A stretch of DNA of 64,000 nt from Phoronis australis (Eukaryota > Animalia > Phoronida): positions 1 through 64,000 of the forward strand of contig NMRA01000210.1 of the NCBI GenBank assembly GCA_002633005.1, read 5' to 3'. This document shows positions 1 to 64,000 of this stretch, piece by piece (the stretch's first letter is position 1; every line of letters begins with the position of its first letter). The notes beneath the pieces are model-generated. The model ran no database searches, was not told where the DNA came from, and was given only the letters and a program-made list of their open reading frames with translations. Both the position numbers and the translations under genes were made by a program.

Positions 1-738
1 ATTTTTTACAAGTTATAAGGTAAATAATATTGTTGGTGGTGCAATCAGAATAATGTTTTATTTCAAAGTTTTCATTTATCTCGTTTAGAAAATCAAATTA
101 GGCCTTTTACTCGGTCTCATGATATACCTTGCTGCGATAGGATTCTATTCTGTCAAGAACACAAGTGACAAGCAATGCGTACATGTGCCATGTTTGAATC
201 AAAAATTTTAAATTCGGCAAAGCCTGAAGCGTTTTCTTGAGTTAGTAACAGAAGTAGAATCCAGTCATGGTAAGGAATATTCCAAGACCGATTTTATGAG
301 CCATAGTAAAAGGACTAATTCAACATTCGGTGGATAGCTAAAAATGACCGCAGTGCAGAAGATAGTAAATAACCACTGTCTCAAATGAGTCAGCCTGCCC
401 TGTTGACATCAGGACATCCATTAGCCAATTGCATCATTGGACCATTGAAGCTGGCATGAGCTGTCAGAGCAAAAAAACTCTGGCAACACCATTTTTTAGC
501 TGATACAGAGTAAATTTTTTAAGTCTATTAATAAAAACAGCAGCCTGTATCAAAACAACCACAACTAAAATAAAATAAAAAATATTTTTGAAAGGAAGTT
601 AAAAAATCATTGTTTAAATGCTTCACATTCCTTTGTTAAATCAATGTGCTGAGGTAAAAAATAAGCTTGACCTGCAAATATCTTGATCATAAAAGAGCAT
701 AGAATTTCCAACATTTAAAAAGTGGGCCTTTACCATCA

Positions 739-5419
<4,681 letters not shown>

Positions 5420-8400
5420 ATGGTAAGGTCATTAAGTTTTAGACTAAAGTGTACTTTCCACTGTGGCGTGTACAGACAGGCTACTTCTGAGTTGTTGTCA
5501 CAGGCGACTGACGAGTGACGGGCGTCCTGACTCCTGTGCACTATTACAAGGTTTGACACTCGAGACTACTTGCTTGATTTCAACCGTCCAACACAAATAT
5601 CAGTAAATTCACACAAAACACATATTCAAGAAACCATGGGTGAACGCATGAAATACATCATAGCCTTGTTGGAAGTCTGCACACATCAATCATCTCAAGA
5701 GAGAATGCAGTCTGAACTACATGCAGAGATGTACGAAGGTCACGATGGTTACATAACAGGGTGTCTGGGAAATGTTATGTATGGGATAGTGTTAGAACAA
5801 AGTGGAAACCTTTTTCACATGGTAACAGTTATGCTTAACTACCTACCATACTTTGACACTGAGCACTCTTTTTAATTTCTAGGCTACTGGCCTCATACTC
5901 GGTGGTCTTGGCTTGGCTGTGTTTGGATTTGCCGGTAAGTACGTACGGAACCACAAATTGTCACTCCCGCAAGCTCGTCTCTTGTGAAAAATACGCAGGC
6001 TGGTGGCTAGGCAATGACCATCGCCTCTGTTGGCCCGGCCAGACAGCCAACAGAGGTGATGGTCATTGCCTAGCTGGTGGCTTGTTGTGTTACAGTACAC
6101 CTGGCATGCTTAGGCCACACAACTGAAGTCCATTACACTGATCACTTGATTACGACATTATTGTGGAACCCATATCAACATTTCCAATGAAGTGGGGAGG
6201 GACAAGTGTACATTTTGTATAATAGTAAAACTAATGAAACTAAAAAGATGAGGGTTAGCTAACCCTTGAGAAAGAGTGAATCACTCGGTACGCGGGATAT
6301 TTGAATATATTTTTAGTACTGATGCTCGTCTTTTTAGTTTCATTAGTTTTATTATTTTATAATTTTATTCGTCGGTAACAGCACGTCATTTCAACATCCA
6401 TTTGATCACATTTTGTACACTGAGTGAAAGCGAGTAAAATTGTGAACTTTCCGTCTAAACTTTTATTTTCACTACAATAGTTGCTTTTACAATCTGCTTC
6501 AGCAAGAAAACTATTTTTCAGGCCGATATGCCGTGAAAAACCTGCCTCAATTTGCCAAGTCAGCTAAGGATGTCCTGGACAAGTCCATTCCTAGTGGGGT
6601 GAGTTGCTCGCATACTTATTAAGTTATGGTATATGTTGATAGAGAAATATGAGATTTCATGTAATAGCATGAGTGCTATAGATAGTAAAATGCCAGAGTG
6701 GGGCTATAATTGGTCGTCCTGTGTTTCTTTTGTTTAATGAGCAGATTACTTAATCTATTTTTGAAGTGCTTGATACACGTTGGTATTCTGAATCGATTCA
6801 GCAGTCCAAATCAATCTTATGCATTTTTAATATTTTGTAAATTGTTGAGGTTACCTCAAACCTTTCTTAGTAACGATAAAATAGGTTTTTCGTCATTTGT
6901 GGTATTGTTGAGCAGGTGGAAATTCACATACTGTGAACTTGTTTTTTGTTGATGACTGGGACGTTTCCACTCTCGTCTAAAGGTCTTTTTCAATGAATGG
7001 ATTATGCGCATTTTGGTGACCCAGATCTAGAATGTAGTCATATACCCAGGGGAGTTGTAGACCTTGGCCTCAGTTCACCAGACAGCCCACCATGAACCAA
7101 TCATTTGTCTGAGTTAGTTTTACTCTCGGAATTTTTTTTAATCCTTTGTCTGAGAAGTTTCATTTGCGAAATCAATGCTGTGTGTCCATAGACTTTTGTA
7201 GAGCTTTGCTGTGCATTTCATCAAGGATGGGGTGATTTCATATTGAAATTGAGTGAGTTCCTATCCATTCACAAGTTTACAAAAGTCTGGACAGTAACAT
7301 TTTTGGTGTTGCTATATGGACCAAAAAGGCCAAAGTGTTTGTCGAAGAAATTTGTTGTGCAGACTCATTACAGGGCTCAATGCTTAAGATAAACGTAAAT
7401 AGCCACACCCCAACGCCCCACACACAGGCTCACATCCTGATGCAGACGATCATGATCAAACTCTTCTGATTTTCAGCAAAAGTTTCATCTTCTGCCTGTT
7501 TACTTCCTGTAATATTTTGAGTGCATGCTTGAATGTAGCGTGGCGATCTGGGATTTTTACCAGGTCGCCAAACGAACTTTGAAGTCTCATTGGCTGGGAC
7601 CTGCAGTCTGCCAAATTGATCCCTGCATTATGAATCCTCATTGAAGTGAATTCTGCTTGTATATTCTTTTCATTTACATTGTTTACAGGCACTGAGTAAG
7701 TATTACCGAGGTGGATTTGAACCAAAAATGTCGAGGAGAGAAGCTGGTCTTGTTTTGGGAGTTAGGTATGTAGCAAATAATACAATGCAAGACGAAGTGG
7801 GTTGCTTATTTCAATGTTATTGTTGTTTCACAAAAGACCTCATGTCTGCGAAGGCCATCAAGGAAACATGCATTTTTGCGCTTCAGTATAAGCGCAAGCT
7901 ATATTTACTGTTTCCTCTGTAGTATTTACTACTGGCGTTTCATTTGGCAACGTTTTTCTCATTTTCGTGAAACCATAAAATGTTCCCAAGTGTGGCAGAA
8001 ATAGTCATCCAAGCTTTGTTCTCATGTGTAAAGACTACTAAAGACTAAGTCTGACTCATGAATCTCGGATCCATGCTTTAACTGCTTCCTTATTTTCACC
8101 CACATTACCAAAGTTAACAAAAATACCATAGGTAATGTTGTGAATTACTGGTCAACTTTACATACTAACATTTGATGTTTAACAATTTTGTTAATTTTGA
8201 CTTTGTAGCCCTTCAGTCAGCAAGGCAAAATTAAAAGAAGCACACAAGAGAATTATGCTTTTGAATCATCCTGACAAAGGTAGGAACAAGAGCAACGTAG
8301 AGTTTTGATTATTTGCTTTGCATAAAGTAGAAATACAAGGGCTTGTCATTCTAGTGTTTGAAAGAGAGGGAATAGTACTAGGTGAACTAAGCAGCCTGTA

Positions 8401-8836
8401 GGGGGCACCATTGTAGTCAATCAAAAGTTTGTGGCTGGCCAAAAATTGTCATTTCGGAACATGTCACTGTACACATTTGTCTGCTAAATTCAGGTTATAG
8501 TCTTTAAATGCTTGGAGGCAATATCCCAGTTGACGTTGGTAGCTGTAATAAGGAACTGATTTTGAAAGACAGCCACAGCTTTTATGGTACGTTTCTCTCA
8601 AAATAGAAAGCAGGTGTCTTGTCCTTTCATGACTATGCTGTAACCTGTGAGCAGACTTGATTCTACCAAAATGAGACACTGTGGATAGGTTCTGGTAAAA
8701 AATAAATTACACATTGTACCGGGAATGTTTTTAAATACTGTATCAACAATCTTGTCTCTGCATTGTAGGTGGCTCCCCCTATCTTGCAGCCAAGATCAAT
8801 GAAGCAAAAGATTACTTGGAAAGTAATAAACAATAA
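5420..8836 (+). CDS. DNAJC19: Mitochondrial import inner membrane translocase subunit TIM14 (Pam18 J-protein)
   Basis: Exons 5420-5422 (ATG only), 5883-5934, 6522-6598, 7689-7765, 8209-8279 and 8769-8836 with consistent phases. Translation: [29 protein letters not shown]...[69 protein letters not shown]. It has an N-terminal transmembrane segment and an HPD J-domain. Confidence 0.95.
6006..6074. repeat. Near-perfect 29-bp hairpin in DNAJC19 intron 2
   Basis: Arm GCTAGGCAATGACCATCGCCTCTGTTGGC, 11-nt loop, arm GCCAACAGAGGTGATGGTCATTGCCTAGC; the single non-Watson-Crick position is G-U on the + strand. Confidence 0.9.
6218..6360. repeat. AT-rich palindromic MITE-like element
   Basis: AAAACTAATGAAACTAAAAAGATGAG is mirrored by CTCGTCTTTTTAGTTTTCATTAGTTTT. 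Confidence 0.6.
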
Positions 8837-10321
8837 ATGGAAGGAGAGAAAATCTTTGTCTGTCCTTGGTGCTGCAACAACGTTATTGACAGTTATGAAA
8901 ATACCATTGGTGTGAACTCTACACAGTTTTAAGTTTATTATCTCCATAGTAACTATGGATAGGTTGGAAACCTGTGATGTTAAAGGCGCGACGGGTGAAT
9001 TTAGTTCATTACACATTCGATCTCAATGTGTTAACAGTATGTTTAAGTCATGGGAATTTTTGCTCCAGAAATCTTCACTCAAGTGTAGATTGGAGGTTTT
9101 TAAGCAATACCTTTTCTTTGCCTATAGTCTGTAAACTTTATCAGCTCCACATGTTTATAGACCTCTCGGAAAGCTCGAAATCTATGTTTAGTTGTCAGAT
9201 TGTATTTATTTATTTTTTCATCTCGCTCAATTGCATACCATTTGAATGTTTATCCATTCCTCCTTCAAACAGTGTCTCTTGTCATCGCTGTAAAAACAAA
9301 AATCATTAACAGTTAGCATTCTTCTTTTGGTTTATGAAATCTAAACGATTGTTTCATGTTTTATTCACGAATGTGCCAGTCGTTGAAATCTGAGATTTAT
9401 TCACTCAGTCGTCAATAGACTTGGTAGGTGCACCCACGTGCCACAAACTTTCACAGATGTTGTGCACTGTCATCACTGGGTCCATTTGATGCAGTACTAT
9501 CTCAGCCAAGCAGTTCGCTCATATGGGGAAGTCAACATAGCAGGTTCTTGCTTTAATCGGGGGACGCTATAACCCAATACTTCAGTGGGAGACTACTAGT
9601 ACTAGTAATGAGTGGGTGGGCCTAAGCAAAGGTGATCAACAATGGTGAATAGTGAACACGCACGGACCATCATGCATTACCTTGCCTGCTGTCTCTTGTG
9701 CTGCACCAATTTAATGTATATCACACGAATTGTAAAGAGTTAATGTATGAAGACTACTCCCTGGTGGCAGCTCACTCGAGTGGGTGTTGATTGTCAGTCA
9801 CAATGGCAAATAGTGTTGTTTGAAAGATTTTGATCGTAATTGGAGTCTTGTAGTATTCCTAAAGCCCTGTAGATCACTGGGTTTGATCTAGATTACTGAA
9901 GGGGACATTTTCACCTTACCTCCTAACATGCATGTTACAAACCAGGTTTCTTAGTATATACACACCAAAGTTTGGCTTGAACCATTCCGAGGCCTGTTTG
10001 TTTTAACAAAAAGAGTTCATTGATCCATTTTGTGATTTCCATGTTTACATCTTATACAGGAAGGGAATGAATGCCTTTTTTAAATGTTTGCATGGAGAAA
10101 ATAGCTGCAAAAACAGTCTTAGAACTCCACTTGATCCTTTTGTGAAGAACTTGGGACCTTGAATTGTAATGTTAAAAATCCCCAAGTTCTTTTCCAAAGT
10201 AACTTCACATTTTAGAGTGGCACTATATGTGAGTTCGTGAACTAAAGTACATGGTCTGTCAACTCTATACGTATGTTCTCAATGCATGAGATCTGTGATC
10301 TTGCACACTAGCTCCACCTGT

Positions 10322-10500
10322 GAGGCAGTGTGGCCTAGTTGATAAGTGCCCGCTTTCTTTATACTCGAGGTCATGGGTTCGAGTCCCACTTGGTCACATT
10401 GCTAAACCCTTGAGCCAGGTTTCTAGCTCCTCAGCTCAGTTTTAACCATATATTAATAAAGCATAAAAATGGTTCCAGGTGATCAGTGCAGTGGGCCCAC
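10322..10500 (+). mobile_element. tRNA-derived SINE, degenerate
   Basis: A-box-like TGGCCTAGTTGATAAG and B-box GGTTCGAGTCCC at tRNA spacing, followed by a non-tRNA body (CCCTTGAGCCAGG...). No intact cloverleaf is evident. Confidence 0.6.
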
Positions 10501-10876
10501 ATCATGATGCGAGGCCTGTACACCTCTGGTACAACCTGCATCAGACCACCTGCAATTATTTTTTTATATTTTATCTCCCTGATGAGTAAGCAGCACGTTT
10601 TGGGCAAGTATACCCACTGAATAGTGTGGTTGCTTGTTGTGTTGATAGAGCTTGAATTATTACACTTCCTGAACTATTTCCAAATATCATTCACTACTCC
10701 AAGAATTTTATTTAATAAAAGAATCCATTGAACGATTTTTCAATGCAAATTAGTTGAGCTCACGGTTTGTGTTGGTGTAACAGTATTTGATAATAAATAA
10801 ATTTATTGAAGCAACATGAAATGTGTTAATCTTTAATATTAAGCATATACGATGTTTTGCTTAAAAAACAAGATTG

Positions 10877-11686
10877 TCACAAGATCTTCTCCATTGACGT
10901 CCTGTATACATAACCGTCTCCTAGTAATCTTGATGGAATAATGGGCGAAAGCCAAGTAATGTACCATTTTTCTCCAAAAACTTCAATGATATTTTCTTTG
11001 AGTCCAAGGTTGTATTGCTTGTACCCTTTCTGCCGTTCATGCTGAGTCTGTCCTAGATATACCTGCACAAGCTGTGTATACATCAAGTATGATATGAGGC
11101 AAAATAACACCACTCCTATTGTCATTATAATTGCTATGTAGAGTTGATGCAGAGAATAATATCCTAAAACAAAGTACACATGAGGCATGGGGATTGAAAG
11201 CACTGTCCAAATGGAATATCCAAATAGGTGCAGTGCATTGTGGTGAAGGTTAAATATGTTCCCATAAAGCGATAGAATCCACATGTAGAATATCATCCAG
11301 AAGTAGTAACGATGGTTGCTGTGTCCAACACAAGTAGCAGCAAACCAGCAATGGTGGTCACGTTTGAGAACACAAACATCGCAAAATTTGCAGTGATGTC
11401 CTCTATCGGGTACTGGTTTTTCACACACAGAACATTGTTGGGTGATGTCCCGCCTTGTAGTTTCCTTTCCACTCCTGTTTGTGATGTCAACAGCATGCAT
11501 GTAGTAGAGATTCGAGTATATATTTATCACTAACCACATGTAGAAAATGATGTGATAATAAAGATATGTTGGACTGTTATGGTAGCTCGGGTAGACAATA
11601 CAGTACTCGTAGAAGGCCATATGGGGTCCACCGTGAATTAGGGCTAATAAGGCAAGCCTGTCTTGAGTGGATCGAGGTATCCACAT
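10877..11686 (-). CDS. DHHC-type palmitoyltransferase (ZDHHC22/24-like), single coding exon
   Basis: 269-aa ORF with a cysteine-rich domain CSVCEKPVPDRGHHCKFCDVCVLKRDHHCWFAATCVGHSNHRYY, hydrophobic segments, a TxxE motif (GQTQHE) and the C-terminal YNLGLKENIIEVFG motif. A splice acceptor lies just upstream of the ATG (~11702), and AATAAA is on the minus strand at 10802-10807. Confidence 0.92.
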   Translation of the reverse strand: MWIPRSTQDRLALLALIHGGPHMAFYEYCIVYPSYHNSPTYLYYHIIFYMWLVINIYSNLYYMHAVDITNRSGKETTRRDITQQCSVCEKPVPDRGHHCKFCDVCVLKRDHHCWFAATCVGHSNHRYYFWMIFYMWILSLYGNIFNLHHNALHLFGYSIWTVLSIPMPHVYFVLGYYSLHQLYIAIIMTIGVVLFCLISYLMYTQLVQVYLGQTQHERQKGYKQYNLGLKENIIEVFGEKWYITWLSPIIPSRLLGDGYVYRTSMEKIL

Positions 11687-12467
11687 GTCTTGGGATCAGT
11701 TCTGAAAAACAAGACAAGAGCTCAATGATGTCTGGTTCAGTAAGCTCAATAGGCACATAAGTTCTTACATATTTCTACTACGAGCTGACACTTTGAACGG
11801 TTCCATGGGAAAATACAAAGAACATACCAACAGGCCTATGATTAAGTGCCAATGTGTCTCACAAACCTGGGGAAAACACACGTTGGCTGGGAATAACTGA
11901 ATGTGCCTCCTTGTCATCCTTTGAGGGAAATAACACACATTAGCTAGGACCTCTTTCTTCATTTGCTGGGACATACACTGGTGAAAGCTCAATCCCAGGA
12001 CTAGAAAAATATATTTCACCTTGGCAAAATTTCCTAGAAAGTTCATTATGACAACACTATTGTCCATTCTGCACTTACTAAATCAATTACTCTAATGCGG
12101 TAATAATCCCATGCTCTATTGAAGAATTAAACTAAATTTTGGTTAAGTAAAATTCGATTAAAACATGGGTCTAAAACATGAAGTGTTCGATCCTGGTTCA
12201 GAGGAAATTTGATTTTTGTTCTTGCAAAAAACTTAACAGTTTGTTATTCCTCAAGACCATACTGGTGAATAAAATGACACCATTAGTAGCCAACAAGTCA
12301 ACTTATTTATACAGCGTGGTCTTGATCAATATTAAGTGAATTGCCGCCTCTCTGTGATTTGCAAGCCCAGAAATCTTACTGAATCCGAAAGTTTTCCGAA
12401 ACCGGCAATCTGAGACCACTTTAATAACGTGGTTTAAATGAACAAAAATTGAGGCAGAAGACAGGTC

Positions 12468-13009
12468 TGTAGTAATAGCCGAGATTACCCGGCCCGGGGA
12501 TCGAACACGCGACCCCCATAAAACCGGCAAGCGTGCTAACCATTCAGCTAATAGGCAATTGCCCGTTAGCGAGTAGCTAACAGAGGCTCATATAATTCAC
12601 CGGAAGCACATCTACAACATTCCCCCCTTTCCTACGGAACGGGCACGCGACAGGAAGGTGAACACCAGGATGTCTCGCATACAGGTCATCAACGTCCCTT
12701 GGTACCTTTACCACCACAACACAGGTGAACACAAGGTCGTCTCTCATACAGGTCCTTGACTCCTGGAACCTTCCACGCGCGCAGTCCCGAGGTCCGTGGG
12801 TACTAGTTGGCAGTGCTTCATCGGTAGATCATCCGTTTGCCGACTACGCCATTTGTAGTAATAGCCGAGATTACCCGACCCGGGGATCGAACCCGTGACC
12901 CCCATAAAACCGGCAAGCGTGCTAACCATTCAGCTAATAGGCAATTGCCCGTTAGTGAGTAGCTAACAGAGGCTCATATAATTCACCGGAACTGAGCACA
13001 TCTACAACA
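12468..13009 (-). mobile_element. Complete TRIM (non-autonomous LTR retrotransposon) with tRNA-derived LTRs, Helenus-like
   Basis: LTRs at 12468-12619 and 12854-13009 (TGT...ACA; they differ by 4 substitutions and one 4-bp indel). Target-site duplication (TSD) GGTC at 12464-12467 and 13010-13013. Primer-binding site (PBS) TGGCGTAGTCGGCA (minus strand, 12851-12838). Polypurine tract (PPT) AGGAAAGGGGGGAA directly before the 3' LTR. Each LTR holds A/B boxes TAGCTGAATGGTTAG ... GTTCGATCCCC. Confidence 0.92.
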
Positions 13010-13199
13010 GGTCATTGCTTCAATGTTGTTTATTTCAGTATGTTGCAATCACAGGCATCTTTAATCGGCCCTCAACTATATATTAATATGATATTGTCGA
13101 GGGCGGATTAAAGGTGCCTGTAGTACTGTGGTTGCAATTGGAATACAGAATTATAGACTAGTGTCCACGTGTATGGCAGACTGACTAGACAAAGCAAAC

Positions 13200-13460
13200 A
13201 ACATGCTTGGCGGTTCGCCAAGTAAGAAATCTGACATAAAAAGGAGTATCTTTCACACATACTTGGCGCTTGCCACGTAATAAACCTGAAATCAAAAGTT
13301 TGTATCTTCGACACATACTGGGCGTTCGCCAAGTAACACGTCTGAAAACAAGTGAAAAGTGAGTATCTTCGAATTTGACACACTTGGCGTTCGTCAAGTA
13401 ATGCATCTGAAAACAAAAGTACGTATCTCCGAAACATACTTGGCGTTCACCAAGTAATAA
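13200..13460. repeat. Degenerate ~60-bp tandem array (5 units), each with a palindromic core
   Basis: Consensus approximately CACATACTTGGCGTTCGCCAAGTAA...CTGAAAACAAAAGT...GTATCTTCGA. The core TACTTGGCG-TT-CGCCAAGTA is self-complementary. Confidence 0.85.
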
Positions 13461-13478
13461 ATCGCTTAACAAAACCAC

Positions 13479-13710
13479 CTTCTACACTTCTTGCTAAGCG
13501 TTCTGTTTCAACATTGTTCATCACTCAACTCAACAGGTTCAGTGTTTCACTTCCGCGTTCGCTCTTCAATAAAGAAGGAAAAATAAAGTTGCTTTCGCTG
13601 ACAGGTGGCGCTTAAGTGTTGAAGTAACAGAAGTTGCGTCAAAATTCCAGTTTTGGGTAAATTAAGGTGCTCTGAGAAGTCAGGAGGATTATCATTGTAT
13701 TCTTTAAGCG
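13479..13710. promoter_or_regulatory. Putative bidirectional promoter and non-coding first exons of the DHHC gene (-) and TMTC4 (+)
   Basis: Candidate donors at 13478 (minus, AG|GTGGTT) and 13711 (plus, CG|GTAACA). Both genes have splice acceptors immediately before their ATG. ETS-type CACTTCCG at 13548-13555 and CAGGTGGCGCT at ~13602-13612. Confidence 0.45.
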
Positions 13711-15712
13711 GTAACATGCAAACATATTGAAGCTACACAAATATTTCTTGGGTTTTACTGTATGCACTAAGCACGTACCTGGTAATAGGCGTGTGCAAAC
13801 TTAATGAAGTTTTGTCACTGTTGAACGCGCGAAAACTAAACAACTTGAAAACTTCCGTGGACATAGACACGTAACCCTTCTGTAAAATAGGTATTCACAC
13901 ACACGCTCCACATGGTTGTTAAACCGTGGAACACTGTCAAAATATTTCAAATTAAAACCGTGCGTGTGGTAGTTGCAAGGTCTGAATTAAGCAACGTACA
14001 CAGTATCAGTCCCTAATCAAAACAACCAGCACAGGGGAGTAGAAGTGGTGACGGGGATAACGCCACTCGACTGGAATGCATGGAAGTATTCAGCCTCCAA
14101 GAAATGGTGGGGGATTTGGTGATGCTTCTGTTTTTTTTTTCAACTGTTTTACTTGATATGTGGTGAAATAATGTTCCAAACATTTTTACAACCCACCAGT
14201 AACTTTTGTACATTCTAGTAATTCCCCCGTCACAACTATACCTGAATCAGTCCCATCATTTCCAGGTTATATTCTTGCATAATCTTAAGCTCATACCTGT
14301 CAGAAAGATGTAAGAACGAGAGTATGAAGATTAACAGTGCCTTTCCAAGGCTCTTTATTGAGACATCTGTTATAAAGGATGTATGCCTTGCAATTTTCGC
14401 AAATGCAACTTCTATAATTATGCAGATGGCAACATAATTATATAATATACATACCACAGTATGGATAATGCTAGGAGTGTTTTAAATAGCCCGACCATTA
14501 AGGCAAATCACATGTCTGCAAACATGGATAAATTTTTACGGAATGTTATTAGGCCGGGTTGTATAGCTTGTAATAATCTCTCATTGAGGCCAAGAATTTT
14601 GTTTATATTGGTGATGACATCATTAATTATTCTTCTCTGGTAGTTATTAATTTATTATGAGCGTCAGACTGTATCAAAGACTTGTATTGTCTTGGTTCTG
14701 AATATTTTTTGTGAAGTCACTTGCACTTTATGATAGTAAAACATTTTATGTTTGTGTTGTTGTGCACTATACTTCCAGTGAGTCCACACTAATGCCTTAG
14801 AGGATAAACATAGATTTGCATTTACATCAAAATTCTTTGTGTTACCTGTTTTGTTTGTAATACTCAAAAAAGATGTGCGAAATTTTCTTTGATCACTACC
14901 AAATTCACCTCGTAACATTTTTGTTTTGATTATTTTTTACTTCTTAACTTCATGGTTTATCCAGGTCTCTTTCTGAACTTATTCAGAGAGAAACTGTAGT
15001 AAGATCAAAATTCTTTCAGCGATTTAGATATCAACCAGCTTTTAAAACTGGTGCAAGCGTAACTTCCCAAGAATAACACTTGATGCCTATGAGACAAGTT
15101 CTTACGCGTTCAAAATTTTTCCAATATGTGATGCATTAGGAAAGACTTGAAAATTAATGGATGAGAAGGAGTACACTGACTGTAGCTATGTGACTCTCAT
15201 TGGGCTTGTTCCAAATCATGTCAATTTTGGATTACTTTCGCAGATAATTTACAAAATGCTGGAAAAACTTTGAAGAAATTAATAAACTTTCAAATTGGTA
15301 GTCAACAAACCTAAGAGGATATGAGAAAAATATGAAGTTAAATTATAAAATGCATATACCTGGTATTCCATCAGTGAGAATTCTGTTACAAACACTGTTT
15401 TGGCTGAAAATGTGATACAACTGTAAAGGCATATTTTATTGGTATGTGTCGTGTGTAATTGGTTGTATTATACAAAGATGATTTACGCTTTGTGTAATTA
15501 TTAAACTTGCTTTAGTTGGTACTTGGTACACATTGAAAATGCATGCCTTTTACTATATTCTTCGTGTGCTGTTATTTAAATCAAACAGTTCAAGTTCTGA
15601 GGAGGTCCACCTCTGCATCTGACTGGGATTGTAAAGTAATTTGTGAAGTTAATTATGTATTTTAATTAAAAATTCACTATCCATTATGTTGCAGAGCAAT
15701 ACTGAAGATGAA

Positions 15713-18700
15713 ATGAAGAAAGCTAATGGTGCCCATAGGAAGACCACTGGCTGTGTACCAGGGGAAATTCTGTCATGGGACGAAGTCCTACCTGTTCCTA
15801 AGTTATCCCTCAAGTTGTCATTTGTCGTCGTCGTTGCTTGTGCTGTTTTGTGCTTCATCGCCAGTCACGATGGAGACTTTGTTTTTGATGATGCCGAGGC
15901 CGTTGTAAACAATAAAGATGTTCTACCAGAGTCACCAATCTCAGATCTGTTCAAGCACGATTTCTGGGGAAACAAGCTGGCTTCCAACACCAGTCACAAG
16001 TCATTTAGACCACTGACTGTACTAACATTTAGGTAAGATGAAATGTTATGTTATCCATCTCTAGACATTGGAAGGTCTTTCAGAGCCCTCGAACACTCAA
16101 TTTCGGGCCCATTACCCCTGAAAAATATTGAAAAATTACGCGACATTCCCATCACGAGGCCTATAATTTCCCCTCAGTGATTGAAAAATTCCCCTCGAGG
16201 TTCGAATCACTTGTAACGCACACAGGTGACAATTTGAATGAGTACTAGATGTTAGTTTTGACTACTTGAAGCAGAGCTATGAGAGCTTGCAACACGGGTG
16301 GAGGTGCTATTGATGGTGATTGGGGGTAGACTGATTTTTCCCTCACACCAAAAATTCCCCTCTCACCTCGCACCGGCCTCATGATCGAGGGCACTGTCTT
16401 TAGTCTTTGTCTCAAAGCTGTGCTGACTTACTTGCATGTATAATAACATTCCAGTTGATAAGCATGACAGATTTCAGAATAAACTAGACAGGCTTTGACT
16501 GAATTCTATCAGACTCTTCCTGATGTAGACAGACTTCTTGTCAAAATTATGTGGCAATTTAGTCAAGCATTTTGCTGAGTTCTATGTTATGTTATTGGTG
16601 CTAATTTTTATTATTTTTGGTAGAAGTGCATGGAGATTTTGTTAAGAAGATGCTGGTCCAGGAATTGAAATGTGTTCTAGTCAAACAGAGTTTATTCCCG
16701 GTTTTGTGGGTCAAAAAGTTTTCAAATTTCCACACTTTTCAGTATGAATACTACAAAATAAATGTATTGTCAATAACAAATTCATAGTCACGTTTTTTTA
16801 GTCAAAATTTGCTTTGAATGTGGACACAGCACAGTTTATTTTGAAAACTGGAACAGTTTTCTGTGTGGCAAGTTTATCATATTTTGAGTTACAGGAATTC
16901 AAACCATGCAGATGTGGTTTGTACTTTGACTTATACTTTAGTGCTTATGAGGCCATATTGAAGCCTGCTGTCACTACTGTGGTGGTCTAGCATCACAGTA
17001 GAAGTTGGCAATTGGAAAAGGAAATCCTACAACCAAGCCACACTAACCTTATCTCTTGTGTAACATGCTTTCCTTATTACAGGTTGAACTACTTGTTGGC
17101 TGGTGGCTTGCATCCTCGGTTGTTTCATGTCACCAACATCCTGCTTCACGGCCTATCCTCTGCTCTGGTTCTGATTGTATGCTCAATCATTCTGTCCAAC
17201 AGTGTCTGCCACACAGCACCAAGAGCAACGTTAGTTTGTAGTCTGCTGTTCTCAACGCACCCTATCCATACTGAGAGTGTAAGTTTGAATATTGAGACTG
17301 TTTTGTTTGAAGTTTCTGAATCATACATTTTTGTTTTCACATGCATTTTGATTACAAGCCTTCACACGAAAATTCTGCATTGAAGCTCAATGTTTTGGAT
17401 TCACAATATAAATTCTGTATTTTATGGTGTATAATAGTGTTAGACCATCATTGTTTAAACATTAGCAATATAAATCTGGCTTGTGACAGTTGTCAAATGT
17501 CCGTAATTTGTCGGTCAATTGCATTCACTCATTGCACATTGATCCATGCATGACTGTGTTAAATAACTTTAATTCGTTTAACCTGTTTTCCATTAAGTAT
17601 TCATTGCGCGAGTCTACAATTCATGAAAAACTATGTTGCGTTTAAAGTTCTGTTGTATTACTGATTTACTAGCAAGTGTTTTGTTCTCACTAGGTGGCAG
17701 GTGTTGTGGGGAGAGCTGATCTCCTGTGTGCTGTGTGTTTCTTGCTGTCATTTCTCTGTTACATAAAGGCTTTAAATACAGGTGTGTACATTGTACATGT
17801 TAAGTGGTTTTCAAAATAAAGTGGACCCTGTCTCAATTCAAGGAAGTTTTGATGCAAGGACAACATCCATTTCTTTTCGACTAAAACCTTAGTTTGTAAA
17901 TAACTTCATCAGGATGCTATGTACATATCATGGTCAGTTTTTTTCTGGTAGCCATCTATTAATAGAAAAATGACAATTCTAGAAATTTCCGATGGTAGCC
18001 AGTCATCAGCCATCAGAAATTTCTAGAGGCAATTCTCGTTTTTCTATTGGATGGCTCGTTACAAACTGACCACGCTATTGACTATAGATTCAACATGTTT
18101 CTATTTTGCATAAATCTTAATGTAATCAGGACCCGTGCTACCTGATGCTCTTTGTCGAAATAGCAACAACTTCATTTTGCATGTCCATTAACAGCTAAGT
18201 ACTATAACGTCACATTAAAACTCTGACTGAAGCTTGGGAAAAATGCTGGTATTTTACTGCAGCAACAAAACTGAAGAAATGGCCAAATAATTATGGCATA
18301 TGTGAGTTTGACAGAAAGTTCTTTTAAATGTATTGCCATCTAGTTTAACAAACCTATAACTTTTGAAACACCATCTATTGCTGTTTTGATTCAAGTTGAA
18401 CTTTACCTGTTTTTCAGTTTTTTAATAATTAGTTACTTAAAGAAATGTAACAGTTATAGCTGCTGACTACATTATTTGTTTGTAATAGTTGGTCTGGCTT
18501 CTGGTTGGTACTTTAGGAGCAATACATTAATTTTTCTTTCGACACTTGTAACCTTTACAGAAAAATACCCCATGGTTCTCAAAGTAGTTTGAAATTCAAA
18601 GATAAAGAATTATAATTGTTTCAATTAACGATTTGTAGCACATGTTGGCCATTATATTTTTCAGACACGGACTGTCATGGCCGACCGATCACATTTTCCA

Positions 18701-21700
18701 AAGTATATCTGGTATTGTCTTTATCATTGTGTGCTGTGTCCGTCTTCTGTAAAGAACAAGGGATCACTATCATAGTGAGTCACTCAAAAGATGACCATTT
18801 GCAAAAGCATAGTAACTGTTGCTCTTTGCCATGCTTCTATACGTTGGCAGAACCATGTAGTAAGACACTAAATTAAAAACATCATATCTTCCTTCACTGG
18901 CATGAATGACTGGCTGAACTTGATTCATTCCACCGGTTCGGCTGGCTGCTCCGGTTGGCTAAGACATCTGCTTGGTTTGTAATCTGAAAGTCGTCATTGA
19001 GGAACAAACAGGTGCTGAAGTGGCAGAGTGAATCTGAACGAGGGGAGTGATTCAGGTGTAGCCAGTGACCAATGGATCGCATGTTATGCCTCAAGTGCGT
19101 CTGACTCAATTGATTTCTCACTCTGCCATCCCATGAGTGTTGTTTGCCTTGTGTTCTCAACCATGTGATTCGCTTATTTTTTATGTTTGGAGTTTCTCTT
19201 TGTGACCTCCTTGAAAAATGAGGAAGTCTCTTGGCTTATATTGAAATGCTTGTCACCATGAAATTGTTCTGTCATTTATTTTTGTTACTGTGAATTTTAT
19301 TATTATATCTCCATTTATGACCCTTATTGTATTGTAATAGTTACTATTTGTGTTTATTTATAAGGGCTTTCAGAATTTTCAAGAAGTACCTAACTAGCCA
19401 GAAATGCTGAATCATGCTGTACCAATTTAAAATTTTGCAGTCTGTTTTTTAGTTGTTTGATTGTGTTGGCTGTATGGTTTCTATCAAGCTTTTTATCATC
19501 TTTGTTTTGGCAGGGTATATGTTGTGTTTATGACTTTGTTGTCCGGTGTAAAGTGAACCCAGCAAAGCTGATCAGTTCTTGGAGTAATGGATACCCAGTT
19601 GGAAGTAATGGTACCAAGAACTCTCAGGTGTGGCCTAATAATACGATGTATTCAGTTCGTCATTAAACAATTAGTCATGATCGACTGTGTCTTGATAAAT
19701 GAAGCTATTAAATGTTACGAGTACTTATCAGTGTCATTCAGTCACAGAATTTTTTGGTCTGGACCACACTTTCAGCTGTTTTTCTTGTTTCATTAGTTAT
19801 GTGTTGTGGAAAATTATTAAGATTTGAAATTTATTTCCGTGAGTCTTGTAAGATTATTTCGCAATTATCGTTTATTTGACATGTACCGAATTCTGTTGTG
19901 GGTTAGAGTACAGCTTTGATTAATTAAGTGACGTGGACTTTCCACTCAATGTAGGTTCAAAGTTTTCTTTCTGCCTTTAAGATCTGTTTAATATCTTAAC
20001 AGTCAAGTGTTGAAAATATACTCTGTGGTCATATAATTGTGCTTTTACATTATTTGTCTTCTTTAGCCAGCTGATCATCATTCCTGGTTTACTTCGCTGT
20101 TGTTGCGCCACCTGTTGTTGACCATAACAGGCTTGGCCTTGCTGTCAGTCAGATGGTGGGTGATGGGGTCGTCTCCGCCTACTTTTCAAGTGGTTGATAA
20201 CCCCCACTCATTTGTTAACAGCTCTTTTTTACGGGTAATCTCCTGTGCTATGTCTCATTTTCATTGAATGATTTATGTTCTATAAAAATTGTACACAGTT
20301 AATTGAAAATGTTTAAATGAGTTGTTCAAGTTCTGTAGTTTGCTTGTGAACGAAAGATAATTCACAAAATTAATGTTTTTAGTTCCTATATAATTTCTTC
20401 CTTTCTATTATCTATTAGTAATATGTGTCAAGTCTTTGAAATAAAAAAGATTACTAAGGTTGTTAGTTTTTATCAGCTAGTTTTTGAGCAAGGCTTTTAA
20501 AGAATTGTCTCGTAAATATGCCATTTTGTTTGTTCATTAAAAGCAAAGTTCCATAACACTAGTTTCCGATGTTTCCACAGATCATCAACTACCATTACCT
20601 ATACTCCATCAACAGTTGGCTCCTTGTGAACCCCTGGTGGCTGTGTTTTGATTGGTCCATGGGCTGTGTTCCTGTCATTCAGTCTTATCTCGATCCACGT
20701 GTTATGGCTGCTGTGGCTTTTTGGTTTGTCATGGGCAGCGTTATCTACATGGCAATTAAAAGTTTAGATTGTCATCTGGGCAGGTATTTTGATACTTTAT
20801 TGTACTGTTTTTAAATTTTCACACACCCCCACGGACAGTAGGTGGATGCATGTTGCCACCAGCTCTGTGTGGGCATCCGGCCTTCATGATTTTGCCTCTC
20901 CATGACCCAACTCCATGCGTTTACCGCTGATGTGAAATTTGGAAAGTAACATGTTTCTGTTATGGAGAGCTTGGCATGCACGAGTTTTGAGCTGACCTGG
21001 CCACTGTTGTGCGCCTAGCAGTACTTTAAGTTGTCATTGCATCTGCCAATTTTACTAGAATGTTTCCATCACAGCGGTGACGGTGCATGCCCTCTTTTGG
21101 ACAGTTCCAACCTGTGTTTGTGTTTTGTTTTTTAATTGTGATGCCTGTTTTTAGTCTCCAGCTCTCAGTTTGTGGAATTATGGGATTGTTGTGAAATTTG
21201 CAAACTAAAGGACTGGTATATATTTTAGGATTGCTTCACTATAGGATAATGATTGTTTTTCAGACAGTTTTGATTACAGTTGTAACCCCTATTGGTCATT
21301 TCAAGATCTGTGCTGTTTATGATGCTCACGGTCAAGGCATATCAATGTGTAGCAAGTTATCTTAGTTTGCTTTTTGGAAAAAATGTTTAATTTCAGTTGA
21401 AGATAGAAATAAAACCAACTCTATCAATTCTTCACTTATTTAGCGCGTAATATGATCAAGTGACATTTTGATTATTTTATCAAACTTTCTCAGCAGAAAT
21501 AAAGATTAAAAAATTGTAGTCGATCACTAGCATAGGTTGTACGGTGTAGATATCGTAAAACAAAATTTAATAAAATTTAATTTTCCCGTTACTTGTACCG
21601 AAGGCAATCTGCCTTTGAAAAATGGTGTGACAATGTCAATTTTGTATGAAATAAGGAGAGAATTATGCAATTCCTTTTTGCTGCTTTATCTGCCTGATAT

Positions 21701-24700
21701 CTATTACTAACTCCTCAATTCTTAATAATTACTTGCAGAGTTCTCGCCTTGTCTGTAGCTCTGGTCATCATCCCATTTCTTCCTGGTGCTAATCTCTTCT
21801 TCCGTGTTGGATTCGTCATTGCCGAGCGAGTCCTCTACTTGTCCAGTATTGGCTACTGTCTGTTGGTCACTCTAGGTGTGGCTCAGCTGTGTAGGATATC
21901 TTGGTGCAGAAATGTAAGTACTTGATTCATATCACATAATTTTCTGAGTCAAATAACATATTGTGGTAAAGTCTCACCAATTTTGTAGAAAAAGCAGTTG
22001 CAAGAATTGCTCTTTCTTCATTTTTTAAGGCTTGGAATTTTCTTCTTTTGTTAGAAGATTTCCTCTTTTTTGGTTTCGAATTCCTCTTATTTGATTTCCA
22101 GTTTCCTCTTTTATCATGTCTTTTTATTATTATTTCGACTGTATTATATGCAAAAACATTTATTTCAGTTAAATTTTACAACACAAAAATTATTTCTCTC
22201 GCACAAGCCTAATCTATTTGTGGATTGACACATCACCTGGAAAATTGTCCTCTTATTTGTCTTGGGTCATTCCAAGCCCTGTTTAACATTGTTGTGATTA
22301 CCTAATATTTTTGTTCAAAATCATTATCTCATGAAAGCTTTTCATTTGGTGGTGCATATCATTTAGAAAAAATGAGAGTATAATTATATTTCACTTGTTC
22401 AATATTGTTTCTTAAATTGGAGAGATTTTATCATTGTGCCTGTATTAAGCCCATTGAATACTGAAATACCTTGTTCTTATCAATTGGAATGGGTGGAACT
22501 AAGTTCACTTTAATACTTAAGTGGTAGTAAATTTGCAGAATGCAGGTGTGCAGGAGTTGGATCATAGCTTTAATGGGTCAAAGTTCTGGGGTACATGTTT
22601 TCAAATTTAACCTCTCGATGCTGCAATTTACTCAGATTTGGTCTTGTGTGGATAAAATGTGAGTTTGGTTGTCAATGAACGAAATGTAGGCTGGCCTTTC
22701 ACACGAATGTCCCAAAAAGTGGAATTTTGGAAAATAGATCTAGAAAAGCTTCAGTTGCTTATGAAAGCTCAAGTTCATAAAATAGGTGAAGTGATTACTA
22801 TACATAGTGAACAATAATTATTGTTTTCCAGGTTGTCAGAGTGTCTCTTTACTTCGTGTTGACAGTGTTTATTGTGAGGTCCATTGTGGTAAGTTGGTCT
22901 TAGGCATTTAGTATGTTCCTCTTACATCCCTTCTCAGAAACTAACTTCTTAACTTTCACCACTAGGTGCTATGAAATTAATCTCACCGTTGTTCCAGTCT
23001 CGGATGAAAAGTGAGATTTTGACGATTGGCAATTGAAATGACACGCCGTGACGAGTCAACTTGTTGGACGTGGTCCCAAGTGATAATGTTTTCTCGTTTT
23101 TTCCTTGTCCGTGAAGTAGAAATATATTGGAGACCAATTTCGTGATGGTGTGTAGTCTAAATCAAAAACTGGTTTCTATGACCGAAGGCAGGTTTATCGT
23201 GGCTTTAATAGAATTTCACTGGCAAGTCAGTCACAGGTTGGGAATTAAATTCTTAAACACATGCTCACCAGTTGCTGATTTGCTTGACTTATGTCTTCTT
23301 TTCTGTTACAAAATTGTTTTAGATATCAGTTTTTGCTAAAGAATTAATTAGAAACTAGGTAACAACAAAATTCTGTTGTTAAAAGTATTTAATGTTTGGA
23401 TATTTCCGATTTTCATTGTGAACTGACTGTTTAATCAAGCGCAACACTGAACAGATGTTTACCAAGTGAATATATTTGTCGTGTAATATTTCAGCAGAAT
23501 GTTTAAAAATGAGGCAAGTTTCCTTTTGTTATGTCAAACACCGTGCTGAAGATCGCCTCTAGCTCTCAATGTGTTGTTCTTGGAAGGATGGACAGCTTAA
23601 TATGTATCCAAACTCATGAAAGTCTTAAGATGCACTGGAGTGTGTTTTGTATTTCTATGCTTAACAAGTGCTTCATATAAGACAATATAGAGTTATAACG
23701 AAGAAGGTCTGCTGCCTGTTTCTTTTGTCTTTAGCCCAATATCAGAAATCTGACCACAAATTGCAGAGTTGGTTTTTTATCTTTTGCGTTTCTCGAAAAT
23801 AATGTTTTGTCTCCTGTCTAGTTGAGCAAACATTCTGTCTTCTGACTTTGAGCTATAAATATATTTTCTGACTTTCAGCTTAGCCAGTTTTATTCGGAAA
23901 CGGGCTTAAGCCATCTGTAGACTTCTTATTAGCGGATAGTCAAGACAAAAGCCAATAGTCTCTTCAAAAAACTGCCCATGATGTTGCTGTTTTTTATTGA
24001 TATTGCAATGATTAGCTGTTTTATGTTTTCGTCTACAGCGTAGTCGAGAATGGAGGACAGAGTTGAGTCTTTTCACATCTGGTGCAAGAGTGTGCCCGGG
24101 TAATGCTAAGGTAAGGAAAGCACAGTTTCAGGTCTCTACCCCGATGTATTCTATGACTCATTTGTGTTCACCGACTTTTTGCCAGAACTATTCGGGAATT
24201 TTTCACAATGTCAGGACGTTTTTATCAAACTTAAGCCTAGAGTTGATGTTTTCGTGGCTAACCGCTAGTTGTTTATTTGTCGCATCTTCAACAAATTATG
24301 TGGAGTCACCCACACCTGTTGAAACTTTGTAAAAAATTTGCTGGAGTTAACCATGCTCTAGTCGAAAGTAAATGAGTGATTTGGCGAATTTTGATGCTGT
24401 CTAGTTTTAATTTGAAACCCACTGTACACTGCGCTTGTCCTAGGTGCATTACAACATAGCCAAGATAAGTGCGGATATGGGTGACACTGAAAAGGCTGTT
24501 GAGTTGTACAGACTTGCTATCCGACTCAACCCGGACTATGATCAGGCCATGAACAACTTGGCCAACATATTGAAGGAACAAGACAACTTGTTGGAAGCAG
24601 AACAACTACTTGAGAGAGCTGTTCAGATTAGGTAAGCCTTGCGCACTGCTTTTGTTTTTAAAGCTGTCAAAAATCTTGATTCAGGCCTCTTAGTGGTGGT

Positions 24701-27700
24701 ACAATTGCTCTCAGAATGTCTCTTACACTGAATTGGAGAGACTTCTCATGAAATTTTATGCAATTTGAACACTTGGAACTTGGAAAAGCCTCCCTTAGCA
24801 TGAATTGTGTAATTTCACTGAAGGTCTCTAGGTTTGTTGAAGATTTGGGGAAGACTTGAACAAAGTCAGAAGAAAAATAAACTGCCTGACTATTGAGTGC
24901 GTTTGGTTTGAAATTTTGTTTATAATGTGCTCATTTACTGTCGATAGAAAAATTTATAGGTAAGCATAAAACAATTGACGTTAATGTATGACCCTAAAAA
25001 ATGTCCAAATGTGGCTAAGTTTGGAACACCACATCTCAGAAACGGCTGGTTGGATACATGAGAAACTTTCAGGTGCTAGGATTTATGAGTTGTTCTCCAA
25101 AACGCTGCTAGGAATTTAGCGGACTTTTGTGATTTTTGTGAAAAACTTTAAAGTTGCTTAAAACAAATTAACGTAATCATGTTTTATAAATTTAAATTAC
25201 TATCACTCTTTTGTTAGAGCATTCAATTGTGAATCATTGTTAGTCAAGTACATACTCACCAACTTAGAACGTTAAGTGCAGAAAGTTGAAATTTTACTTT
25301 TTCACTGTCCATATTTTTTATGTAGCACCAAATTAATGCAACAACAGAGTCAAGTTTGAAATTTGTGGACATTCGCAACAAAAGCACTTGGCAAAATAAA
25401 GACGATCAATTTTGGCAATTATTTTTGTTCTAAACAAAGTTGAAGTGCTAAAGAACACTATGCAGATGAGTCCAACAAGAGTTTTTGATTTCACCGTAAT
25501 ATATTTTTCTAGTAAAATAGAAAATCAGTCCTGTTTGAGATGAATCACCCTTTGTCCTTTGTAGCCCAGTGTTTGCTGCCGCGTGGATGAACCTTGGTAT
25601 AGTGCAGTCAGGTCTTAAAAAGACTGATTTAGCAGAACAAAGTTACCGTATGGCCATCACACACAGGAACAACTATCCTGATAGTTACTATAACTTGGGA
25701 AATTTAGTAAGTACAGGCTGGCTTAAACCGTCTTTTGTTGCGGTAAAATAAAGTCATGTTTTTGTCTCTGTCATAGTTTTCTTTGTGTGAGTAAGTATCA
25801 ATATTGATGACACTTGTTTTGAAGTTTGCATAGTTTGCCTTGGAACGATGCTCATTTTTCCATGTGACTACACGACTGTGTGTTTTATTCAGAACAAATA
25901 TAAAACTGTGCCCATAACGATCTATTGACTAAATTTTAGTGCATCTTCACTCAATAATCTTGAAACATAATACAGTAACAGCACTGTTGGACAGTAATAG
26001 TTATATACAGGATAGTGATGACTTTCACATCACTTGAGAAGCTCGAGCTCAAGTCTTGTGTTGGCTCGTAGACTGTGAACATCGCTCTTATTGTTTCTCG
26101 TCTCCTTGTGTTCATGTTCTCAACCTAAGTGCATGACGAGGGAATGTGCCGAGTACCTTCATGGGAAGCATTGCGCATCACTGATTAGGTTATTATGAAA
26201 TTAATGTTGTTGAAAATGTTTTCAAAACCCTGTTCTATATTATTCCTGCTCAGTTGGATGCACTGAGTCTACATTTCACCTTGTATAAAAGGAAACGAAA
26301 AAGAAAAATTGAGCCTTTTACTCTCATAAAACCGCTTCCTCAATTATCCGTCTGTTGACAGGATTCTATTTCCCTTACCAACAAGAACAATCATGAAAAC
26401 CATTTTCGATTCATGAAAACCCTAGTCTAAACTTCTAACTAAAAAGTGATGCAAGTACACAAAAATTGCCTGTGAACTGGTACTAACAAAAATGGATTCC
26501 TATTAAGGTAAGGGAAATTGCGAGTCATACTGATTTTATGAGAGTAGAAGGTTTACTAGTATGAGTAATAATTTTGTTTTTTTTATCTGGCTCAGCTTTA
26601 ATAACACGATAAAATCAAATACAGCTCTAATAATTGATTTTATTTCCATTGCAGTATCTGAGCCTCAATCGGAATGACGCTGCTCTGAATGCCTGGATGA
26701 AGGCAACCCAGCTGAAGCCTACTCACCATCTCTCTTGGAATAATATGTTGATTCTGTTGGACACCTTAGGTAATTCAACAGGAAGTTATTAACTACAAAA
26801 CCGCGTCTTGGCTGCACCGTCGAACACAGATGTGTCTAAGACGGTGCTTGTTGCTCTGAAACAGCTTGCTGATCCAATTAGTGCCAGTGATGATCTGGAG
26901 AGAAGTAGAGTCTCATGTGATTATATACTACATAACTCACCCCCCTCCACTTTACAGCTAACCTCATGCTGTGAAATGTCCCACACATTTAGTCACACAA
27001 TTCCGTGCATGGAGTTCATTAATTTGATCGCCATGATCATGCGCCCGAAAGGACCTTACAGGATTGGAAAATGTGTGACCTTCAAGTAAAATGCATGACC
27101 TTCAAGTAAAACACGTGGCCTTCAAGTAAAATGCATGACCTTCAAGTAAAACATGTGACCTTCAAGTAAAATGTGTGACCTTCAAGTAAAATGATGTGTG
27201 ACCTTGACATTCAAGTAAAATGTGGAGACCAGAATTAGCAGAAAACAAAGATTGTGATGCATGATTTCAAAATTTGACTTATCTAGTATAATAAGAAGAG
27301 TTTACAAACAATCTAAGACTTGTGTTGTAAAGTAAAACTTGCTTGAGACAAAAATACATACTAGGTCGAATTTTTACTTAACTGGTACAAACTTGTGCAG
27401 TACTGTTGTTCTAGTGTGTGTACCTGGGCCTTTAATAAGTTGTCGAATTTCACCTTACTTGGATAAAACCTCAGTTCTGCTGAGTCCCACTTGTACAAAT
27501 CTTACTGTATATTGTCCAAATGCAGCGTGGGAAAGGTCAAGTTTGTGGGTACAGTTATTGACTTTCACTAATGTGATAATGACCTCTGGCTCTGCCTTGG
27601 TCATCGTCACATTTTTGAGGTCTGAAAACTGGCATATTGACCTCGGAGAATGTTTTGCGTTTGTAGAGCTGTAAAGCATAAAAGATGCAGCGTTGAGATG

Positions 27701-29450
27701 TCTTTACTGCTTAGTATCTACGTTCTGTTGTTAATGATAGATTTTTATGAAATTAAGCATTAGTTTCTCAGTGTGTGTATGTAGGAAATGACATCACCTG
27801 CCTAGCTTCTGATGGTTCCAACCTATTCTGTGCCACCTGAAGACTAGTTTTCATTAACATTTTACTCTTGAATAAGTAATTGGCAAACGCGTTCCTTTTG
27901 GGGAGAATATGGCCAGCATTAATTTTTAGTTAGGTCTGTCATGGCATCTCTTGGTTACAAGTCGCAAGTTTAATTTTCTTTGTATTTGGCTCAATAGTTA
28001 ATTTTGGTGGATTTTTGTGCAGTTTGTCACATGTGATCCTAGTTACAATTTTCTTTAATTTGTGCATCTGCCTCAATATCTACCATAGTCCGTTATGGAT
28101 CTTTTTGAAATTTGGCATATCTGTTACTGTTTAGGTGAACAGGGCTAGTGTCAATTTTTGGATGGTTTTGACTTCTGAGTCACTCCCTTGTGGCAAATTG
28201 CATTTATTCCTTTGGTGTAGCTAATTACACCTCAGTGTGTCTAATTAGGAGAACACAGCTAAATAGAATTTTTAAAGGGATTCACCTATCATGGAACTAT
28301 TTGAAAGACTAGTTCCTCAGTCTTACCTTTTGCTGTACTCATTGTATGTGAACAGCCTGCTTCGCTCTTGTTAAATGGGTGTTGTTTATTCAGGTTCGAA
28401 CCATTGATATCTTTTTATATTTGAACGCTTGAAATACCGAACTCTCTATAATGGGTTCTTTGTGTAGGTTTGCAAAGTTTCACGGTTGTATCATAAATTA
28501 CAAGCGTAACGGGGGAATTTAACAGTTAACCTGTCTTGAAAACTGTTGCAGGCAATGTGAGTCTTGCCGAGAGCATTGCTACTGAAGCCATTAAACACCT
28601 GCCCAAGGACGCTTCCATTCGCTACAACATAGCGAATTGCTATGGCAAGGCCGGAATGTTTGAAAGGAGTGAAGAGAATTTCCTGGAAGCCATCAGGCTG
28701 GACCCTGGAAATGCTGCTTTCTATTCCAACTTGGGTGAGTCAGAGTATAGCAGTGGATATTACAGCTGATGTGGTAATTCCTATTTTATGTCAAAAACTA
28801 AGCAAACTTAGGATCCAGTCTGTGGCTAGAGCATCTGCACTGTTAGCAGAAGGTCGTGGGTTCGAGTCTTGGTGGGGGGCAGAAAACTTTTTGGACTTAT
28901 GTTCATTAGGTCATTTGATGTGGCCAATAGGTGGCGTGCAGGCCAGACTTAAAATTGTTTGTGATTCACTCTTTTGTTACTAACTGGGCTCATGATTACC
29001 AACCTTTACTCAGACCTTTCTGCGAATTTTGTCATGTCATTTTTTTAAAGATTTAGCTCACCAAATTTGCACAACAGTGAAAAGGCAAATTTTGGAGGTC
29101 CGCCAAATTTGGACATCACAAAACTTTGCAAGATTTGTCCAAGAATGAATTTGTGACTATTGGAATTAAGTTTGAATGTTCAAAAATGATGAGTTTTTGG
29201 CCTCCTTCTGGAAATTATGTCCTTGAAATCAAATAATTTTGGTGAGCACACTTGATGAACTGTAGACAATTATTTTCATTAACTAATTGTTCCTGGTACT
29301 TATCTCTCAACAGGAGTTCTGTACCACCGGTGGGGAAAGTATAAAGAAGCAGAAAGCGCCTACAAAACTTCTCTTAATCTCGATCCCCATTTACAGTCTA
29401 CTCATTCCAACTATGCTTTACTGAAAAAAGCCATGGCAAAGTCAAGGTGA
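15713..29450 (+). CDS. TMTC4: Protein O-mannosyltransferase TMTC4 (transmembrane region plus TPR repeats)
   Basis: 15 phase-consistent GT-AG exons: 15713-16032, 17083-17278, 17694-17781, 18665-18774, 19514-19627, 20067-20234, 20581-20783, 21739-21913, 22832-22888, 24039-24110, 24444-24631, 25565-25706, 26655-26769, 28552-28734 and 29314-29450 (TGA). Motifs: GDFVFDDAEAVVNNKD, HDFWG...SHKSFRPLTVLTFR, HPIHTESVAGVVGRADLL, KEQGIT, WWLCFDWSMGCVP, FFRVGFVIAERVLY, VCPGNAKVHYN, then TPRs. The start Met could alternatively be 15686. Confidence 0.93.
17932..18071. repeat. Palindromic MITE-like hairpin in a TMTC4 intron
   Basis: GGTCAGTTT...AGCCATC...AATAGAAAAA...TCTAGAAATTTCCGATGG is mirrored by CCATCAGAAATTTCTAGA...TTTTCTATT...GATGGCT...AAACTGACC. 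Confidence 0.7.
27069..27223. repeat. 20-bp minisatellite (~7 copies)
   Basis: Unit AAATG(T/C)(G/A)TGACCTTCAAGTA repeated in tandem. Confidence 0.9.
28811..29005 (+). mobile_element. tRNA-derived SINE remnant in the last TMTC4 intron
   Basis: GTGGCTAGAGCATCTGCACTGTTAGCAGAAGGTCGTGGGTTCGAGTC gives D-arm/anticodon-arm-like sequence and a B box. The acceptor stem does not pair. Confidence 0.5.
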
Positions 29451-30504
29451 TAGAACTAAACTGTGGGTGGTTTTCTCACCGATTCACATTGTGTGAGCAT
29501 TACAGAGCTACAGTACAAGACAAAAGAATTCTGACAAAATATCGTTTTCCCATCATGATAGTTAGCCTTAACAGCAAAAAAGTCTGGTAAGAAATATTAG
29601 GGCGGCAAAATTCTAATTGACGTATCACAAGCTCCGCCCCCTTACGAAAAGTCGACAAACAAACAATACATTTTGCATGACAATGTGTTGTTTGTCGGGT
29701 AAAATGGCGGCTTGGAAATGAAGGTGTGTCAAGAATGCTAAGTTCTGATTGGTCAATTAAGCTGTCACTCAAAATCCTGGTGATAGGTCAATTACAAAAT
29801 GGTTTTAGTCACCTTCACATCTTTCCTCTTAATTATCTGTATTCATTCTCAGTCATGAGAGAAGACTACTCTGTCAATGAATCCAGCTTCCACACGGCCA
29901 TTTTGATTGGGAATTTTGGGTCATTTTGTCTGGTACTGTTGGCTTGTACTGTACTGACAGGCTGGCTTCTGACAGGTTAGATACTGATATGCTGTCTTTG
30001 TTGGATTGTGAAACTTGTCTGAAAAGAGCACTGACTCAGTGATGTTGCATGGATAGTATTTGTCATTGTATGTGTTCTGGGCTCTTCTGGCTATCACTCT
30101 ATGAGTGTCCTTGGTTTTGGTATAAATTAACACCGTTGGAGAATTCTGTTGACATGCATTCATGTGCAGTACTGAAACAGTCTTGATACTAGAAGTAAGG
30201 GTTTGTATGTTAGTAATGAATACATATCAGTGTGATACCGTGGCATGAGAAAAATTTGTTGGCAACTTTTTCATGCCACACTGTTCATGGCATGTTTCCC
30301 TTACATTTGTGTTATGGGTAGCTTACAGTTCCAATGGATTAGTAACCTATATTTTAGAGAGTTTATATTTTGTAAAATGTGAGTGATGTTTTTCTCGTTT
30401 CATTTTCTGGCATGATTTCATCCTTTTCATCATATCATGCTCAGCATTATCCTCTCATTAAGCTTAGTCAAGTGCCATAAGATTCTCTAAAGCAATTTTA
30501 TTAT

Positions 30505-31916
30505 TTTTTTAGTGGTTGATTAAAAATTTGGTATGATAACATTGTTCTCAAGACATTATTTATACATGATTGTGCTGTTTTGTATAAGAGTACTTGAGTC
30601 TAATAATGAAATGATAGGTTTCGTGTTGAGTCTATATTAAGATGTTTCCGTTGCCATTTTTATGGGTCCATTTGTATGTTGGCCTGTTATGCCATCATTC
30701 CTGTCTGCCATCTGCTGCTGTATATCCAACTGAAAACTCCTGAATGGATGTTCCAAGTTCCTACCACGAATGGGATGGAACAGTCGGATCCGACACTCCC
30801 TTATCCCCCTAGTGGCAATTTTAGTTTTGAACAATTACGTCTGTGTCTTTTGAGTTCTGTGATGGATTTTCACGAAATTTGGCAAATAGGTATTTATTAA
30901 GGAGTCGATGACATCTTGACATCTTCCCATTATGGGATGGGTTCAACTTATTTTGCCCAACCCAGTGGCCATGTTTACTGTTTTTAGTATCTGCCTCTCT
31001 ATCCACCAAAGTACTCAAAGAACAAAGAAAAAGGATGAAAATCGACAGATGTGTTCCTGCAAAGTGCAGAATTGATTTTAATCTTCAGATGGCTCGATTA
31101 TTGCCGTAACCCCTAGTGATCGACAGTTTTTTTGCATCTGTTGCTGGTTCTCCTGAACCCCTTGCAAGATCTTTGTTAAATTTGGCAAGTGTATTTTCTT
31201 TAAACTTATAACAACGGATTTTTATATAATTTGAAAAGTATATCTGTATGAGTATGACATCCTTTCATTTTTGGAATGGATTTGACCTATTGCACGCCTC
31301 CTAGTGGCCATTTTTATTATTTTCTAGTCTGGTTTTTGGTGTTGGCCTCTCTATTGGTCAAACCTTTCTAAGGATCCTTATGAAAGTTTCACTGGGAAGA
31401 ACTTGGCTGACGACGATTTTCGGATAGGTATGACTTCAGTGGCGCCCCTTTGTGGCATTTCTGTTTTTTTGCATGTGACTTGACATCTACCAGTCCTTGA
31501 TGGATCTTCATGTAATTTGGTATGCATTTCTATTGAGGAGAGTACAATGGCTACTGTGGAGTCCCCTAATGGCAATTTTGGTTTTCTTGATGTTTGCCTT
31601 GATGCCTAAAATATTCTTTGATGTAATGTCACTTTCTAAACACGCTTCTATCACATAGACCAGAGTAGCTGCCCTGTTTGAATAAAATTTTACTTATGTT
31701 GCGCCCCCTGGTGGCGTTGTAGTATCCAAACTGCTTGAAGAATGGTGGTGAAAGGTGTCAGTTTATTAATTTTGAGAGAGCATTGCTGCACCCATTAAAA
31801 GCTACTTTAAGTATTGCTTCCTTTGGTGGTAATGTTTAATGATAATGATCATACCTTGGATCTGCACTGTACAGGATGTACATGGTGGGCCATATCAACG
31901 CTCTAGGTTGCTCTTG
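30505..31916 (+). mobile_element. Degenerate non-autonomous interspersed repeat with internal sub-repeats
   Basis: Recurrent CCCCTAGTGGC/CCCCCTGGTGGC and (TTC)ATGAAATTTGG-type motifs, ending in ...GCTCTTGT. A similar shorter relic lies at ~27905-28372. Family not determined. Confidence 0.4.
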
Positions 31917-32385
31917 TGTATTCTTCTCATTACCACACCTTGATGATGTAGTGTTACACTTGTTCTTGTCAAGGTAAACCATGTATTTACTAAAAGGGTG
32001 CTGGGAATGTTTTTATCTAGATATTGATCAGAAATGAGTTGAATGTTTTGTGTTCTAACGTTTTATTAGATAACAAAATATATATTTATATGGACTGAAT
32101 TGTTTACATTTGGTGAAGAGTAAAGCCAACTGATTCTAAATCTTCAAAGTTTTATTTTTGACCCATTCTGATATGCCTCTACTGTAAATTTGGTTTTCAA
32201 CAGAGTTTCTTGTACGGATATGGCATGTTCTGTCATAGCCAATTTTTAAATGCGTACGCTCAACTAGTAAATTATGGTTTCCACAACGAAATATCAGACA
32301 AGTTTGGATGAAAACTTGTTGCAAACTACACTCTCGTTTGGCCATACGCCGGGGGGCATGATATTTCGATCGAAAGATTTTAATG

Positions 32386-32760
32386 TTACCTGTACCCCTA
32401 ATTAAAATGTTGGACTCTTCTGTTAATATCTGAGTAAGGTTACATGTACCCTAATTAAAATGTTGGACTCTTCTGGAAATATCTGAGAAATTGGTGACTG
32501 TCAATTGATAAAAGTATATATTTTCTGAAACTAGGAATCGATACAAATCTAATCATGTCATTCACAACTCTATCTTTCTTGTGGTCATGCGTTTTTGGCA
32601 AAAATGGAAGTTAAGGGTACATTGATAGGGAAAAGTAGTCACTCACGGAATTTTCTGTATCAAAACTGATGAAAATGCTCAAAAATCGTGTCTGGGAATC
32701 TCCTGTCAGCGCCAGTTTTTTAATGGTATTTTCTATGAAATAGGGGTACACGTAACCTTG
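32386..32760. mobile_element. TIR-bounded MITE with a duplicated left end
   Basis: AAGGTTACATGTACCCTA (~32437) versus TAGGGGTACACGTAACCTT (~32741-32759). GTTAC.TGTACCC(C)TAATTAAAATGTTGGACTCTTCTG occurs twice at the left end. Confidence 0.5.
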
Positions 32761-34049
32761 CCTAACATTACAGATAAGAACTTGAATTTTCCCGAATCAG
32801 TGGAAATCACTTCTCTTAAAGGTGCATTCTTGCCGTTTAGTTACCAATTAATGTTAATGTAGACCAGTGCCACCAAACAGAATGTAGTTTGCATCGATTC
32901 ATCCCGAGAAGTTTTATTCGATAACAGCAGCTTACGCTTTTTTAGTTGACGTTGGTGCTCAAACTCCTGTGACGTCACTGAAAGGGTCGTGGATGTGTGT
33001 CGCGTAACTTCGCTCTAGGCGTGAATCAAGAAAGCTAATCGCCTGCCATTACCGTTTTACACCAATGGAACATCAGATAACGATACAAAACCCTTAAGGA
33101 TACTGTCAAATTTCGAATTAAAGAGTTGTTTTATCCCATAACTCTCGTATTGAATTGAATTGCGTCTGAGGTCAGTTGACGTTTCGATTGGCGGCCATTT
33201 TCCAGTCTACTGACGCATCGCTGGCCAAAATTGAAACGCTTTTGCGTTATAAAAAACTGTCTTTAGTTTTAATTTACACCTGTCAGGTACTTTTGTGGTT
33301 CAGGTTTAGCCGACAAAAAACTTTCGTTATCACAAAGTGATCTCCGGGATCGTGGAACTGCTGCGCCGCAAGTTCTTGAAGTAGAACATCTTTATTCCCC
33401 CATCTCCAAACAGTGTGCCCGAAAAAAGTAAACCAAAGGGTATCATGGTTGTGCGGGTGGATAGGCCATTTTATAACGCTGCAAATGGACAGGCTACATG
33501 CCAGCTTCCGGCTCCGGCGACGCTGTACGCAGGCATCGACACACATGCGTTCGGGTGACGAGTACTTTGGCAACTAGGCGGACCCAAAGGCCCAGGACAT
33601 TGTAAACATCCAAACAATTAGCATGTAGCAAACTGAACGAGGGAGAAATTCGAGATCGGGTGGCTTTACTGCTTGATATGCCACATCCAACGACAGAGTT
33701 GCTTGCAGGAGTGTTTGCCAGCATTAACATTTGGGACTCTTAAAGACGTGTTTTACTACCTCCATTAGACAGCCTAAATACTAGAACTATGGATCATCAT
33801 TTAAACTCGTGAAGTGTCCACCTTATCTACGGGAAGAGTCCCTCGTCGACGTTTAATGAGGCCGTCGCGGATTACACAGCGACACTTGAATCTCGCTGTA
33901 TTTACACACAATGCCCTAAACATCCGTCACTCACTTTTATTGCCTCGTTTTCGTGTCACTGGAGTTTCACATTTGTTGTGTGATTCGTTATAAGTTTTCT
34001 CGGTTGCATTACTACATTCATGCTTCCAATGTCACATTGCCGGGGTTCA

Positions 34050-35070
34050 TTAATTTATTTATTTATTATTGTGATATTTAAAATGAGGGTGGCCTCTTCA
34101 GTGATAGCACTGCTTCTTTCCAAGAGGGCCCTCAACAAGAAAAACAGTAATATAATACAATTAAGTAATAAAACAACAATGAAATATAGGTAACAAAGAT
34201 ACAATTAAAACAGGTTGAGAATTAAGACAATAACTGAATGACGAATAATGGTAAAAATTTAACTAAGACAGATGAAATAAATTAAGAGATGACTCTAGAC
34301 AGTGAGAGTATTTACGGCAATGAAAAAAATGATATGATTAAGACAGGCAGGGTATAAAAGGTTAGGTAAATTACAGCCATTTTTTAGTATTTACTTTAAA
34401 TGTAGTAATTGAATTGGACCGTTTAATTTCTGGGCTAAGAGAATTCCATATTATAGCAGCTGCATAGATAAAAGATCTCTTGCCCGTCTCGGTTTTAATT
34501 TTTTTAGAAGAAACATTGCCAGCAACAGAAGAACGTGTAGAATATACAGCCCCACTGCTATTGAATTTACTGCTGAGATATGCTGGAGCCAAGCCATTGA
34601 TACATCTGTACATACAACAGGCAGAGAGATATTTATTTCTTTGTCTTACTTTCATGAATCCCAGCTTGGAATACAAGTCGTCAACCCTAGTGTCCCTAAT
34701 TTTAGTACCCAGAATAGCCCTGGCGGCTCTATTTTGGATTGCTTGGACTTTGCTGACAAGTGTGTCACTAGTGTGCCCTCAAACCGGTAAACAACAATAT
34801 GAGGCTGAATAATAGAATGGTAAAGGGTCTTAAGAGTACTGACATTAAGAAATTTGCCTAGACGTTTAAGTACACCGATTTTCTTTGATAATTTCTTTGT
34901 GATATGATCTATTTACATATCAAATTTAAGATTGGGATCTAAAGTAAAGCCCAAGTACTTAAACTTGTCAACGATTCTCGATGGGAGAACCGTTGATAGA
35001 AAGGGATAGTTTTTGTTTTAATTTCTGGTGGGTTCCAAACAGCATCGACTTGGTTTTACTAACGTTAAGA
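34050..35070 (-). mobile_element. 5'-truncated L2/CR1-group LINE (end of RT, C-terminus and 3' UTR)
   Basis: Broken frames encode LNVSKTKSMLFGT...INGSPIE, KFKYLGFTLDPNL and MYRCINGLAPAYL...GKRSFIYAAAIIWNSL. These are followed by an AT-rich 3' UTR with a GAGGG...CCCTC stem-loop and an (AAT/AAAT) tail. Confidence 0.85.
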
Positions 35071-38000
35071 GTGCAATATGTGCCAGGTGGGACGAACGCC
35101 GTCACAAATTGCTGCACGGGCGACAATACAGTACGTACAATATCAATTTTCATGACGTCGCGCCAGGCGCGTAATCGCCAGGGGAACGTGTCGAGTGCGT
35201 GAATCATGCCACAACAGTCGTGTATTTTTGTTTGTGCAGATTTAATCTGAGAACAACGTTGTTTTCAGAGGTCACGGTGAGTGAGCTAGGTATTAAAGAT
35301 CAGGGTGTTTCTGAAATATGCTTCTGTGAGTAAACTAATTATCAGCTGTATATATGCTTGGTCACTTTCTTGTGAAACAACACAAGGTGAACTTTAATGA
35401 TAAAAACGTCAAGATTACATGCACGTAAAAAGGCAACGCTCCTACTGGTGTCACAACTCACAAATTTGGCCATGGAATCTAATGTAGACAAGTTCAGAGG
35501 TTCACCAGTCTAAAGTTTCACCAAGACAAAGACCCCTAACGCGTGATCACCGGCACCGGAGCAGCAAAATATATCAGTGGTCACCAAGCCTAAGTTATCA
35601 ACCTAGAAACAAATATTAGATACATCTACATGTAAGTGTTTAATCTTAACCCAGCAATAAACCGGGTGGGATCAAATGTTTACTTTGAATAACAGATCGA
35701 GACACAACACCACGTCGCAGACAGATGTTGCATAACTCAAAACTTGAGGTTCAAGAGAATACCTGACACTTATCTAAAATTCTATTTCGATTTGAAAACC
35801 AAGCAACAGTTTTAATTTCTGAAATCCCAGAAGGAGTGCCCCAGGATAGTTTTTTCTGACAGAAATAAGGGTGTTCTTTCAGACATAACGCTTAATCGTC
35901 TTGAGACACCGTCCGGAGTTGGTATATGGTGCAAGTCAGGACGGTCTGGGGTCTACAGAAAGCCACAGTTCAACTGTGAGTCTACACCAACTTAAACGGG
36001 AGTAGTTCTAGGTGGAATTGGTAGTTTTAACGCCTAAAACTTCAGTTCAGTGACTAAATAATTATCTTAAATCATAACGCAAGCTTCCCAATAAAAACAG
36101 CCAAATTTCTAAACCTGAACAGGCAAGCACGCGTAATGCTTAATCTGAACAGAATTTAGTATGCATGCACATACATGCACCCTCATTCGATGCAGTATTC
36201 GTCATTTTCCGTACGACGTTATATGTGCTAATAAATAGAGCTTAAGAAACGTTTTAGGCGCCAAATGCGACCTTCCTCTTTTCTAACGAAATTTTAAGGA
36301 ACCGGGACTGTTTTTCAATAGCCTAGTAAAACTATGCAGGCATATACATTGAAGATCAAAAATTATTTCGCATCCACTATGACCATTCACCACTAACTTC
36401 ACTGCACGCTGTTTTCAAACGTTCAATCGGCGAATTTTAAATTTTTAGACATTTCAAGCAAAAACTATCAGGGAAATGGAATGGCGCCAGTTAGCCATCG
36501 AACACGTTGTATTTCCAAGGGAATGGTCTTTAAGAAAGTATTCCTCTGGTCGTCATGAACCATGCTGGATTCGGTTGGTATGCAGTACAATTCCTTTCAA
36601 AAACTGCACGCTTTACGGACTGCTAAACACGGTGTCTTACGCAAAAACACGACTCTCGTAAGTGAAAACACCGTTCACTGACTCACATCACGGGATCGGA
36701 CTCAAAAAACGATTCATTAACCCAAAATACATGATCACGGACTCGCATGCATTCTCGTAGAAACACAGCACACGTACCGCCAAACACGGTTTACGGATAA
36801 AATGTAGAAATCGACATCGACAGTTGTGTAATGAGAGCTAGATTAAATATTATTTTGATCACATGTTTGTATATAATGTGATGTAATTGTTGTGAATAAC
36901 AAACAATAAACATTATTTTTATGTGTGGCTGCTTTTTTGTTCTACAATTCATTGACGTCCAAACTCTTTTTGTAACATAATTTCTCAATTTTGACACTAT
37001 ACGTGAGAGCAGAGACTTCCGTTATCTTCTGATTTCTTCTCAAAATGATGTGTACCGTTAATTCAAACTCCGTAAAAAGATTCTCTGTTTCAATTCCCTT
37101 TCTGCGTTGTTATCACTATTTCGCGTAATACACAAAAAATTAATTTTGACTGTTTTTTACATTTTTATGTCATCCTAATCTTTAATTCTTGATGCACAGT
37201 ATACTGAAGAAAAATAAAATCCGTCTGAAAATCCAAAGTTGTTTTTAGCTATATTTGACCAAACCTCAGTAAGTCATTTGGCTTGAGTGCTCACGACTGA
37301 CAACTGGGGCGGAGCTTATGCAAGGACACTAGCTCCAACCCTGTCAACAAACATTGCGTAACCGGGCAATCGAGAGTGTTGTACCAGCTGATATTGATGT
37401 TGTAGCGAGACCAAAAATAAAATAATTCTATTTTTGACCATGTGAAAATTGGTAGTGAAATGGTGAACTAGCTCCTGTTCCGAGCCTGAGCCTGTTTGTC
37501 TATCTGCAAAAAATAAGTTGAGTACGCCAAGTCGTACCGAAGAAGCCATCACTGCACTCAGTTGAGGAGTCGGTGCAGAAATTGTGCGTGTACAAGAGAA
37601 GTCGGTAAGGTGAGGTGTCTTGCGAGAGGACGCTGAGCGTCGACGTGGGTGGTGTTGCACGATTCAGTGAGAGTGCATGCACGCACTGTGAAGACACGCC
37701 GCGCGCGCAACACATGGACAACTACATGCCGTCAGAGTAGACTCTTTGCGGATAAACCGTGCTTATGTGCTGGGAACGCGCCGTGGAGAAACTAGGCTGT
37801 CAAACCCATGGGATTTTTTAGCTTGCCACTGGCCGTAACCCAAAGAATTAAAGAAATAAAATGACCCAGTGTTCAACATAACAAAAATTTTCTGGTGCAT
37901 AGATTCAAACGTATCCCTGAATTAAAACTCATGGTATTATACGATTTTAGAGGAAAGCAATATAAAAACTTTGGTAACTTGAGAATGTCACCCAAGCGAC

Positions 38001-38112
38001 GCTATTTGCGCAGAAAGTGATAATTTCTTATCCCAAAGTCCATTCGGTACAGGCACGTAAAAATGTTGAACCATTACTATGAAAGTGGTTCTTTATCCTC
38101 GTCGCCAATAAT

Positions 38113-38203
38113 GTTATGTAGACAGTAACGCGGCGATTTGATATAACACATATATTTTGTTATGTAGACAGTAACGCGGCGATTTGATATAACACATATA
38201 TTG
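38113..38203. repeat. Local tandem duplication of ~45 bp
   Basis: GTTATGTAGACAGTAACGCGGCGATTTGATATAACACATATATT occurs twice in tandem. Confidence 0.9.
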
Positions 38204-39557
38204 GTTGATGATAATATTGGAATACTAACAAATAGGTCTGTGTAATATAGTTAGAGAGTCTTTTACTACACTGAGTGGAGAGTTCAGATGAATCGTATAA
38301 ACAATCAACACATGGTTTTAATGTGAGGTCGGCACACCTGTACAGCAGACAATAGATCAACGCTAAGCTCCGCCCACGTGACAGCCATATTTGTTTTGGT
38401 GGTCTATTGTGCTTCACAAGTTCGAAAAAATGATTAAAATTACGCTGTAAACAAACAGGTATGTCACATTTTCTAAATATCAGCTTTATTTCTAGTACTT
38501 CAACAAAGTTGGAACATAATGACGACGCATTCTGAACGAAATTTGATCTCAAGTGGCAATCGATGACCGCTTAACTTCAAAGCCGTTTTTCTCGGCTCGT
38601 GATTTCAGGATAGTGACAAGATTCTCGGGCCTAGTTTTCCGCAACACGAGGGTCAATTTTTAGGAAATTTGCAAATTTGAAATCCTCTAGGACTGAAGTA
38701 AAATCGCGTGCCAGGGTTTTTTGATACGTGGACCATATTTTTAGTTATTATACGGAAAGTGACCAAGTGACAAAAAGTGACGTGCTTGCCCCAACTCACA
38801 CGCAAAAAAATGCCGCAAAATCAAGATCGTAATGATTTTGTACATATATTTGGTATGAATAAGTAGAATATTGCGTAAGGAAACAGTTGATGATAATCCC
38901 TGTGCATTTTGAAAAAAAATTCGAGGTAAAATTGGATTATTGGAAAATTAAAAAATACGATTTAAAAAAAACGAACTACAAAAAATTTTTTTTTCGATTT
39001 TTGTCACTTTCAGAGTCATGTCTAACTAGTCAAAACTCATTTTTTACTCATTTCAGGTAGGAACCTGGAGATTTGACCAGTGTATACACCTACCTTAACT
39101 GTGTGGTTTAGGTACCTTGATATTTCCAACATACTTGCATGCACGATACTCTTTGCAACGAGCTACTCTCATAAATCAGTGACATATTGTCTTTTCATTC
39201 CTTATATATGAAAGATACGAAGCGCACATTATATTCTACAGTTCGTTTTATCCCAGATAAGATGACCACCGAGGATGCCGAGGTTGCGCATAAAACGGAA
39301 AGTTAACAAAAATTGACGCAAGCCCAAATAACCCCCTTGCCTGGATGCTTATTGGACAGGTGCCTTGTTGCGCACGATATCCCGCCCCCCTCCCCCTTAT
39401 CTGGCCTCTGCTGATTGTGAACCACTTCAGTAACCTCGATATTGACCTTTTTCTTTCTTCAGGAATTACCCAGAGGGCAGGCATCACGGGTGCACAGGCA
39501 CAGATATTGTAGTTTCACTATAGTAACACAGGTGATTAGAGCAAGTTACTCTCAGCT

Positions 39558-42500
39558 ATGGAGACAGCGCATCCGAGAATGATTGGGTGAGTTTTTGAGC
39601 AATTTGTCACCTGAATTAAAAGATACGAGCGTATTCTCTGTCAGTACAACATCCACTGATGTTTCGGGGAATAGGCGAGATGGGTGTTTTTCAAGGTCGC
39701 TCACATGATCGCATGCGAAAAGATGCCTTTAGTCCGACCACGTTCAACAGAAGTGTTCACTTGGCGGCCGGGTTGCCAGTTCATAGTCATTTGGGCCCGG
39801 TTCGCAACTGAAAACTTCAGACGGAATTCAAGGTTGATTACATCCCGAGGGTCCCACATATGCTTCGTCAAATTTGGTCCAGTGAACGTGTTGCTTTCCG
39901 AGGTTTCAAACCCGTATAAGAAGGCCGATTAACTTACAGTGTACATTGGTCTCTTTATTTGGTTTGGCTTCCTTGTTGTTGAAACAGCAAATAACAAGTG
40001 ACCCTTTGGCATGGGGTTTTTTATGAATAACCAAGCGGCACCAATATTGCCTTCTCTATTGAACAAAACCATTAATTGCCGAAGCATAATTTTGGAATGT
40101 GCGTTCTTTGTTGAATGAAACCTTTCATTGTCGAAACTAGACGTGAATAAGCACTGAGTGTCGCAGTGAAGCTCTCAAAACTCATGTGTCTTCTTTGTTG
40201 GACAAAACCACTGCTAAAGAAAAGCATCGATCAGCAATTGATTATTCATTAGGTACAAATCATAATACAATTGCCACTGGGCGACACTGCATGCGCGCTG
40301 AAAATGACTGAGGTAGACCGGTACAGACACTAAGCACAACACACAGCAATACGCAGCTGCATAAGGAGCGGGTGGGTTAATACGCTGTCAAACTAAGGTC
40401 AAAGGAGCAGTCATGGTTTATTACATTTTCTCGTCTTGTGGGAGACAACAAGCTAGAGACGCAACCCTGCGCGGCCTAGTGCCTGTTACACTGGTCATTC
40501 TCATTTACACGCGCCAACCAGTGTCAGGATCCCGGGAACAGTCTGGTGTCCTCGTATCTTTTCAACTCCACTAGAGAGCCTTAGATCTGTAGGAGCAAAC
40601 CGTCTACAGTGTACGTTTGGGTTGTGACGGTTAACCCGGCCTGTGTCTGACGTCACTGATAGTGGTGCCGGCGACTTCCATTAAATTTGTTTGAGTACTA
40701 TATACTTTTCGTAGGCTTACTAATGCAATTAAGTCAAAGTTGAAGTGAAAAAGTCTAGGTGTTGTGTAATCTTCATGGTTTCGTGGCTGTTTGAAAACCT
40801 ACGTCTACAGTTTCTTTTCTCACTGAACAAATTCATATTCCAATTTTTGCAATAGCCTTAAAGGAGAATGCCACCCGATTTAATTAGTCTTTTTTACCGT
40901 CTTAATCGGTCTATATCCACATCGCCTCTTATACGGTCGACCTCACCTTGCCGAGAGGTGTCGCGTTAACCTGTGAGGAAGGTGAGAAACGACGCAGCAA
41001 CATCAGAGGTTCGTCTGCAGAGTGAATGCCTCTATATTGCGATGCATCGTTCCCGCTTGTAACTATGACGCTGCGAAGAAAGCGGGCATATCGTTTTTTC
41101 GACTTCCTTGAGAACCCGAAATGCTTAGGAAGTGGCTCGCGGTAGTGAAGAATGAAAGGTAAGCTGTTAATAGCAAGTATGAGGCCGCGAAACATCTCTG
41201 TGACGGGCCGGCATTTCGACCATGGTGAACTCTCAGACGAATTCCGGCTTACCTAAGAACTATCCATACGTTCCGTTGCCTGTGCATGTTCACGACGCCT
41301 CTTTAGTATTTCTTGATCAGTCAAATACCTAACTATATTTAGTTATAGACTTCCACGATTTTACATTTGTCAACACGTCGCCTGCACCGATACCACTCGT
41401 TTATTGCGCCACGTATGAAGTTTTCTGCAAATTATTGGAATCTTTTGTCCAGCTGCATTTTCCTGGTGCTACCAAAGCCCTTTTTTATGGACGCTTTGAC
41501 GAAATCAAACGTTAACCACTTACCGGTACAAACGACAAGTTGCCTCTACACGAAGTGGATGCAGGCATTTCGTTGCCATGTTCCATATGGATACCATTGT
41601 ATTAAATAGTTATTGAATCCAGTTGTCAACGAATCGAACAGTTGTTGATAGTGACACAAGATTCCACAAGTCAAGGCTTCGCACTTTACTGGACAGCTAG
41701 GCATTACGTCGGGCGCTTTATATGAGTGGGCTTCCGTACGTGAGCCGGACTACCATCGCACCCAAAACTATGTTGGCAAAGATCACGAGGGAAAACGTTG
41801 ACATTAATACCCCCAGGTCTGGAAGTTTTCTGTCCTTATATTGCTTATTCTGCGGAACTTATGCGTGTCACTCACTGGCAGTAGTTTTTCAGTACTTATT
41901 TGGGCTTCAAAAATCAGGTCGTGTCAGCTCCAACAGTCTGTTCCAAAAGATGAACAAAACATGCAAAAATGAGTAGAATACCAGGCCGAAGACTTAAATA
42001 AACTCGCAAAAAATCTATTGAAACTAAGTCCAAAGTCAAACATTCCATCTTTTACAACGACCGGAAGTGCATCTGGCTACTTAAAAAACGAGCAAGAATA
42101 TATAAAATCAGCAGTTTTCACCCAAAAGCCACTATTTGTGTGCAGTTACTACGACCTAAAAGACAGTGAATTCAGACTGACGCAACTCTCCACATTACAG
42201 AAATCAGATAAAAAGTGAGTGTCGACAAGCCAGCTTTGTTACATAATTATCCAAAGTATCCAAAGTGTACACGAATTTCCTGTTAAATTTCAACTTCCCA
42301 CTTGCAAGCTGTGTTTAAACCCTTCTTTCACATCATGGTCATAAATGCTTGAATTTGGTTACTAACAATATTGATATGATATTTTTTAGTATTTCTTCTT
42401 CAATTTGTGTACTTGTAAGCAAGAAATAAATGCAAAAGTAAGAAGAAATGTCTGAAGTGATTGGTGGAAGTCCGGTCTCCGCCATTTTGTTGTTCTACCG

Positions 42501-45500
42501 GAGTGGTTTCTAAATGAGTTGAATATTGCCGGAGACCAGTATTGTGAAAAGGTACACAGTACAGTAAGAGCAATCGGACAACAATATTTCAGTTTTTGTG
42601 TTTTCAAAAGGCTCTAAGATCACACAGAGATGGTACAGGCTCGTGCGTTGGACACGGCGTGGCACTACACGGTGGTTTAAAGGGCTACGCTGTGCTCAAC
42701 ACATTTCGAAGAAACGTGCTTCGACGCGTCGTTGGAATGGAGATTTGCTGAAGGTTTCTCTATCGTGTAAGGGCATTTGATGGACAAAAGTAATGTGTTG
42801 AGTTGAACCACAGCTCAATGGGCTCGTGCCGGATGTCACTGTCAGGCGCACATACACCGTAGGTCTATTGAATATCATCCTCAGCATCAAATTTTAAGAG
42901 TCTATGCTTCTTACAGATTTTTTTGGGAATGCATGCTATCCACATATACGTCATATACGATGGATAAAAGAGTTGTAGTGTTGTACCGTTGCTGGGAACG
43001 TGGTTGTCAGGCCGCATACATATTGAGTGATCTAGTTTCACTACGGCCGTCAGAGCAGTGTAGTTTGTAATTTTGGAACAGACAAGACAGAAACAAGTAT
43101 CATTTATTAGAAAAAAAAATCCAGTTAGCATCACAACAATTAGACATGATCGTTCCTGACACACGCACTGGGCTTTCGAAGAACGAAATCAATATGGCCG
43201 CTACTCGCCACCGTGCTTTGACACTGAGTTAAGGTAAAACGTTTGGTTATAGATTACAGTTCGAGACATACAGTATATAACTCCACACGTACTTGTGGTT
43301 AGAAAATCAAACCGTGATTCAAAGGCTACAATGGCTATACTCGCAAATCAGGGGCCTGTTCCAAGAAACTGACTTAAGTTCACTTTTGACTTAAGTTTAA
43401 GATTTGTCTTAAATTCCAAACTTTGAAACTTCCACATTCGGTAAGTTAGACAAAATTAAGACAAAACTTGTGTCAAACACTGAAGTCAAACATGAGATCT
43501 CTTTCTTGAACTGGTTTTGAGACAACTTTAACTTTTACCTCATAATTTACTAAAATTTAGGATTTGTCTTAGCTAAGTCAGTTTTGTTAGAACGAGCCCC
43601 AGGTCTGTCCGCAGACTGAGTAGGACTGAGTCGGCTTCACTCGCCGAAGGAGCTGGTCCGGGAGGGTCAAGTTCGTACGACTTCAAACCCGCAAAGTCCT
43701 GCAATATAGCGAGGTCTAACTCATTATCTAGTCACCTGTTGCCTGAGTGTCGTCTGCGATTTATTACGCCTTCACATGCACTTAAGTGATTTAGGTGATT
43801 TATTGAGAAATATACACATGGCCATAGGCCCCAAGTAAATCATGTACACGACAGAACATTGTTAGGTGCCACGTTTCAAACTGGAGAATACATTGATTGC
43901 AAGATAGACGAATTTAATAAGTAGGATATCCGGAGTTCTTATGAGAGATTCAAATTTAGATGTCGAGGGAGAATGACAAAACGATCACTTAAGTACTTAA
44001 CCCGAAAGTGTTGGTACGCACTACAAACTAACACAACGTGGTATTCGTCCTCAGTCTACACATCCCGAATTACATAACTCACACAACCTGTTTTCATAAG
44101 GAATATTTGTGTAGCGACCTCTTTCCACTAGTAACGAATGATTTGAACAATCGATTCAGAGACTGGATAAAAATGGGTTGGATATCAACCATTTCTAGAT
44201 AATTCTCAAGACGATACATTGTTTTATACCTCACATAGTAAGGCAGTTTTGCGTTACATTCGATATCAGATTGCCAACCTTGCAAATAACAGTCGTTGAC
44301 ACGTCGAGAAAAAACTGTCAAGAAATACGCTTGGTTTGCCACACCCTGATTAATCCATACATCTGAAAAGCCATACATAGACAGAAGTTTCCTTACAAAA
44401 CTTGCCCAATTATAGCAAGATCTTCCAATCACGTCTGCCTGAAAAAGCATATCATATGCAGCTTTTACCCCACGATTACTAGGCATCTCCAGTATGTTGA
44501 ACCAGTATTTTATACAAGAAACAAAATATTTAGTAGACAATGGGAATCGACCACATTCTCCCATAAGTGCCGAGTTTGAACAACAACTGCCTACTCCTAA
44601 AATGCGTTTACAAAATTTGATATGTACATTTTCCAATTGTTCATATTCCTTAAAGCCCAATATCTCAGCGCCGTAATACAGAGAGGGGTAAACTATTTTA
44701 TCGAACAAGTGAAAGGCTATTGACGGGGGCAGATCACGACATCTTCGCCTTAGTTTACAAACTGCAGAGGCAGCTTTATTTGCTTGACTAGATAAGGCTT
44801 TAATGGCTTTGGTCCACGAAACTTTTGGAGTAATAAGTAGTGCAAGGTATTTGTAATGAGGCACCACATCAACCAATGTTCCATTGTAAAACCATTTCTC
44901 ATATCGTCTAAGGGGACCGCCATTTCTGAAAACGACCACTTTAGTTTTCTTCAAGTTTACTTGCATGCCCCATGATTTGCAAAATTCTGCCAAACAATTA
45001 AGCATACGTCTTAAGTTGATGGCGGTAGAGGAACATAACACCATATCGTCTGCGTACAGTAGGGAGTTGACTCTTGGCATTTGTTCGCTGTTTTTATGGG
45101 CTATTAATATAACTTTTTACACTCAGTTGATCCCGAAATTCATTTAGATACAACACAAATAATGATGGGCTGATCATGCAACCCTGGCGACTACCTACAG
45201 TACAATCAAAGAACTCTGTAAGACCATCTTGAGTTTTCACACAAGTGCGCAACTTACTATACATAGAGCGGATTATATTGAAAATTTTACCATGCACATC
45301 AATGTTTTTCAATCTATGGAATAGTAAATTATGTGGGATTCGATCGAAGGCCTTCGAGAAATCTACAAAGGCACAGTAAAATTTTCCACCCTGCCGAATC
45401 AAATACTTGTGGCACATAGCTCGAAGTGTAAACACTTGGTCAATCGTAGAGTAGCCTTTTCTAAACCCAGCTTGAGACTCATAAAGTTTATCATTATTTT

Positions 45501-46455
45501 CAGCCCAGTTATAAAGACAATTATTTAAAAGTTTGGTATAAATTTTTCCCAAAGTAGACAACAGGGAGATACCTCTATAGTTATTTTCTTCATTGATATT
45601 GCCTTGTTTATGTACTGGAGTAAGCACTTCGTCACACTATGTCCAGAATCAAAAATTGCATTAAATAACATATGCAAGACTGGCACTATCGTTACCTTTG
45701 TGCACAAAGTACATGCACTTAAAATGCCCAGCCAACTCACGAGGCATCAATTTTTAATGAAATTGGCAAGGCAAGTAAAACCGTTGCTCAAAAAATATGT
45801 AGTACCACCGATAGTCCAAAAAATTGCTTGCCCCACAGATTAATCTATATGTTATATGTACCAAAAAACTCTGGCGTAGAGTCTTAATAAGTTAATACGT
45901 TCGAGTATAGTCTGCCAATCAGCGTAAACAGTTGTGTGAAATTTTGAAATATGTAATTATGAAATAAACCCCGATTTATCACTGATATCGTCGGCATTTC
46001 CAGGGAAACCATCCTCCCATGTGAACCCCTGAAGAAGAGTTACATCCACACCTCCAGTCACGAGACTCTTCTGTACACGACAATGGGTCAATTATTGGAC
46101 AACGCCTGTGAAGAGTGTCCTGATCACGAGGCATTCGTTGTGTGTGACACCAACGAAAGGTTGACTTATCGACAGATTAAAAAGCAGGTAGGCTACTACC
46201 GGATGTTTTCAAAACCAGTTTTAAGCAGACCGACATGAAGCACGCTCAGATGTAATGGATAGTTTTACCTGAAATACACAAGCAAGCTTGAACTCAATGC
46301 GGGAAATTAACGTCATTGTTGGGGAAAAACCTTTAATAGACATTTATTAATAAAACTTTAGTTCACAACAAGAACACTGCGACCTGACCCGAGAAAAGGA
46401 AAAACATTCACGGAAATATAACAGTAACAGTTATATATATATATATATGTATGTA

Positions 46456-46492
<37 letters not shown>

Positions 46493-49400
46493 ATGTATGT
46501 ATGTTTGTTTGTATGTATGTATGTATGTATGTATGTATGTATATATATCTATCTATTGGTGGGCTTTACTGTTTACTGGTTCATGTCCAGTCAACGCATA
46601 CGGGAGCACACGCTCTGGGTGATTTAAATACGAGCACTCATAAACGTGGATGTACATTTGCAAACACAATTACACATGTATAATTTGATATGGCATATCC
46701 TTCCAGGCATTGAAGTACGCGAGAGGTTTTTTGGCTATTGGCTTAAAGAAGGGTGACGTCATATGCTTGAGTGGATTGACCAATTCTGATTGGCTGTTTC
46801 TTTACTTTGCAGCTGCCTATATTGGACTCGTTATTGTTGTTGTAAGTATAGAATATTCTTTGTTATTTGGCAACGGAACATAGCTTTGCTATCGCCATCG
46901 TTTGCTTATACTCCGATAGTCGCTATCTGCTAGCGACTCAGCTTTTTAATACAATTTATATCGTACATGTATACATGTGAAAATACCGACCATTGCATTC
47001 GCATTGAAATTCGCTATTTTATTCCATATGCATTGAATCTGTCGAAGGAAATACGGCCATGTAATAAAGTTTTCCGTATTCACCTCACACACTACTTCAG
47101 CAGTGACCTCTGACATGGAAAATTCAAAAGGTAGGTCACTGTGTACTCGGCGTCGTTAGCTGGTTCGATCACCAAACTTTCGGACAATAGTTTAAAGTAA
47201 TGCGATTATAGCAGTGTAAATAACGCTCATTATACAACGAGGTCTCAGTCGTAACATCTGGAACAGGACTGTTGATTATATGACAGTTCTGTCTCAGTTC
47301 TCATTTGCTAAATATTGTATCGTCTGCAACTCAGGCGCCGACCCCTCGGTAACTACTATACCAAATATTGTTGTTATTTAACTGTTTTCAGGAGATGTTA
47401 CAAGTTCAATGAAAAGTTAACTTTGTTTTCATCTTCGTTATAATCTCTTTTCAGATAATAAATCGTAACATTTAAATCTGTTTCTTTTACTAGAGAAAAC
47501 TTGCAGCCTAACACGCAAGTACATACATATAGGATGTGATCCGCCACGTGAACAGTCTGAGTGGTGTATTTAAAAAATCTGCGGAAAAATGAAAGAAATT
47601 TAGGAATTCGATGCGTATCGACCGAGACCGCGGAATAATGTCTCGTGGGATATTACTTCATGTACGCCTCTCTCGGTACGTTTTGTGTAGGTATGCGGGA
47701 AAGTACACTGTAGATCTAATACGCATTCGACGGCAGAGGTGTATTTCACGGTTGGTGAACAGTCTTCTGGTAAATTCGCGTGCAATACAGCAAATTTTGA
47801 TTAGGCTCGTTTATTTTACTGTTTCTATTTCCAGAAGCTAGGAAACGGGAATACTAAGAAATTCATCGAAGCTTAAACGGCACACCGCTGCTCAACTGAT
47901 CATTTAATGTTTCAATTTCTATATTCCCGGATGGATTGTTACTAATTTTCCACGAACTTCTAATATAATTGAACAATTCGTTGTTTCAACTGATATATTT
48001 CAGAATCTGAAAATTCTTGTTAACGACACGACACTTGTCGTTAACAATCTTTATCCATTCCGGTCGTGTCGTGTTTTGCGTTACGGAAAACGTGCTCCCC
48101 AAGTACAGCAAAATCTGAAAATTCGTGTAAATTTATCATGAAATAAAACTTTACTAGTTATTCAACATCACATAAAATCTTGCCGGGTCAGCTACGCTCG
48201 ACATATATATGACGTCATACATGTACAACAATACGCCAAAGCACATGGCAACAACATATCGCCGTGATGCAATTAAGTTCACAGACATGGGATAAACAGG
48301 TTATCCTACATACATTACATTACTACTGTCATATTCATATCCTATCAATAATCCATTTCATCTGAGAATGTCCTAACTGAGACCGAAAGCTTCGATCTCG
48401 CTCATGGGGACATTCCCAGATGAAATGACTTCTTGTCAGAATATGGCATATACATGTATACAGGTATGTATGAATTTCGTGCCAGAGGAAACAATGTGTG
48501 GACAATCTTCCTTGGATTGCCCTGGATTACGCCAGTCACGCCATTTTACGTTTACAGTTCATAAGCAAAATACCTGAAAGCCACACTTTTTCTGTTAATC
48601 ACTAAACATACCACTTGGACGGTGTTTATCGGCCATTTCCGGACAACTTCGTCTCGTGTAGCCGACCTAATCATGACTCATCAAGCTCGTTCAATGTGGA
48701 TTTTTCTTAAGAATATAGGGCATGAGCGTAAAAGTGCGCATGTATTAGTTGTGTTGAATCGATTAAAATTTTGCAAAATATCTTAAAACCCGCAAAAATA
48801 CCTCTCATAAACAAGCCTTTCGTTTTGTTAACTGTTTAATTTTCCAAATTATTTCAGGCGCCTTTCGTTGGCAAATATGAAAGTACGTACGGCTTAGTTT
48901 CTGCCAAGGTTTGTACACATTTTCTATTTATGTGAGAGTATGTGTGACTTTCTTAGATTAAATCGTCTTTGCGAGTGTTCATTTCCCTACTCCTGCTGTA
49001 ATACACATCATTTAGTTTCATTTGAAGTTGTTCCCAGTCTCGAATCACGTGGTCATCGACGCCAGGATCCACAGAGAAAGACTTTTCTTTCTAAGTTCCC
49101 AAAACTTTCACAGGACTTATTGCGTGACTTATTGCATTAGCTGGTACATGTACGTTGTTTTAGTTGTCGTCCGTCAGGAGAAAATAAATGCCCACGTGTC
49201 TCAGTGCTGACGGTTTGCTTTAAAAAAGCCTTATAATAAAATCAAGCATAATCACTGAGGAAAACCCGTGTGCTTATATATGGACAATAGCAGCAAAAAG
49301 ACACTTATATTTTATCACTCCAACTTGAAAGCAATCATTAAAAACATATTCCCCAACATCTAACACGAGTTTTCACTTGATAACCTACGAAAACTGGAGG

Positions 49401-52400
49401 AGATAACCTTCATACAGAAATATTTCTCCCCCTCTCTCCCCCCTCTCTCCGCTTCCCTCTCTCTCTCTCTTTCTCTCTCTCTTTCTTACACTCTTTCCCT
49501 CTCTCTCTCTCACTCTCCCTCACACAAACGTACAGTGTACCGCTCGAAAGCTTACGGCTTTCGTACAACCAGTTCAAAGAAGGAGAGTAGGCTCTCCATT
49601 CATCACCAATGAGTGTGTAAGGTCACCGCATCTATATGAGAAGAAGGTGCAAGTTCAGGGTACAGTTCAGTAACTCTAGGACCTCGCTAAACAGCAATAC
49701 TCAAGATTACGCATAGGCGGCGCACCATAGAGGGCTGGGGGGAGCTATAGCCCCCACTTTTTTCAGTGCGCCGCCGCCCATGGTCTGTGTGCGGTGCACC
49801 ACAGGAGAGCTAGAGAGCTATAGCCCCACTTTTTCAGTGCTGCATGCGCCGCCCATGTTACGTGAGATGTTGTCGCGTATTTTGAATGAGAACACATGAT
49901 TTTGGCTAGATTTCTCTAGCCGTGAGACATCTACTGAACTCTACCTAATTCTGTTAGTTTGCGTGCTCCGCGCAGGTACGGCTCTTTTCACGAACAGCTT
50001 TTGATGTCGCCTGAAATCGCTCGAACCAACAATAATACGAACATCCTCGATTTTCAGTGAATCCTTTGATGCCATTTAACACTGTTAATGTTCCAATTTC
50101 TGCCCTTGAGAGTGCCAACCTGGTATTTAATCAATCTCTGAAATGCCGGACTCACTAATTCCGCATCTCGCCCTCTGAAGAAGGTTTACTTGTCCTGCCA
50201 TATTGGTGCTTGTGCATAGCCTTATGGCCACAAGTCAAGATCTGTTGTCGTGACGTCAGATGAGTCATCATCTGTGTAACCCTTAACGTTTCGTGGTTTG
50301 GTTTACCATGATTGGCTTCTCATTACTCATACTCACCATTCAATTATGTTGGGTTCCACTGATTGACCTTTTCTCCTTGATGAGTACCCCCGAGAGGTCA
50401 GCTGTTAGGAATATCTTCATCTTCATCATTCGCTTGCTTCAGCTTTCCTTTAGTTTTTTTTACTCGCTATTAGTGTAAAATATGATTAAAATTTTTAACT
50501 TGTGTATGCCCAGTATGAACACCAAAGTTTCATTGGATTACCTGTGAAACCCGTTACAGCTTAAATACGACATTTTTGAAGTTTTTTGAGGGCATTGTGC
50601 CTAAAAGCTGTCAACATCATCCGGCAATAAAACCCGGCTGGCCATCCATGGTTCAATTTTTATTCATGGTAAGGAAAAGTGAACAAGCGACAATCAGTTT
50701 CTTTTCTCACTAACGTCCATTACTTGGATGAAATAAAGTTCACATGTAAACCCCTCAGATGAAATCGTTTAAAATTTCCAATGAGAATATGTTGCTGAGT
50801 AAACAGGATTCTTATATGAAAGTTACCTTATTCTTAAAATAACCTGTCCCACCGTATCGGGAACGGAGACAGATCATAAGCAAAAAGGGAAGCTTGTTAT
50901 AGCTTTCAAGTTTCGATATGTTTTTGGAAAGACTGAAAGACAAGACGTAATTAATCTATTTTTGTCTAGAAAAATTTCTTATTTATCGACTGTGTATTAA
51001 AAGCACGACTTCCAATTTGACATACTTTAAAACGGAAGTCTTAAAGTATTTCAAAATTAAAAAATACTTATTTTACGATTATCTAAAATCCGAAGGTTTT
51101 AATAACAGATGGGCCCCTATGGTACTTTTATTTTGAGGCGGTTTATTTTTGAGTTGTGAATGACCCCCACCATAATTGTGCATATGGGTATGAATGTGGG
51201 TATGAATGATTTCTCTTCAGTTCACGTGTCTGCAAAAAGTATTTTATGTTTAATTATAAAAAGATGCTTAGCTGACAAACACGTTTGGTCTGTCACCTAA
51301 TGATTCTTAGGAAAGTTACTGCTAGAGTTTTTACTGTCTACCAGAGGATAGAAAAGAAAGGCGTAAAGCGTTTCCAAATTATGCATATGAGATTGACTGA
51401 TTCGGATTACCAGACAGTTCGATCTACACAAAACTGATGCTTTTTAGATTCCCTGACCACTCAAATGCTCCTTTTGTAGCGAATGGCCAGGGAAGTCATC
51501 ATCCGGCGACTACGAGCGTTATGTACGACATACAATACTCTCGCGATTAGCGTGTTATCTTTAAGTGAACCCTTTGGTTCAGTCACGGTTACTGTGTGTG
51601 CTCCTCAAAAACGTCCATGCATTTTTACGCATTCTACTGATGTTAATTCCGAAACAGTTTTGTTGACATGAGATACCCGTCACCATGGGAAATAAAATCC
51701 CCAATGCAACGAAGGGCATGAACAGTACTTAGCTGTCGCTCCTACATGTACTATTTTGCCTGCATTAAAAAGGCTACGGAAATAGTGCGTCCACCAATGA
51801 AACTCCCAATTAAGTATCTCTACACTTGGCTAGAAACCATCTGAATTAAACTTTTTAATGTTCATCTAAATAGGCAGAAGTTCGTCTCGTTATTGTTGGA
51901 CCGCGGGATTGCAACGAAGTAAGCAAGGTGGTCAGCAAGTTGTTCTTTGAAGAACCGTTAAAATATGGGTGAGTTGTCATAACTCTGTTACGAAGAAATT
52001 GACTTAATTTTCAACAGTTCTGTTTTTATTAAATAATAATTTCGATTTCTGTGGAGAATGTAATTGATTTCACCCCAATTTGCAAAAAAATTACACTTTC
52101 TAGTCCCACAAAATTCTGAAGATTAGTCACAAAATGTACCACGAACGGCAGGTGACTAGTTTAGAAGTTTTGTTTGTTTCCGCAACTGGCATCACGTTGA
52201 TTCTGACTCGGATGAATCTTCTGGTCACATGATGCAACTTATAATCTGCGACGTGGCTGTGGCCGAAGTTGGTTGTTCGAGCAAAACGTTGCGATGTGCA
52301 ATGTCGTATTTCTTAACACACCGGCAGAGTATTGATTGTTTACTTTTTAGTTTCGAGCAAAAATGTGGAACGTTAGTGCAGTGAATTCAAACTGTTCTTA

Positions 52401-55400
52401 CTGCTGTTGGTATAAAATGTAGCGTTGCCTTTAAAGGGAGCTGCACACGATACAGCATCGGTAGCCGCACATACCCTGTACTCGGTGCCCAGCGGTGACC
52501 GCATATTGTGCCGCGCGGTTTCTAACTTTGAGTTCTTTATTGGCCACGTGTCCTGCTGCAACCACTTATGTTACAATTTTGCGCCATAAAAAACGTGAAT
52601 TATAATCCTCCCGACAAAAATCTTGCTGTGCGACCTTAAGAGAGCAGCGATCCGAGAAGCACCGTGTGCGGGCAACTGCAGAAATTGAGCGCTGCAGTTG
52701 CCGCGTCGTATGCGATGTTTTTCATGTCTTCATTGTCTTGTAGTCACAGAGTGGAGTTTATCTATTGTCAAAGTGGGGACTTTGCCGATGATGCAGACAT
52801 GCGCGAAAGGTAAGTTTCATTTCCGTGAAGTGTCGGACCTACGCTCAAGTAGTGTTCAGTTAATACGTGTTTAGTTGGATAGTTTAAAATGAACTTACGC
52901 TATAAGCGTCCTATATTCACTAGCGACATCTGGCAGACATAGTACGTTTTACTTCCGGCAAGTACGTCGTCTGCTAATCATGGTCGGCTGTTGTGTTGTT
53001 GGGTGCTCGGCCAAAAAGGTGAAATGTAGAGGATTGAGCTTTTGTAATTTTCTCAGTACGTGAGCTCTGAATCCCAAACTGTCCGGAGTAAATATATGAT
53101 AATGTGTGCAAGCAGACAACAAAACCAGTCAGCACTGAAGTTTGAATTTACATGAACAGTAGCATTGCCCAAAGTACTCACGATACATGAGTTCTACTAT
53201 TGGAAGACTTTGAAAAGTGTTTTAATGACGAAATTATTATTCTTCGTTGTGCTGGACAGTGAAATAGGTGCAAGAATTTTCCGTCACAATACACTAATCC
53301 GAAGCTGAGTTTGCTATGCTCAGAGGGCGGCACCTTCTCTAGGATATTACGCTAGAAGATGTCGGATTGGCGAATCTGTTGTATGTAATCCGTGATTCGA
53401 TTTAACGAGAGCACATGGTGTACATGAATTTTTAAACTAGGTGCATGTCATTCCTTGCTTTCGCTTATTATGTTATCTGCAGAACGTTCATTAGTTGTCT
53501 GTAAGGAACTCGTACTTCACTGCTATAAACAATGTTAAATCTTAAAAGAATGCAGGTGGTCCGATATCCTTTTCCTTTCCCTTGAGATGGGTTCAGGCCA
53601 GACAGTTGAGTTTTCAATGGTCTCGCGAATGTTTCTTTCACAACGTTAGAGTCTATTAGTTTGAGCAATTTCTGTACAATTTACGAAACGGGCCTGCAGC
53701 GGACTCACGCTACACTGCTATAAACAAGTGCATGCGGTCTGATATCTTTTTCGTTTCACACGAGATGTTCTCAGGTCACACAGCCGAGCTTCTTGAACGA
53801 AAAAACTGAGTGAAACAATTTTCGAGTCTGATTGTATTTTTTAAGAAAATGACAAATTAGTATATTTTTACCTAAATTAATTTTTATTCAAGATGCAAAT
53901 AGATGGCGTGATTTTTTCAATTTCCATTTTTAAACGATTTTTAGAAAGATAAAATCACTCGCAACGTTAGACGTAGCCGGCGCTGACGTGTCTGACGACG
54001 ATTTCCAAAGAGCTTTGGACAGTGTCTCACCCGATGACCCTTACGTGTTACTAACGACAAGCGTAAGTAGTTCGACATGGGGAGTTGCAGTCTCGTGTTA
54101 TCTCCAGATTGCATGAAACACTCAGTTCTGTTCGTCAGTAAACGTAGTTGCAAGAAATTTCACGATTTTCCCTCGAATTCAGCACTAAACATACACGTAC
54201 ATGTATGTAGTGTTTTTCTCTCTGACTTACTAAGGATGCGAATACTTGAATTTCCTCACACCGATTGTCACCTTTCAACGGCACATGTTTTGAGGATTGT
54301 TCATGTCTTACACAATTTGCAAGCGTTACGTTTCTTACAGAGACGATGATATCTGGTACATACTTGGATTATTAGTAGACGTATGTCAGAAAATAAACTT
54401 CTTCAGCACCACCCAAGAGCGGTTTAAGTCATATTCTGTGAGCTTTGAACAATTTGTTTCTCTCTCTCCCTCGACCAGGGCTCTACTGGTTTACCAAAAC
54501 TAGTGACACATAGGCATAGCACCATGTGTAACATGGGGAAGTTCAACTTTAGTTTTGAGTGTCCAGGCAAGCAAGCATCATCTGAGGTACAGTATGAATT
54601 CCGTCACCATTATCCATTCACAAATGTATACGGCTAGGTGTTATGACGCACAAACAGGACTGTTCATACATTGCCTTTTTCAAAATCAGTTTTCTGGTCG
54701 TACCTTGTCGGCTAAGCGTATTAAATGTATGCTTTAAATCACTAGTCCACTATTTACGTATATCACGGACGCTATATAATGACCAGATTTGACAAACTTT
54801 GGATTATTATATCTCAGAAATGGCTTTTTGGATTTATCTGAAACTTTTAGACACCATAAATTATGCACTTTGTTCCAACATACTGTTGGCAGTTGTTTAT
54901 ATTTTTTCGCAAGAAGAGCCTTCAGGATATACAGTGTAAGGCTTTTAGGATTTTTATGAAAACAAATCCAAAGTGGTATCAAACGAAAACGAAATGATAA
55001 TTTAGAAGACCAAATAGCGTTTTTGAGATTTCATCTGGTACATTTATGGCATATATGAAACTTTACCAGTCGCCGAAATCTCAACATTGTCGATTAATTA
55101 ATTGATGAAAACTTGTTCTTGGTAAATATAATCTATACACGCCATTAAATTGTTAGTTACTTCAATACTCACTCGTAATGGCAACTGAATTTGCATCGTG
55201 TATCTATCTTAATTACAGTGCTGTAGTTGTAAAGTTAGAGGTAAGTAGGCGACCAAAGCACATCATATCGCCATGAACGCTGAATTTTAAAGGTACATTG
55301 AACTCCCAGAACCTGACTCACAAACATGTAGGCCTCCTTTTTGACTGAGGGTAGGCGCTACATTAAAAAGCAATAAGCTGCCTCCCGTTCAGTAACGCTA

Positions 55401-58400
55401 GGACCTCGCTAAAAAGCAAGACTTCGCGAGATTATGTGAGAAATTGCCGTGTATTTTAATTGAGAACACGTGACTTTGACTAGGTTTTAGCTATGTCCTA
55501 GCGTAGGTCCTAGCGTCTACTTAACACACGCCTGGTTGGCTGCGCCTACTTGCGCCTACGCCCCACTACAGCACTGCAGTTAATTATCACTAATTTTGTA
55601 AGCCAGATTTCAATAGGAGTCAAGCTAAGGCAGTTGACCTAGGTCAACAGTGCATTGCAAGTTACATGTACTGTGAGACACGCGCCGCGAACACTGATAT
55701 GACTACGAAACGGAGTATAGAAATCGGATACCAAGCTATACAGAGTCCTTGAATACGTTTGTATGTGTTGCAGAATCCAGGAATAATAGCTACACTGAGC
55801 ATATGGGGAGACCCTATGGTTACTATCTGGTTCATTGGAGTCGGAACATATTATAAAAAAAGAGTAAAAATCATATTTCTTCCGGGCGACGAACAAGACG
55901 ACACTTGGGATCTCGAGAGAGATATTTTGCAAATATTGGAAAAAGAAAGGTGAGTGCGGTATTCCTTTTCAATATTTTGACCCCATTTTACCCCTGAAAA
56001 CGGTTGCTTTGTAGTCGAAACTTTGTCAGTGGCATATTCCAGCGTTCTTCTTTCTGTTGTGTTTGCAGAGTTAAATCTAAATTTCGTTTGCCACTTTTCA
56101 CTTCAGGCAATCTTAAAGTTATTGGGGTGAAGCAATAGGAGTGGGAGGGGGACAGGAAGTGGCCGTGGTGAGAGGGAAGGGGAGAGGCAGGGAGAGAGGG
56201 GGACCTTGGTTTGGATATCACAATTTGCAGGTAACAAAGACACTTGACAAGCAACATTTTATTGCAGTAGTAGTAGTAGTAATACACTTTATTCACTTTA
56301 AGTCAAAAACCAAAAAATACAGTTGATACAGATTTACGCTTATGGAGACTCCGTGAAGGACCCGAGAGGTCCGCTGACCACGGAGCCAGTAGACACTAAA
56401 ACCTCAAGAGTCACCTTAAATTGAACGATTAACAAAATTTAAGCTACAATATTAGTTATCATTATATAAAAGAACCTTAATTATTAAATGGTTAACACCA
56501 CAAATGAAATAAGTAGGACACGGGGGTCGCCCTATGTATAGTAGGAATTTTGCCTTCAAAGACGCCTCCAGCTCCAACTGATGCTCTCGTTCTCTAGACA
56601 TTCAATTGTGTAACGAGGCGTAATTGCCCATCATAAACATGGTTGTATACAGTGGGAGTGACAAAATAGTTTTAGTTTCCATTTAGAAATTTTTTAAATT
56701 GCACATTACAGTAGTTCGTTCAAGTGGTTAGGTTTTTGGATTTTGAAAATCGGACAAGAAATGTGACTTAGAAGGTATTCCACAACCAGTTTTTGCTTCA
56801 TTATTTCTGCTTGGCGCGCAGCATAATGAGCCAGTTCACGAGGTCGTGAACCGACATTTGCAAATTGAAGAAGCCAAGTATCCTTGCATAATTCTGGGCA
56901 TACCCATCCCAACGAAGTGCTTTCTGCTTTCAGCCCATACAGTATGTTAAAAAAGGAATCTTTATTATTGAGCTACATTTGGTATATACACGTAAAATAA
57001 CAAAATCATCGCATTGAATTGGAAAGCTAACTAAAAAGAGTTACCTTCTTGCTTTCCCACGACCGTCAAAGACACGAGTCTGTTTCCTCAACCCATCCAC
57101 ATGGGCACCGTTCGGAAACGGCATCGGCATTGTGCGGGAGCAGCGTGGGCATCGTGCAGGCACAACATAGGCATCGTACGAGAACAGCATGGGCATCGTG
57201 CGTGCACAGCATGGGTATCGTGCGGAAACAGCATGGAAATCGTGCGGGCGCCGCATGGGCATGGTGCTGGCACAGCATAGGCATGGTGCGGGCACATCAT
57301 AGGCATCGTGCGGGCGCAGCATTGTTATCGGGCTGACACAGCGTGGGCATCGTGCGGACACAGCTTTGGACGCCGTGCAATATTTCGTCCAATGATGGTT
57401 CCATCTAAATGAACAATGTAATGTCATGTAAAAGGTCACTCAAACTCAATTAGGGTTTTGGATTTTTCCACACCTTGATTCATCAAATTATTTCAGGGAA
57501 TTTAAAATTACAGACCTTCGGAATAACGGCCCTTCGAAGTGCAGGTTCCTAGAGGTATAGACTATTCGAAGTCACTGAAATGACCTTTTCATGTCATTTT
57601 CGTACTACCGGCCCTTCTTACTTTTAAGCACTTTGGAGTCACTTCGGGTTGAAAACCCTTCTGAGTAAAGACCTTGACCTCCCTGCAGTATTGCTGTTAC
57701 CAATGCACCATGCGCATTTCAACGGTTGTCGTTTGTTTCCTTATAGATGCACGCAGTGTTTCATGTGGCCTCTTCACTATATTACCATTGCCAACTGTCC
57801 CAACATTGATAAGTACGACTTGAGTTGCATGAGATTAGGTAAGAACATTCAAGTCGCGTTCGAAGCTCAGGGGAAGGGCATCTAGAGGGTCTCCTATCTC
57901 TTATTCGGCAACTTTGGAGGAATGATAGATCCACTCCTCTAGTTATGATCCTGTTTTAGCACCTAAGTGTAACAGGTGTCACGTGTCACAAGCGTTCTAC
58001 TGTGAACACTTTGTGGCAATTGTATTCTATTTCGGACACCATTTTACGTTTTGCTGTGCGTTCCAACTTGAACAGCAGCAGTCCAATAACTAGAACACAT
58101 AGTTTGCTGCGCTTTTAGAACTCTATGACTGTGTTCACAAGTGTAACATTTTTGTGTTCTATTTTGTGTTCTATTTTGTGAGATAAAGGAGAACACATAA
58201 GTTTAGAGTGTGGACTTTTCACCATGTCGCATTTGACTAGTTGACATTATGTTTCCCGCAGACATGTAAACGGATAAAATTTGTTCAATAGAGCTCACGT
58301 GCTCAAGTATTGAATTGTTATTGAACTAAAACGCTTCTGCTGATTGGGGTGAGATTTTGAACATCATGAAAAAGGTCTGTTGCGTCTTGCCGTCTGATGT

Positions 58401-61400
58401 CTAATTCTCTGCTTTTACACGTGCAGGTCAGCTAAGTGCTCAAAAATGCTCTCCTGAACTGTTTGACAGATTGTTCAAGATCTTCCCAGACCTCCTGGTA
58501 AGACATTTGCTTTTCTTGTATATTGGTCATTTTCACAAAAGACGTCGCTTTAGTCGGTTGGCGACTAGTACACGCAGTGTTGGCTTACGCAGTAAACGGT
58601 ACATTGGTAGTTTGCTTACGCGCTGAGCTTTCTGTATCCTTGGCGATTACACTTGACAATGCGCCTATGGAGGAGAGTGAAAACCTGAGCTACTTGTACA
58701 TGTATGCGCATGCGTGCCACCGTTAGCAATTGCTTTGGATTTTCTTTTTCTATTCGATGTACATGTAAACACAATTTGGCTTTAATCTTGTGAATCAAAA
58801 CGTTATCTTGGATAGTTGCAGTGGTCAGCGATTCAAAAAATAGTGTGAGTAATTCGTGGAAATGGATCGATTTATAAAGTCCGTTTCCAATATTTACTGA
58901 CGAGGTTGTGTTTTTCACGAAAATACTGACGTGTGGGAAATTCTGCTTCTGAGTGACTCAATGAACAGGGGGCCCTGCCAAAACGGTACCAGTTCTAATT
59001 TACAGTAATTTAAAGAATGCTTTCCAAATAATGCTCAATATTTTTGTTTGTTTTACATCGCTTACGATACCTCTTCTTAGGAAATCAATAACTAGGTACA
59101 CGTTCAGGCACCGTGTCGCTTCTCTTAATCAAATGTCAACTGGAAACGACGTTTTGAATTCTAGGGAAGAAATTTCACTCCAGCGCTGAGAAGAAAGCAT
59201 GCAGTTGACATGACCATTGTAGTTCAATGGCAACATGAAATAAATTCATTGCAATGTTTAGAATGCCGTTGTCGTCACTTCTCTGGAAAAGCTTGTTCTC
59301 ACATCGTGCTGGTAGCCTTTGGCCAGCACATTCCTGTTCCACTCCCCCTTCTGTGTCACGTAGTCCCAATCTTATAATTTGAGGTAGGCAGCCTTTCTTC
59401 TAACCCTTGAATAATTCTGCTACACGAAAATTCACTCCAACATCATCTTTATAAGTCCTTGTCGGTGCGTGATCGTTCAGGTATCTAACATAATTTATGA
59501 TTCATTTGCAGCATGTTTATGGATGCACCGAGACTCAGGCCATTGGCTGCACAACGAAAGATTATCCCGATAGAGAAACGCGCATAGAAACGGTGGGGCA
59601 CGCGCCGCCGTTTTACGAGGTAGGTTGAGTTAGATTCCAATGCCCTGAGATCAAAGTAGCGTGACTTTCTTGGAAAGTGTTATGATGACGACGACAACGA
59701 CGACGGTGATGGCATATGATGCTGATGACAATGATGATGACAACGATGATGATGACGACAACGGCGACGACGACGACAACATCTGGAAATGTTTGGTAGG
59801 ATTAGTGGACAAACAACTTGCCAAATATTCGAAAGGAGGCTGAACTTTGTAATGATTTCAGTCTCAAACTCATTAGTTAATTGTGGTCATCATAACTGTC
59901 CCTCTTTTCGTCACTCCAATATATACCATATAAAAAATTTAAATTATTCATTTTTTATTCAATCTGTAAATCCAGTTTGATAATACTCTTTAATTTAAGG
60001 TAACTTAATTTAATCTATTTATCTTAATTTATTCAATTTAGTTTTTTGCTGTAGAGGACTGCTGTATATTAGCCTTTGGCTAAAGCATGTTTTATATCTA
60101 TTGCATTTTATCCTCTATAAATAATGTTTTTATTATTATTTTTATATTTAACGCACGAAACTCTTACCTGGGAGCCTGAACTACAACCAAACACAGACCA
60201 TCCTCACTACAGGAAATGTAGAGCTGGCGTGTAAGTTGGTCGCCATGAGACCACTGCACTGTAGTATGAAAAACTGGATCTTAAATAACACATTTAACCA
60301 TCAGCAACTCAGATTTATTTCTATAAGCTCTTAAGGCTGCATTTTGCCCGGTTTAGTTGCACTAAAAACGAAAACTGCATGGGCGCACCCAGTCCAAATT
60401 TTTTAGAATGGGGACCATTTACTAAGATTCACGGGGTTAGGTTCAGAGCTATGAATTGTGCATTAGCCGAATTTTGGTAGTTCCTGCCTTTTTAGTGGAC
60501 TTCGGTCCTGTTTTCTACATTTTTCGGAGTTTTGGCGGAACCTTTTCTCACTTTGCTAAATGAAAGAGCCTCCCTTGGGTGCGCCCATGAATTGAATACA
60601 TCTTCTTCTTTATAAATCCGGAGGCCTAATACTCCTAACCCTAACTTTAGTCTATTTCCGTAACCAACAAGAACGTCGAAACCAGCAGCGGCTCATTTTA
60701 AAAAACACTTTGAAGTTTATTGGGGTTGCCAACCCACTGACAAAAATTGCGAAGTCGAAAATGGCCTGTTACACGTACCTGAATTACCGGCTCCCTCAGA
60801 AACAATTCTAGCTGAGTCATGGTTATCTTTCAAAATCCCAAATTGCTTCGGGGGCTAAGATTTCAACATTGACAAATCAACAAGGTGAAATACAACTTCA
60901 GATAATATATACCATATATTTGACTCGGACAGACATGTGTGAACATGTTTTGCCGTCTTCAGATCAAAGTGATAGGAGATGACGGTCAAGTGGTTGCGAT
61001 CGATACACCAGGCGAGATATGTGTAAAGGGCTGGGCACACATGCACAGCTACTGGAACGATCCCGAACTGACCCAGAAAGCATTCATAAATGGATGGTAT
61101 CACACTGGGTAAGCTATTGAATATTCTTGTTAGTTCTTTACTTTAAAATTACATTCAAGCTCATTGATTTGATGTAATTTAATTGTCAAACACTTAAATT
61201 AAAAATATGGAAGGTGATTTTTGTGATAAACGTTCAAAATGTCAAGTCTTAGTCCAGCTCCTATAAAAACTCAAGCCCTCTTGCGGGGTTTAAATTAGCG
61301 CAAATCCAGCTTTGCATACAATCACTGCACTACCAGAAAATGAAGAGAATTAAAGATGATGTTGTTGTAGTAAACAAGTGCTCCGTGTGAACATAGTACT

Positions 61401-61908
61401 TTACGACTTTAATGACATAATAAGGAAATAATTTAAACACACTTCAAGCCAATTTCGAAATGAATTTCATTTGGTGATGCACCCTTAATTCTAGTAACCA
61501 CACATTTGTCAAGTAAAAAAATCAACGAAATACTGACCTGTGAAAGCCAAATATATTCGATGATGTAATATAATTAATAGTTAATTCAAATTAATCTATG
61601 TCAGATTATTTCAACCTTAGTTCAGTGTAAATTAGAGGTAACAATTCAACCGAATAATAGTCGTGCATACTAATTGTTGCCTTCAGGTAATAATGCTCCA
61701 GTTGGTTATTCTTGTTACTACAGTGATGTACATGTAAATTTTGTGGTGGTATTTATACAGTGACATGGGTACCATGAATTCTGAGGGTATGCTGCGCGTA
61801 CTTGGAAGGAAGGCTGATTCAATACGTTTTAAGCGATATGGGGATGTAGTGTACCCAGCCCCTATAGAAGAGGTTATATTAGATCACCCTAAAGTTAAAG
61901 GGGCTCAG
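39558..61908 (+). CDS. AMP-dependent acyl-CoA synthetase, ACSF2-like, divergent (3' end not found in the window)
   Basis: Phase-consistent exons 39558-39586 (tentative first exon), 46004-46187, 46707-46841, 48858-48908, 51874-51968, 52744-52809, 53945-54062, 54479-54586, 55774-55949, 57747-57838, 58427-58497, 59512-59619, 60963-61108 and 61761-61908. Motifs: SYIH...TTMGQLLD, RLTY, GFLAIGLKKGD, P-loop TTSGSTGLPK, YDLS, YGCTE, ETVG, PGEICVKG, GWYHTGDMG, VLGRKAD, YPAPIEEVILDHPKV. Confidence 0.88.
41026..41220 (+). pseudogene. THAP zinc-finger relic (DNA-transposon derived)
   Basis: From 41043: CIVPACNYDAAKKAGISFFRLP*EPEMLRKWLAVVKNER*...LC, then frameshifted GRHF. This is the C2CH THAP pattern interrupted by stops. 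Confidence 0.7.
42544..42722 (+). pseudogene. THAP zinc-finger relic
   Basis: VKRYTVQ*EQSDNNISVFVFSKGSKITQRWYRLVRWTR, then frameshifted LCSTHFEETCF. Confidence 0.65.
43352..43599. mobile_element. Harbinger-type MITE
   Basis: TIRs GGGCCTGTTCCAAGAAACTGACTTA and TAAGTCAGTTTTGTTAGAACGAGCCC, flanked by CAG on both sides. Confidence 0.75.
43780..45690 (-). mobile_element. 5'-truncated CR1/L2-group LINE, RT-containing ORF2 with frameshifts
   Basis: ORF 45094-45627 has NYRGISLLS, QAGFRKG, AFVDFSKAFD and RQGCMISP. ORF 44094-45080 has LLYADD, VNLKKTK and YKYL. A terminal EDEYHVVLVC motif lies near 44050, with an AATAAA-containing tail near 43800. Confidence 0.93.
46432..46552. repeat. Compound microsatellite (TA)n(TG)n(TATG)n
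   Basis: Directly visible in the sequence. Confidence 0.95.
48354..48427. repeat. Palindromic MITE-like hairpin
   Basis: CATTTCATCTGAGAATGTCC ... GGACATTCCCAGATGAAATG. Confidence 0.7.
49424..49522. repeat. (CT)n-rich polypyrimidine tract
   Basis: Directly visible in the sequence. Confidence 0.9.
49712..49857. mobile_element. Short TIR element with a 5-bp TSD, nested in an older repeat
   Basis: TIRs CATAGGCGGCGCA and TGCGCCGCCCATG; TSD TTACG at 49707-49711 and 49858-49862. Confidence 0.8.
52980..53063 (+). pseudogene. N-terminal THAP-domain relic
   Basis: MVGCCVVGCSAKKVKCRGLSFCNFLST* matches the start of a THAP domain (M-x-x-C-x-V-x-G-C ... SF-x-x-F). Confidence 0.55.
57098..57365. repeat. 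GC-rich ~22-bp minisatellite
   Basis: Unit approximately CAGCATGGGCATCGTGCGGGCA, about 12 degenerate copies. Confidence 0.9.
59682..59780. repeat. (GAT/GAC)n trinucleotide repeat, intronic
   Basis: Directly visible, just after the donor at 59620. Confidence 0.9.
60378..60589. mobile_element. Short TIR element with a near-perfect 5-bp TSD
   Basis: TIRs CATGGGCGCACCCA and TGGGTGCGCCCATG; flanks AACTG and AATTG. Confidence 0.75.
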
Positions 61909-64000
61909 GTAAGTTGCGTTAATGTTATGCCTTGAATTTCCTCAATGCTACATTAACTTCGGTGAAAACACGACTGAAACAAAATCGCTCGTTTGTCAAA
62001 ATAATCTTCTTTCTCAGATGTACAGCAATGTAGCAAAATACGGAGAGACATAACAAACAAACAAATGAAAACTCTAGCAATATTTTGAGACTGCATGTCT
62101 CATCATCTGAGTGTAATGAACAAATACCAAGCGAAATAAACAGTGAAATACACCTGGCAGGGGGAAGAAGGGCTTGCAAGCAGAGAGTTTGAATGTATCA
62201 CATTATAGGAAGCCCACAAGTCAGGGTGCGGTACACAGTTGTTGCTCATTCAACACAGGTTTTTCGTGACTGATAACTAGGGATTCCAAAGTCTTTTGAA
62301 GAAATGTGTCATTTTCAACATAGCGAATGATAGTGTCTTCTATTTCCTGCTTAGTTATTTTTCGGCCATGTTGGTGTACAAAGGGATCTTGAATGGACCC
62401 ACCTTGCAATTTGCATAAACATCCGTCGCGAGGGAGAACACCCCGTGTGTCCAATGTAACACTAATCCCGATAATAAGAACGAAGACATTCGCACAATAA
62501 TAAGAACAAAGACATTCGTCCATATGACATGTGAATTCATTTGGTAAACAGCATTACGTTTGGCCACTGGTCGTAATCTTTCACGACTGGGGTTGGTTTT
62601 CAAACAAAACGTTTAGTCGTGTTTTCAACTAAGTTTGCGTTAACGAAGGGCTGCTACCGAACTACATTTATAATGCTATATTAATTAAAGAGCCCTGGAA
62701 CGCGATATACAGGATAAATTGATTGCAACATTGAAAGTGGTTCTCTGCCACTGAAGCAGAATTCATACTGCTCACCGGGTATTTTTACGTTTTTTTGTAG
62801 AGATCTTTGATTTCTGTTGATATCAAAGCATTTTGTTTTAGTTTCACATTAAAAATAACGATCTATCAACTGCTCGTCACTTCGCCAATGTTTCTCCCAC
62901 AAGGCAAAGCACGTCTTCGTATTTGGTATGGTAAGACATAGATGCAGGACATTTCCCCTATATGGAAAATGTTACCATTTACCTCAATCGAATTTAAGCA
63001 ACTGACTGTGAGCGCATGCGCGCATTCATTGTGAGTGGAGGGAGATTAGAAACTCTTTGGTAACTACAGAGTTAATTCCATTGCGCGTATTTCAAAAATC
63101 GTGAATTTTGTGATTTTTCTCTGGAAAATTTCTCACGTGGGAAAGTGAATTACATGTACCTTACTAGACGTTGCGAGATGGCACTTTCTTCAGGAATTGT
63201 TTAAAAGATATTTTTGACGATCTTTCGCGTTCCATGCCTCTTTAAGGGGTTTCGTATAGGGCCTGTGTAGACTAGCTTTGTGCGCTGTACCGAGTGGGCC
63301 GAAATTGGGCTGATACTCACGAAGGCAAAACTTTGCTGCGTGCAGGGTGGGCATAGGCACTGTGTAGGTTATATGTTAGCGTTTTCGTCCGTACTATGTT
63401 GTGTAGGTATGACGTATAGTAGCGTAGTTTCACGTGGAATTGCATGCACTTGTGTGAAACCTAAACACTGTTTGCACCTAGTGATTTATGCCGTAAGTAT
63501 ATCAATACGCTTATTTGTATTAAAGGCCTCTGGCCCAAAATACAATAAACACGAATTAAACAGGCACGTTTGCGCACGCAGTCAACCCATTTAAGAGTTT
63601 TTCTCTTCTTTTAAGGGCAAACTACACATATTTAACAACATATAGATCTGGATTAGCAAGCAGGCGTCATAAAACGTCACAATATCTTCTGCAAATCAAC
63701 AGGAAGTGGTATTCATCCTCTACAAGACCATCATTGCAAATCAAACATAATCTATTATATTATTCCACTTTATCGTGTCTACCTACTTCCACTTGTAGTC
63801 TGTGGTTGGAGCAAAGTAACTGAGTAAACACTTTAATAAGACTATTATGTAACTGTAAATTAAGACATGGATTGAAACGGTACAGAGTTTTAAAGTTACA
63901 GTAGTATTTAAAGGAGCATGCACCCCAAAAAACAACCTAATTTGTATCAATTTAGATCGAGTAGTTCTACTCCATAACGACACGTACGGTTGCGTTACCT

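Follow-up and report, generated by a model that had tools for sequence, protein, structure and literature searches.

The window analysed here, a stretch of 64,000 nt from Phoronis australis, contains a DHHC palmitoyltransferase reading frame (10877-11695), an exon of a class I tRNA synthetase and, from 15686 on, exons of TMTC4. In a TMTC4 tree of 23 rows, built without arthropod, nemertean or phoronid rows, the window sequence groups with those of brachiopods, annelids and molluscs in a 98/94 clade that gives no branching order inside, and its best identity to any row of the tree is 59%. The host is likely a lophotrochozoan; a search for ZDHHC homologues did not place it. The element described in the following shares its strand with the DHHC frame and is found some 780 bp upstream of the start codon of the latter, past a splice-acceptor-like site at 11702-11703. 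It probably sits in a 5'-UTR intron of the DHHC gene, a location in which host pre-mRNA could carry it. The element is a gene-less TRIM of 542 bp (12468-13009), the sense of which is the minus strand, and is composed of the following parts:

12464-12467, left copy of the TSD, GGTC
12468-12619, minus strand, 3' LTR of 152 bp with TG...CA ends; contigs of other copies break at 12619 and 12468
12497-12507, minus strand, B box of the 3' LTR, one letter off the motif
12520-12523, minus strand, T4 run between A and B box of the 3' LTR, directly after a predicted U3-dependent stem
12540-12550, minus strand, A box of the 3' LTR
12554-12563, perfect 10-nt palindrome of the 3' LTR, forming the core of an imperfect 24-nt palindrome at 12547-12570
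12565-12581, minus strand, hairpin of the 3' LTR with a 6-bp core and a 5-nt loop, just 5' of the palindrome
12620-12633, minus strand, PPT, adjoining the 3' LTR
12620-12853, minus strand, non-coding interior of 234 bp
12656-12687 and 12723-12754, 32-nt direct repeat within the interior, 88% identical
12838-12851, minus strand, PBS, 2 nt inside the 5' LTR
12854-13009, minus strand, 5' LTR of 156 bp with TG...CA ends; contigs of other copies break at 12853/12854
12883-12893, minus strand, B box of the 5' LTR
12906-12909, minus strand, T4 run between A and B box of the 5' LTR, a possible weak Pol III terminator
12926-12936, minus strand, A box of the 5' LTR
12940-12949, perfect 10-nt palindrome GGCAATTGCC of the 5' LTR, inside an imperfect 24-nt palindrome at 12933-12956
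12951-12967, minus strand, hairpin of the 5' LTR, as in the 3' LTR with one stem pair broken
13010-13013, right copy of the TSD, GGTC

The two LTRs, their terminal letters, the GGTC duplication, the PBS, the PPT and the interior are thus all present in the sequence with the lengths given in an earlier note on this DNA, and the longest stop-to-stop frame anywhere in the element, 83 aa, agrees with its statement that the interior holds neither gag nor pol. The LTRs differ from each other by four substitutions (4/152, 2.6%) and one 4-nt indel. Taken alone, the GGTC duplication is weak evidence with a chance expectation of about 1 in 256, but the ends of the element are fixed independently by the contigs of other copies. 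Within the 64-kb window, the PBS is the sole match to its sequence at up to two mismatches, and no second copy of the element was found. We conclude that 12468-13009 is a real TRIM, a copy of rather recent age that belongs to a new family of the animal Helenus type, a classification in which our confidence is higher than in the transcription and mobilisation scheme proposed below. The idea that the tRNA-like part serves as a self-primer was rejected given the presence of a canonical PBS.

Both LTRs carry the tRNA-type A and B boxes that had been read from them before, 43 nt apart and in the sense of the element. The 5' LTR holds the window's only instance of the strict pattern, and none of 20000 dinucleotide shuffles of the LTR reproduces it; the 3' LTR misses it by a single B-box letter. 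The tRNA scan of the LTR that had been proposed earlier was performed with ARAGORN, which predicts no tRNA gene in the window, and with Rfam, whose 12 matches at E<=10 include none in the tRNA-like part of the element and none to a tRNA or 5S family, so that the boxes alone are tRNA-like. In addition to the T4 run between the boxes of each LTR, an AT-rich stretch occupies LTR positions 26-34; no T run follows the B box in the element.

Seven of the public sequencing runs listed hold the stretch searched or part of it, five of them, from one organism, at 0.59-0.65 of its words. We compared four runs with this stretch and inferred further copies from contigs that leave it at the LTR termini. Among the loose ends listed for run X1, 54 contigs depart at 12619 with an agreement among their flanks of 0.36, and 12 and 20 contigs depart at 12853 and 12854 with agreements of 0.44 and 0.40, respectively; those listed for run X2 comprise 16 contigs departing at 12619, 10 at 12854 and four at 12468. 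The low agreement of the flanks at the LTR termini indicates unrelated flanking DNA and hence a dispersed family. A lone LTR with unrelated DNA on either side was found in one contig (X2 record 11), some contigs join LTR to interior, and contigs of run X1 contain both junctions of the 12468-13009 insertion. The element is therefore a member of a dispersed multi-copy family with a solo LTR, as the earlier note had expected. Related pieces are also carried by a second organism (run X6). Summed contig depth in X1 reaches about 217,000 in the LTR compared to about 40 in the flanks, values that are not a copy number. Of the six larger sets of departing contigs (X1 and X2; 12619, 12854 and 12468), five have CTAC or CTAT as the majority letters next to the LTR ends, hinting at a target-site preference, with an agreement that is low (0.36-0.59). 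A 416-nt contig of run X4 that spans LTR, interior and LTR was not counted as expression, as this run is only guessed to be RNA.

The PBS corresponds to the first 14 nt of an oligonucleotide template for human tRNA-Ser(UGA) with CCA (in the relevant part of PMC3299991), and all 14 nt are complementary to the 3' end of this tRNA. The tRNA-Ser primer assigned to the element earlier is thereby borne out against the human tRNA, which is not that of the host. Scanning for the LTR end followed by the PBS (TACA, gap, PBS) yielded 100 metagenome loci and seven loci from a viral collection; two of these 107 were excluded before counting because of their labels and 105 were analysed. The complement to the tRNA extends by four more letters in 27 of the 105 loci. 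All four long pol frames scanned beside the PBS contain reverse transcriptase, RNase H and integrase in sequence, which is the Gypsy order, and three of them show a protease match ahead of the reverse transcriptase. Among the four two-LTR elements that were checked, a 4-bp duplication was exact in one by script and was seen in two more by eye after a boundary shift of 2 nt, with one mismatch in the fourth. A Gypsy-order helper class with the same PBS, LTR end and TSD length exists in other genomes, and the proposal of a Gypsy-type helper thus gains support from pol frames outside the host. None of the 105 loci has the A/B pattern within 400 nt upstream of the PBS or any likeness to the element past the LTR end and PBS; the seven viral-collection matches yielded nothing useful, and a 22-nt LTR pattern had no locus in the metagenome collection.

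Nine of the loci (L001, L010, L023, L024, L026, L029, L032, L059 and L084) belong to a multi-copy LTR family of 3.2-3.4 kb with LTRs of about 170 bp in other assemblies, which shares the PBS, has an LTR end 82-83% identical over 36-40 nt including the PBS, and is without A and B boxes. At L003, positions 1647-2708 hold the gag frame of a Gypsy-order element with the same PBS, showing a weak PNMA-family match (E 6e-05, below the cut-off).

Helenus elements (TRIMp3) have been described by Kojima (2024) as TRIMs of 311-1263 bp with tRNA-like A boxes (TRGCY, YGG) and B boxes (GGTTC) in their LTRs, a PBS and a PPT, those of animals having 4-bp TSDs and primer sites shared with Gypsy elements (PMC10886601). 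The same work favours several origins of the group and states that the means by which TRIMs' dependence on a helper is maintained are not known. The Phoronis element has 542 bp, two LTRs and no coding capacity; it possesses A and B boxes, PBS, PPT and a 4-bp TSD, no functional tRNA according to ARAGORN and Rfam, and dispersed copies with a lone LTR. Every structural Helenus feature examined is hence present, in keeping with the affinity suggested before. Among the published families seen, Helenus-2_MyGa, Helenus-2_MoPh and Helenus-2_LimFor are closest in layout (LTR 141-156, interior 226-268, tRNA-Ser-type primer), and Helenus-2_PiNo, Helenus-3_PiNo and Helenus-1_BaPl have a hairpin of the same letter type. 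The Phoronis element shares with the Helenus entries consulted the length class (<1 kb), boxes in sense orientation, PBS and PPT, the 4-bp TSD and, by eye, the module described below. It differs in the letters that precede the A box (TAT, not TT), in having its T run (T4) between the two boxes and none after the B box, and in a PBS that matches the end of the other tRNA-Ser isoacceptor, which is absent from the two tRNA-Ser types of Fig. S2. None of the 10-16-nt words tested matched the PMC10886601 data file, in which line wraps could hide a word, and no match was found by eye among the non-insect animal Helenus entries in the portion of the supplement consulted; measured against these, the family is indeed uncatalogued, as had been considered possible. 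The later literature on Helenus that we found only cites the group. A new family within a described kind is of modest value, adding a primer type and probably a host lineage.

Other TRIMs and LTR elements are more distant. Cassandra of plants carries a 5S promoter in its LTRs and has an R of 18 nt (PMC10886601, introduction). According to the part of PMC7215508 consulted, it resembles the Phoronis element in being a TRIM, in the internal Pol III promoter that each of its LTRs contains and in an RNA that starts and ends inside the LTRs, but differs in its 5S-type promoter, its plant hosts, its tRNA-Met-type primer site and in that its transcription has been shown. The nemertean TRIM Ajax is similar in LTR length (154-163) and in having a Pol III-type promoter part, while it has 5S boxes, a 5-bp TSD and a tRNA-Leu primer compared to the 4-bp TSD of the Phoronis element (PMC10886601). 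A 5S-derived promoter of the Cassandra and Ajax kind received no match in our Rfam scan, and the boxes are tRNA-type. The biv-TRIM is likewise a TRIM of marine invertebrates, but has no canonical PBS, bears inverted repeats in its interior, and no tRNA-type promoter is reported for it in the sections of PMC6934838 consulted.

Two features go beyond the earlier note, namely the T4 run between the boxes and a module of palindrome and hairpin directly before the A box. The 10-nt palindrome starts 13 nt and is centred 8 nt before the A-box T, and the surrounding 24-nt palindrome, the right arm of which is the start of the A box, pairs at 11 of 12 positions in the 3' LTR and at 10 of 12 in the 5' LTR; a score this good is reached at only 4 of the window's 63976 centres. 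The upstream hairpin shares its 3' arm with the 24-nt palindrome, of which it is the left arm. If the fold of the LTR is made to stop at the A box, the pairs of the hairpin in the 3' LTR are predicted with a probability of 0.97-0.98; the fold z-score of the module alone is -1.68, and an 8-bp hairpin ahead of a 10-nt palindrome is also found at three others of the 144 palindromes in the window. For the 24-mer, computed energies are -32.2 kcal/mol as a duplex of two and -10.5 kcal/mol as a hairpin. Among the 40 of 72 variants listed for the sequencing runs, none lies within 12509-12568, which covers A box and palindrome of the 3' LTR; a listed variant at 12575 is situated in the hairpin loop. 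In the second organism, a variant at 12569 preserves the pairing as G-U, and one contig (X6) is changed at 12942, which disrupts the 10-mer palindrome.

For a comparison across families, we tallied by eye the published consensus LTRs of related families in the part of the PMC10886601 supplement consulted, permitting G-U pairs and one unpaired central base in the self-complementary 8-12-mers. Bivalve Helenus LTRs have TT before the A box in 33 of 51 cases, 32 of which show a self-complementary 8-12-mer there, and the module is seen in all nemertean (3/3), coelacanth (2/2) and ostariophysan (14/14) LTRs; most module-bearing LTRs also show the upstream hairpin. In two sturgeon-group LTRs the palindrome is present and the A box is unclear. 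The module is absent from 18 of the 51 bivalve LTRs, from all three brachiopod LTRs and from the ctenophore and wasp LTRs consulted, and can thus not be required by all Helenus. One group of wasp LTRs has a different, longer hairpin that ends just before the A box and no separate palindrome (PMC10886601, Data S1, as far as consulted). In the published module-bearing LTRs, the palindrome is centred 7-8 nt before the A-box T, as compared to 8 nt in the Phoronis element, and its central four letters vary by family (TTAA, GATC, GTAC, TCGA, ATAT, CATG, TGCA, ACGT and CCGG; AATT here). Centres that change and yet stay self-complementary are more than a plain hairpin loop would require, and most departures from complementarity take the form of G-U on the sense strand, an indication of pairing in RNA. 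The words 'hairpin', 'palindrom' and 'dimer' each have 0 occurrences in the main text of PMC10886601. The module, as read by eye from the LTR consensuses of that work, is new relative to its main text and likely helps to pair or close the RNA of the element. An analogy is provided by Ty1, the RNA of which dimerises via the 5' palindromes PAL1 and PAL2 (PMC6844567, in part): in both cases short self-complementary sequences lie near the 5' end of an LTR-retrotransposon RNA, but Ty1 is an autonomous Copia-type element transcribed by Pol II and its palindromes have a tested function, so that the likeness is an analogy only.

How might such an element be transcribed and copied? In tRNA genes, Pol III starts 14-20 nt before the A box. 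By the same rule, the RNA of the element would begin at a pyrimidine-purine step 14-20 nt ahead of its A box, which is the start of the palindrome, and LTR positions 54, 57 and 60 are candidate steps. The RNA would then measure about 400-440 nt. Its end would lie in the 3' LTR beyond the palindrome, and the simplest site for it is the T4 run: the polymerase would pass the run of the 5' LTR, and that of the 3' LTR would be made stronger by a stem that requires U3. Simple leaky termination would also work. As R would include the palindrome, the direct repeats at the two RNA ends would also be mutually complementary and are predicted to pair, either so that a single RNA is closed for minus-strand transfer or so that two RNAs are joined to a dimer for packaging.

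Predicted folds are in line with parts of this scheme. Pairing of the 5' end with the 3' end has a predicted probability of 0.99-1.0 in all six choices of assumed start and end (folds of 404-437 nt), a result that follows by construction, since the palindrome is placed at both ends and this placing would itself be part of the scheme. Folded up to T4, the 3' LTR is predicted to make a stem that draws on U3 and ends directly ahead of the run (z -2.42), the 5' LTR copy folded to the same point reaches z -1.63, and the part that a 5' transcript would hold is unremarkable (z 0.09). When the full length is folded, end-to-end pairing takes the place of this U3 stem (probability 0), so that its role as a terminator would depend on folding during transcription. 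In human cells, a short U tract stops Pol III only if RNA structure is close by (10.1101/2020.09.11.294140, as far as consulted). Lying about 45 nt after the presumed start, the T4 run could also abort transcripts in the 5' LTR. On balance, we are reasonably confident that the element is a dispersed Helenus-type TRIM that is likely transcribed by Pol III from inside its 5' LTR and likely copied and inserted by proteins of autonomous Gypsy elements using a tRNA-Ser primer.

An ordinary Pol II-transcribed TRIM would be an alternative as regards the promoter, with the boxes being a SINE relic or a TFIIIC-binding insulator and Pol III, if involved at all, making a 45-nt by-product that ends at T4. 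Such a by-product would fit the T4 run between the boxes of both LTRs, the AT-rich stretch could serve as a TATA-like element, the B box of the 3' LTR is one letter off, and Kojima regards the Pol III promoters of Helenus as unvalidated (PMC10886601). However, the boxes keep a tRNA-like spacing while the cloverleaf is lost, the listed variants spare the A box together with the palindrome of the 3' LTR, and unstructured short U tracts are weak terminators in human cells (10.1101/2020.09.11.294140, in the part consulted). We consider this account unlikely and retain Pol III transcription from within the 5' LTR.

A different question is that of descent. The lineage might have captured a SINE independently, giving an element that works like Helenus, with a module that arose by convergence or as a by-product when the A box was copied by fold-back. 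The lack of any tested 10-16-nt word in common with the Helenus data file and a primer type unlike all those listed in the part of the source consulted are compatible with such a capture, and Kojima favours several origins in any case (PMC10886601). Against it speaks the order and spacing of hairpin, palindrome and A box, which by eye equals that of the bivalve, nemertean, coelacanth and fish Helenus consulted; this region is not tRNA-derived. As it is structure that defines Helenus, the element would keep the name in either case. This origin appears quite improbable to us. That two SINE copies or a local duplication merely mimic an LTR element, the case which the earlier note had named as refuting its reading, might be inferred from the tRNA-type boxes, which are typical of SINEs, and from three further letters that match before both GGTC copies. 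The TG...CA ends, the PBS and the PPT are in place, though, an A-rich tail is lacking, there are contigs in which LTR and interior are joined, and other copies stop precisely at the LTR termini, beyond which the flanks are unrelated; these contigs rule the reading out, and we give it practically no credence.

Coming back to a shared Helenus ancestry, we tentatively suggest, at somewhat less than even chances, that most non-insect animal Helenus (the Phoronis element and those of bivalves, nemerteans, coelacanth and carp-like fish) represent one ancient lineage, which would be marked by a hairpin and palindrome RNA signal forming the R of a Pol III transcript, with both ends pairing for strand transfer or dimerisation. 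If this is true, the module would amount to a sequence-independent cis signal, by means of which an element without genes could draw on different Gypsy helpers. Lying outside the tRNA-derived part, it offers a concrete cis signal to mutate and a route to mapping R in an LTR RNA made by Pol III, and it provides a character for testing common descent across phyla.

The surroundings of the element hold further repeats. An inverted repeat of about 80 bp that can form a hairpin adjoins it at 13045-13129, is also covered by many contigs and is probably a small MITE; miRNA-like Rfam matches at 13044-13130, outside the element, are far below the gathering threshold. At a distance of 190 bp from the element (13201-13463), a 56-bp unit whose core is palindromic is repeated 4.5 times in tandem, an array that lies ahead of what is likely a promoter region separating the DHHC gene from TMTC4. 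On the other side, three of the runs show an increased contig depth and loose ends at a short repeated piece (12227-12280), within an inverted repeat at 12245-12331. Farther away, a reverse transcriptase of a non-LTR element extends over two frames at 44094-45636 (Pfam RVT_1), and a shorter, remnant-like frame is located at 34371-34778.
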